NCBI GenBank assembly: GCA_964016885.1
Contig: OZ024747.1
Span: 75,764,001 to 75,828,000 of the forward strand
Direction of reading: 5' to 3'
DNA from: Eledone cirrhosa
Taxonomy: Eukaryota
Length of the DNA stretch: 64,000 bases
Of the stretch, positions 1 to 64,000 are shown piece after piece. Both the position numbers and the translations under genes were made by a program. The notes beneath the pieces were generated by a model, which saw only the letters and a list, made by a program, of their open reading frames with translations, ran no database searches and had not been told where the DNA came from. The first letter of the stretch is position 1. Every line of letters starts with the position of its first letter.

Positions 1-107
1 TAAACTATATATAAAATATATATATAAACTATCCGGGAGCTTCCAACAGAAATGGTCGCATTCTTTAAGGGTATGTCAATATTTATTTATAAAACTGATC
101 TATATTA

Positions 108-172
108 TATTTTATCTGATGAAAGCACACCATAATCTAACTTGGTGTCCTTGAAATATGTATAATGAAATA
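108..172 (+). ncRNA. Type I hammerhead ribozyme, family A
   Basis: tattttat-CTGATGA(116-122)-stem II cacacca/tggtgt-GAAA(153-156)-tatgta-TA-atgaaata. Helix I is 8 bp. Homologous to 35927-35992 and 58794-58858. Confidence 0.75.
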
Positions 173-206
173 AATATGGTTTTATAAATATAGTTTCCAT
201 TTGTTA

Positions 207-273
<67 letters not shown>

Positions 274-427
274 ATATGTGTGTGTGCGTGTGGGGGTGGA
301 GTAGATAACGTTTTGTTTATGTATATCAAGAATGAATGCTTAAACAAGATAACTGCTTACCAGAGAATTTGGCTCGACGGAATCATTTGACTCGTATAAC
401 ATAATTATCCAAGCAGGGGAATACTAG

Positions 428-812
<385 letters not shown>

Positions 813-1221
813 GTGTATTTATGTAACAAACAACATAAGACAATTATTCCATTTACCAAGGGTTTCACGAAGACAGACTAGCTCAACACAGACGTCTGAA
901 ATCGCTTATAGCTCTGTAGAATACATAGAGCACTCTCCTTTCCTTTACCCTTCCTACGGAAATACTTCATATATATAAACGATCGGAGGCCATATTCAGT
1001 TAATTCAGGTTTATTTAAAACTCCGTTATACATATTTCACTGAGGACTATCAGATGTGATAGCCTGTGCTCTTCAGACCACAAAACCTAAAATAAACTTT
1101 GAAAGTTCCTAAGAAAAGCTGGAAAAATCCAATAATTTCCCCGAGAAAGATTTTCTTTTCATGTAACAGAGGCCGACCGAACGCGTAGTGGTGTTACTTC
1201 GACGGCCGGTCCCTGAATACA

Positions 1222-1319
<98 letters not shown>

Positions 1320-1377
1320 CAATTTTATATTTATATGAATAAAAATAACCAGGATTAAATTACAATAAATGTTTTAA

Positions 1378-1445
1378 TAGACTGACCGACGTTTTGATCG
1401 AAACAGGAATATTTATATCTGCTCTACTGATCTTTTCAGAATCTA
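1378..1445 (-). ncRNA. Degenerate hammerhead motif
   Basis: Minus strand: tagatt-CTGAAAA-gatc...gatc-AAAA-cgtcgg-TC-agtcta. Helices are intact but two core G positions read A. Confidence 0.35.
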
Positions 1446-1530
1446 CTAAACAAGATAAATAAGATAAATATTTATAAAACACATGTCGAAATATTTCAAG
1501 TCTCTTTGTGTCTTTCAAAATAAAAACTTA

Positions 1531-1573
1531 TTCACTGAGGAGGTCATAGGATATATGACGAAAGAGCTTTGAC
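1531..1573 (+). ncRNA. Type I hammerhead motif, family H
   Basis: tca-CTGAGGA-g-gtcata/tatgac-GAAA-gagc-TT-tga. Homologous to 8793-8835. Confidence 0.55.
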
Positions 1574-2113
1574 AATATATAAACATCATTCCGCTTCTCA
1601 AACCAACCAACCAACCAACCAACCAACCAACCATCTAACCGGAAATTTACAATACATTGAAGTGAAACCCAACAGGTGCATGTGTTTTATTGGCAGCATG
1701 ACCCTACCAAAGCATAACAATATATATATAACAATATATATATTGTTTTATGTGTGAGTATGTACAGCACATTCACAGAGTTCAGTTCCATTTCATGGCA
1801 ACTTAAGCAAGTGTGGACTAAAATAGCCTAGTGCTGGACTAACGATTTGTGAATGAAATTAAATTATATTTTCAAGTTAAATTGTACAAGTTTTCCAATG
1901 TACACATACTAGAATATTGTCATTCTGTTACTCTGCAACGACGTCACACCATAGTCATTTGATAATATATTCATATTATGATGACAATGATTCTATTGAT
2001 ATTTTACATAGAGTGGAGGCAGCGAATTTTGGAAAGGGAACAGTCGATTGATAATTCAATAAATTCATATATTCACGTCAGAATACATTCATATTATCAA
2101 TATAAAGTCGTTT

Positions 2114-2188
<75 letters not shown>

Positions 2189-2371
2189 GTTTTCCTACCT
2201 ATCTATCCATTACCTATATATCTACCTTCCTTCCTACCTACCTTCCAATCTGCATGTAGGTCTGTCTGTCTGTATGCATGGCTCCTTGTCTGCTTGTCTG
2301 TTTGTCTGTCCCTCGGCCTGTCTATCTGTCTGTCGATCTATCTACAGATATATCTATATATATAAAACTCA

Positions 2372-2403
<32 letters not shown>

Positions 2404-2533
2404 TATATATAAGTATATATATTTATATAAATATATATACATGTATATATATATATAAGTATATATATTTATGTAAATATATATATATGTATATATATAT
2501 ATATACATATATATGTATATAAGTATATATATT

Positions 2534-2583
<50 letters not shown>

Positions 2584-2657
2584 AATATATATACTTATAT
2601 ACATATATATGTATATATATATATATACATATATATATATTTACATAAATATATATA

Positions 2658-2703
<46 letters not shown>

Positions 2704-2710
2704 CACACAC

Positions 2711-2827
<117 letters not shown>

Positions 2828-3193
2828 CATTCATACAAATATATTAATATATAGATACATATATCATCATATATTTGTATTATTATGCGAAGCCATCCAT
2901 TAAAATAATGTTTTTAGTGAATATTTCATCTCAAATTTCATAGTTTTTTCTTGTTATTAATGTTGCACTATTTGATACTGCTGCTACTTCAGATACTGAT
3001 GTTATTGTTACTATAATAATTTCTATTGTCATTGTATATGTTAATATAGTTATTGTTATTCCTTTACAGCTGTGGCGATTATGACAAAAATACATAGTTA
3101 TGTATGTTACTTCCCTGTTTCGCAGCTGTCACTCGTAATACGTTTATTTCAGAAATATACATTATTTGCATCCTACACAAATTATATATATAT

Positions 3194-3279
<86 letters not shown>

Positions 3280-3340
3280 GTAGATAACTCTACCAAAATA
3301 TACGGTAGTGTCCAATATATATATATATATATATATATGC

Positions 3341-3606
<266 letters not shown>

Positions 3607-3641
3607 TAATGAGAGATTACCTATAACGATAACTTGTTATC

Positions 3642-3690
<49 letters not shown>

Positions 3691-3936
3691 AGTACAGCAT
3701 ATTCGAAGTTCGATCAGCAGCTAAGCCAACGAAGGCCTTCAGCATATATATATATATATATAGTAATAAGAATATTTATATTTATATATGTTTGATACAA
3801 CTATAAATATGGAGGGTAGTACTAAGTACAAGCCGGTTACCGGTAGGACAAAAGGCTCAATGCAAATTTACAAGTGTTTTACAGAGCCGAGATACAAAGT
3901 GTTAAAATGATCAAATTTTAGTTTAGAACATTTATT

Positions 3937-3983
3937 TGCTGACAATTGTTTCTTGCAGAGGGAAATCTGGAATCATCGGAGCA
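3937..3983 (-). ncRNA. Type I hammerhead (CCGAUGA core variant)
   Basis: tgct-CCGATGA-stem II-GAAA-caattg-TC-agca. Palindromic helix III ACAATTGT, GUC site. Confidence 0.65.
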
Positions 3984-4544
3984 TAAGGAATGTCGAAACA
4001 CGTAACTAAAATCCTCGTCCTTTAGAACATTTAGGGTACATTATTGTTATTAGTGTCAAAGGCATCATGTGGAGAGTCAGAAGTTAAAAAGATGTTCTGC
4101 TTGAAAGAACACAATTACAGGCAGCATTGGTTGGAAGTGTAATAGGTATAAGTAAAAAGCACAAGCAAAAAAAAAACACGTACAAAAAAGTTATAAGCAA
4201 GGAAAATTGGTGTACAATGCAGGAGTCAATACAGTCAATAATCAATGTATGAGGAAAGAGTTATAATGCAGTTGAAACAAACATATTTTGTGTGGGGTGT
4301 AACTTGCATGTAACTTGCTTATAACTTTTTTGCCTGTGTTTTTTTTGCTTGTGATTTGTTTGCTTGTGCTTTTTACTTATACCTATTACACTTCCAACCA
4401 GTGCTGCCTGTAATTCTGTTCTTTTAAGCAGAACATCTTTTTACCTCCTGACTCTCCACATGATGCCTTTGACTCTAATAACAATTATGTACCTTAAATG
4501 TTCTAAAGGACTAGGATTTTAGTTACATGTTTCGACATTCCTTA

Positions 4545-4591
4545 TGCTCCGATGAATCCAGACTTCCCTCTAGAAGAAACAATTGTCAGCA
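4545..4591 (+). ncRNA. Type I hammerhead (CCGAUGA core variant)
   Basis: tgct-CCGATGA(4549-4555)-agacttccctct-GAAA(4576-4579)-caattg-TC-agca. Confidence 0.65.
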
Positions 4592-5269
4592 AATAAATGT
4601 TCTAAACTAAAGTTTGATCGTTTTAACACTTTGTATATATATACGTATATATATATATGTATGTATGTACGTATAGTAATATTGAAATTTATCATGTCTG
4701 CCAAACTTGTATTGTATAAACAGGCAATAAATTCATATATACTTGCATCATTACCTGGTAAATTGAGACAGAAACTTATGGAACTAAAACATTCTACAAA
4801 TAAATGAAACGAATAGTTTCAGCATAAAATATAGTCTCTTATTTTCAAATAGAAAAAGAAATGCATTGAGCTAAGGGAAATGACACAAAGAGGCCAATGA
4901 CTTGTGGCGTTCATAGGGCACTTTTAAACCTGGCAGTTTAGCAGCCATGTAGAGAATCGCTCGAATTTTTACCACAAAAACTCCCCCCTCATTGATCCGA
5001 AAACCACGTAACAACATTTTTTGTTGACTTCCAAACCCTTTCGGGACCCCTTCGCAGCCTGGAAAACACATTTAGAGACTCGTTGACTTATAAACTATGC
5101 ATGCATGGTCTCGTAACTCCTGAAGGAGTGGTTGAGGCGCCGCATTGGCATACAGCGATTCCATGGCAATTTTTAAACCTGGTGGAGCCCAATCCTCTCC
5201 AGACCTGAATACAGAAGATTTCTTCCAGGGAAGGATAAAGAGTGAGAGAATGGGAATGAGAAAGAGATA

Positions 5270-5427
5270 TAAAGGAAGAATCGATCGCAGTATTTGACTG
5301 GTACTTTTTTATCGACCTCGGATGAAAGGCAAAGTTGACCTCGGCGGGACTTGAACTCAGAGAGCCGAAACAAATAGAGCAATATATTCTATCGGACATT
5401 CTAACGACTCAGCCAATTCGTCGCCTC
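5270..5427 (-). mobile_element. tRNA-derived SINE
   Basis: B-box-like gagttcaagtccc and the shared body aactttgcctttcatcc...gataaaaagtaccagt, as in the copies at 37500, 40866 and 49798. Confidence 0.75.
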
Positions 5428-5974
5428 TTATAAATTATATGGATAGTTAAAATTGCAGCATTTACAGATGTAAGAGTGTTAAATAATATTTTCTTAATGG
5501 AGGTTCCCAAATAGGCTTTTATCCTGTCGGCTGGAACAGGTAACAGTGTATAAGTGTAAAGGGTATACACTCTAAATATTCAATAGATATTTCCTTTATG
5601 AATAATTTCTTTTTTTATTCCTTCACAATTTTTCACGAATAAAAACACTCGCAGTAGATATTTCAAGACGTTTGGAAATGTTACTAAAATCTACACTCAA
5701 TTTCATCTCTCTATAAATAGGCAAGACATTAGAACCGCTGAGAGAGACACACATCTAGAGCAGTTAAAGGAGACATAGCAGATTCCATAGCAGCTATTTG
5801 TAGCTTCATGAACCGTAACGAAATATTTCGTTTACTTTATCAAGAGACGCCGTTGCCGTTGCCTCAAGATAAATTCAGGTTTGCTGCTACCCCATATATC
5901 CGGTCTCCCAGTTCACAATGAATCTCAAGAGATTATCAGGATAATATTGTCAATGTACAACAGAGTTTATAGCA

Positions 5975-6490
5975 ATGTGTGTGTACGTGTCAGTATATAT
6001 ACATGCCTGTAAGTGTGTGTGTTTGTGTGTGCGTGTGTGTGTATGTGCTTGTGTGTATGTGTCAGTGTGAGTGTATGTGTATTTGTGAATGTATTTGTGT
6101 GCGTGTGTTTCTGTGTGTTTGTGTATTCATGTGTAAATTTTGTGTGTGTGTATATGTCAGTGTGGACGTATGGGTGTTTGTGTATGTATGTGTGTGTTTG
6201 TGTGTATGTGTGTGCAAGAGTGTGTTATATGCCTGTTAGTATGTGTCAGTATGGGTGTATGTGTATTTGTGTATGTATGTGTGTGTGTGTATGCGCGTGT
6301 AAGTGTGTGCATATATGTGCCTGTTTGTATGTGTCAGTATGGGTGTATGTGCATTTGTGTATGTGTGTGTGTGTGTTTCTATGTGTTTGTGTATTCATGT
6401 GTAAGTGTGTGCCTGTGTGTATGTGTCAGTGTGGATGTATGTGTATTTGTGTATGTATGTGTGTGTGTATGTATGTATGTGTGTGTGTTT
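5975..6490. repeat. TG-rich degenerate tandem repeat
   Basis: Recurring gtgtcagt(a/g)tgg(g/a)tgtatgtgtatttgtg units. Confidence 0.8.
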
Positions 6491-7270
6491 CTATTTCTAC
6501 GTACGCTTTATCTTCATATAAATCTACGCATGTTTTCTAGTGTACATTAGTACTTATCTACATGTAACTCTACGTGTTTCTCGAATAATCAGCGCTTATC
6601 TTTTTGTGACTGTATCATACTACTGTATCATACTACTATGTATGTATATATATATATATATATTTGTATGTATGTATGTATGTATGTATGTATGTATGTA
6701 TGTATGTATGTATGTATGTATGTATGTATGAATGTATGTATATTTGTATGTATATGTGTATGTAGGAATGCATGTATGTGTGTATATTTGTATATGTATG
6801 TATGAATGTGATGTGTGCGGAGTGTATACTTCAGTTCTTACTAATCTCTACATACTCTCTAATATACCACATCGCTACGTCTGCGCATGTCTGGTTGCTT
6901 TTATGATACTGTTACTACTTCGGTGTGTATATATATATATTTAATACATTAACAGAGAAAGCTTTAAGCAATACTCCGACCGGCTTCCGTCTCACTCAAC
7001 AAACATTAGGATATACCTTAGTATAATCCCAATTATACGTTTGGGGTGCTAACTATACGTATTTTGCGGATAGCCAGTTGTATTATTTTATATGAGACAA
7101 TTAAATACGTATATAAATGTAATCTGAGTTTTTCGAATATTAATAATTGCTTCTACTTTTGGCACAAGGCCAGCAATTACCCAGTACATGTTTGCTCTTG
7201 TGTTGGCATGTGAACAGAACTGCAGACACTAATGTTTCACTAGCTCTGACAGTTTGGCAGGCGAACAGTG

Positions 7271-7318
7271 AGCTGTACTGATGAAGAGTGATTCCCAGAA
7301 ACATTAGTGTCTGCAGTT
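7271..7318 (+). ncRNA. Type I hammerhead in a fold-back (arms 7192-7238 and 7298-7344)
   Basis: agctgta-CTGATGA(7278-7284)-weak stem II-GAAA(7298-7301)-cattagtg-TC-tgcagtt. Confidence 0.6.
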
Positions 7319-7489
7319 CTGTTCGCATGCCAACACAAGAGCAAGAATGAAGTGTTCATTCTACTGACATGGCTATAAAATTTAGGCTTGTTTGCATAAT
7401 TGCAAACGAATCGAATGTTATTATTAATATTCGAAAAATATTACCTTCTCCAATAAAAGAAATATTATGTATTTTGCGAAATCCAGAGA

Positions 7490-7970
7490 CTTTCTATAAT
7501 GACCAGAAGTCGACTCTAAATATTACTAATAGCTCTAGGAAAGCCATTAACGACATTTTTTTAACTTTGATTTTGAAAGTAGGTTTATAATTATCAATTT
7601 TCAGTACACTTTTGTAGCTGTCTCGGTGTCCTAGTTGGGGGAATCATAGACGGTGGTGATCCTGGTCTGAAGTTCGATTCTGGTCGGAAGTAGGGTTCAC
7701 AGTAAACCTTTTCAGTTTTCTTCTATTGATTGTAAAATAAAAACTGAAAAAGGTTACATGTACTTCTTGACCAGGATTGAACCGAAGGCAAGAATCTCCA
7801 CCGTCTCTAGTACCTACCGCTAGGCCACAGAGAGAACTACGAAAATCTTGTGATTCATACTTATAAACATACTTTCAAAATTTTCAATACAAAATCATAT
7901 GGTTTCGTTCATGTCTTTCTTAATGTCATTGCTCCTACTTAAGGTCGACTTCCAAATCATTTGGGAATTC
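7490..7970. mobile_element. Old palindromic MITE-like element containing two convergent tRNA-like cassettes
   Basis: Imperfect inverted repeat centred near 7730. Left arm has gtgtcctagttgg...agttcgattc. Right arm (minus strand) has gtggcctagcgg...ggttcaatcc. Each cassette is followed by T-runs. Confidence 0.5.
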
Positions 7971-8110
7971 CATAAACTACATCCTCATTTTATTTCACAT
8001 CTATCTAGACTATATTTTAACCTGTAATCCATGTTTCATTTCTGTTCCACCTCATCTCCCCCGCCTCATGTTTTTGCATGTCACTTAGATTCAAACTTAC
8101 AATGATTGGC

Positions 8111-8147
<37 letters not shown>

Positions 8148-8616
8148 TGGCGGACTAGGTCTAAAAGTATTGGTTGCCGGATGAAGGGGGCCCACCTACA
8201 TATACAATGCTATCATTTCATTTTTATAATGAATAAATAACATTTTCAAAAAATACACAACTCGAAACAAAACAGTGCAATCAAATTTTTGCGGAAAAAT
8301 ATCTTACCTTCTCCAATTAAAAATGTTATGTATTTTGCGAAATCCAGAGACTTTCAATAATGATCTTTGGTCTTTCACATTCCCTCAATATATATATATA
8401 TATATATATATTTCGTTTCTGAATTTGTTTAGCAAGATTCTTTATCTGAAATCGTGTGTTGAAACCGATATTGTTATACTTTGGGAAGGTCATGTTGCCA
8501 ATAAGAAACACACGCACCAGTGCTTTCACTTCAATTTATTATAATAAATTTATAAATTTAGGAATTTATAAATTTCTGGTTGGTTGGTTCCACAACCAGA
8601 TAGTTGTTTACATATT

Positions 8617-8659
8617 GTCAAAGTTCTTTCGTCACACATTCTGTGACCTCTTCAGTGAC
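8617..8659 (-). ncRNA. Type I hammerhead, family H
   Basis: gtca-CTGAAGA-g-gtcaca/tgtgac-GAAA-gaac-TT-tgac. Confidence 0.65.
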
Positions 8660-8792
8660 TGGGATTCTTTTCTTTGTTTTTGTGCCTCTCCTTTGTTCTG
8701 TCCGACGCCATTTTGTTTGGCGTAGGACAGAACAAAGGAGAGGCGTAGGACAGAACAAAGGAGAGGCACAAAAACAAAGAAAAGAATCCCCA

Positions 8793-8835
8793 GTCACTGA
8801 AGAGGTCACATAATGTGTGACGAAAGAACTTTGAC
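8793..8835 (+). ncRNA. Type I hammerhead, family H
   Basis: gtca-CTGAAGA(8797-8803)-g-gtcaca/tgtgac-GAAA(8822-8825)-gaac-TT-tgac. Confidence 0.65.
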
Positions 8836-9011
8836 AATATGTAAACAACTATCTGGTTGTGGAACCAACCAACCAACCAGAAATTTATAAATTCCTAAAT
8901 TTATAAATTTATTATAATAAATTGAAGTGAAAGCAACTGGTGCGTGTGTTTCTTATTGGCAACATGACCCCCCCCCCCAAAAGTATAACTATATATATAT
9001 ATTCCTGATTC

Positions 9012-9040
9012 CTGATGATTTCTAATGAATGAAACAGTTC
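9012..9040 (+). ncRNA. Hammerhead-like core, family C (helix I unclear)
   Basis: CTGATGA-tttc taat gaat-GAAA-cagt-TC. Homologues at 21321-21349 and 54604-54632. Confidence 0.4.
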
Positions 9041-9071
9041 TAGTCCTGTAGAATCTCATCTATAATAAAAC

Positions 9072-9103
<32 letters not shown>

Positions 9104-9387
9104 GGGGGGGGTGTATCTATCTATATATATATATGCTTGTGTGGCTGTGTCTATATATGTATGTTTGCATACATGAGTGAATACACTAAGCTTTAGACTG
9201 TACAACCACTGATTCCAGCTATTTGCACTACCATATATATTGGTTTCTAGTAATTCCCTGGGGAATTGGTTGACCAAATGCTTTGCTTAATTGTTTTATT
9301 TATTTAAAAAAAAATTATTTTTGCTCTTAGATTTCAGGTATTTTTTAAAAGCTAAGCATTGGCACCTAAAATACTAGCGTATTATTC

Positions 9388-9526
9388 GGTTATATCTACC
9401 CCAGTATACTACAGGTACTTTATTTATCGACCTCACGGGACTGAATGGTAAAGTTTATTTTATATTCTCACAGAAGAAATAGCTGATGTTCTCTTTTAAT
9501 GTGTTTATATGTGAATGTGTCTTACG

Positions 9527-9578
<52 letters not shown>

Positions 9579-9808
9579 TTAGAGAGAGAGGAAGACAAGT
9601 ATGTATGTACACGTATATGTGTGTATGAGATTGATAGGAGTAGATGAGAAAGAGAAGAGAGAGAATGAGGGTTATATCTACCCCAGTATACTACAGGTAC
9701 TTTATTTATCGACCTCACGGGACTGAATGGTAAAGTTTATTTTATATTCTCACAGAAGAAATAGCTGATGTTCTCTATTAATGTGTTTATATGTGAATGT
9801 GTCTTACG

Positions 9809-9862
<54 letters not shown>

Positions 9863-10094
9863 TTAGAGAGAGAGCAAGACAAGTATGTATGTACACGTAT
9901 ATGTGTGTATGAGATTGATAGGAGTAGATGAGAAAGAGAAGAGAGAGAATGAGGGTTATATCTACCCCAGTATACTACAGGTACTTTATTTATCGACCTC
10001 ACGGGACTGAATGGTAAAGTTTATTTTATATTCTCACAGAAGAAATAGCTGATGTTCTCTATTAATGTGTTTATATGTGAATGTGTCTTACGCA

Positions 10095-10177
<83 letters not shown>

Positions 10178-10267
10178 GAGAGAGAGAGGAAGACAAGTAT
10201 GTATGTACACGTATATGTGTGTATGAGATTGATAGGAGTAGATGAGAAAGAGAAGAGAGAGAATGAG
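9388..10267. repeat. Tandem triplication of a unit of about 283 bp (SINE fragment plus (TA)n(GA)n)
   Basis: Unit starts at 9388, 9670 and 9954 (ggttatatctaccccag). Confidence 0.92.
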
Positions 10268-10633
10268 ATAAAGCGAAATATATTTTATGTGTAGCAATTC
10301 CTGTACACATCTATTGCTCTCTATGTATACGTCTTTTGCGTGTGTTGTGAGAATGTATATAAGTGCTGACCTCTATCCGGATGTGTGTAAATGTATGTGT
10401 GAGTATGCTAGTGCAGTGATCCATATGTAATTGTTACTATGGCAATAATGTATATAACTATCCCCAATAGATAGCAATCGAAGCCTACGTATGTTTTTCG
10501 TCATATAACAATAGATATGCATTAATGGGTATGTATGGATGCAGGAATGTATGCTATGTGCGTATATATGGTTGTAGGAAAATATATAAATGTATATATA
10601 TGTATGAATATGTATATACATGTATATATATAA

Positions 10634-10741
<108 letters not shown>

Positions 10742-10778
10742 ATTCTTTGGGAGGTTCATGTTGCAAATAAGAAACACA

Positions 10779-10818
<40 letters not shown>

Positions 10819-10823
10819 ACGAA

Positions 10824-10863
<40 letters not shown>

Positions 10864-11194
10864 TTCAGCATTTGTCTCTATGTACGTACCCATCTATGTC
10901 TGAACGTATGTGCTTGTGAATGTGTTTCTACGTTATATATTTATTATCTATTCACAGTTCACTTGAATATTGTTTGTGTATATTTATGTAGTTTTCTTTC
11001 ATTCTTTTCTGTATTCTTACATGCGGGGGCTACCATGGATTGCATGTAACTCTGAGCCTCTCTGTTTTATCACATATGCCAACTGTGGAAACATTCGAGT
11101 GTAGTTGTGTGTATATCTCTTTATTTGTACCCTATAACAATTGTGTAAATATATGTGACACTGTATCAAACACAGCCTCACTGATCTAGTGTCA

Positions 11195-11274
<80 letters not shown>

Positions 11275-11275
<1 letters not shown>

Positions 11276-14200
11276 AAAAAGAAAACACACCTCAGACACA
11301 CAAATGAAAACAACGCCTCCCCAAAACATAACACTGACACCAACACAAAAGAGTTCACAACAACAGCAAACAAAAAACACCACACAAAAACAAAAACATG
11401 CATACACATACATAAACACAAGAAACAAAAAACTTAAACATTGTATACAACAACAATACAATAAAAACCCAAGGACCTAACTTCACCCAGGCAGGGGATT
11501 TCCCCCACCTCAAAATGATTAAGGCCCCATTATAAAACTTTAAAAAACTACTTTAAAGAGGACGTGGGTCCCCCCTGCGTCGGGCCCATTAACCGCGTCC
11601 TTCTAAAAAACTAGCCCACCCCCTCCCAAACACCCACACAACTCCAAACACCCCAACCACACAACACACTGATGCCCCTACACTTCCACAACCCCCCCCA
11701 CCCAACAACCCATCCCCCACCCTAATGGAAATTGTGCATCCCGATACCCGGGACGCAGAGATGTAAGTGCCTTTTCTCTTCACCACCAACATGGCTATGC
11801 TAAGAGTAGGCTGTTTAAATGCGCGTGGCCTGGGCTCAACTTGGAAGCAAGCAATGCTTCTAAATGACCTCAGGTCACAATGTATAGATGTGTTGGTTAT
11901 TTGCGAGGCCCGGATCAGCAACGTGCGACAGCTGGCCCCCACCTTTGATGACTTTGAGATGCACGCATCTCGCTGTCAGCCCGGAGGTGGGGGGTGGGGT
12001 TGTCGCTCTGCTGCAAAAACATCTGGGTCTCGCAACACAGATGGTACATTTAGACCCGGAGGGTCGACTAGTGGTTCTGGACCTTGGCAGTGGTGAAGGC
12101 GGAGCGTTTAGGTTGGTAGCCGCCTACGGCCCTTTCGGGTCAATGCGGCCGGACTTCTTCCATCGTCTGGAGACTTTTCTAGGGACGTCCCGCTCCTTGC
12201 TATTAGTGGGGGACTGGAATGGTATCCTAGATGCACGTTGGGACTACGTAGGGGCCTGTCCCGATAGAGAGGGGTGTAATAGCCTCAAAAGGTTAATCGG
12301 TCGATTTGATCTGGCCGATAGATATCGACTAAATTTTCCGACTGCGCCAACCTGGACTTGGGCAAATCGTAGCGGATCATTTAGGTCGTACCTAGATAGG
12401 TTCTTAGTTAGAATTAAGGATAAGGACTTTTTAAGTTGTCCAAAAATGCGCATGGTTGGCTATTCAGACCACAAGTTAGTGACCTGCATGGTCAACCTTG
12501 ACAGAACTCATAGACAGGGACCCGATTACTGGAAGCTCAACTTGTCCTTACCGGCAAGTAAGGCTTACAGGGACCGGATTAGCACTTTAGTTAAGGAGCG
12601 GTTGACGGGTGCCATCGTCAACAGCAGGTGGTGGGGATCTCTCAAAGGAGAGATTAGAGTAGTCTCTATAGAATTTAGTAAGGAGTTAGCCTCAAATAGA
12701 AATAGGAAGGAAAGGGAGTTGGTAGATAGTATAGAAGAGGCAATTAGAAGCGGCGACGTGGCCAGAGTGCTAGCGTCGAGAACGGCCCTGGGCCAGTTCT
12801 TCGACGCGAAACACGAAGGCTGCATCGTCCGAAGCAAAATACGTGCTCTGAGAAACGAGGGGACCAAAGCTGTTAGCTGGGCCCGCGTGACAGAAGCCAA
12901 AAGAGGGAGCAGATCCACTATCCGGTCTTTGCGAGACCAGGATGGACGGGTGATCCTTGAACCTAAGCAGATGTGCGAGGCTTTTCAAAAGCACTTTGCC
13001 GGATTGTTCGGAAGGGGCGGGGAGCCGGTTGGGGATGTGGACTTCGGTCCATACCTCGACGGCCTGCCGCGTCTCTCGGACAGGGAGGTGAAGTCCTGCG
13101 AGGAGCCGATTTCAGCCGCTGAGATAGAGGATGTGCTGAGCCAATGCGGCAAACGCAAATCCCCGGGTCTCGATGGTCTTCCATACGAACTATATCTAGC
13201 TATGCCGGACTTGTTCCCCGATCTCCTCAAGGCGGTCTACTGCAACTGGCAACAGAACGGGAGAATTCCCTGTGCTCTGACCAAGGGCGTAGTCACGCTA
13301 GTGAGGAAGGACGAGAACAAGGAGGACGATATAAATCATTTCAGGCCCATAACTCTGCTAAATACAGAATTACAGATTTTGGCCAAGGTGCTAGCAAAGA
13401 GGTTGGCGCTTGTCGTGGGAAACCTGGTGGGAGATGCGCAGACATGTGCTATCCCGTCCAGGTCCATCCACGACAACCTCCACCTCATGCGATACACCAT
13501 AGAGAGGGTTGTGAACGAACCCGGCAATCTAAGGCATTCGATAGGGTCGACCATGGTTACCTGGATGCGGTGTTAGCGGTGGCAGGCTTCGGACCCCTTT
13601 TTCAGGGGCTGGGTCAATGCCATGCACAGCAGCCGCATCTGCAGTAGGGTCAAGGTGAACGGCTACCTCTCGGAGCCGTTCGAAATCGCGCGGTCCATCC
13701 GACAGGGATGCCCTCTCTCCTCCCTTCTGTATGTAATGACTCTAGAGCCACTGCTGCGGAAGTTGGAGTTGTTGCAGGGCATCCCGTTGGAACCGGGATT
13801 GCGGAAAGCGGTGTCGGCCTACGCCGACGACGTAACAGTAATGGTGTCTACGGCCTCGGAAATCGGGGCGATCGACACCTTATTGGAGGAGTACGAAAGG
13901 TTTACAGGGGCTAAGCTGAACCGGGACAAGTAGATCGGTTTGCAACTCGGCACATGGAGGGGCAGATCGATGCCCTCCGATGGCGTCGTCGGGCGCTGGA
14001 CGGAGGGCCCGGTGAAGTTGCTCGGGGTCTGGTTCGGACCAGACCTCCAGGTGGAGAAGAACTGGGGTGAGGTAACGAACAGGTGTTTGCACTGACCCAG
14101 AAGTGGGCCGAGTGCAAACTGTCCCTGAAAGGTCGGGGGAGGTGGCGAACACTTATATAGCGTCCGTCATCTACTACCGCCTGACCGTTGTGCCTTGCCC

Positions 14201-15459
14201 AAGGGAAACGCTCGCCAAAATGGAGCGCGCTCTCTTCCAATTCCTTTGGTAGAAGCGGGCTCCTATGGTGAGGAGATCCATCTGCTGTCAACACCCTTCG
14301 AAAGGAGGGCTGGGGATGCCGTGGCTAATGATACGTAAACACGCATTAAGGCTACGGCACCTCGAGGTATTCCGTCCGGTCAACCGGTGTGGGCCCCGTT
14401 TGTGAGGCGAGCCTTTCCCAGACTCGTCTCACTCACCGAGCTGCAATCCTGGGTCAAGCAAAGACCGAGAAAACTGGGCGCCTGGCACACCGAGTGTGCC
14501 CAGGCGCTCACGGTTCTCTGGCAGGCGGACCCGACTGTCAGTGGAGAATCCACCTCGTCATTCTATAGAGAGCTGGTGGTTAGCAGGTGCGACGACGCCC
14601 TCGGAGAAGCCCTAGGCATGGAGGAAGACGAACTGGCCAACCTGTTCGGTAGGACATTCAGCCCGGGACCCATGGATAACTTCCAGAGGTCCCTGGCCTG
14701 GAAGTGCTACAGAAGGGCTCTGCCCGTTCGAGAAAGGCTCTACAGACACGGGAGCCCGGGTAGGGACCCTCGAAAAAGATCTGTCCCAGATGCGTGTGCG
14801 ACGAGGAAACCGTTGCACACGCATTGGTACACTGCTCGAGCATTGCTGATCTGTGGGGCTATGTCGAACAACTGCTGTCAAGAGTGGGACCGATCCGGTT
14901 GACCACCGAGTCTATTGTAACGATCAAGCCGCCTCCCCTCTTCAAAAACGAAGGAGAGGCGGGTTTCTGTGCGTAATAGCCATGGCGAAAGAGGTTGTAT
15001 GGTGGACGCGTCAGAAAGGACTGAGGTCAGACACCTTTCTCTCTGGCCAACAACTGGTCCGTTTCTTCTGATATCATTTCGGAAGAAGGATCAGGATGGA
15101 GAGAGAGGTGCTGCACCCCAGCCGTTTTTATGAAAGATGGGTGAAAGTGGCGAGAATGGCCCGTGTGAATGGGCCTTCACTCTACATCAGACTATAGGTG
15201 AGGAAGATGAAAGACCAAGGGAGCACCCCTTCTCTGTGCTCCTGAGGAAAAGGGTTGCACACTTTTTTCGGGGGTGTGTGCGACCCCCCAAGGCGCCTCC
15301 TCTCTATTGAGGATTTTGTTATAAATTTTATTCTGTTATATTTTATTTTATTTTTATAATTTGTTATTGCCTCCTCCTTATTGAGGACGCATTGTTTTGT
15401 AAACTCCCCCCATTGTACTTGTCCCACTTTTGATGCCCTGGTGGCAAATAAAAGAAACA
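11275..15459 (+). mobile_element. Tx1-like (L1 clade) non-LTR retrotransposon, 5'-truncated, inserted in (TATC)n
   Basis: GC-rich ORF2 with APE, RT and CCHC. Flanked on both sides by (ATCT)n (11196-11274 and 15460-15540). Confidence 0.9.
11791..15197 (+). pseudogene. LINE ORF2 (AP endonuclease, reverse transcriptase, zinc knuckle), frameshifted and with stops
   Basis: Motifs CLNARGL, VGDWN, YLDRFL, SDHKLV, KSPGLDG, FRPITLLN, RQGCPLS, AYADD and ETVAHALVHC occur across several frames. Confidence 0.93.
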
Positions 15460-15498
15460 TATCTATCTGTGTATCTATCTATCTATCTATCTATCTAA

Positions 15499-15535
<37 letters not shown>

Positions 15536-15542
15536 CATCTGT

Positions 15543-15632
15543 GATAACATTTTACACGTTTTTATTGTATGTAAACTTCCCCCTTTGTATTTGTCCCCTT
15601 CTTTTGTGCCCCTGTGGCTAATAAAGAAATAT
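15543..15632 (+). mobile_element. 3'-terminal fragment of a Tx1-like LINE relative, in (TATC)n
   Basis: tgtaaacttcccctttgtatttgtcccc...gccctgtggctaataaagaaa resembles 15397-15457. Confidence 0.7.
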
Positions 15633-16183
15633 ATCTATCTATCTATCTATCTATCTCATATCTATCTATCTATTTATCTGTCTCACTCTCTAGTCATGTA
15701 TGTATGTATGTATGTATGTATGTATGTATGTATGTATGTATGTATGTATGTATGTATGTATGTATGTATGTATGTATGTATGTATGTATGTATGACTCTA
15801 TTCATCTAGCTATCCATCTATCTAACTATCCATACGTTGATCGATCTGGATATATACTAAAGGCCCCCATTGGTCACTAATGACTGTGGTTTTACGCGTA
15901 GAAAGATTCCCTCTGAAGCACAAGCCTGGGCAATATTTATTTGTGGAAGACTAGCAGTCGCTCATATATACCAGTCTTCCCTCTCCACGCCACCTATGTT
16001 GTCCAAGGGGAAGGCAATGGCCAATACAGCTTGGCACCAGTGACGTCACAATCATTTCAACAGCTGAGTGAACTGGAGCAACGTGAAAATAAAGTGTTTT
16101 ACTCTAGGATAGAACGCATGACCTAGTCCGAGAATCGAAATCACAACCTCTCAATTGCCACTAATCATGCACTTTCGGTTGCG

Positions 16184-16243
<60 letters not shown>

Positions 16244-16247
<4 letters not shown>

Positions 16248-19164
16248 ATAATAATAAATTTGAAGACTAAAATCCAAAGAGGGTTCGATAAGGATAAATA
16301 TATATCAAATATATAAGAACCGTAGAGCAAATATTTATTAAAATAACAGATTAAAGTTTAAGCAAAGAATCGCTGCTTTCACCCCTAACGGGATCTTCTG
16401 AAACTAACAAAGTCAATCTGTAAACGCAGAACTGGATATTTCAAAAAACGTTGCAACCAGAGGAAGACAGGAAGACGATTGTTTGGTTCGTGGTAACGTT
16501 CGCTGGCAAAGAACGGGAAAAAACGAATATAATACGTCATTTATAGGAGCGGTGAAAAACAATTACGCGCAAAGACAGAACCACGTTTATGGTATAAAAG
16601 AGGTCGTAGACTAATGTTCTCTTAGGTGGTTCATAGAGACGTTCTCTGGCAATGAACGAAAAAAACGAATATAATACGTCATATGTGGAACGTGGAGAAC
16701 AATTGCACGCAAAGACAAAACCACGTAAATGGTATAGCAGAAGTTGTAGACTAAAATTCTAACTAGGAGACCGAATGAATCTCCGCTTTAAAGTTAAGAA
16801 TAAAGTAAATAAATACAATACAGAGGTAATAAAAATTAAATAAATACATACACGCATACAGATACGTACATACACAAGCATACGCGAAAACACTTACCAT
16901 AGGTATACAAAACCACGCACATATAAATATGTGTGTGTGTGTATGCGTGAATACAAATAAATAAATAATTAAATAAACGTATATAAATAAATAAATACGT
17001 ATATAACAGACGCACACACACACCTACATGTAAATACACAAATGTTCGGAGACGTAAGTCAACCAAAACAGGAAGTACACATATACACACACCCTACATA
17101 CGTACGAACCTGCATACTCACACAGACGCAAAACACCCGCATACACATAACCAAACCATATGTACCAGAAAATATAAAATTATACGCCATAACATACAAT
17201 CAAATATACGTACGAGAAGGTATACGTACCTTCACAAAACATACAGGTAATATATACTCACCTATGCAAATCAGTAATGGTATAAACAAAACATATACTT
17301 AGCTACCACATCAAGACGTAAAATATCCACGTATAGATCGTACTATCCGTTAGGGTATAACGTGGGGCTGTAATACAGGAAAGTTTTGTGCAATTTATGT
17401 TTACAAGCCGAAATTGCCTCAGATTTTTTGTTTAAGATGTGGTCTGTGGCGTAGAGTATTTCCAGGACCTCAGTGGCGCAGAGGTCACATGGTCTATTAT
17501 TTCCGTTATACGATCTAGCCCTAGCTAGGATCTCCCAGTGTAACTTATATTGGGTGTGGTTGTCTTTTAGACTCCAGATATAAGCTGAAAGTGACGTCAT
17601 ATTCCTTCTTAGAGGGTAACGAAAAGAATGGGTATTCATGTAAAGACGCTGCTTGAATCTATTGGCGGTTAACCCTATGTAGGCCCTACGGGACGTGGGT
17701 GTTTCAACCTTACATTTGTAGACAATGTTACTAGAGAGGCATTTCCCGGGTAGGGGGCAATCAACCCGATTCCTACAATTACAGTTAGTACTAAATACAG
17801 GGTTGCACGTGTTCCTACGGCTAAGTAGTTTAGCTAAATTTGAAGCTGTGATGTTATGTGCAAGGTTAGGAGTCGTAGAGTAAGAAATTTTAATAGTATT
17901 TCTATTAAAAATTTTACTATATTTATGTGTAGGGGGAAAATGCTTCGTAATAAGGGAAAGAAAGATTTTAGCTAATGGTGTGGCCACCTCCATATTATAT
18001 GGTGGGTTATACCAACAAATGCGACGGGATCTATTTCTTCTAGGTCTATTTTCGTACTCTGTATATGCTACCTTATCGACAAATCCACTCCGAGCAAGAG
18101 CTTCATTGTAATAAGTGGAATGGTCGTTGAAAATATGCTCGTTAGTAGATAGACGGGAAAGCCTCAACGAAACGTTTCTTACCAGGTTCTTGGTTATGCT
18201 GGCAGGATGGTTGGAATGCTTACTTATGTAATTAAGCGTATCATACGGCTTTCTATACAGGTAATACAACCCATTCAATAAATTGAGGGTAACGTCGAGG
18301 TAATTAACGACCGAAAGATTGGCCTCAACCTGTATAGAGAGGTTGAAGCCTTTAAAGAAGGCTGTGAGTTCTTTTCTGAACTTGTCACAAGCAGGTTCTT
18401 GCGTATGTAGGGTGTGTGTATATGTGTACTTCATGTTTTGGTTGACTTACGTCTCAGAACATTTGTGTATTTACATGTAGGTATGTGTGTGCGCTTGTTA
18501 TATACGTATTTATTTATTTATATACGTTTATTTAATTATTTGTATTCACGCATACACACACACACATATTTATATGTGCGTGGTTTTGTATACCTATGGT
18601 AAGTGTTTTCGCGTATGCTTGTGTATGTACGTATTTGTATGCGTGTATGTATTTATTTAATTTCTATTATCTCTGTATTGTATTTATTTACTTTGTTCTT
18701 AACTCTGAAGCGGAGATTCATTCGGTCTCCTAGTTAGAATTTTAGTCTACAACTTCTGCTATACCATTTACGTGGTTTTGTCTTTGCGTGCAATTGTTCT
18801 CCACGCTCCACATATGACGTATTATATTCGTTTTTTTCGTTCATTGCCAGAGAACGTCTCTATGAACTACCTAAGAGAACATTAGTCTACGAGCTCTTTT
18901 ATACCATAAACGTGGTTCTGTCTTTGCGCGTAATTGTTTTTCACCGCTCCTATTAATGACGTATTATATTCGTTTTTTCCCGTTCTTTGCTAGGGAACGT
19001 TTCCACGAACCAAAGTATCGTCTTCCTGTCTTCCTACGGTTGCAACGTTTTTTAAAATATCCACTTCTGCGTTTTCAGATTGACTTTGTTAGTTTCAGAA
19101 GATCCCTTTAAGGGTGAAAGCAGCGATTCTTTGCTTAAACTTTAATCTGTTATTTTAATAAATA
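16244..19164 (-). mobile_element. Penelope-like element, 5'-truncated, with an inverted terminal repeat (16331-17113 and 18391-19164)
   Basis: GIY-YIG ORF between inverted arms of about 780 bp. Both ends lie in (TA)n. Confidence 0.92.
17343..18390 (-). pseudogene. Penelope ORF C-terminal part (RT thumb, linker, GIY-YIG endonuclease)
   Basis: VNYLDVTL, SNHP, WYNPPY, CNCR...CPL, IVYKC...AYIGLT...FKQR, CDLC..E, LNKKSE. Confidence 0.92.
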
Positions 19165-19185
19165 TATATATATATATATATATAT

Positions 19186-19993
<808 letters not shown>

Positions 19994-19994
19994 T

Positions 19995-20033
<39 letters not shown>

Positions 20034-20651
20034 TAACTAGCTAACTGAGCTAAGTTATTAACCATCTGTCTGATTTAGTAGATAACTACTTATTAACTAA
20101 TCGGTAACAACCGTTCTTCAGATTTGCCGAAACCTTGAATTATATGAGTTGGTGGTAGTGACATTTCCGGCCAATATGCAGATCTAATTGCTTGTAACAT
20201 TATTTGACCATAGTACAGCTATATTTTATTCAACCAGTTAGTTAAGCCATAGCTGCATTAATTTCCTCCCTTTTATGTTTCAAACGAAGAGTTTTAGTAG
20301 AGGACATGAGCAAAAAGAATAAAAATAGCTAAATAGATTCTTTTCGAGCTTATGAAAGTATATGGTAAGTTTGAATTATCTTTGACTTGCAACAAAATAT
20401 TAACTGGCCAAGTTATAAAATGGCTGAAGTTTATTAAATAAAACTCAAGCATGTGATAGAATGGTGTCTCATGGGAACGACTTCAATGATATGGAAAATG
20501 ATAAATGATATTAAAATGCCATACCGGAATTTATTACCTTTTCGATATTCTGGAGAATTGTTACTTTTATTACTATGAAGTGTTGAATATAATAAGAAAA
20601 TCGCAACCCCTTGAGTCAGAACAGAAATGAGTTAATTTAGCTAAAATGGAT

Positions 20652-20703
<52 letters not shown>

Positions 20704-21290
20704 ACACATACATACAACACACAGACACCCCCACACATTCATAATTGTGGCTAGTTAAATAACGCAGAACCTTCTCAAAATTAAGTAAAGCGCAAGAGAG
20801 CATTTGAGTTATTGAATTCTATGTATATATATACATTTAGTTCTACTGTTGATTGAAGTTCTCGATAGTATATCAACTTAAAAAGGGTAGAATTATCTAC
20901 TGGAAGATAACATTTATTGTTACTATGGTTTAAGCCGTACAGCAGTACAGGAGCTTTTATGTATCAGTCAAATCCTTCTAAAGTCTGTCTTAAGCCAAGG
21001 AGCACGTCAGGTCGGTGCTTATACAAGTTTCGTGGCGGGTAGTGACTGAGAGTACTAGACTCCAAACTGGACAGGACGCTAGTCCATCACAGGGTTAAAC
21101 ATCTATCTATTGCGTGTACTCCATCTGAGTATACTGGAACAACGGGAAATGAAGAGTTTGGCTAAAGAACACAAAACATAACCCAATTCAGGAATATGAT
21201 ATCTAAACTCTCTACCAGGGACATCGACCACGTAGAGGTTTCGATTTAGAAATGAATTCATATTCTGTCTGGTGTTTTTTATATATATAT

Positions 21291-21445
21291 ATTTAATATA
21301 GAAAGGCTTCTACAGGACTTCTGGTGATTTCTCCCGAATGAAACAGTTCTAGTCCTGTAGAAGCCTTTCTACATTAAATATTTATACTCTGCTTTGTATT
21401 GAATACCTTACTTACTGTGCTTACCCCCGATTGAATCCGGGATAA
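21291..21445 (+). mobile_element. Fold-back element, family C, with an HHR-like core (21321-21349) in the loop
   Basis: Arms 21291-21319 and 21351-21381. Core CTGGTGA...GAAAcagtTC. Confidence 0.6.
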
Positions 21446-21535
<90 letters not shown>

Positions 21536-21659
21536 TCCGTTATATAAATGTCCTCGAAGATGGTTTGCTAATATGTTGTAAAACTACTTTATACGGAACT
21601 CCTCGTCCAATGGACTGAGTGCTCTACTTACTACGGACATAACCTCCCAGTGTTCTACC

Positions 21660-21751
<92 letters not shown>

Positions 21752-21823
21752 GGAATAGAATGAAACAAAATTTCATTTCTCTCTCTTAGTACGGCACTTA
21801 CTTAAATACATACTTATATATAT

Positions 21824-21855
<32 letters not shown>

Positions 21856-22079
21856 AGGGGTTGGTTTGCCGTTACAATAACACCGAATTGGAAAGCCATC
21901 CTCGAACCAATTCTATCCTATATTCAGTTTGTTTCACCATAATACTGTTATCTTATATAACTCTTTCTGCAAGCAACAACCCTAATGAAATCGCCTAAGT
22001 CTTGCGTCATGATAGGATGATGTAACTAGGCCAAAACTTTAAAGAAAATTTGCAATCCGGCATTGTGTTGTTTTATTAA

Positions 22080-22130
<51 letters not shown>

Positions 22131-22136
<6 letters not shown>

Positions 22137-22285
22137 ACTCAATACTTAGGGTAGTAGAGTGGGAAATAGGAAAAAGTATGACCCCGACGGCAGAGCTCAA
22201 GCCGTTTCGACGGCTATTTCTGGACTTAGTCCAGAAATAGCCGTAGAAACGGTTTGAGCTCTGCCGTCGGGGTCATACTTTTTCC

Positions 22286-22290
<5 letters not shown>
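22131..22290 (-). mobile_element. Fold-back element, family B
   Basis: Inverted repeat 22167-22288 centred on ctggac-tta-gtccag. Confidence 0.8.
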
Positions 22291-22319
<29 letters not shown>

Positions 22320-22707
22320 TATGATGTATTATATATTTAGTTAAAATATCAAAATATCAAAATATGTAGTTGTTGTTTTCGTCTTAAAAATATGTACCGA
22401 AAAAAGTTTATCAATTACTTATAACATTGAATGTCTGAAAATATTTTCGGTATACGCTCATAACGATCAAAAGATTTTGGAAGTAAGAGAAAATAGAAAA
22501 ACCTAAAAATAAAATAGAACAAATTTATGAATAAAAAATAATATGTTTATTTTTATTCCGAAAATGCTGACAGCTTCTGCTACATCCTGGAAAGCATTCT
22601 CCAAACAAATCATTCTCAATTGGTCTGGCATTGTCCATCGCAATGTGTGGAGATACATTGATAATTTGCCAGAATGAGCCGAAGTGTAATGTTTATTCGA
22701 CCCAGGC

Positions 22708-22985
22708 TGCGCGTGGCCTAGAGGTAAGGGTGTTGTTCTTACGATCATATTGCTGAGGGTTCGATTCATGTACTGTGCTCTGTGTTGTATTCTTGAGCAA
22801 AACACTTCATTTCACCTTGCTCCAATATATTCAGCTGACAATGAACACCAGCAATAACTGGGGCTTTAACCCTGTGATGTACTGACGCCTTTTTCAATAG
22901 GGAGTTTTATACTCTTGGTCTCTTCACGTCACAGAAACTGTGTTAACCATCCGCCTGATGAGGCAACGGGCTCGAGACACTGTAA
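22708..22985 (+). mobile_element. tRNA-derived SINE
   Basis: A box gtggcctagagg and B box gggttcgattc, followed by ttgtattcttgagcaaaacacttcatttcacc. Confidence 0.7.
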
Positions 22986-23077
22986 ACAAAGATAATTAGA
23001 AACGAACATTTGAAGGAATATGAGCTAGAGATGATGGAAGAAATAGTTAGTGACAGAAAAAATATAGAAAAAGAATG

Positions 23078-23700
23078 AGGGTGAAAGTAAGAGGTGGTAA
23101 TAGTTTGTGACAGAGAGTGACAGTAAGAGGTGGTAATAGTTTGTGACAGAGAGTGACAGTAAGAGGTAGTAATAGTTTGACACAGAGAGTGACATTTAGA
23201 GATGGTAATAGTTTGTGACAGAGAGTGACAGTAAGAGGTAGTAATAGTTTGTGACCGAGAGTGACAGTAAGAGGTAGTAATAGTTTGTGACAGAGGGTGA
23301 AAGTAAGAGGTGGTAATAGTTTGTGACAGAGAGTGACATTTAGAGATGGTAATAGTTTGTGACAGAGAGTGACAGTAAGAGGTAGTAATAGTTTGTGACA
23401 GAGAGAGTGATAGTAAGAGGTAGTAATAATTTGTGACAGAGAATGACATTAAGAGGTAGTAATAGTTTGTGACAGAGAGCGACATTAAGAGGTAGTAATA
23501 GTTTGTGACAGAGAGCGACATTAAGAGATGGTAATAGTTTGTGACAGAGAGTGACATAAAGAGATGGTACTAGTTTGTGACAGAGAGTGACATAAAAAGG
23601 TAGTAACAGTTTGTCACAGAGAGCGACATTAAGAGGTAGTAATAGTTTGTGACAGAGAGCGACATTAAGAGGTAGTAACAGTTTGTGACAGGGTGACATA
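23078..23700. repeat. 36-bp minisatellite, about 17 copies
   Basis: Unit gaggtggtaatagtttgtgacagagagtgacagtaa, contiguous with no spacers. Confidence 0.95.
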
Positions 23701-24297
23701 AAGAGAAACTAAAATGTTTGACAAGACAAACTGAAACGAAGTGGAAATGACAATAGAGGAGAGGATGTAATCCCGACAAGGTTTTTTCAATGTATCATTA
23801 ATGCTTGTAATAATTGGCGGTTCGATAAACTATCGACTAGACAAGTACTGGTCGATATAATCGACCAGTACTTATACCTCTCCGCAAATATCTGGAAACA
23901 TTATTTTAAGTTAAAGAGAATTTAAAGAAATGTGATTTTGAATAGAAATACAATTGTATGGTAAAGAGTAAACAAATGATTCGCAAATGTGGTTATTAAG
24001 TGTTCAATTTCAAGTTAGAGAATATATCGACATAATGACAAATTATAGAGGTCGACAAGGAAACGGACAAAATAATGGCTAGAGAGAGAGAGAGGAGGAA
24101 AAGAGTGGGAAGAATGGTAAGGGTAATGGCGAGTGAGAGGAAATAGGTGATGGTAATAGTATTATAAAATGGCAGAGAAAAGGAGGGATTTAAAATATTT
24201 GGATTCAGTACAGTAATGGCTGTAGAGTAGATGATAGCTACATACAAACAAGCTGGGTCTAGAATCACAAACATAAATAATCTTCTCAAATACAATA

Positions 24298-24357
<60 letters not shown>

Positions 24358-24547
24358 ATACATACACACACACTCTCTCTCACACATACATACACAGTTT
24401 ATATATACTTGCACGCAAACAAAACTATGTGTATATTTGTGTACTTAAATGGGCGATGTAATCATGCAGTTCTGATCTTCAAGCTCTCTGTATATATAGA
24501 TTTATACACTTATATAAATATACGCTCATACATGCATCTAGACATCA

Positions 24548-24592
<45 letters not shown>

Positions 24593-24606
24593 TATATTTG
24601 TATGTT

Positions 24607-24726
<120 letters not shown>

Positions 24727-24732
24727 TATATG

Positions 24733-24885
<153 letters not shown>

Positions 24886-24914
24886 GTATATATATATGTG
24901 TATATATATATATG

Positions 24915-24945
<31 letters not shown>

Positions 24946-24961
24946 GTATATATATATGTAT

Positions 24962-25077
24962 ATATTGTTATACTTGGGGAGGGTGATATTTTTGTAATAA
25001 TATTGCCAGAATTGACCCTCCCCAAGTATAACAATATTTGTTTCGACACACGATTTCATATCAAAAACCTCGCAAAA

Positions 25078-25112
<35 letters not shown>

Positions 25113-25440
25113 CGGCGATGAATTTGTTTTGCGAGGCTTTTGATATGAAATCATGTGTCGAAACAAATATTGTTATACTTGGGGAGGGTCATATTGTTGT
25201 AAAAATATTGCCAAAATAATAACAGAACACACTCACTGTTTGGTTGGTTTTCGCTTCTGTATCTTTTATATCTCCACAATTAATTCATTCGGTCCTCAAT
25301 GTTTACCATTGACTGACCAGCGGTCAAAATACAGATATAATATAGATATAAACACATATATATATATATAGTCTAACAAAGTTCTTTCGTTGCACATCTG
25401 CAACATCATCAGAAAACAACAACTATACATCCAACAATCA
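24962..25440. mobile_element. Cluster of family-H-related ends: fold-back 24962-25035, a tail-to-tail pair around (TA)n, and a longer copy 25126-25440
   Basis: atattgttatacttggggagggt occurs in both orientations. Homologue at 58293-58535. Confidence 0.75.
25372..25416 (-). ncRNA. Hammerhead core, family H-related (helix I poor)
   Basis: CTGATGA-t-gttgca gatg tgcaac-GAAA-gaac-TT. Confidence 0.5.
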
Positions 25441-25475
25441 TAACAACAACACATCTAGCCTGATTCTTCGTTTTC

Positions 25476-25506
<31 letters not shown>

Positions 25507-25685
25507 ATGGAAAACGAAGAATCAGTGATGCATTGGAACTCAATTTATTACGTATTACAATTGATTCCCCGGCGAACAGCTCCAGGTGTGATCTGTTTGT
25601 GGATCGAACCTGATTCTGGATCCGCAGGTTCCTCAGACGCGCATAGAGTGCTCAACCGGCATACCGCCCATGGAAGCTACCATAA

Positions 25686-25758
<73 letters not shown>

Positions 25759-26584
25759 ACACACACATATATATATAAGCCCAGTCACAACAAAGCCATC
25801 AGCAGAGAAGGATGGTCAGACAAAATGACTTTCTTCTCTGAAGGATCAAGTATGTGAAAATTAACTTTTCTTCCCCTCTTTATATATATATATATTTGTT
25901 GTTGTTATTACCATTATTTTCACTATTTGTACAAATATGCAACTTAACAATATTCTGCATATCCGCAATTGACAATGCATTTAATGCTGAAACCGTTATT
26001 GTAAATAAATTAAATCTTTCTACTTTTGCACAAGGCCAGCAATTACCCAGTGCATTACTGGTACTTTATTTGATCGACCCCGCTCGTTTCAGCTCGTGCC
26101 TCTACTGAAGTGTATATGTGTGTGTGTGTGGTGTTTTTATGTATGTCTGTGAATTTCGATGTGTATGCATTTTCTAATGGGCAAATATTTCTCGTATTAA
26201 TGCCTGTGCGTGCAAAAGAAAACACCCAATCTTGATAAAAACGTTGATAAACTTTTGCCGCCATTTCTCTTTTATTTATCCTGGCATCACCTCCATTTTA
26301 TCGCCTGATATTAACAAACATAATTATTCTTTTCCTCTATCACCAGTTGAACTTTCTAATCACAATACACACCTTGCTCTCTTTAAAGTTCTACAGTACA
26401 GTTCCTTCTCTCTTCTGCCTGCCTCTGACTATAAATATATATATATATATATATATACAAACATACATATATATATATATGCATATATATATAAATATAT
26501 ATGTATATACAAATATATATGTATATATATTATATATATGTGTATGCATATATAAATATAAATATATACATACATATATATATA

Positions 26585-26663
<79 letters not shown>

Positions 26664-26666
<3 letters not shown>

Positions 26667-26869
26667 GATAAATCTACCAAGAGTTTACGGTAGTGTCCAA
26701 TCCGTATGAAGAACTCAATGTAATCCGGATATCATGGAAAGAAGAGATGCAATGAAAAATCACTTTCGGTGAAAGATAAACGGAATACAGAGTCAAGATA
26801 AAATATTAAAAAAATAATGAATAAAACAATGAAACAAATTGTTTCATTGTTTTATTCATTATTTTTTTA

Positions 26870-26880
<11 letters not shown>
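26664..26880 (-). mobile_element. Fold-back element, family D
   Basis: Palindrome about 26797-26879 centred on gaaacaaattgtttc. Body nearly identical to 38049-38215. Confidence 0.8.
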
Positions 26881-26939
<59 letters not shown>

Positions 26940-28305
26940 TTGAGAGAGAGAGAGATAGAGATAGAGAGATAGATAGAGAGAAAGAGAGATAAAGAGAGAG
27001 AGAGAGAGAGGGAGAGGGAGAGGGAGAGAGAGAGGGAGGGAGGGAGAGAGAGAGAGAGAGGATCTACATCTACACACACACCACACACATGTATATGTAC
27101 GCCTATATACATGCAATTTTATTTATCATTTAGCCCCGGGTACCGTTATGTACCTAAATTACTTGTGCAAAGCTTTTATCTACAGTGCAGAACTTGGGTA
27201 TCTAACTGGGAATGATTACTTTACAAATATTTCTGTTTCTTTAACTTTTAAGATATATATTGCAACATTCTCTCTGTTGGAATCGTAGAGCACAATATAT
27301 TCTCTGAGCGAGTATATATATCCCCTGGTCTTGTTTTACTTCTGAAGGTCACGAAAATAATCTACAACATATATCTAAAAGATAACCAACAATATATGGC
27401 AAAAATATGTGTTTCTATTTCGTGACTAATGAATATTGCAGACATGATCAGCTGTTGTTGCCCTTTACAACACACACGTGCAGACTATTACAATTGTAGT
27501 ACTGCCCCACATGTTGACGGTATATCTCCTACCCATACATGCAGACATGAATGCTTCTGTAATTCAAGAGGGAGATGTAGGGGCGCCGTATTGATTTACA
27601 GTGGTTCTAGGTTTTTTTTAAAAAGCCTGGTGGAGCCCTACTCCTCTTCATGTCTGAATGCAGCTGTTTTTTGCAGAGAAGAATAGATATAGTGAAAGAA
27701 TGGAAGTGTAGTTGCTACACTCACATGCATGTATTTTCAAGCGCAGGTCCCATCAATGAGACCCTTTCTTAGATTTCTATATGTATGCTCTACAATATGC
27801 TAGATGTACCATGTCTGAACTTCAGACTCCTCACAATGCTGACTCGCCTGTCAGTACTAACACGGCTCAATAAGTCACTTTCTCAACCCAAGCATTCGAT
27901 CATAGACTTCATATAGCAGATCCTACCCTGCTGCCAAAATAGTGGCCTTACTGTTTACTTCTCACAACATTTAAAAAAATTGTTTTACATTTATTGCTCA
28001 GTAGTTTGTGAGATGCTTCAAGAACCATGGATGTTACCTCCTCTTAATCTGACGAGTTGTGGACGCAGTGTGGACGAATGCTTAAGAAATCTGCTTACTA
28101 CAGCGTGCCGTCTTTTGAAGGTTATATTTACCGTAGATTCGGTACAATTCATGTTTTCTGAATTAAATCCAGTCGATATAAACCATTTGGAAGCCCGTTG
28201 GTTAGTCTGTATTTGTAATTCAAAAGACTAGCCTTGTCAGAGCTACATGAGAATTATGTTAAACTTACACGTGTCTGTACAGTACTCAGTCACCATCAAA
28301 ATAAC

Positions 28306-28345
28306 CGTCGTCGTCATCATCATCACCACCACCATCTCATCATCT

Positions 28346-28378
<33 letters not shown>

Positions 28379-28397
28379 CATCATCATCATCACCACC

Positions 28398-28428
<31 letters not shown>

Positions 28429-28475
28429 CCACCACCATCATACTCATCATCATCATCATCATCACCATCATCACC

Positions 28476-28506
<31 letters not shown>

Positions 28507-28532
28507 CCACCACCATCATACTCATCATCATC

Positions 28533-28600
<68 letters not shown>

Positions 28601-28606
28601 CATCAT
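28306..28606. repeat. (CAT/CAC)n trinucleotide repeat
   Basis: Direct reading. Confidence 0.95.
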
Positions 28607-29106
28607 CCGAGCGTGTGTATTGTACGGATCACCATAACACGTTCTCTCTAGACTGTTCGGTGTGCTATTTCTCGTGGTAGGTTATCCTCGGGTTCACTCA
28701 GAATGCCCTCACAGTTGCTTTAAGTAGGCCTGACAAGGGTGTTGCCAACATTTGTTGCTCCGGTTCCCAATCCTCCCTAACAAAAAGGTGTCTGAAAATC
28801 TCAAGCCTTGCTCTCCTAATGTAGAGAGGAACCAGATTCAGGAGAGACATACACGTAGGCTGTTCCGGTGATTGATCAACTTGAACTCATCGTTGAAACC
28901 GACGGAGTACATTTTACTGACATATTATTTGAAAAAAATCATAAAATACAAACTAAAACTTGTTTTGGTGCCTTTTCTCTCTTTCCCTTCACTTGTCTTC
29001 CTCTTTATATTACTGCATTTTCCTTCTCTCCCTCACTCTACCTATCATTCTCTCTCTCTCTCTCAATCTACCTATCGCTCTCTCTCTCTCTCCCTCACTC
29101 TCTCTC

Positions 29107-29161
<55 letters not shown>

Positions 29162-29280
29162 ACCTCTCTTTCAGTTCCTCTTTTTATCTCTGTTCTTCTC
29201 ACCTTTCATTATACGTGTGTCTAGCATTTTATTTTTACTTTATCATAATCTCCAGAGAAACACCCTGCTAAATGAGATTT

Positions 29281-29910
29281 CCACCACCACCGCCACCACC
29301 ACTACCGCCACCACCACCACCACCACCACCACCACGAGCACTACCGCTACCAACACTAACCCCACCACCACCACTACCACCACCACCACCACCACCACTT
29401 CCGCTACCAACACTATCAACGCCTTCACCTACACCAGTATCGCCACCACCATCACCACCTTCCCCAGTGCCATCACCGCTACCACCAACGCCAGCACCGC
29501 TCCCATCACCACCACCCGCTTCAGCACCGCTCCCATCACCATCACCCGCTTCAGCACCGCCCCCTTCACAACCAACGCCGCTGCTACCACCACCACCACC
29601 ACCACCAATAACCCCCCCCCCAGTCACCAGTACCACCACCACCACCACCACCACCACCGTCAATATCAGCCACCCGTCACCACCACCACCACCACCAACA
29701 ACGACATTATCATTATCTCCATTATCTCCATTATCAACATCGGCACCAAGAGCCGCACTACCCCCCCACCCTCCCACACACATCAAGAAATGAAAGCCGT
29801 CATCACAAACATCAACATCATCATAATTATCAATTTGAAATCTAATATCAACACCACGACGACCACCATCACTACCACTACTACCACCACTACTACTACT
29901 GCTACAACCC

Positions 29911-29982
<72 letters not shown>

Positions 29983-30022
29983 TAACCACCACCACCACCA
30001 CCACCACCACCACCACTACTAC

Positions 30023-30095
<73 letters not shown>
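29281..30095. repeat. (CAC)n/(TAC)n low-complexity tract
   Basis: Direct reading. Source of the poly-T, poly-P and poly-G ORFs. Confidence 0.92.
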
Positions 30096-30402
30096 GATAA
30101 TCACACCAACAAGAAACGACAGATAGCAGAACAATTTAATATGTGACGACTAGATAAGAGTTATTCTTCAAAAGACGGCCATATTGATGTAACTGCCAAA
30201 CAGACGATATGATATACCATAGAATATAGGTATTAAGGACATTATCATTCCACTGATTACAACAGATACAGCCATTCTTGTTCTTTTATTTTTACTGATA
30301 ATAAATTACATTCGCTCAGCCTCTTTCTATGTCTGGTGTTAATCGCTGTTTTTACCGTCCGTTTATTCCAATGTCTTTTTCTTAGTGTTTTGTGCACTCG
30401 TC

Positions 30403-30523
<121 letters not shown>

Positions 30524-30575
30524 TATGTAATACAAACCCTATGCGTATATAATTGTGTGTATATATATATATATA

Positions 30576-30670
<95 letters not shown>

Positions 30671-31050
30671 ATGTGTGTGTGTCTGTATTTGTGTGTGCGG
30701 TTGCGAGAGAGAAAGTAGCAGTTCAGCTCAGTATTTCGTAAACTTCACGTTTCATATCATTAGGGTAAACTTTGAAAATCCTTAGGGCAATTATCAAATG
30801 AGGATGCCGTATAAGAATTAGCAACCCATTACAGTGGAATTCAGTTTTTCTCAAACGGTTTATATATATTTTTATGTTCTCCAAGATGATGTTTTTCTAG
30901 CTTGCTTATTGTTTACACATATGTACAAATACACAAGCTCTTTCTTACACATAAACCGCACTCGAAATTTTCAGTAGCACGCGCACGTTTGTGCAATCAT
31001 GTAATCGCACACACATATACACACACACATATACACACACACATACACAG

Positions 31051-31188
<138 letters not shown>

Positions 31189-32355
31189 GTATGCATGTAT
31201 GTATAAATGTATGTATGTTTGTATTGGAATGTGTAAAGTCAGTTTGAAAAGCCGGTGGTTAAATTTCAGCCCCTCTTTCGATATATATATAGAGACGAAG
31301 AACTCAACATTATCAAGTTGCAAGTGGGATATGAAAGATAGCAGTATTAGTAATGTTAACACTACTTGAAACATATTGCACTTCATCAACTAATGTAACC
31401 TCTGCTCGGAATTCTGAGGTCCCTTCTAGGATGCAAATTCCTTCATTCTGACAAAATCTTTTATCACCTTTAATAAAAGGCCAACTGTCATAAACATAAA
31501 TGTATCCTAAATCTCAACAATTTGACTTTAAAGGAGAACACCAAGTACACAACACTAAACATTGATTCTAGAACAGAAGATTCTAAAACATATGTATAGG
31601 CCTTCGATGTTTAGTAGATACAGAGAGCGTAATTAAAAGAGCGTTTTTTGTGATAGACATAGAGAGGCGGAGAGTTGGGTGGTACACTCAGGTCCCAAAT
31701 AATAAGCGGGGTCTTGGGAAATCAGTAATTTTATAGTGTACGTTCGTGAATATGGGATTTCTTGTAATGTTCTTCTTTTGTCATATATAATGAAAACTCA
31801 ATACTGAAGTAAGGTTTAAATATTCATTTATTATAGCTAAGCCTTGTTACTCTGGAGTCTCACCTGCGTAATCGCCTGACAAGAATGGTGATACTGTGAG
31901 TGCGCAGGTGAAACTTTAGAGTAACAAAGCTCACCAATAGCCATAACATATGACTGTTTATATATATACAGGTGATGAATAAATTGGGTGTAATACCAGT
32001 TTCTTACCAAATGCTCGATATATTAAACCCTTAGGAAAGGGCATAGATCATAAACATTTTTTAAATTACATATATATAGTGGTGGTGGAACTGTATGTTC
32101 CCCTCCAATAATTATATGTTCTCCCCAAACTACCAAAACACTCATCTATTTGGATATGCGCTACAATTTATGTGCATGTTATGTTTATCGCATATCGAAG
32201 TTTTCTCACCATTTTAGAGTGCAAAGACCTAAATTAATCACTGCAGCTAAATTGTCCAAATTTAGGCCCCCAATTCAGAAATGCTTCCACTACCCCTGTT
32301 ATGTATTAGGCATATGTAACTACCTGCCTATCTACTCCGATCTATCCATCCACCC

Positions 32356-32407
<52 letters not shown>

Positions 32408-32446
32408 CTCTATCTATTTATCTATCTATCTATCTATCTATCTACC

Positions 32447-32545
32447 AGTCCGTCTTACTTTACTCGCCTTTTTATGTAAACTCCCCCCTTGTATTTGTCC
32501 CCTTCTTTTGCGCCCTCGTGGCAATAAATAGAAATATATCTATCT
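32447..32545 (+). mobile_element. 3'-terminal fragment of the Tx1-like LINE family, in (TATC)n
   Basis: tgtaaactccccc...gtatttgtccccttcttttgcgccctcgtggcaataaatagaaa followed by tatatctatc. Confidence 0.7.
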
Positions 32546-33869
32546 ACTAGTCCGTCTGTCTGTCTGTCTATTTACATAGGTTCATAACCATGTGTATTTA
32601 TATGTACATGTCTGTTTGTTTTTCTCCCAACCTGTTCTAGTGAATTAATACGAGTTTATTTACGTAAAGTCATGTTAGTCCAAGGAATTATCTCGCTGTT
32701 TTTTATGGTGTTATTGAGTCCAAAGATTGTCACAGCATACTAGTGGCCTGTCAGTAAGACGGAAGAATTCATGGTTTATTTTATCTCCACCATCTATATT
32801 TATATATATATTTATATACAACAAACACACTCATGAAAACATGCATGCATATATTCGCATATATATATTTCTATACAAGAAACACACTCATGAAAACATA
32901 CACGCATATATTCGCATATATACGTGCATATATGCACACATACGCGTATACAAACAGACATACATATACGCATATATACATATAAGCATACATACGTACA
33001 CACAGACTCACACACATATATGCATATATAGGTACATATATGCATACGTATGTGCACAAAAACACACATACACACACTTATACGCATACACACATATATG
33101 CATATATTCACATACACAAACACGCACATACACACACACACACTCACACACAGACACACAGCACACCCATTTATGGCTTTAATAAGAATCATTGGTGCAA
33201 AAGCAAATAACAGTTTTTTTTTCTTTCTATACCTGGAATAAATTTTCACCAGTCAATGAATGTCAGTGTTAGAAATTCAGATAGCAACATAATATTGTTG
33301 TTGAAAAATATTGAACAACGTTGAAACAATATGGTGGTTCTCGCACACACACACATACACACACACAGAGACACAGACACAGAGACACACACAGACACAC
33401 ACAGACACACACACAACGCACACACACACACATATGTGAAATAAATATCTTGTGTCTTTTGGTGAATTGGCAGAGCCGTTATAGAGGTATTTCTTCCAGC
33501 TCTCTCTGCTCCAGTTCAAATCACGGCGAGGTATATGTATACACACAAACACATACACACACACACATACACACACACATATATATGCACTTTACCGTCC
33601 TCTGTTCTTCAGGAGTGAAAAGAAACTGGGTGAATTAATGTTAGCAGAGTATTTAAACATTGTGAATTAATGGTAGCAGAGTATTTAAACATTCAAGTTA
33701 TAAGAAAACCAAGGATAGGATATTATTATTTTTTATGCATCTGTACGAATGTTTCAATGCGGCAAGAATATCGTATCCATTTGTGGAGAAACTGGAATTT
33801 ACCAGTTAACAATTAACACCCTTATATGTGCTTTATCCTAACAGTATCTCTTCAGGAAATATCTAGAAT

Positions 33870-34505
33870 AAAATATCAATAAATTAATATCATAAGACAA
33901 ATATTATGATAAAGAGAGGATTCAAAGTATGAAGGCAGTTAATATTTCAGATGCAAATTTAGCGTAAGCTTGTACGAGATTTTCAAACATGCCAAAGTAC
34001 ATGATGTCACTTAAGTTAAAATAAATATAAAATTAGCTGACAGGAATTACGGAAAATTTAAGGATATTGCTCGTGATTTACTGTTGTTTCATTCCACGAT
34101 CTCCAATATTATTAAGAATAGGGTAAGAATTTTGGACGCAGAAAAATGGTCTACCACCGTGCTCTCCACGTTAATAGAAAAAGTAGAAAAAAAAAAAGTT
34201 GTTGATGCTTTGAATGGAGAGCTGCAAACAAAAGCGTTTATCCATATACCTATTAACAATTCAGCCAAAAGCTCGAGATAGTTTCTAAACTTTGAAGTAA
34301 CAAATATTATACGGAAGTCATCCAAACTAGTAATGGATGGTTTGATCGTTTGAAAAAGAAAATAGATCTGCATAATACCCGAGCAACGAGATGTAGTGAG
34401 TGGAGATGTTGTAGTAGTTGCTGTGTCGTTTATTGAAACATTCGATAATCTAATCAAAGGAAAAGGATATTTAGCAGAAAATATTTTCAGCATAGACGTG
34501 ACTGA
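33870..34505 (+). pseudogene. Tigger/pogo-like (CENP-B family) transposase remnant
   Basis: STISNIIKN, SNGWFDRLKKK..LHN and GYLAENIFSIDVT (compare GY.PEQIFN.DET). Confidence 0.7.
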
Positions 34506-34676
34506 TAGGATGAGGAGGCCTGAAAAAACATACATATAGAATGTACGAGCTAAGTAATACAGTGTATAGGAGTAATGGATATAAAACACCCACCCCCAGG
34601 TCATAAGAGTAGGTTTTCCAGTTACATCCATATCAATATACAGCATAGAAAGGAATCCTGTCTTAAGTCGTGGAGT

Positions 34677-34745
<69 letters not shown>

Positions 34746-34828
34746 AAAGTAAAACACAAAGACAATAACACAGAGTGCAGTACGAAAAGTGTTGGTATTA
34801 GCTTCACGCTTGAGAGTGGCGGGTGGGA

Positions 34829-34859
34829 GACGAGGTTTCGGGTATAAGCCCTTCATCGG
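34829..34859 (-). ncRNA. Hammerhead-like core lacking helix I, family G
   Basis: CCGATGA-a-gggc ttat accc-GAAA-cctcg-TC. Homologue at 51436-51466. Confidence 0.4.
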
Positions 34860-35106
34860 GAGAAAGGTGGGAAGGAAAAGAGTTCTGAGAGGGTGTGAGG
34901 GGGGAGGGGGCAGTGGTGCAAAGAAATTAAAAAAAGGGGGGAAAATTAATGAAGGAATATATATATATATGTATATATGTAAAAGGTAAACAGAAATAAC
35001 AACACAATCGGTACAGTATATGGAAGGAATATATTAGGTTAACGCTTGAAATAGCAGGAAGAGGGTCACAGTCCATTTTGCATTGTTTAGCTTTCTATCT
35101 CTTTCA

Positions 35107-35166
<60 letters not shown>

Positions 35167-35170
<4 letters not shown>

Positions 35171-35358
35171 AACCAGTAAGACCCCGACAGCTGAGCTCAA
35201 GCCGTTTCGACGGCTAATTCAGTCCAGAATTAGCCGTCGAAACGGCTTGAGCTCAGCTGTCGGGGTCTTACTGGTTCCTATTACCCACTCTACTACCTCA
35301 AGTATTGAGTACTTTGGTGCGTTATGGTCCACCTGGTTCCTTACCACATTTCCTTCGT

Positions 35359-35360
<2 letters not shown>
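35167..35360 (+). mobile_element. Fold-back element, family B
   Basis: Inverted repeat 35167-35281 centred near agtcca (about 35223). Confidence 0.8.
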
Positions 35361-35389
<29 letters not shown>

Positions 35390-35753
35390 TATATATATAT
35401 GTACATATATTTATTCACGTCACTGAAGAAAGGACCAGTTTAAAAGTACCCTCTCCATTATACAGTGCTGGCCATGACTTTTCCCCCAAACCAATAGTAC
35501 CATATTAAGTGTATGAAATTTTGTTGATACTAAATAAGATCTCTTCCAACAGATTGAGCACTGTTTTCCTTGATCTTTCATCTATGGTTTTCTGCCAACG
35601 TATATATATATATATATATGCAGAGGTTATATTTAATTTGTTGGGATTCAACAAGCTTAAACATTTTTATAACTGATATAAAGCACTCAACAAGTTAGTG
35701 GAGTAAATATACAATATATTAATAAATGGAAACTATATTTATAAAACCATCAT

Positions 35754-35819
35754 TATTTTATTAAATATATTTCAAGGGCGACCAAGGTAAATTATGGTGC
35801 GCTTTCATCAGATAAAATA
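35754..35819 (-). ncRNA. Type I hammerhead, family A
   Basis: Mirror of 35927-35992 with one change in helix III. Confidence 0.7.
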
Positions 35820-35926
35820 CAGATTTGTTTTATAAATAAATATTGACATACCCGGAAAAAAGACAACCTCAACGGTTGAAATTCGCTTTTTCTGGGTAGT
35901 CAATATTTATTTATAAAACAAATCTG

Positions 35927-35992
35927 TATTTTATCTGATGAAAGCGCACCATAATTTACCTTGGTCGCCCTTGAAATATATATAATAAAATA
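35927..35992 (+). ncRNA. Type I hammerhead, family A
   Basis: tattttat-CTGATGA-stem II-GAAA-tatata-TA-ataaaata. Perfect helix I and palindrome ATATATAT. Confidence 0.8.
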
Positions 35993-36030
35993 ATTATGGT
36001 TTTATAAATATAGTTTCTATTTATTAATAT

Positions 36031-36123
<93 letters not shown>

Positions 36124-36233
36124 TTATATTTATATTTATATTTATATATATATATAAATGTATATGTGCGTGTGTGTCTGTGTGTGTGTGTGCGTGTGTG
36201 CATGAGTGTATGTGTGCATGTGTGCATGTGTGC

Positions 36234-36306
<73 letters not shown>

Positions 36307-37145
36307 ATAGCATAACGAGTTTAACTGCAAATATAGGTAGATGAACAAGGATAAGAAAGATGAAATATTCACTGTAAGCAATCTAGTGGAAAATTTTTAC
36401 TGGGTCCCAAGTGTATAGAACATAGGTAAGATTGCATTACTGGGTACTAAATAGACATACAGAAGGTTCTACACCATCTTACAATATTAGCAAGATATGT
36501 TTTGTTATCTTAGATATCAACTAAAAATAAATAGACAAAAATGGCAAACCAACGTGAGATCCTTTACCTTTTTGATCAAATAATAGCTAAATCTTCCTCA
36601 AACCATACACTAATCGGTAAAATCGGGTACGACACGTTAGATAATAAAATTCTAGATGTCATGACTTTAAACAATGTAATATTGTGGTGGCTTTGCAGTA
36701 TGAAATGTCACAGTCCTTTATTCTAGAATTCCATCCTCCTGGAATTCTTTCTCTGTACATATCTTACTTGTGGGTGTCTACTTACAATAGTTTATACTGA
36801 ACATCAACAGATACATTCTCATCAGTCTCAGAGAACATACAAAAGTTATGGGCACTGTGCCTTCTTACAGACCTAGCAAATAATTAAATAAAAAATAAAA
36901 ATCATAACACACCACCAATACAATACAACCTTAACCACAGCTACACCACACCATTGCTAACCAACGCACCATCACAACCACTCCCAACACCAACAACACC
37001 GCCACCACTACCACCAACACGATCATAACCACCACCACTGCCACCACCACCACTAGAATACCACCACCACCACCACCACTACAATACCATCACCACCACT
37101 ACTATATCCCCACCACCACCACCACCACCACCACCAGAGAGAGAG

Positions 37146-37233
<88 letters not shown>

Positions 37234-37496
37234 AGAGCGAGGTGGAGGAGGAGGAGGAGGAGGAGATAAAGAGTGAAAGATAAATACATAACTATATAGA
37301 GAACATTTGTTATGAAAACAGAAGATCATCTAAAGAAAAGAGAGAGAAAAAGGAGACCGAATGATAAATAAAACCGAATGATTAATAGAAAGACAGGTAA
37401 ATGAGAGAATATAAGGTGAAGCAGAGTGTGAGGAACAGAGAGTAGTTACATTACAATGAGAGAAGGGGAGGATATACGTGTCATACATACAAACAT

Positions 37497-37770
37497 TATA
37501 TAGTAAAGAGTTACGGCGCTTTATGATCTGAGTTCAAATCCCACCGAGGTTAACTTTGCCTTTCATCCTTACGGGGCTGATAAAATAAAGTACCAGTAAT
37601 ACACTGGATAATTGCTGGCCTTGTACCAAAAGTAGAAACACTTATATAGTAAAGAGTTACGGCGCTTTATGATCTGAGTTCAAATCCCGTCGAGGTTAAC
37701 TTTGCCTTTCATCCTTACGGGATCGATAAAATAAAGTACCAGTAGAAACAAAAGTAGAAACATTTATATA
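37497..37770 (+). mobile_element. Tandem pair of truncated tRNA-derived SINEs
   Basis: tatatagtaaagagttacggcgctttatgatctgagttcaaatccc occurs twice, about 146 bp apart. Confidence 0.8.
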
Positions 37771-38015
37771 GTATAATTATGTATGCAAGTGCATATATAT
37801 ATACATATATACAAATATATACACATGCGTAAGTGTGTCTATATAATTTCTTGTCTGTTTTCTTGTGTTTATGTATGGGTGTATGGAGTGTATGTTGTGT
37901 TTATGTAAGAGTGTATGGTGTTTGATTAAATAATTCACTTACTATATTCTACATATTGGCGAAGCCATTGCATTTTCAGTTGTTAAATTAAGAAATGTAT
38001 ATATATACAAACATT

Positions 38016-38048
<33 letters not shown>

Positions 38049-38051
<3 letters not shown>

Positions 38052-38995
38052 GATAAATCTACCAAGAGTTTACGGTAGTGTCCAATCCGTATGAAGAACT
38101 CAATGTATTCCGGATATCATGGAAAGAAGAGATGTAATGAAAATCCACTTTCGGTGAAAGATAAACGGTATACAGAGTCAAGATAAAATATTAAACAAAT
38201 AATGAATAAACAATTCCTTATATTAAACAAAAAAAAAAAAAAAAAAAAAAACTTTTTCTTAATTTATAGATACATTTATATTAGGCAGTCTGCTCAGACA
38301 ATTGAATACTGACCCCTCCCCCCCCCTCCCACCTAATTTCTGTATCTTGATCTTGAAATGTGTGTGCCAGTGTTTTATGTGAGTGATTTAATTTCCATGT
38401 GCTTATGATTTTATATCCACATATATAAATGTGAGTGGGGGTGTGTGTGTGTTTGTATGTTCGTGGTTATGTGTATATTTATGCATATACGCGCATGTAT
38501 GTGTGATTATACTGATATGTGTGAGTATGAAAAAATATATTTATATGCTTGACTCCATAAGTATCAATGCGCATCTTATCAGCGCATTTTAAGCTTACAG
38601 AGATATTAACCTTGAAATTTTGTGTTTGCATCCATCTTTTTAGTATGCGTATACAAGTTATACATACATTTTTGTAAAATATGTGTAAGGATTTTACATG
38701 TATATACACACACCGAACTGCTTTTAACCCTTTGTGTTTTCATTGGTCAATTTTGAACTGATATTTTGAATTGTTGTTATTATCAATAAATATACTTCAT
38801 TATTTCTGAAGACGGCGTATATATGTGTTAGGTATGTATATTTAATCTTGATAATTTGTATAATTTTGTATAATTTTGTACATAGATCTGTTGAATATGC
38901 ATACCAATTATAACACATATATACCCTAGAAACGATCGTTAAATAATGAACTTTTTTTGTTTAATATAAGGAATTGTTTATTCATTATTTGTTTA

Positions 38996-39003
<8 letters not shown>
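38049..39003 (+). mobile_element. Family D element with an inverted end (38184-38230 and 38952-39003) and an internal HHR
   Basis: Inverted terminal segment. Nested inside a second inverted pair (37933-37996 and 39035-39098). Confidence 0.75.
38796..38950 (+). ncRNA. Type I hammerhead with a greatly extended helix II
   Basis: ttcattattt-CTGAAGA(38806-38812)-hairpin of about 116 nt-GAAA(38929-38932)-cgatcg-TT-aaataatgaa. Helix I is 10 bp, palindrome ACGATCGT. Confidence 0.8.
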
Positions 39004-39038
<35 letters not shown>

Positions 39039-39203
39039 CTTAATATAACAACTGAAAATGCAATGGCTTCGCCAATATGTAGAATATAGTAAGTGAATAT
39101 ATTTCAAACTCCATATATATATATATATATACACACATACATATATATATATTTATATAAATATATATATATAAATATGTTTATATATATATATATATAT
39201 GTT

Positions 39204-39237
<34 letters not shown>

Positions 39238-39345
39238 AATATATAATATACATATATGTAGTATATGTAGATATATATACATATGTGTATTTCTATATAC
39301 ATGTATATACAGACATAACACAAACATACATATATTCATACCCAC

Positions 39346-39435
<90 letters not shown>

Positions 39436-39843
39436 ATACATACATCCTATTTTCCTTCATTCACTATTTTCCTTCCGTCCTTTTTCAATTCTTTAAAATA
39501 GTGCAACGCTCCAAACACCGTTTCAGATGAGCCTCACTTTAGAATCAGAATCCGTCTAATGAAAGTCTGTTAACGCTTCGTTGAGCGGAACTGTTCATGT
39601 AAAAACTAGAGAAAATCGTAAGAAATATACATAACAAAACAAAATAGACAAAAAAAGTGAAAGAGCCAACAGCTGTACTTCTCCTTGTGTCAATAAACGA
39701 CAGTAACATATGTTAGAGCCTCGCTAACAGAATGTAAGACACCTCAGATGTAGCAAAGAAGCAGATTGTGGATGTATGTATGTACGTATGTGATTGTACA
39801 TATATATATATATATATATATAAATATGTATATGTTTATATAT

Positions 39844-39952
<109 letters not shown>

Positions 39953-40001
39953 AATATATATATATATGTAAATATATATATATATATGTAAATATATATA
40001 T

Positions 40002-40033
<32 letters not shown>

Positions 40034-40059
40034 TTACATATATATATATATATATTTAC

Positions 40060-40114
<55 letters not shown>

Positions 40115-40537
40115 CGTGTGTGTGTGTGTGTGTATATGTATGTATTATATATATATATATATATATATTCATACGCGTGTGTATGTGAGTGTACTTATAT
40201 AAATATGTATATGGATATATATATATGGATATATACATAAGCCGATGGATTTGGTAAAGTCTTTAGAGAGTTGGAGATATTTTCCGAGTTTGTGTAATCT
40301 GAGATCGAATCCCACCGAGGACTACTTTGCCGTTTATCTTTTCAATCTAGATAAGGGACACATTACTGGTAAAGCCGTCTCTCCTTCTAGCTGTCACATT
40401 GTGGATATTTCACCGGATTAATGGAGGCGGTGTCAAGGGAGTGTCAATGGAAGCTCTTGCGTACATACGACCAAGTGATATTTTATTTGAAGTTGCAACG
40501 GATGTTTTACACACACACACAGATACACACATACACA

Positions 40538-40571
<34 letters not shown>

Positions 40572-40865
40572 TACTCACACACACACAGGCACAGACACAC
40601 ACACACTCACAGACACATACTCACACACACCCACACACACATACTCACACACACCCAGACACACAGACACACACACACATACTCACACACACACATATAC
40701 ACACACACACACACACATACACACACACATACTCACACACACACACATACACACACACACACACACACACATACTCACACACACACACATACACAAACAC
40801 ACACACACACAAATACTCACACACACACACACACAGACACACACACTCACACACTCACAAATAAT

Positions 40866-41060
40866 TGGTTCTACTTTTTGGCACAAGGCCAGCAATTATT
40901 CCAGTGAATTACTGGTACTCTATTTTATCGACCCCGTAAGGATGAAAGGCAAAGTTAACCTCGGTGGGATTTGAACTCAGAATGGCAAGGGCCGTAACTC
41001 TATGCGTCAAAGCATGGCGTCCGACCCTCTACCTATACTGCTAATCCACTGCCCTCACAA
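40866..41060 (-). mobile_element. tRNA-derived SINE
   Basis: B box gagttcaaatccc. Same family as 49798-49978. Confidence 0.85.
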
Positions 41061-41164
41061 TCCACCAATCCACTGCCAATCCACCACACTCCACACACAC
41101 AAATAATACAGGAAAATTCCACTACTCAATGATGATACATTATTACTTCTTCGGTTGAATAAGT

Positions 41165-41198
41165 ATTAACAATTCGGACGATAGTCCTTCGTCAGAAT
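41165..41198 (-). ncRNA. Degenerate hammerhead motif
   Basis: att-CTGACGA-a-ggac tatc gtcc-GAAT-tg-TT-aat. Confidence 0.35.
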
Positions 41199-41207
41199 GT
41201 AGTATGA

Positions 41208-41275
<68 letters not shown>

Positions 41276-41618
41276 GTTCAGGAAAGAGTGGACGTATAAA
41301 GAAACATAGAAAAGTGTGGAGGGGGGGGGGGGAGAAATCACGTGTTGTAGTTCGTAATCCTACGTACATAAATACATTCACACACACATACACATATATA
41401 TGTACATATATGAAAGTGTGTGTGTAAGTGTGTAGATATATAGATATATGTGTGTGTATGTACGTATGAATATATATACACAAATGCGGGAAATACATAT
41501 ATACGAACACCTACACTAACGAAGGTACAGACTCTCACATTCAAACACTCTCACAAACACACATCTCCGCACACACTCACACACACACACACACATACAC
41601 ACACACACACACACACAC

Positions 41619-42348
<730 letters not shown>

Positions 42349-42449
42349 CATTATTCCGGGTTGAATCGGAGGTAACCACAGTAAGTAGAATCTCATCTAT
42401 ATTAAAACTATATATATATACATATATATCTATATATCTATATATATAT

Positions 42450-42531
<82 letters not shown>

Positions 42532-42604
42532 TATATAATATATATATACATATATATATATATCTATATCTATATATATATACATATATATATACATATT
42601 GGAG

Positions 42605-42800
42605 ACTACTGCAGCAATTGTCAAAACTGAATTTTCTATCTTCGTTACCGAAATATAATTATGAAAGAATGGAGTTTGTCATATTGGATCAATCTCACAG
42701 CCCCAATTGTATTAAACAATTGTGATAGGTTGTGCAGTGAATTTAACAATCTTATTAGAAAGAAAATGAGAACGTAGGTGTACCTACAATATTGTTACAA
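42605..42800 (+). pseudogene. Possible degenerate THAP domain (DNA transposon remnant)
   Basis: KEW...DRLCSEF followed in another frame by GVPTIL (compare THAP RLCSxHF...AVPTIF). Confidence 0.35.
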
Positions 42801-43238
42801 AAGTAGGTGTAAAATTGGAGAATTTTAAAAGACACTAAACAATAAAGTTAATTACTGGAAAAACATTTACATATTTTTTTTAGTATAGATGACAAATATT
42901 ATTTATGAGACCCAAATATAGATGTTGTTTCAGTGCAGCATTAACAGGTGTAGCTCAAATAATATTTAAATTGAAAACAATATATACATAAAATATATTT
43001 CAATCAACTTGTGGTGCATTTTTAGTAAGAATATATTTTACAACTATAATGACACACACACACACACACACACATGCATATATATATATATATACAAATG
43101 AATATATGATAAACACTAATACAGTATTTATCATATATTCATTTGTATTATCATATATCATATATTCATTTGTATTACACGGCTCAGAAATATCTCTTTC
43201 TTTGAGCTATTTAATTGTAAAAGAGTGTTTGAGTTTAT

Positions 43239-43334
<96 letters not shown>

Positions 43335-43452
43335 GTTTGAATATGTGTAATAAGGCCAAGACAATGCAGGTATGGACATAGAAAAAAAAAAGAATACAAT
43401 AGTGAAAGATATTGATGTGAATTCGTCTTTCACCTTGAATTTATTTAAATGT

Positions 43453-43487
43453 CCTTAATTTTCGAGATAATATCTCTTCTTCGGAGG
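43453..43487 (-). ncRNA. Minimal hammerhead variant in the Penelope terminal repeat
   Basis: cct-CCGAAGA-a-gagat att atctc-GAAA-at-TA-agg. Confidence 0.5.
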
Positions 43488-43909
43488 GAAGTAAAGGTCT
43501 CAAACCAGCGTCTTTAAATCTCTAGCCAAGCCATGCTGACCGGAAATAGTATAGAGTATCTGTTCTAACTCTAACATCAAAGAATTAAAATTAGGTGGAT
43601 AAAGAGTAGTCTCCCTTTAAGAGGGGTTTGTTTAGGTTTTTTTTTATTTTTTTTTTATTTTTTTTAAATTTTAATTTTATATACGTGCCTGTATATGTGT
43701 GTGGGAGAATGCATGAAGGTGTAGGTATGTGGGTGTGTGTGTGTGAGTGTGGGAAGATAGGTCTAATCGTAAAAGTGGGGGGTAGGTGTTATCTGGTGTT
43801 AGAACTGGTTTTGTGTGTGTATGTGTGAGAGAGAATAAGTGGAGGTGTAAGCGTGTGTGTGTGTGCGTGCGTGTGTGTGGGGTGTGTAAAAATGGGGCTA
43901 GAGGCCCTA

Positions 43910-46236
43910 TCAGGTTATAAATTGGGTGTTGAGCTCTAGTCTATTATTGATTGGTGGATGTGTTCTATCTATAATAAGTGCTTCCTTAATTCTAAGATTG
44001 CCGAGGTTTCTTTCCTTAGTTTCTATCCTAACTGTTATGTTTTTATCGGTGTTTTTGCATTTAACTAGGTGTTTCTTAAATGAGGAAGCGTTAGTATTGA
44101 GGTGTTCTTTTATTCTTATGTGGAGTGGTCTGGTGGTGCTACCTACGTAGAAGTTGTTGCATTTGTCACACTCTAGTCTGTATACTACGTAAGCCTGGTG
44201 GCATAAGTCTGTGTCGTTGATGGGGCAGTTGGCTAGTCTGCAGCAGTTGTCATGTCTGGTGGAGTGTCTCTTGGCCAGCCGTCCGCGCAGAGAAGGACCC
44301 GAGTGGGCCAGTTGGATATCCAGTCCCTCTCGTCTGATGGCTCTGCGGATGGCTGTTGTTGTTTCTTCACTGAAGTGTGGGAGCTTCAGGAAGCAAGTGT
44401 TAGTGCCTCGGGTGTGGTGTCCTCTGTTCTTTCTGGCACGGTTTGTGGTGGATGTCGTGTATCCGTTCAGTTTGAGTACTTCCAGGAAATGTGTGGTGTG
44501 TGTGTCTCGGTCTCTGGCGTCGGTGCATTTGTTCTTGATACGTGCCAGTTCGTTCTTTATGTATCCGAACTTGGCACCGAGTGGGAGGGCCGATCTGAAA
44601 TGTACGAACAGGTCCCTGCTGGCGGATTTTTTATAGAAGCAGGTGTGGATATTGCCTTCCTCTGTTACCCTGAGTTGGAAGTCTAGTAGGGATAGGGATC
44701 CTCGGTCATCGGGGTGTTCCATGCTGAACTTTATACTGGCGTCCATGCTGGAGAATGTTGTGTATATTTTCTCTGCCTCCTCACGGGATGATGTAAGGAT
44801 GAGTATGTCATCTACATATCGGGTGAAGAAGGCATGGGAATGGCAGGTGTTGAGGGCTCGGCATTTTAGCTGGTTCATGTAGGTGATGGCCAGCAGGCCC
44901 GAAAGGCTGGATCCCATGGGTAATCCTGTTGTCTGTCTGTATGTGTGGTGGTGGAAGGTGAAGTACGTGTTGTCTACTGTGAAGGACAAAAGCTGGTGTA
45001 TGTCCGTCGGGTGGAGGCCGTAGCAGTGGATGTTCTCTGCGACCACGCAGTCCGTCAATAAATCGACAGCTGGGTGAGCGGGGACTGTAGTGTAGAGGGA
45101 GACAACGTCGAGGCTAAAAGCGTATTTATTTAGTTTAAGTTGTTCTGGCTGGAGTTGGTGTAATCTACGTATAACTTCGTCGGAGATACTGAGATGTCCG
45201 GGGAAGGTGGAGAGTAGAGGCTTGAGGACCTGGGAGAGAAGCCAGGAAATTTTGTATAGGAGTCCTTCTATGCTAGAGACGATGGGTCTTATTTGCGTCT
45301 TAGTGCTATTCTTGTGGGTCTTGATGAGGTGGTAGAAAGTGGGCAGTCTGCTATTTCTAGTGGTGTAGTTGAGTTTAATTTTATTCGGGAGTTGTCTTCT
45401 CCTACAGATATCGAACCAAATGGAATTGGTCTGTTTTTCGATTTGTGCTGCGGTCATGTCCGGGATCACCGTGTACAATTCACTGTCGCTTAGGTGTTCG
45501 AAGGCTAGGTTATTTTATGTGGCTTGAGAGATGACGCAGAACTCTTTACCTTTGTCGGATGGTAAGTAAATAAGTTCCTTATTCCGTAGGTTCTTCAGGG
45601 CGAGTTGTTGTGTCCTGGAGAGGTTAGGGGCCATCTTCTTCTGTTTCCGTAAGATGTTAAATACGGAATGTTTTAGTCTCGAGAGTTTTTCTTCCAGCTC
45701 GCGGTTGGCGGGCGGTGGATAGAGTGGGCGATCTAGTTGGTATATCGGGAATCTGGGTGTGGTGGATTCCGTGGTGTTGTTGTCGAGAGTCGATATCCAT
45801 TTCAGTTGGTAGGCAGTCCGACAGAAATTCGTTTCTATGTCGAGCCATAGTCTGTCGTCCAGTCTCTGTTTCAATATGAACTTGGGACCCAGGCTGAGGA
45901 GGTCTAATTCCTCTCGGGAGAGGGATCCTGTCAAGTCTGTGACGAGGTGTTTTGCGTCAGGTGTGTTGTTGGTCGGGGTGCCGCTAGGTTCGGTGTTGGT
46001 AACGTATTGTTCGCCTCTGTTGGTGTTTAGCGTTGGGATGTTGTTAAGACAGTTGGCCGTCCTGAGTTTGAGAAATGTTTGCGTTAGGCGTATTTTCTCG
46101 TAGTCTCGGCGGTGGTGGTATGACCTGTCTATAGTGGCGGAGATGACCCTGGACAGAGGTTCTGGGGTTTCAGCGAGTTGTGGTACAAGGCTGGAGATAG
46201 TCCGTATGTGATGTTGTAGCGTGCGGTGTAGGTGTT
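43910..46236 (-). pseudogene. Penelope reverse transcriptase plus GIY-YIG endonuclease with a single in-frame stop (45515-45517)
   Basis: ORFs 45515-46270 and 43910-45478 are in the same frame. Motifs LGPKF, PSDKG, KTHK...IRPIVS, SLDVVSLYT, GLPMGSSLS, RYVDD, LLDF, VVY...FYVGST...RIKEH and EALII...IN. Confidence 0.95.
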
Positions 46237-46410
46237 GTAAAAAAAAAAAAAAAAAAAAAAACCTAAACAAACCCCTCTTAAAGGGAGACTACTCTTTATC
46301 CACCTAATTTTAATTCTTTGATGTTAGAGTTAGAACAGATACTCTATACTATTTCCGGTCAGCATGGCTTGGCTAGAGATTTAAAGACGCTGGTTTGAGA
46401 CCTTTACTTC

Positions 46411-46445
46411 CCTCCGAAGAAGAGATATTATCTCGAAAATTAAAG
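46411..46445 (+). ncRNA. Minimal hammerhead variant in the inverted Penelope repeat
   Basis: cct-CCGAAGA-a-gagat att atctc-GAAA-at-TA-aag. Confidence 0.45.
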
Positions 46446-47093
46446 ACATTTAAATAAATTCAAGGTGAAAGACGAATTCACATCAATATCTTTCACTATT
46501 GCATTCTTTTTTTTTTCTATGTCCATACCTGCATTGTCTTGGCCTTATTACACATATTGAAACGTTTATACCTCATTACACAATGCTTCAAGTGAACTAT
46601 AACCTCCTCCATATATATATATGTATATATATATATGTATATATATATATACAAGTGGAAGATTAGTAAAATCGAAGCTTTGGCTACGGCCAAGCAAAGT
46701 CGACCTACAATTAGGGATGAGTAACAAAGTATTCAATATGGGTAGGTCCTTAGAGTAATAACATTACGTTTAGATAGCTTGACAAATTTAAAATTGTCAA
46801 ACATACAATACCAAAACAACGAAAAAAAGTAATCAGGTTAGACAAATAAATATGTTGCTGACATATAGCTTTGTGTGTTATTGATATCGAACACTGGCAG
46901 TTGATTGCGATGCATATATATATATATATTAATTCAAAATATTAATAAATATAGACATTCATGTGATCAAATATATTTTATTATATATATTTCAGGCGTA
47001 CTGTGCTGTTTCCCCAATACGTCCTCATCAGATAAAATAAATTGATGTCTGACATACCTCTGATGGTTCAATTCCAGTCTTGGCATATATATA

Positions 47094-47365
47094 AATGGAA
47101 TAGAATGAAACGAAATTTCATTTCTCACTCTTAGTACGGCAGTTACTTAAATGTATGTATGTATGTATACGTACATACATATATGTATACAGACGTACAG
47201 TAGTATGTATATATATACATACATGCACACATATAATAAATGTTCGGTAAACCGATACGTGCATATATATATGTGTGTGTGCATGTGTGTATATATATAC
47301 ATACTACTGTACGTCTGTATACATATATGTATGTACGTATACATACATACATACTTACATTTATA
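47094..47365. mobile_element. Fold-back element, family E (no HHR retained)
   Basis: Inverted arms homologous to 19186-19890. Confidence 0.7.
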
Positions 47366-47559
47366 TATATATATATATATATAATAAATATATATATATA
47401 TATAGTGAGAGTGAGAGAGAGAGAGACAGGCAGATAGAGAGAGCAGAAAGAGAGGGTGAGAGAGAGAGAGAGTGATAGACATACACATACACACTCACAT
47501 ATATACACGTATATATGCATGAACATCATTGAAACACACACGCACTCATCCACATAAAC

Positions 47560-47670
<111 letters not shown>

Positions 47671-47709
47671 ATGCGTGTGTGTGTATGCGTGTGTGTGTCT
47701 ATGTGTATT

Positions 47710-47945
47710 ATTGACATCGAAAATTGGCAGTTATTCCCGATATATATTTGCTTATGACAACAGTTTATTACACGTGACTCGTATTTCTGTTAATTTGGTA
47801 AAATTGGTTTGAACCATAACACATTCCATATCTTCTATATCTAGACTATTTCTTTGTCGATGACATGCCTTAGGGTTGATGCAATTATCTGTTTGATAGG
47901 ATTCTTGCAATTACATGTTTTTAGAGTTGTTATTTTGTCTGGCTA
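47710..47945 (-). pseudogene. Scrambled Penelope ORF remnants
   Basis: Peptides KTCNCKNP, NVLWFKP and KQIYIG on the minus strand. Confidence 0.35.
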
Positions 47946-48899
47946 ACTTATAGTATATATATATTTGCATTAGATAGATAGTAGTCTCTAAGTAAGATTA
48001 CGTACAAGATAATACATAAATAAATGAATCGAGGTAAAATAAAAACTAAGTTCATTCAAAACTGTGGCAGTGCCCCAGAATGATCACAGCCTGTCGGCTC
48101 GAACAGAAAAGAAACCAAAACATATTTAATGTCTGGTGTCATAGTTCTTTCTAGTTTACTGTAAGTCGTTACTCAGAGTTTCATGTTGTTTTCGTGAAGC
48201 GGTGTTAGTTGAAGTGAGTATTTATATAACGTTGAACTTGCTTCTAGTTCGTGTTGCGTACAAGATGGTGATACGTTATATAAGGTGCATACATGCATAT
48301 ATGCATATTTGCACACGATATCCCGCACCCAAACCTCAATGTCAGATGACTGCAAAGGAACTTAATGTTTCCAAGCTGTAGAGAACCAAAAAAGACCGAG
48401 ATAGTTGGACAACCGCAAGGCGACCCTCATCAACCGTGAAATCTTGAAGTTTTCGCCCGGAAAGTCATTTTTTCAGATAACATTTTTTTTATCTCTTATA
48501 TTTTTCTCTTAAATTAAAAACTTGTTCAGACTTATTCTTGGTATTAGAAGGATAAGTGACAATAAATATAACGGGGGAGGTAACTTGCAAAGGTGGGGAC
48601 AGAGCGCAGGTGTAGGGCAAACACCTATTTTCCACTGTGGGAGCAGCAAAGTTTTAACTTTCGGAAAATTACCTATTGCTAAGGGGCTCCCTAATATACA
48701 TATATCCGTATGTGGTTGACAGCTGAGAGAAATGAGTACTCTGTATTGAGTAATATGTATATATACATATATATACATATATATATACATATATATATAT
48801 ATGATATGTATATATATACTCTCCTTACTATCCTTGCTTTCATATTTCTCCTTGCTCCTCTTTTCTCATTGTATTTATATATAAACAAGTACATAGATA

Positions 48900-49370
48900 C
48901 AAGGAGAAAGGGAGAGCAAGGAGAACAAGGAGGACATGGAGAGCAAGGGTAAAAGGAGAGCAAGGAGAGCAAGGAGAGCAAGGAGAAGAGGAGAGCAAGG
49001 AAAAGAAGGAGAAAAGGAGAAAAGGAGAGGAAGGATAAAAAAGAGAGCAAGGAGAGCAAGGAGAGGAAGGAGAAAAGGAGAGCAATGAGAAATGGAGAGC
49101 AAGGAGAGAAATGAGAAAAGGAGTGTAAGGAGAGCAAGGAGAGCAATGAGAAAATGAGAGCAAGGAGAGCAATGAGAAAAGAAGAGCAAGGAGAGCAATG
49201 AGAAAAGGAGATCAAGGAGAGCAATGAGAAAAGGAGATCGAGGAGAGGAAGGAGAGCAAGGAGAAGAGGAGAGAAAGGAGAGTAAGGAGAAAAGGAGAGC
49301 GAGGAGAGTAAGGAGAAAAGGAGAGCGAGGAGAGGAAGGAGAAAAGGAGAGCAAGGAGATCAAGGAGGGG
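48900..49370. repeat. GA-rich minisatellite (gagcaagga-type units)
   Basis: Direct reading. Confidence 0.9.
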
Positions 49371-49449
49371 TCAAGGCAAATATTGCTCAAGTTATGCTGG
49401 AAGCAGACAAAGGTGAAGAAGAGGAAGAAGAATAAAAATCAACTGAAGA

Positions 49450-50465
49450 GGTACATTCTTCACCAAAATGACTTCTCTTCCTTTACAAACATCGAGTTTT
49501 CGTCTTTTTTAACTCTTGGTGCAAAAACTTTTTTCATGAGATTTTCTATCAGCACCGATTTCCTCTACAAAGACCCTGAAGCATGGAAGGATGATCCTGG
49601 TTACAAAAGTGGACTTGAAAAACTTGAGAAGACAGTTGTTGTGAATGATGTTGCAGAAAGAGGTGTCAAGCTCATTCAGGATTACAATAACATTCTCACG
49701 AAAGATAAAACTGAGAAACAATTTGTTTTACAGATCGTAACCGAAAACCGTAGAACATACCCAACTGCCACTAAGTCTTCTCTTATGCAAAAATAATTGT
49801 TTCTACTATTGGTACAAGGCTAGCAATTATCCCAGTGTATTACTGGTACTTATTTTATCGACCCCGTAAGGATGAAAGGCAAAGTTAAGCTCGGCGGGAT
49901 TTGAACTCAGACCATAAAGGGCCGTAACTCTGCAAAGCATGGCATCCGACCCTCTACCGATATTGCCAATCCACCGCCCTCTTATGCAAACATAATGTTC
50001 AATATTCAGTGTTCAGTGTTCACATTATGTTTTTGATTATATAGAAATTATTGTTGTAAATAAAAATGCGTTTCTCTTATAGAAAACCTAATATTCTCTT
50101 ATAGAAAACCTAATATTTCTTAAGTTTTTCATGTTATTTCAGGAATTTTTCAAATTAACTATTGATAAATTTGATTCAGAACGTTTTTAAACATTTTCTG
50201 GTGTTGCCTGGATGTGACCAAATAAATTTCTCTAAGAAATAAAAAGAAAATGGTCGAGATAGGGAATAGTATATCGCTTTTGAACGGAATTAATCGTTGT
50301 GCATACTATGTTCCAAATTCAAGGCGCTTAGGGATCCTTTAACATTTGTCCGATTGAGCTGAAATTTTGCACATCCCGTGTTTGTATTGATTGGAACTGG
50401 ATTAGCGGATGGGAGCAGTTAAATTTTAACTCTGGAAAAATTACCTATTGCAAGGACCACGCATA
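49450..50465 (+). mobile_element. DNA transposon 3' part, probably hAT-like (hATm type); transposase C-terminus 49450-49796
   Basis: FLYKDPEAW...VVNDVAERGVKLIQDY...LQIV..NR..YP. Terminal sequence 50409-50465 resembles 48637-48693, the end of a second copy. Confidence 0.65.
49798..49978 (-). mobile_element. tRNA-derived SINE with a target-site duplication of about 18 bp
   Basis: ctcttatgcaaa(a/c)ataat at 49780 and 49979. B box gagttcaaatccc. Confidence 0.88.
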
Positions 50466-50482
50466 TATATATATATATATAT

Positions 50483-50894
50483 AAACAAATGCCTCACAGA
50501 TGATATCGTATACAAATGCGATGTCATCTCAGGCACCGATGATTGCCAAAAAACGTACATCGGCATGACCTCCAACAACTTTAAGACCCGTTGGTATGCC
50601 CATACCCACTCCTTCAGAAGACCGGACAAATCAAACCAGACAACAATCGCCTCCTATGTTTGAGACCTCAAAAGGAACTCCACCCCCTTCTCGTTTAAAT
50701 GAAAAATACCCCAGAAAGCGCGCTCTTACAACGGAGGACACAAGGGCTGCGACCTTTGTATCTCAGAGAGCTACGAAATTTTATTCGCTAAGGGCCCGCT
50801 ACTGAACAAACTCTCTGAACACTGCACGAACTGCATGCACAAGAACTTTGCAACTTTCAAATAGTTTAAGCCAGTGTTAAAGCCCGATGGCTAA
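50483..50894 (+). pseudogene. Penelope GIY-YIG endonuclease remnant
   Basis: KCLTDDIVYKC...TYIGMT..FKTRW..HTHSFR...CDLCISE...LLNK with internal stops. Related to 17343-18390. Confidence 0.88.
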
Positions 50895-51150
50895 AAACGA
50901 CCTCCTCCTATTGGCCCCTATACCTACTTCCCACCCTACCCCCACCCCTCCTCAACCTGAAATACGGCCACTATGGTTATGTGAGTACCTCTTACCTATC
51001 TGCATTTTCTGCCTGTAGAGCTGTTTTTATGTGCCTGTGTATATGCGTATATTTATTGAGTACTTATTTATTTGTATGTGTATATATTTGTGTGTGTATG
51101 TGTGTATATGTATCTGTATGTATGTGTATGTGTATGTATGTGTGTGTGTG

Positions 51151-51203
<53 letters not shown>

Positions 51204-51435
51204 GTATATGTGTATGTGCATATATATATGTATATATATGTGTATATATGTATATATATGTATGTGTATATATGTGTGTATGTGTGTATGTGTGTGTATA
51301 TATATGTATATATATATGTATACATATATATATATATATATATAGGATGGAAAAATTTGAACAGGAACAAAACAGAGAGGCAGTACAACGAATGTTTATT
51401 AATTTCACGCTCTGGAGAGTGGGGTGGTGGTGGGG

Positions 51436-51466
51436 AACGACGTTTCAGGCATAAGCCCTTCCTCAG
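51436..51466 (-). ncRNA. Hammerhead-like core lacking helix I, family G
   Basis: CTGAGGA-a-gggc ttat gcct-GAAA-cgtcg-TT. Confidence 0.45.
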
Positions 51467-52335
51467 GTGAGAAGTGTGTGGGAACAGAGTTCAAAGGGTG
51501 TGTAGGGGAGTGGTGGAGAGACATATAGCGAAAGGAAACGGTGCGAATGAAATTAAAAATAAAAATAAAGCATGATCAAAATAAAAGGAATGAAATAAAA
51601 ATAAATATAAAAGCATGATCAAAATAAACTGAAATTAAAAAGGGGTAAAACAGGTGGTGGAAGGGTGTGGGGTGTGTAGGGGTGGTGGCGGGTGGAGTGG
51701 GGAGAGGGAGACGGGGTGTCCGAGCGGGGAGGGCTGAAAGTGGTGTGTGTGTGTAGGTGTACGTGTGTGTGTGTGTGTGTATGTGAAAGTAAGGGTTGGG
51801 GGAAGAACGGGGTTGCATGTTCAGGAAGAGGTGTGTGTGTGTGGGGGGGTTGTAGATCGGAGTGTCTGTGCGTGTGTGGATAGAGGGGTGGGGGGAGAGG
51901 AATCAGGAAGCTGAGGGTGTAAATATGTGGTGGAAAGCACGTGTGTGTGGGTTTTAAGCGTGTTGTGGTGTAGGTGGCGTGTGGGAGAAAAAAAATTTTT
52001 TGGGTGTGTGTGTGGGTGAGTTATATAGGAGATTCCGTAAGAGGATGGTTGAAAAGTTGGTAAATTCCTATGATGTTAGTAGATTCCGTGGTGGTCAAGT
52101 TCCACATACGAGTATTCCATGAAGAGATGATCGGAAGAGGAGAGATGTGGGGTGCGCGCATATATATATATATATGCGTGTGTGTGTATGGGTATTTGTG
52201 TGTATGTGTTTGTGTGGTTCTCTCTCTGTGTGTGTATTTATTTATTTATTTATTTATTATTTATATATATGTGTGTGTGTGTATATATGTGTATATATAT
52301 GTGTGTGTGTGTATATATATATGTATGTGTGTGTA

Positions 52336-52366
<31 letters not shown>

Positions 52367-52433
52367 GTATATGTGTATGTGTGTATGTATGTGTGTATAT
52401 ATATATATATGTATGTGTGTGTATATTTGTGTG

Positions 52434-52464
<31 letters not shown>

Positions 52465-52670
52465 ATGTGTATATGTGTGTATATATGTATGTGTGTATAT
52501 ATGTATATATATATATATATATGTGTGTGTATATATATATGTATGGATGTATATATAATGTATTTTGCAATACACTTTATGCTTAATTAAAAGCATTTTG
52601 AAAACCGTAAGCTATTGTTTTAAAGTAGTGACAAATTCACTCACTTTGATTTCAGCAAACAGGGGAGATA

Positions 52671-52714
52671 AGCCGACAAGACTTGTTTCGCTTTGGTTGA
52701 AGCTTATCAAGGCC
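52671..52714 (-). ncRNA. Type I hammerhead, U3-A8 variant
   Basis: Mirror of 53030-53073 with an extended helix I (aaacagg/cctgttt). Confidence 0.8.
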
Positions 52715-53029
52715 AACTACCCCACCTGTTTACTGAGATCATTGATGTTATATTCTTATAGAAATGTAGTAAATAATTTGCTGAGATCAAAGTGAGTGAA
52801 TTTGTCACTACTTTAAAACAATAGCTTACGGTCTTCAAAATGCTTTTAATTTAGCATAAAGTGTATTGCAAAATACATTATATATACATCCATATATATA
52901 TTGCTATTTCAGAGCTCCAATTCTAATTTTTAATTTCTGCCTGACCAACAACCGCTCTGCATAATCAGCTCCTGATTATTTACTAGATTTCTATAAGAAT
53001 ATAACATCAATGATCTCAGTAAACAGGTG

Positions 53030-53073
53030 GGCCTTGATAAGCTTCAACCAAAGCGAAACAAGTCTTGTCGGCT
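53030..53073 (+). ncRNA. Type I hammerhead, U3-A8 variant
   Basis: ggcc-TTGATAA-gctt caacca aagc-GAAA-caagtcttg-TC-ggct. GUC site. Confidence 0.8.
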
Positions 53074-53282
53074 TATCTCCCCTGTTTGCTGAGATCAAAG
53101 TGAGTGAATTTGTCACTACTTTAAAACAATAGCTTACGGTCTTCAAAATGCTTTTAATTAAGCATAAAGTGTATTGCAAAATACATTATATATACATCCA
53201 TATATATATTGCTATTTCAGAGCTCCAATTCTAATATATATGTATATATATATATGTATATGTATATATATGTGTGTGTGTG

Positions 53283-53313
<31 letters not shown>

Positions 53314-53334
53314 ATATATATGTATGTGTGTGTA

Positions 53335-53395
<61 letters not shown>

Positions 53396-53432
53396 GTGTA
53401 TGTGTGTGTATGTGTGTATATATATATATATT

Positions 53433-53639
<207 letters not shown>

Positions 53640-53766
53640 TACTAGGGAGAGGATCAGGGGGGTATAACACTCCACTTATCCAGCAGGCAGTATTTATCTT
53701 CTATTATTTTTCATTCTTCAATGTCTTGGATTTGTTATTGCTTGTGTGGTATGTAATTAACCTTTA

Positions 53767-53812
53767 TGCTCTGATGAGTCCCACTTATAGTGCGGATGAA
53801 ACAATGTTAGCA
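53767..53812 (+). ncRNA. Canonical type I hammerhead
   Basis: tgct-CTGATGA-gtcc cac ttata gtg c ggat-GAAA-caatg-TT-agca. Confidence 0.8.
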
Positions 53813-53851
53813 AGTAAAGATATGCATATGCTATAGGCGTTCTTTGTTATT

Positions 53852-53922
<71 letters not shown>

Positions 53923-53999
53923 ACCACTCCACTCTCAAGAGCGTGAAATTAATAAACATGTGTTGTACTGCCTCTCTGTTTTGTTCCCGTTCAATTTTT

Positions 54000-54043
<44 letters not shown>

Positions 54044-54660
54044 ATATGTGTGCGTGTGTGTATATATATTTATATATATATGTGTGTATATATATGTATA
54101 TGTGTATGTGTGTGTGTTTATGGGTGCGCGCGAGTGTGTGAGTGAGTGTGTTTGTGAATGTGTCTGTTGATTTTTGGCATATAGTTGAATAGTTTAAGAG
54201 AAATTTGAGGATAATTGTATGATATGCACTCAATATTTTGAATTTGTCTACAGAATTCTTTAAACCTTTGTCACTTAGTAGAACCTTAAAGAATTTAGCT
54301 TTTAAAGAATCTCCCTTTCCTTTAAATATATCTACCGTGACTGACCCCCACTGATCTTATAGACAACTGTTAGCTTAAGAGAAACTTAATAATAAGGAGT
54401 GGCACCCCATCCTGAACCTGTTTATAGAATTCTTTCTGCCTTTTTTACTCTAAAAATAAAAATAAACTATAGCTTTGTAGAATTAGCTTTTAATGAATTC
54501 CCTTTTCTATCAACCAATGACCTACACCCATCCCACTCCCCACCCTCTCCTACCATTTGTAGAGACCTATAAATACCATACTTATTTTTTGCTACCCAGA
54601 TTCCTGATCATTTCTAAAGAATGAAACAGTTCTAGTCCTGTAGAATCTCATCTATATTAA

Positions 54661-54732
<72 letters not shown>

Positions 54733-54743
54733 CTGTGTGTGTG

Positions 54744-54815
<72 letters not shown>

Positions 54816-55137
54816 ACACCTTCGTTCCAATATATATCCATTCTGTACACTGCTCGAAATGAATAGATAATAATATATAAAGAAACATCACTTTGATGGT
54901 GTGATTACATCTTCTTTCTTTCATTTCGTTTTTTACCGTTCGCTAGTTTTCTCTTATTAACATAAATTGAAATTATTTTAGCAATATAGATATTTTTATT
55001 CGATTTAATGAAAGCTGTCTTACACATACATGTCTATCGATTTTTATAGAGATTGGCTTGGCCTGTGCGTAGACAATATTCCTTGAATCCTATACTTGAA
55101 TATATATATATATTCTCATTTGTTGTGCTCATAATTT

Positions 55138-55342
<205 letters not shown>

Positions 55343-55384
55343 ATATATGATATATATATATGTATGTATATATATATATATATA

Positions 55385-55474
<90 letters not shown>

Positions 55475-56393
55475 GTATATATATAGATTTGTTTATATAT
55501 ATATATGTATATATATATACACACATATATATATATATAGGTATACATGCATGTATATGCATACATATACGCAGATGCAAACTCACAAACACCCTCTTAG
55601 AAGAGACTTGTATTGATTTGTAGTACTTCAGCTGTGAAGCTTGACTCTAACATCTACGGCTACATCTCATATGCTACATCTAATAATATGTACGCAATAT
55701 CTATGTGGAAATCTAAGGTTTCTCTTCATCGGTTGCGTGAATGTGTTTTTTCTGAATAAGTGAGAGATGTATAGAAATTGCTTGAGATAAAATCACCATG
55801 TAGCAAGTCTGGAAATGTTGTGGCCCGAACAGTAAAGAACCAACGACTTAACATTTCTTTTTCAGCTAGTGCCTTTTTATTTTTGGTTTTGTCTGGCAAT
55901 ATGTGTGTTGTGAAACACCACTCGTTGTATCGTACTTGTTCTACAACAGCTGCCTATAATGTATTCATATTATCATATCTTGATTAAATTTACGTGATTG
56001 ATTCACTGAGTTAGACTATATTTCTTCGGTCACTCACTCTACGAGAGGTCATTCACTTTCTATGAAATAACAGCAGAATGTTTAAGAAATTCTACCTAGT
56101 CGTATAAAAATCAAAGATATTAAAACATTAAGCCGCATTAACAGAATATCACTGCATCTAATATTCCCGCGAGATTGGCAACAACAACAGTTGAAATATT
56201 AACGATCTTACAGGCAACTTATAGTATATTTAAAATCTCATATATCTAATATCAACCCATTTAGGCAATGCAAGTCAATCTCGGATAAATAACGTAGAAA
56301 TGACCAAAAAACAAAATATTTCTGAAATTTATACGAATTTATGAAGTGGCGTGACAGTTTATATACACATATAACAAAACTATTGAAGACCCA

Positions 56394-56580
<187 letters not shown>

Positions 56581-56584
56581 CTTC

Positions 56585-56950
56585 AATAATTTGGTTCTAT
56601 ACTCCCTATGGTCGAGTAAAAAATTAAGCTAAAACAATTACTGGTAACGATCACTTGAAAATTCTTTTTCTGGATTGAGAAGTTTCCTGAGAAGCTGTGA
56701 TATCTCACAGCAACGGATATCATAAATCATAAATTAATGGAATATCCAAGTTGCTTACAGCGAAACTGTAATCGGAATAAATTAAGCAATATTTTATCTT
56801 GTTTGCATTTCCCACTTATGTAATATAGAGATAATTCATATATTTTAATACACGGTATAAGAGACACATTAAAACAACTTCCAGTTACGTAGACATAATT
56901 GGGTAAAGCCCGTATACACCATTATCAAAATATATACGGATGTCTATTTA
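56585..56950 (+). pseudogene. Highly decayed Penelope endonuclease-region remnant
   Basis: IIWFYTPY (compare IIWFNPPY), NTRYKRH and TPLSKYI. Confidence 0.4.
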
Positions 56951-57120
56951 TATCTACCCAATGACAAGAGAATACATGCTTTTGTCATGATTTTGTATTA
57001 TGATTATCATGTTGCGAGATATGAAGGAATTGCTCCCACCAGTATATAACAACAACGAATACTAAGGGAACAGAATATATATATATATATAAAAACCACA
57101 GACCCTCCATCTCAACTCTG

Positions 57121-57156
57121 CTTTTGAAAAGCAGAAGAACTGCGAAACCGGTAAAG
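57121..57156 (+). ncRNA. Minimal type I hammerhead, U3-A8 variant
   Basis: ctt-TTGAAAA-gcag aagaa ctgc-GAAA-ccgg-TA-aag. Palindrome ACCGGT. Confidence 0.65.
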
Positions 57157-57225
57157 GAACCAAATAAATATATATATTTTTTTAAAAATAAGACTCCAGT
57201 TGCATTTTCGATTTTATCTGTATTT

Positions 57226-57256
<31 letters not shown>

Positions 57257-57632
57257 AGAACAAAAGATGGTTAAAAGAGTTCCATGTATTTTATTATGCG
57301 CATTTCAAAATATATATATATATATATTTATTAACCCGCCATTGAACCACACTGGCATTTGGTTGGACAATACATGCGTACCTTGGCGCCTTGTGCGTGA
57401 AGTAACGTATTTCCTATTACTACTACCTCCACTAACGTTGAGAACAAATTTGGTCGTTCTGACTGCTGCTAGCAATAGCTGTGGCTAGTTTGACCTACCT
57501 CCTTTTGCCTCTATCTTTGCTACGGCCCTTGATAAACCTGTTCTACATCATCCACTCTCATCCCAAGAACAGTTTTGACAGCGCTAGTTTGTGATTTAAA
57601 TTCAGGAATTTTATATTCTTTGAATGAAAAGA

Positions 57633-57717
57633 ACCTTCTGACGAGAATCTTTCTTTGCAACGAAGGCTGTATGGTCTCCGTTTTATTTTTTGGGATTCGA
57701 AACCGATCGGTAAAGGT
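57633..57717 (+). ncRNA. Type I hammerhead of the 480-nt retrozyme
   Basis: acctt-CTGACGA-gaatct...gggattc-GAAA-ccgatcgg-TA-aaggt. Palindrome ACCGATCGGT, GUA site after 57712. Confidence 0.9.
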
Positions 57718-58115
57718 AACTATAGTAGGTAAAGTCAATTTTTTAAAATTTATTTTGAAACTTTTTCATTATTTACTAAACCTTGTTTATATTTGTTCTG
57801 GCTCGTTAACTTATTAACCCGCCATTGAACCACACTGGCATTTGGTTGGACAATACATGCGTACCTTGGCGCCTTGTGCGTGAAGGAACGTATTTCCTAT
57901 TACTACTACCTCCACTAACGTTGAGAACAAATTTGGTCGTTCTGACTGCTGCTAGCAATAGCTGTGGCTAGTTTGACCTACCTCCTTTTGCCTCTATCTT
58001 TGCTACGGCCCTTGATAAACCTGTTCTACATCATCCACTCTCATCCCAAGAACAGTTTTGACAGCGCTAGTTTGTGATTTAAATTCAGGAATTTTATATT
58101 CTTTGAATGAAAAGA

Positions 58116-58199
58116 ACCTTCTGACGAGAATCTTTCTTTGCAACGAAGGCCGTATGGTCTCCGCTTTATTTTTGGGATTCGAAACCGATCGGTAAAGGT
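58116..58199 (+). ncRNA. Type I hammerhead of the 480-nt retrozyme
   Basis: Same motif. Cleavage predicted after 58194. Confidence 0.9.
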
Positions 58200-58646
58200 A
58201 ACTATAGTAGGTAAAGTCAATTTTTTAAAATTTATTTTGAAACTTTTTCATTATTTACTAAACCTTGTTTATATATATATATATATATATATATTGTTAT
58301 ACTTGGGGAGGGTCATATTGTTGTAATAATATTGCCAGAAATAATAACAGAACACACTCACTGGCTGGTTAGTTTTCGCTTCTGTATCTTTTATATCTCC
58401 ACAGTTAATTCATTTGGTCTTTAATGTTTAACATTGACTAACCAACGGTCAAAAATACAGATATAATATAGATATAAACACATATATATAGTCTAACAAA
58501 GTTCTTTCGTTGCACACCTCCAACATCATAAGTGGTACTGTTATATTCCTCCTGTTGTATTGTTTGTCTACGTTATATATATATATCTCGTATATATATA
58601 TATATACGATATTAACAAATGGAAACTATATTTATAAAACCATATT

Positions 58647-58711
58647 TATTTCATTATACATATTTCAAGGATACCAAGTTAAATTATGGTATGCCTTCAT
58701 CAGACAAAATA
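58647..58711 (-). ncRNA. Type I hammerhead, family A
   Basis: Mirror of 58794-58858. Confidence 0.75.
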
Positions 58712-58793
58712 CAATATATACCAGTTTTATAAATAAACATTGACGTACCCTTTCAAAATGCAACCGTTACTTTTGGAAGACATCAGGATAGAC

Positions 58794-58858
58794 TATTTTG
58801 TCTGATGAAGGCATACCATAATTTAACTTGGTATCCTTGAAATATGTATAATGAAATA
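58794..58858 (+). ncRNA. Type I hammerhead, family A
   Basis: tattttgt-CTGATGA-agg c atacca...tggtat cctt-GAAA-tatgta-TA-atgaaata. Confidence 0.78.
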
Positions 58859-58985
58859 AATATGGTTTTATAAATATAGTTTCCATTTGTTAATATCGTA
58901 TATCTACTCCAAATACTTGTCGAGTGCTTTATATCAGTTATAAAAATATTTGCTTGTTGTATCCCAACAATTTAAATAGAACTTT

Positions 58986-59033
<48 letters not shown>

Positions 59034-59135
59034 TACACAAACATATATAAACATATATATATATATATATATATATAAAGTATTGAGTACTCTGGTGCCT
59101 TATGGTCCATCTGGTTCCTTACCACATTTCCTTTG

Positions 59136-59171
<36 letters not shown>

Positions 59172-59177
<6 letters not shown>

Positions 59178-59396
59178 TAAAATAACAGATTAAAGTTTAA
59201 ACAAAGAATCGCTGCTTCCACCCTTAACGGGATCTTAGTTTCAGAAGATCCCGTTAAGGGTGAAAGCAGCGATTCTTTGCTTAAACTTTAATCTGTTTTT
59301 TAATAAATATTTGCTCTACGGTTCTTATATATATGATATATATTTATCCTTATCGAGCCTTCTTTGGATTTTATTCTTCAAATTTATTATTATTAC

Positions 59397-59398
<2 letters not shown>
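59172..59398 (+). mobile_element. Fold-back of the 3' end of the Penelope family at 16244-19164
   Basis: Matches 16244-16405 as a reverse complement. Palindrome centred near 59240. Confidence 0.85.
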
Positions 59399-59436
<38 letters not shown>

Positions 59437-59451
59437 ATATATATATATATA

Positions 59452-59648
59452 TAGGAAAATGTTTAACCCCGACCGCAGGACTCAAGCTGTTTCGACGGCT
59501 ATTTCTGGTCCAGAAGTACCCGTTGAAACGGCTTGAGCTCTTCCGTCGGGGTTAAACATTTTCCTATTACCCACTCTACTACCCTAAGTATTGAGAACTC
59601 TGGTGCGTTATGGTCCATCTGGTTCCTTACCACACCTCCTTCGTTATA
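59452..59648 (+). mobile_element. Fold-back element, family B
   Basis: Imperfect inverted repeat 59452-59567 centred on ctggtccag. Confidence 0.75.
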
Positions 59649-59654
59649 TATATG

Positions 59655-59720
<66 letters not shown>

Positions 59721-59755
59721 ATATAAGATCAAAAGATGGTTCAAAGAGTTCCAAG

Positions 59756-59826
59756 TATTTTATTATGCGCATTTCAAAAACAAATATCATCATGAGATGA
59801 TATCTGCGTTTTCATCAGATAAAATA
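59756..59826 (-). ncRNA. Type I hammerhead
   Basis: tattttat-CTGATGA-aaa c gcagatatcatc tcat gatgatatttgt ttt t-GAAA-tgcgca-TA-ataaaata. Palindrome ATGCGCAT. The 3' half is also present at about 57277-57310. Confidence 0.85.
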
Positions 59827-59881
59827 GGGATACATGATATGTAGGTTAAAAAACACTTGTGAATAGTGAAATTTTAAATCA

Positions 59882-59967
<86 letters not shown>

Positions 59968-60011
59968 CATAATTTGAACTCGGGAATTTTATATTCTCCG
60001 AGTGAAAAGAT

Positions 60012-60093
60012 CCTTCTGACGAGAACTTTTCTTTGCAATGGATGCCGTAAGGACTCCATTTATTTTTGAAACTCGAAACCGATTCGGTAAAGG
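60012..60093 (+). ncRNA. Type I hammerhead of the 480-nt retrozyme
   Basis: cctt-CTGACGA-...ctc-GAAA-ccgattcgg-TA-aagg. Confidence 0.82.
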
Positions 60094-60489
60094 TAACCAT
60101 AGTGAGTAAAGTTAATTTTTAAATTTATTTTGAAACTTTTTCTTATTTGCTAAACCTTGATTATATATGTTCTGGCTCGTTAATTTATTAACCTGCCATT
60201 GAACCACATTGGCATATGGTTGGACAATACATGTGTCCCTACGCGCTTTGTGCGTGTAGGGATATATACTTTATTATTATTCTCCTCTTAGTCGAGAAAA
60301 AATTTGGTCGTTCTGACTGCTGCTAGTTATAGTGGTAGTAGACTGACCTCCCTGCCTTTGCTTCTATCTTTACACACGGCACTTGAAGGAATTGCTCCCA
60401 CATCATTTACTCTCATCTCGGGAACAATTTTGAATAGCGCCAGTTCGTAATTTGAACTCGGGAATTTTATATTCTCCGAGTGAAAAGAT

Positions 60490-60573
60490 CCTTCTGACGA
60501 GAGTTTTTCTTTGCAATGGATGCCGTAAGGACTGTCCATTTATTTTTGAAACTCGAACCCGATTCGGTAAAGG
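60490..60573 (+). ncRNA. Type I hammerhead of the 480-nt retrozyme (GAAA changed to GAAC)
   Basis: cctt-CTGACGA-gagttt...aaactc-GAAC-ccgattcgg-TA-aagg. Confidence 0.72.
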
Positions 60574-60641
60574 TAACCATAGTGAGTAAAGTTAATTTTT
60601 TAAAATTTATTTTGAAACTTTTTATTATTTGCTAAACCTTG

Positions 60642-60722
<81 letters not shown>

Positions 60723-61127
60723 ATATGTATGGATGTAAGTATACATTAAAGAGTGAAGTAAATTTGAGTCAGAGATCGTAGCTAATTACCACCCATGAAT
60801 TATAAGCCTTTGAGCTTCCATGATGTAAACTTAATAATTAAATTTTACATAATCAAAAGGCCATATAAAAGTGTTTTGAAACTTAGGAAGTTCTGACTGA
60901 AGCAGCGAAAGAAATATCGTAATTGGTTTTCGAATATTCCTTATTAATGTAATAATTCAGAAAAAGTAATTATAATATATTTCAAAAAGAGAAGAAAAAA
61001 CGATAGAAAAAGATGAGCCAATTAGTAGTTGTATTTGTGACACAATATGAGTAACATCTCGTTCAAAATTGAAATATATACCTATGTATGAATGTTTGTA
61101 TGTATGTATGTATGTATGTATGTATAC

Positions 61128-61560
61128 CTCTTTCTCTTAATTTCGAGTATATTTTTTTGACCGGCCACCTTCCTGGTGGCAAGGTTGTAAAAGAAAAGAA
61201 ATTGTCATCCCTTGAATCGCAAGAATGTTTTGCAAATTTTGAATGTGCCAGCTATCGCAGCCATTTGTAGACTATGAATTAGGGAGCTGCGCTTTTTGTC
61301 CGCAAATCCAAGTTCAGTCATACTTTGGTCTAAGCGGCTTGGTATATAACCCGTAGCTCCAATAATGATGGGTATGAAGCTAAAGGTGTATCTTGGATAC
61401 TGGATTTGTAAACTCCTCATCAATGGTCCGTAGATGTCCTCCTTCTCCTGTATTTTTCTGACAACGTTTACATCAAGTGGGCAGCTGATCTCCACAACAG
61501 AACACGTTTTCAATGTGTGGTACAGCAATATCAGGCCGATTGTGCTTTAATTTGGTGGCA
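61128..61560 (-). mobile_element. R4/Dong-like RLE non-LTR retrotransposon 3' fragment (family 1) in (CATA)n
   Basis: KHNRPDI...VVEISCP...K..Y...PIIIGATG...AGTFKICKTFL followed by a short 3' UTR. Confidence 0.85.
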
Positions 61561-61666
61561 TGAATGTATCTATGTATGTATATATGTATATATGTATATA
61601 TGTATGCATGTATGTATGTATGTATGTATGTATGTATGTATGTATGTATGTATGTATGTATGTATG

Positions 61667-62701
61667 TTCTTCTGGTTTTATAATTTCACAAATTTTTTAC
61701 CAATAGAGAGAGAGTCGGTTTCTAACATAGACACAAGACACTCTCATTGGAATTTTCACATAGTATCAACTAGGTGGATTATGTATGCATGCATGCATGT
61801 TTAGTTATGGATGTTATTGTATGTGTGGATGTGGATGTTTTGAGTTTTATGTGTGCATGTGTATATGCTTTGTATCTGAAGATGTGTATATACAGTTATT
61901 AGATGCAACATTTTTGGAATGTTTTACATAGTTTTACTGTTCCATTAATTGATTGTACTTGTAATTTCCTAACTAGTTGTGTTCTTTCTGTTCATGTGAA
62001 GCCCAGCTTCTCAAGATTTGTATTGAGGCAGTTACTAACATACCCCAGTGCCCCAATAATTACAGGCATAAATCTGAAGGTGTAATCAGGGTGGAGTATC
62101 TGCAGATTTCTCATCAGTTCTGCATAAATATTCTCCTTTTCGTTAATCTTTGATATTATATTGGCATCTGCTGGGCAGCTAATTTCCACTACTGTGCATG
62201 CTTTCTTCTCCCTGTCCCATATCATAATATCTGGTCTGTTATGCCTGCATTTTATTGGGGATTTTACTGGAACATTCCACCAGTACTCTTTCATATTATG
62301 TACATTGATGTCTTTCACATTGTTGTAGCTTTTAATGTGTTTATTATCGGGTCTATCTTTTTTACGAACTGCATTGTACAGTGTTTTGGCCACGACATCA
62401 TGGCTCATAGGTAGATAGTACCGCGATGACATCTTTGGACAGCTGCTGATGAAATGGGTGATATCCTCGATGTTAGTTCTGCAGAGTCTCATATCTAGAT
62501 GTTTTGTCTGCATCCCTATGTCTTTTGTGAATCAGGTATTTCGTGTTAATCACCTGTTCTTGGATTGCAAAAGCGTATCCTTCAAAGTGGGAGCCAATAC
62601 AGCGGTTGTTGGTCCAAGGTAGACTACTTTCCTTATCTATATTACTCTCACTCTGGAGCTTCCTGGCAACATATCCATGCATGATTTTTTGCTGATAATA
62701 T
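61667..62701 (-). mobile_element. R4/Dong-like RLE non-LTR retrotransposon 3' fragment (family 2), frameshifted
   Basis: FEGYAFAIQEQVINTKY, RLC...EDITHFISSCP (CCHC), HDVVAK, HNRPDIMIWD, VVEISCP and PVIIGALG. Confidence 0.9.
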
Positions 62702-62918
62702 CTCTTTCTCTTAATTTCGAGTATATTTTTGACCTGCCACCGTCCTGGTAGCAAGGTTGTAAAAGAAAAGAAATTGTCATCCCTTGAATCGCAAGAATGT
62801 TTTGCAAATTTTGAAAGTGCCAGCTATCGCAGCCATTTGTAGACTATGAATTACGGAGCTGTGCTCGTTGTCTGCAAATCCAAGTTTAGTTATACATTGG
62901 TCCAAGCGGGTTGGACCA
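62702..62918 (-). mobile_element. R4/Dong-like family 1 3' fragment fused to family 2
   Basis: Highly similar to 61128-61340. Confidence 0.85.
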
Positions 62919-62919
62919 A

Positions 62920-63265
62920 TGTATGTATGTATGTATGTATGTATGTATGTATGTATGTATGTATGTATGTATGTATGTATGTATGTATGTATGTATGTAT
63001 GCATGTATGCATGTATGTATCTATGTATGTATATATGTATATATGTATATATGTATGTATGTATGTTTGTATGTATGTATGTATGTATGAATGTATGTTT
63101 ACATGTATGAATGTATGTTTGTATGTATGTATGTTTGTATGAATGTATATATGTATGTCTGTATGTATGTAAGTATGTATGTATGTATGTATGAATGTAT
63201 GTTTACATGTATGAATGTATGTTTGTATGTATGTATGTTTGTATGTATGTTTGTATGTATGTATA
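62920..63265. repeat. (TATG)n microsatellite
   Basis: Direct reading. Confidence 0.95.
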
Positions 63266-64000
63266 TATGTAAGTTGCCAGTTTAGTCGCCAACGACCCGA
63301 CCATGAGACACGTTGTACTAGGATACATGTTACCAGTAGCACCAACTGGTGACCTGACATACCCTGATGGTATCCAATGATATTGACTTGTACTTGTTTT
63401 TGGTAAATATCATCTTCGTTAAGAGAGTGGGACTAGCTTTGTGCAGGGCCTTTGCTCACTATAAAAGCTTCACGGCACAGGCATTGCTTTATATCTGGAG
63501 ATCTCTTTGCCCTTGTCGTCACATGGTACCATGGGCCCAGCACTATGTGTCAATAATTGTCACAAGTGTAGTGTTTGTACCAGAGTTTTCAAGTCGTTGG
63601 CTGGACTAAAAAGTCACACTCGTTCAGGGCATCGGTAGGGTTTCTCCTACATGGATATAAAGTAGTGGCCGTACTCGAAAACGAGTTGGCATATATGTAA
63701 GTATTTACGTATGAATGTATGTATGTATGTTTGAATGTATATATGTATGTATGTTTGTATGTATATATGTATGTATGTATGTTTGTATGTATATCTATAT
63801 ATATATGTATGTATGAATGTATATATGTATGCATGTATGTCTGTATATATGTATTTCTCCATCTTTAGTCTGTCTATTTGTTATTCCCTGCCTCTCTAAA
63901 TATATACATCATAATTTTGTAGGTGTTTAACATACAAACACAAACACATATATTAGTACATATATACATATGAATAATACGTTGTATCTAGCCACATATA

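Follow-up and report, generated by a model that had tools for sequence, protein, structure and literature searches.

A non-coding hammerhead repeat of Eledone cirrhosa, a probable Penelope-mobilised retrozyme

Two short head-to-tail arrays of a hammerhead-bearing repeat, A and B, lie in a 64,000-nt stretch of the Eledone cirrhosa genome (contig OZ024747.1, positions 75,764,001 to 75,828,000; hereafter the window), and they raise the question of what the repeat is and how it moves. Both arrays have (TA)n on either side and were found where the original prediction placed them, with the periods given there: array A comprises 1.96 units with a period of 483 nt and an inter-unit identity of 99.1% over 465 nt, and array B 1.4 units with a period of ~480 nt (Table 1). 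The longest ATG-initiated frame encodes 48 aa in A and 70 in B, so that the repeat has no coding capacity, again as predicted. The arrays are 80-82% identical to each other, the best genome matches of A reach 97-99% identity, and A and B fall on separate branches of the tree. They are independent insertions of one ~483-nt non-coding hammerhead repeat.

Hammerheads were called with a purpose-made descriptor rather than with Rfam, its elements being helix I, CUGACGA, a long helix II, GAAA, a short helix III and GUA. Type I motifs were found at 57638, 58121, 60016 and 60494, and the predicted cuts in A delimit the 482-nt monomer proposed originally, cleavage itself being a prediction. The sequences quoted for helix II and for an upstream hairpin are also present. 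As for the claim of one type I hammerhead per unit, every unit does carry the motif, but both of those in array B are damaged: B2 reads GAAC at 60558, which disrupts the conserved A15.1-U16.1 pair and, judged from sequence, likely leaves it inactive, and B1 is mismatched in helix II, so that B has no intact hammerhead. Array A, unlike B, has two intact motifs, as Li et al. 2026 ask of a retrozyme. The Infernal check against Rfam suggested at the outset returned no hammerhead, Hammerhead_1 included, at the gathering score or at E<=10; the best matches were to miRNA models and fell on inverted repeats belonging to other elements, and the miss is probably explained by the ~55-nt helix II. Together with a helix I of only 4-5 bp, this helix departs from the canonical form (Rfam Hammerhead_1, with a loop 1-loop 2 contact). 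We regard the geometry as variation rather than exclusion, since the class admits contact-less variants, as in mussel (Cervera and de la Pena 2020, PMC7229834).

Table 1. Coordinates of the repeat and associated features in the window. S1 and S2 are the two 3' ends of the family.
Feature	Position	Strand	Remarks
Insertion A	57328..58273 (end approximate)	+	Young subfamily, 1.96 units, 5'-truncated, 3' end at S1
Insertion B	59966..60647 (end approximate)	+	Older subfamily, 1.4 units, 5'-truncated, 3' end at S1
(TA)n target joined to the S1 end of A	58270..58293	none
Further (TA)n, 5' side of A	57310-57327
(TA)n flanks of B	59895-59965 and 60644-60713
Hammerhead A1	57633..57717	+	Type I, core 57638-57644 and 57699-57702 intact, long helix II, predicted cut after 57712
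Hammerhead A2	58116..58199	+	Core intact, predicted cut after 58194
Hammerhead B1	60011..60094	+	Mismatch in third pair of helix II, at 60025; predicted cut after 60089
Hammerhead B2	60489..60574	+	Core GAAA to GAAC at 60558; predicted cut after 60569
Predicted cut-to-cut monomer, candidate circle	57713..58194	+	482 nt, predicted from sequence
S2, second 3' end of the family (unit position 90-95)	57900..57905	+	Read through in insertion A
Hairpin upstream of hammerhead	57600..57625	+	Helix 2: 3/9 pairs altered on both sides between subfamilies
Hairpin directly upstream of S2, inside the tail	57857..57893	+	Helix 1: 97.8% paired
Long hairpin, cut site to S1	58205..58260	+	Helix 8: 99.6% of cells paired, changes one-sided only
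Autonomous Hydra-clade Penelope-like family, inverted truncated copy (candidate mobiliser type)	16240..19163	none	S1 at one end, S2 at the other

Genome-wide, the hammerhead pattern had 1,907 exact matches and the post-cleavage motif 2,589, with none for the reversed-pattern controls; the repeat occupies well over a thousand places, inside TA microsatellites. We sampled 130 family loci, and the insertion analysis covered 121 insertions with 163 outer 3' ends. Subfamilies form a ladder of the sort a retroposon leaves when one source copy succeeds another. Natural cut-to-cut monomers measure 471-487 nt (483 nt in 28 of 51), and insertion arms exceed one unit in 82/121 cases (32/66 in a position-ordered subset), which agrees with the greater-than-unit inserts of the original prediction. 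Longer arrays of 3-9 units also occur (L124, L136 and L157), of which L136 is near-identical throughout, with 3 substitutions in 3,782 compared nt. Tandem units showed no ordered differences that recur, apart from homopolymer noise and pairs of loci. When protein queries from Hydra (one) and Poseidon (two) were used as a screen, a single one of the 121 insertions proved to be joined to a Penelope ORF, in keeping with the claim that these are free-standing copies and not merely tandem pLTRs. A literature search for hammerheads or retrozymes in octopus or cephalopods yielded only Craig et al. 2021, a review and unrelated papers; most subscription journals, Repbase and Dfam lay outside its scope, and it does not establish the family as undescribed.

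The outer 3' ends fall into two classes, S1 (109 of 163) and S2 (47, at unit positions 75-98), with 7 elsewhere. S1 lies ~80 nt and S2 ~190 nt past the predicted cut, ~110 nt apart, and TA adjoins 155 of the 163 ends. The single shared end described originally thus holds for A and B, but the family as a whole has two. The 5' ends vary, and the different starts of the two arrays, first read as circular permutation, are ordinary 5' truncations. Priming through an internal TA tract, also proposed, is not supported: TA-like sequence at the ends amounts to only 4-8 nt, and a Penelope RT was found to start at RNA without homology to the cut DNA (Frangieh et al. 2024, PMC11167929).

Head-to-head inversions make up 42 of the 121 insertions, and they pair S1 with S2 in 35 of 38 scorable cases where 18.9 were expected (P=2.7e-8), and in 18/19 of the position-ordered subset. 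This leaves a one-sided tail of ~110 nt, closer to that of the Hydra-1 family (88) and of other hammerhead-bearing ends (~66-93) than to that of the Poseidon copy in the window (44); the other hammerhead-bearing ends follow a rule of the S1+S2 type in 4/5 scorable inversions. Fewer than two inherited differences separate the arms in 34/39 inversions and the tandem units in 59/67, and rare variants are common to both parts at three loci (L028, L137 and L150). Snap-back self-copying was rejected as the source of the inversions, the 5' ends of the two arms not being mirrored, and so, given how few differences the arms show, was the use of two different RNAs per inversion as a rule. One dominant source locus at a time is an alternative explanation for arms of the same haplotype.

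The inversions, the tail and the (TA)n targets are hallmarks of Penelope-like mobilisation, as had been suspected, and we read the repeat as a non-autonomous, Penelope-mobilised retrozyme, presumably with a circular intermediate. We consider it highly probable that it moves by Penelope-type retrotransposition in trans, and probable, with less assurance, that the mobiliser belongs to the Hydra clade rather than to another. Hydra-1, abundant in this genome and with intact ORFs of 713 aa, ends in (TA)n and pairs S1 with S2 in 12/12 rows, which represent 11 distinct insertions. Its ORF has a CxCX5C linker and RWR but no CCHH; Pfam did not recognise the Hydra ORF, and the putative clade assignment relies on motifs described by Craig et al. 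2021 (PMC8557442). Poseidon in this genome likewise ends in (TA)n. No autonomous element sharing sequence with the repeat was found in Hydra-1, -2 or -3 (30 loci each), in the window's Poseidon copy or in a search for a short-helix II hammerhead pattern (31 matches, 12 of them this repeat with helix II deletions, the rest other families or chance), and we therefore infer the partner from behaviour only. One unit is joined directly to a Hydra 3' UTR (L052). We rejected this junction as proof of a Hydra-3 pLTR, as three other copies run into different sequence there.

Turning to the RNA, two-sided changes between subfamilies affect 8 of 52 pairs, a number reached in none of 500 shuffles, in an analysis that included helix II of hammerhead A1; the structure had been claimed to persist despite divergence, and comparison of the sequences indicates that it is under selection. 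The compensatory changes go back to few events that were passed on along a tree. A count of further pair types showed no excess over shuffles (413/500). Folded as circles, A and B gave z scores of -2.6 and -5.7, and the minus strand of B also gave -5.3 (40 shuffles, on stretches one base too long). Hammerhead helix I reached P>0.5 in 0/22 folded circles, and forcing the active hammerhead fold cost a median of 5.7 kcal/mol. In RNAalifold the cut site pairs with an internal strand, a candidate block on the ribozyme; this pairing had P>0.5 in only 5/22 circles.

Does the ribozyme cleave? The 5' ends of 10 of 167 copies lie at unit positions 382-386, at the predicted cut, versus 0 of 100 at a control site (Fisher P=0.008), and this excess suggests cleavage in vivo. 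Three of these ends carry one base beyond a clean cut, and RT that stalls on the folded ribozyme could produce the same pile-up. Some 93% of copies cross the cut without a seam (94 of the first 100). One arm of L013 carries a one-monomer-long stretch of another haplotype that ends exactly at the cut, and the 189-nt interval in which the switch falls contains the cut site, which fits jumping between linear monomers. The template was probably a unit-length RNA circle; a linear multimer or template jumping would fit too. In vitro, only one of nine predicted Xenopus retrozymes cleaved (Li et al. 2026, bioRxiv 10.64898/2026.07.22.740005), and uncleaved RNA was the main Penelope substrate (Frangieh et al. 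2024, PMC11167929).

We favour, with some reservation, an account in which a Penelope-like RT-endonuclease, probably of the Hydra clade, copies the repeat, probably from a circle. A tandem copy would be transcribed and its hammerheads would cut the transcript to unit length, as the 5'-end excess suggests; a host RtcB-type ligase, by analogy with other retrozymes, would close the monomer. The Penelope protein would then nick both strands of a (TA)n target, and RT would start at S1 or S2, one per strand, a presumed biochemistry that would match the fixed ends and S1+S2 pairing observed. Synthesis would run back over a stretch of differing length; the copies seen in the genome show that it often passes one full unit and crosses the cut without a seam. 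Where one cDNA was kept, a simple partial tandem like A and B would result; retention of both would give a head-to-head insertion with a one-sided tail, the architecture found in the inversions. A narrower version is offered tentatively, and we would not be surprised to see it fail: a single dimer of a Hydra RT-endonuclease would act on one self-cleaved, re-ligated ~483-nt circle, nicking both (TA)n strands and priming each at a different fixed site of the same RNA. If true, a single rule would account for three features of all Penelope-like elements, their pLTR, inverted copy and one-sided tail, with a short non-coding substrate at hand for testing it.

The template might instead be an uncleaved linear multimer from longer arrays, the hammerhead cutting a minority of transcripts and no circle forming. 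Hammerhead mutants leave insertion in vitro unaffected (Frangieh et al. 2024, PMC11167929), the 3-9-unit arrays could serve as sources, the active fold is disfavoured in silico and most copies are seamless across the cut; however, circles have been shown for coral, mussel and axolotl retrozymes (Cervera and de la Pena 2020, PMC7229834). Truncation would moreover shorten the arrays every generation unless tandems were regenerated, and only long sources of uniform sequence could supply arms totalling up to ~4 units (L153, 467+1382 nt, with 0 differences over 467 nt). We consider this reading unlikely, if still the strongest competitor. Jumping of RT from the cut 5' end of a linear monomer to the 3' end of the same or another, with no covalent circle, would explain the accumulation of 5' ends at the cut and the L013 stretch. 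Template jumps usually leave extra or missing bases, contrary to the seamless junctions in 94 of the first 100 copies, and haplotype switches are rare, the one in L013 being placed only to within 189 nt; we think this explanation improbable.

Two further readings were weighed. If the unit were the pLTR of an autonomous Penelope element beyond those found and the arrays its truncated remnants, the architecture identical to Hydra-1, a hammerhead with the short helix I and long helix II of pLTR-type motifs (Cervera and de la Pena 2014) and the L052 junction would follow. Unit nevertheless follows unit up to 9 times, an ORF is joined in 1/121 insertions, and three other copies of the Hydra family in L052 continue differently, which makes this very unlikely; the repeat possibly descended from a pLTR but is unlikely to be one now. 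We hardly credit the idea of a satellite that spread through recombination or rolling-circle amplification of DNA and whose hammerhead-like motif is incidental: a few long near-identical arrays such as L136 would suit it, but it is contradicted by the fixed 3' ends, the 5' truncation, the S1+S2 inversions and a strand-specific RNA structure with covariation.

Earlier publications already cover the retrozyme class, its Penelope link, the one-sided tail and units of this size, which limits the surprise. So far the case for how animal retrozymes move has drawn on co-occurrence and pLTR homology rather than on insertion structure, and the repeat described here has the full Penelope footprint plus a 5'-end excess at the ribozyme cut. 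Its near-strict S1+S2 pairing bears on an open question about Penelope, the origin of tandem or inverted ends and of the tail, and the strand difference departs from the in vitro result for the Anolis Poseidon element PAc. The question can be put to the test, since one genome supplies both a 483-nt RNA and intact Hydra ORFs; what deserves further work is the trace in the genome of priming at two sites on two strands.

How does the repeat compare with known systems? As described by Cervera and de la Pena 2020 (PMC7229834) and Li, Clavereau and Pollet 2026, animal non-LTR retrozymes are likewise few-hundred-nt non-coding tandem units with one type I hammerhead each, low GC and no LTR, PBS or PPT seen, scattered in copies from monomers to multimers in genomes that hold Penelope-like elements. 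Their canonical motif has a 6/4-bp form with loop-loop contact, unlike the one here. At ~483 nt the unit exceeds the 170-400-nt circles of 2020 but lies within the 51-972 bp of Li et al. 2026, so it is not unusually large as first supposed. That study sampled four invertebrates (three insects and a coral) and matched 24 of 57 Xenopus families to known elements, nearly all Penelope-like, whereas we found no pLTR link in the families searched. In the sections consulted, neither paper mentions inversions, start sites at fixed positions or copies whose 5' end falls at the cut. Target-site duplications are unreadable here within (TA)n.

The Hydra-clade Penelope elements described by Craig et al. 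2021 (PMC8557442) resemble the repeat in their (TA)n target, 5' truncation, partial tandems, inverted 5' copy, one-sided tail and hammerhead near the 3' end; their tail measures 30-40 nt, whereas the repeat has one of ~110 nt and no ORF, and similarity to the sampled Hydra families is undetectable. MRC1 and other non-autonomous elements of Chlamys, from the same study, are also Penelope-type, with multicopy head-to-tail insertions, but have 3' sequence in common with a partner and mostly lack hammerheads, unlike the repeat. PAc (Frangieh et al. 2024, PMC11167929) has two internal RT starts downstream of its hammerhead that define the tail, cuts and extends both target strands and is a predicted dimer. 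In vitro it uses the same start sites on both strands, whereas the arms here nearly always use different ones, and it starts at RNA non-homologous to the target, whereas here the ends blend into TA. The repeat belongs to a described class, the animal retrozymes, with unusually clear traces of movement.

The original prediction placed in the window two (TA)n-flanked head-to-tail arrays of a non-coding repeat, with one type I hammerhead per unit. Both arrays were found (insertions A and B in the table), and a descriptor scan located a type I hammerhead motif in each of their units (cores at 57638, 58121, 60016 and 60494). The units of A share 99.1% identity over 465 nt; their motifs are both intact, with predicted cuts after 57712 and 58194 that would release a 482-nt monomer. 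In B, a helix II mismatch at 60025 affects the first hammerhead and a core change at 60558 the second. The predicted lack of an ORF held, no ATG frame in A or B exceeding 70 aa, and the Rfam search proposed as a check returned no hammerhead matches. The spurious Rfam miRNA matches in the window arise because head-to-head pairs of Penelope 3' ends form perfect hairpins. The fragments at 61205-62900, for which Pfam gave no matches, resemble a restriction-like-endonuclease LINE.

Repeats and other elements located in the window
Feature	Position	Description
Insertion A	57328-~58273	two units, period 483; between (TA)n tracts
Insertion B	59966-~60647	about 1.4 units; between (TA)n tracts
Short head-to-head pairs of Penelope 3' ends	58590-58980, 59170-59410, 59455-59563	between TA tracts
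Minimal hammerhead motifs	116, 35811-35935, 47031, 53771, 59818	palindromic helix III; several other Penelope-type families
Frameshifted LINE	11767-14900	AP endonuclease and RT (weak Pfam matches)
Inverted Hydra-type Penelope copy (Hydra-1)	16240-19163	
Poseidon-type Penelope copy	43330-46611	RVT_1 and GIY-YIG; ORF split by stop

The repeat is dispersed through the 3.0-Gb genome, where exact matches number 1,907 for the hammerhead pattern and 2,589 for the motif immediately 3' of the cut (reversed controls, 0 for each). A and B share 80-82% identity and lie on different branches in a tree built from 104 distinct near-full units, which forms a ladder of subfamilies; they are therefore separate insertions. 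That such diverged arrays keep their structure was borne out in 30 chosen units, where a 52-pair structure has 95.7% of its cells paired and both-sided changes at 8 pairs, a count that none of 500 shuffles matched and that relatedness inflates. Compensatory change is clearest in helix II with its extension and in the hairpin upstream. Further pair types were no more numerous in this structure than in shuffles. In eleven loci (L193, L194, L197, L200-L202, L206, L210, L211, L213 and L214), stretches inside the long helix II are deleted, mostly with its base kept, possibly from RT skipping across the folded hairpin. At L136:2045-6485, an array of nine units shows 3 substitutions over the 3,782 nt compared and is accompanied by a short inverted arm with its haplotype.

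To describe the insertions we fetched 130 loci, 60 as best DNA hits (biased to long, young copies) and 70 from the pattern list in chromosome order (biased to intact hammerheads). Removal of duplicates, clusters below 100 nt and insertions cut by a locus edge left 121 distinct insertions. Their 3' ends are fixed, as predicted, but at two sites rather than one: among 163 outward 3' ends, 109 lie at S1 (unit position ~465) and 47 at S2, which spans positions ~75-98 in the following unit with most ends at 90-92; the other 7 lie elsewhere. TA adjoins 155 of the 163. Because the 5' ends vary in position, A and B start at different points through truncation and not through the circular permutation first proposed. 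Greater-than-unit-length inserts proved common, with an arm above one unit in 82 of the 121 insertions (32 of 66 in the chromosome-ordered sample). Inversions of the head-to-head type, in which both 3' ends face outward, make up 42 of the 121. In 38 of them each end lies at S1 or S2, and these comprise 35 S1+S2, 3 S1+S1 and no S2+S2 pairs (18.9 mixed pairs expected, P=2.7e-8).

Tandem units, and both oppositely oriented arms of an inversion, usually have one haplotype in common, rare variants included. This is the trace expected if a single circular template were read from two sites; uniform source arrays would leave the same pattern in units and arms without a circle. Locus L013, in which one arm has a one-monomer stretch of different haplotype that stops exactly at the cut, is compatible with RT jumping between linear monomers. 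Copies containing the 19 nt after the cut were listed in chromosome order and scored for 5' ends at the cut. Starts at positions 382-386 were found at 10 of 167 distinct places, with one more at ~374 and one internal deletion, against 0 of 100 copies within 16 nt of a control site (Fisher P=0.008). Read most simply, this means that the cut formed the 5' end of a small fraction of templates, although RT stalling at the folded hammerhead could produce the same excess. About 93% of copies cross the site without a scar and so need a ligated or uncut template.

Folding predictions for circles weigh against the active form: helix I reached P>0.5 in 0 of 22, and the active fold came at a median cost of 5.7 kcal/mol with tertiary contacts left out. 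Li et al. (2026, bioRxiv 10.64898/2026.07.22.740005) describe cleavage in 1 of 9 predicted retrozymes. Circles were demonstrated for coral, mussel and axolotl retrozymes, with Penelope elements put forward as carriers (Cervera and de la Pena 2020, PMC7229834). A Penelope RT, that of Poseidon from Anolis, starts at two internal sites in vitro and extends both strands, the hammerhead being dispensable for insertion in that system (Frangieh et al. 2024, PMC11167929). We lean towards a circle-based mechanism, in which the repeat would be transcribed, cleaved and ligated, with its reverse transcription primed on two strands by a putative Penelope-like partner.

Features of Penelope-like insertions are truncation, partial tandem arrangement, a 5' copy in inverted orientation and a tail that often occurs at a single end, and the Hydra clade targets (TA)n (Craig et al. 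2021, PMC8557442). Hydra-1, an autonomous family of that clade, is very abundant and young (87,875 first-look candidates; unit ~3,243 nt; represented by the window copy and L093-L122), with intact 713-aa ORFs that carry a CxCX5C linker without CCHH and go unrecognised by Pfam. Its hammerhead-like motif reads CAGAAGA instead of CUGANGA, with U at the cut position, and the two ends of the element are found 29 and 117 nt beyond that cut. Two different ends are paired in 12 of 12 Hydra-1 inversion rows (11 distinct insertions) and in 4 of 5 scorable cases of other hammerhead-bearing ends; the short head-to-head pair at 58590-58980 likewise uses its two different end sites. The window Poseidon copy has (TA)n at both ends and an inverted 5' pLTR (Penelope-type terminal repeat) with a 44-nt tail; the descriptor scan found no hammerhead in this pLTR. 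The repeat unit and the sampled autonomous elements have no sequence in common. Nor do copies always abut a Penelope ORF, the case raised against the original prediction: 1 of 121 insertions joins directly to a decayed 3' UTR of Hydra-3, another Hydra-clade family (L052:2205-2350). Three other Hydra-3 copies continue into different sequence at that point, and the junction reflects either a template switch between the RNAs of the two families or a deletion that came later. In basal subfamilies, S2 carries a 12-nt AT-rich word (window 57897-57909 region) identical to the Hydra-1 S2 end (L100), and the 7 nt 3' of S1 are alike in both families; at such low complexity this may be chance.

The repeat is very probably a non-autonomous element mobilised by Penelope, and as such a new animal non-LTR retrozyme. 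The class is already known; the insertion footprint of this family is unusually informative and testable. The cricket pDo500 family has a unit of ~500 bp. Retrozymes have been tied to pLTRs, with units of 51-972 bp (Li et al. 2026). Like the pLTR hammerheads described by Cervera and de la Pena (2014), that of the repeat family has a short helix I and a long helix II, and its tail, the stretch of ~110 nt between S1 and S2, is nearer the Hydra range than that of the window Poseidon copy.
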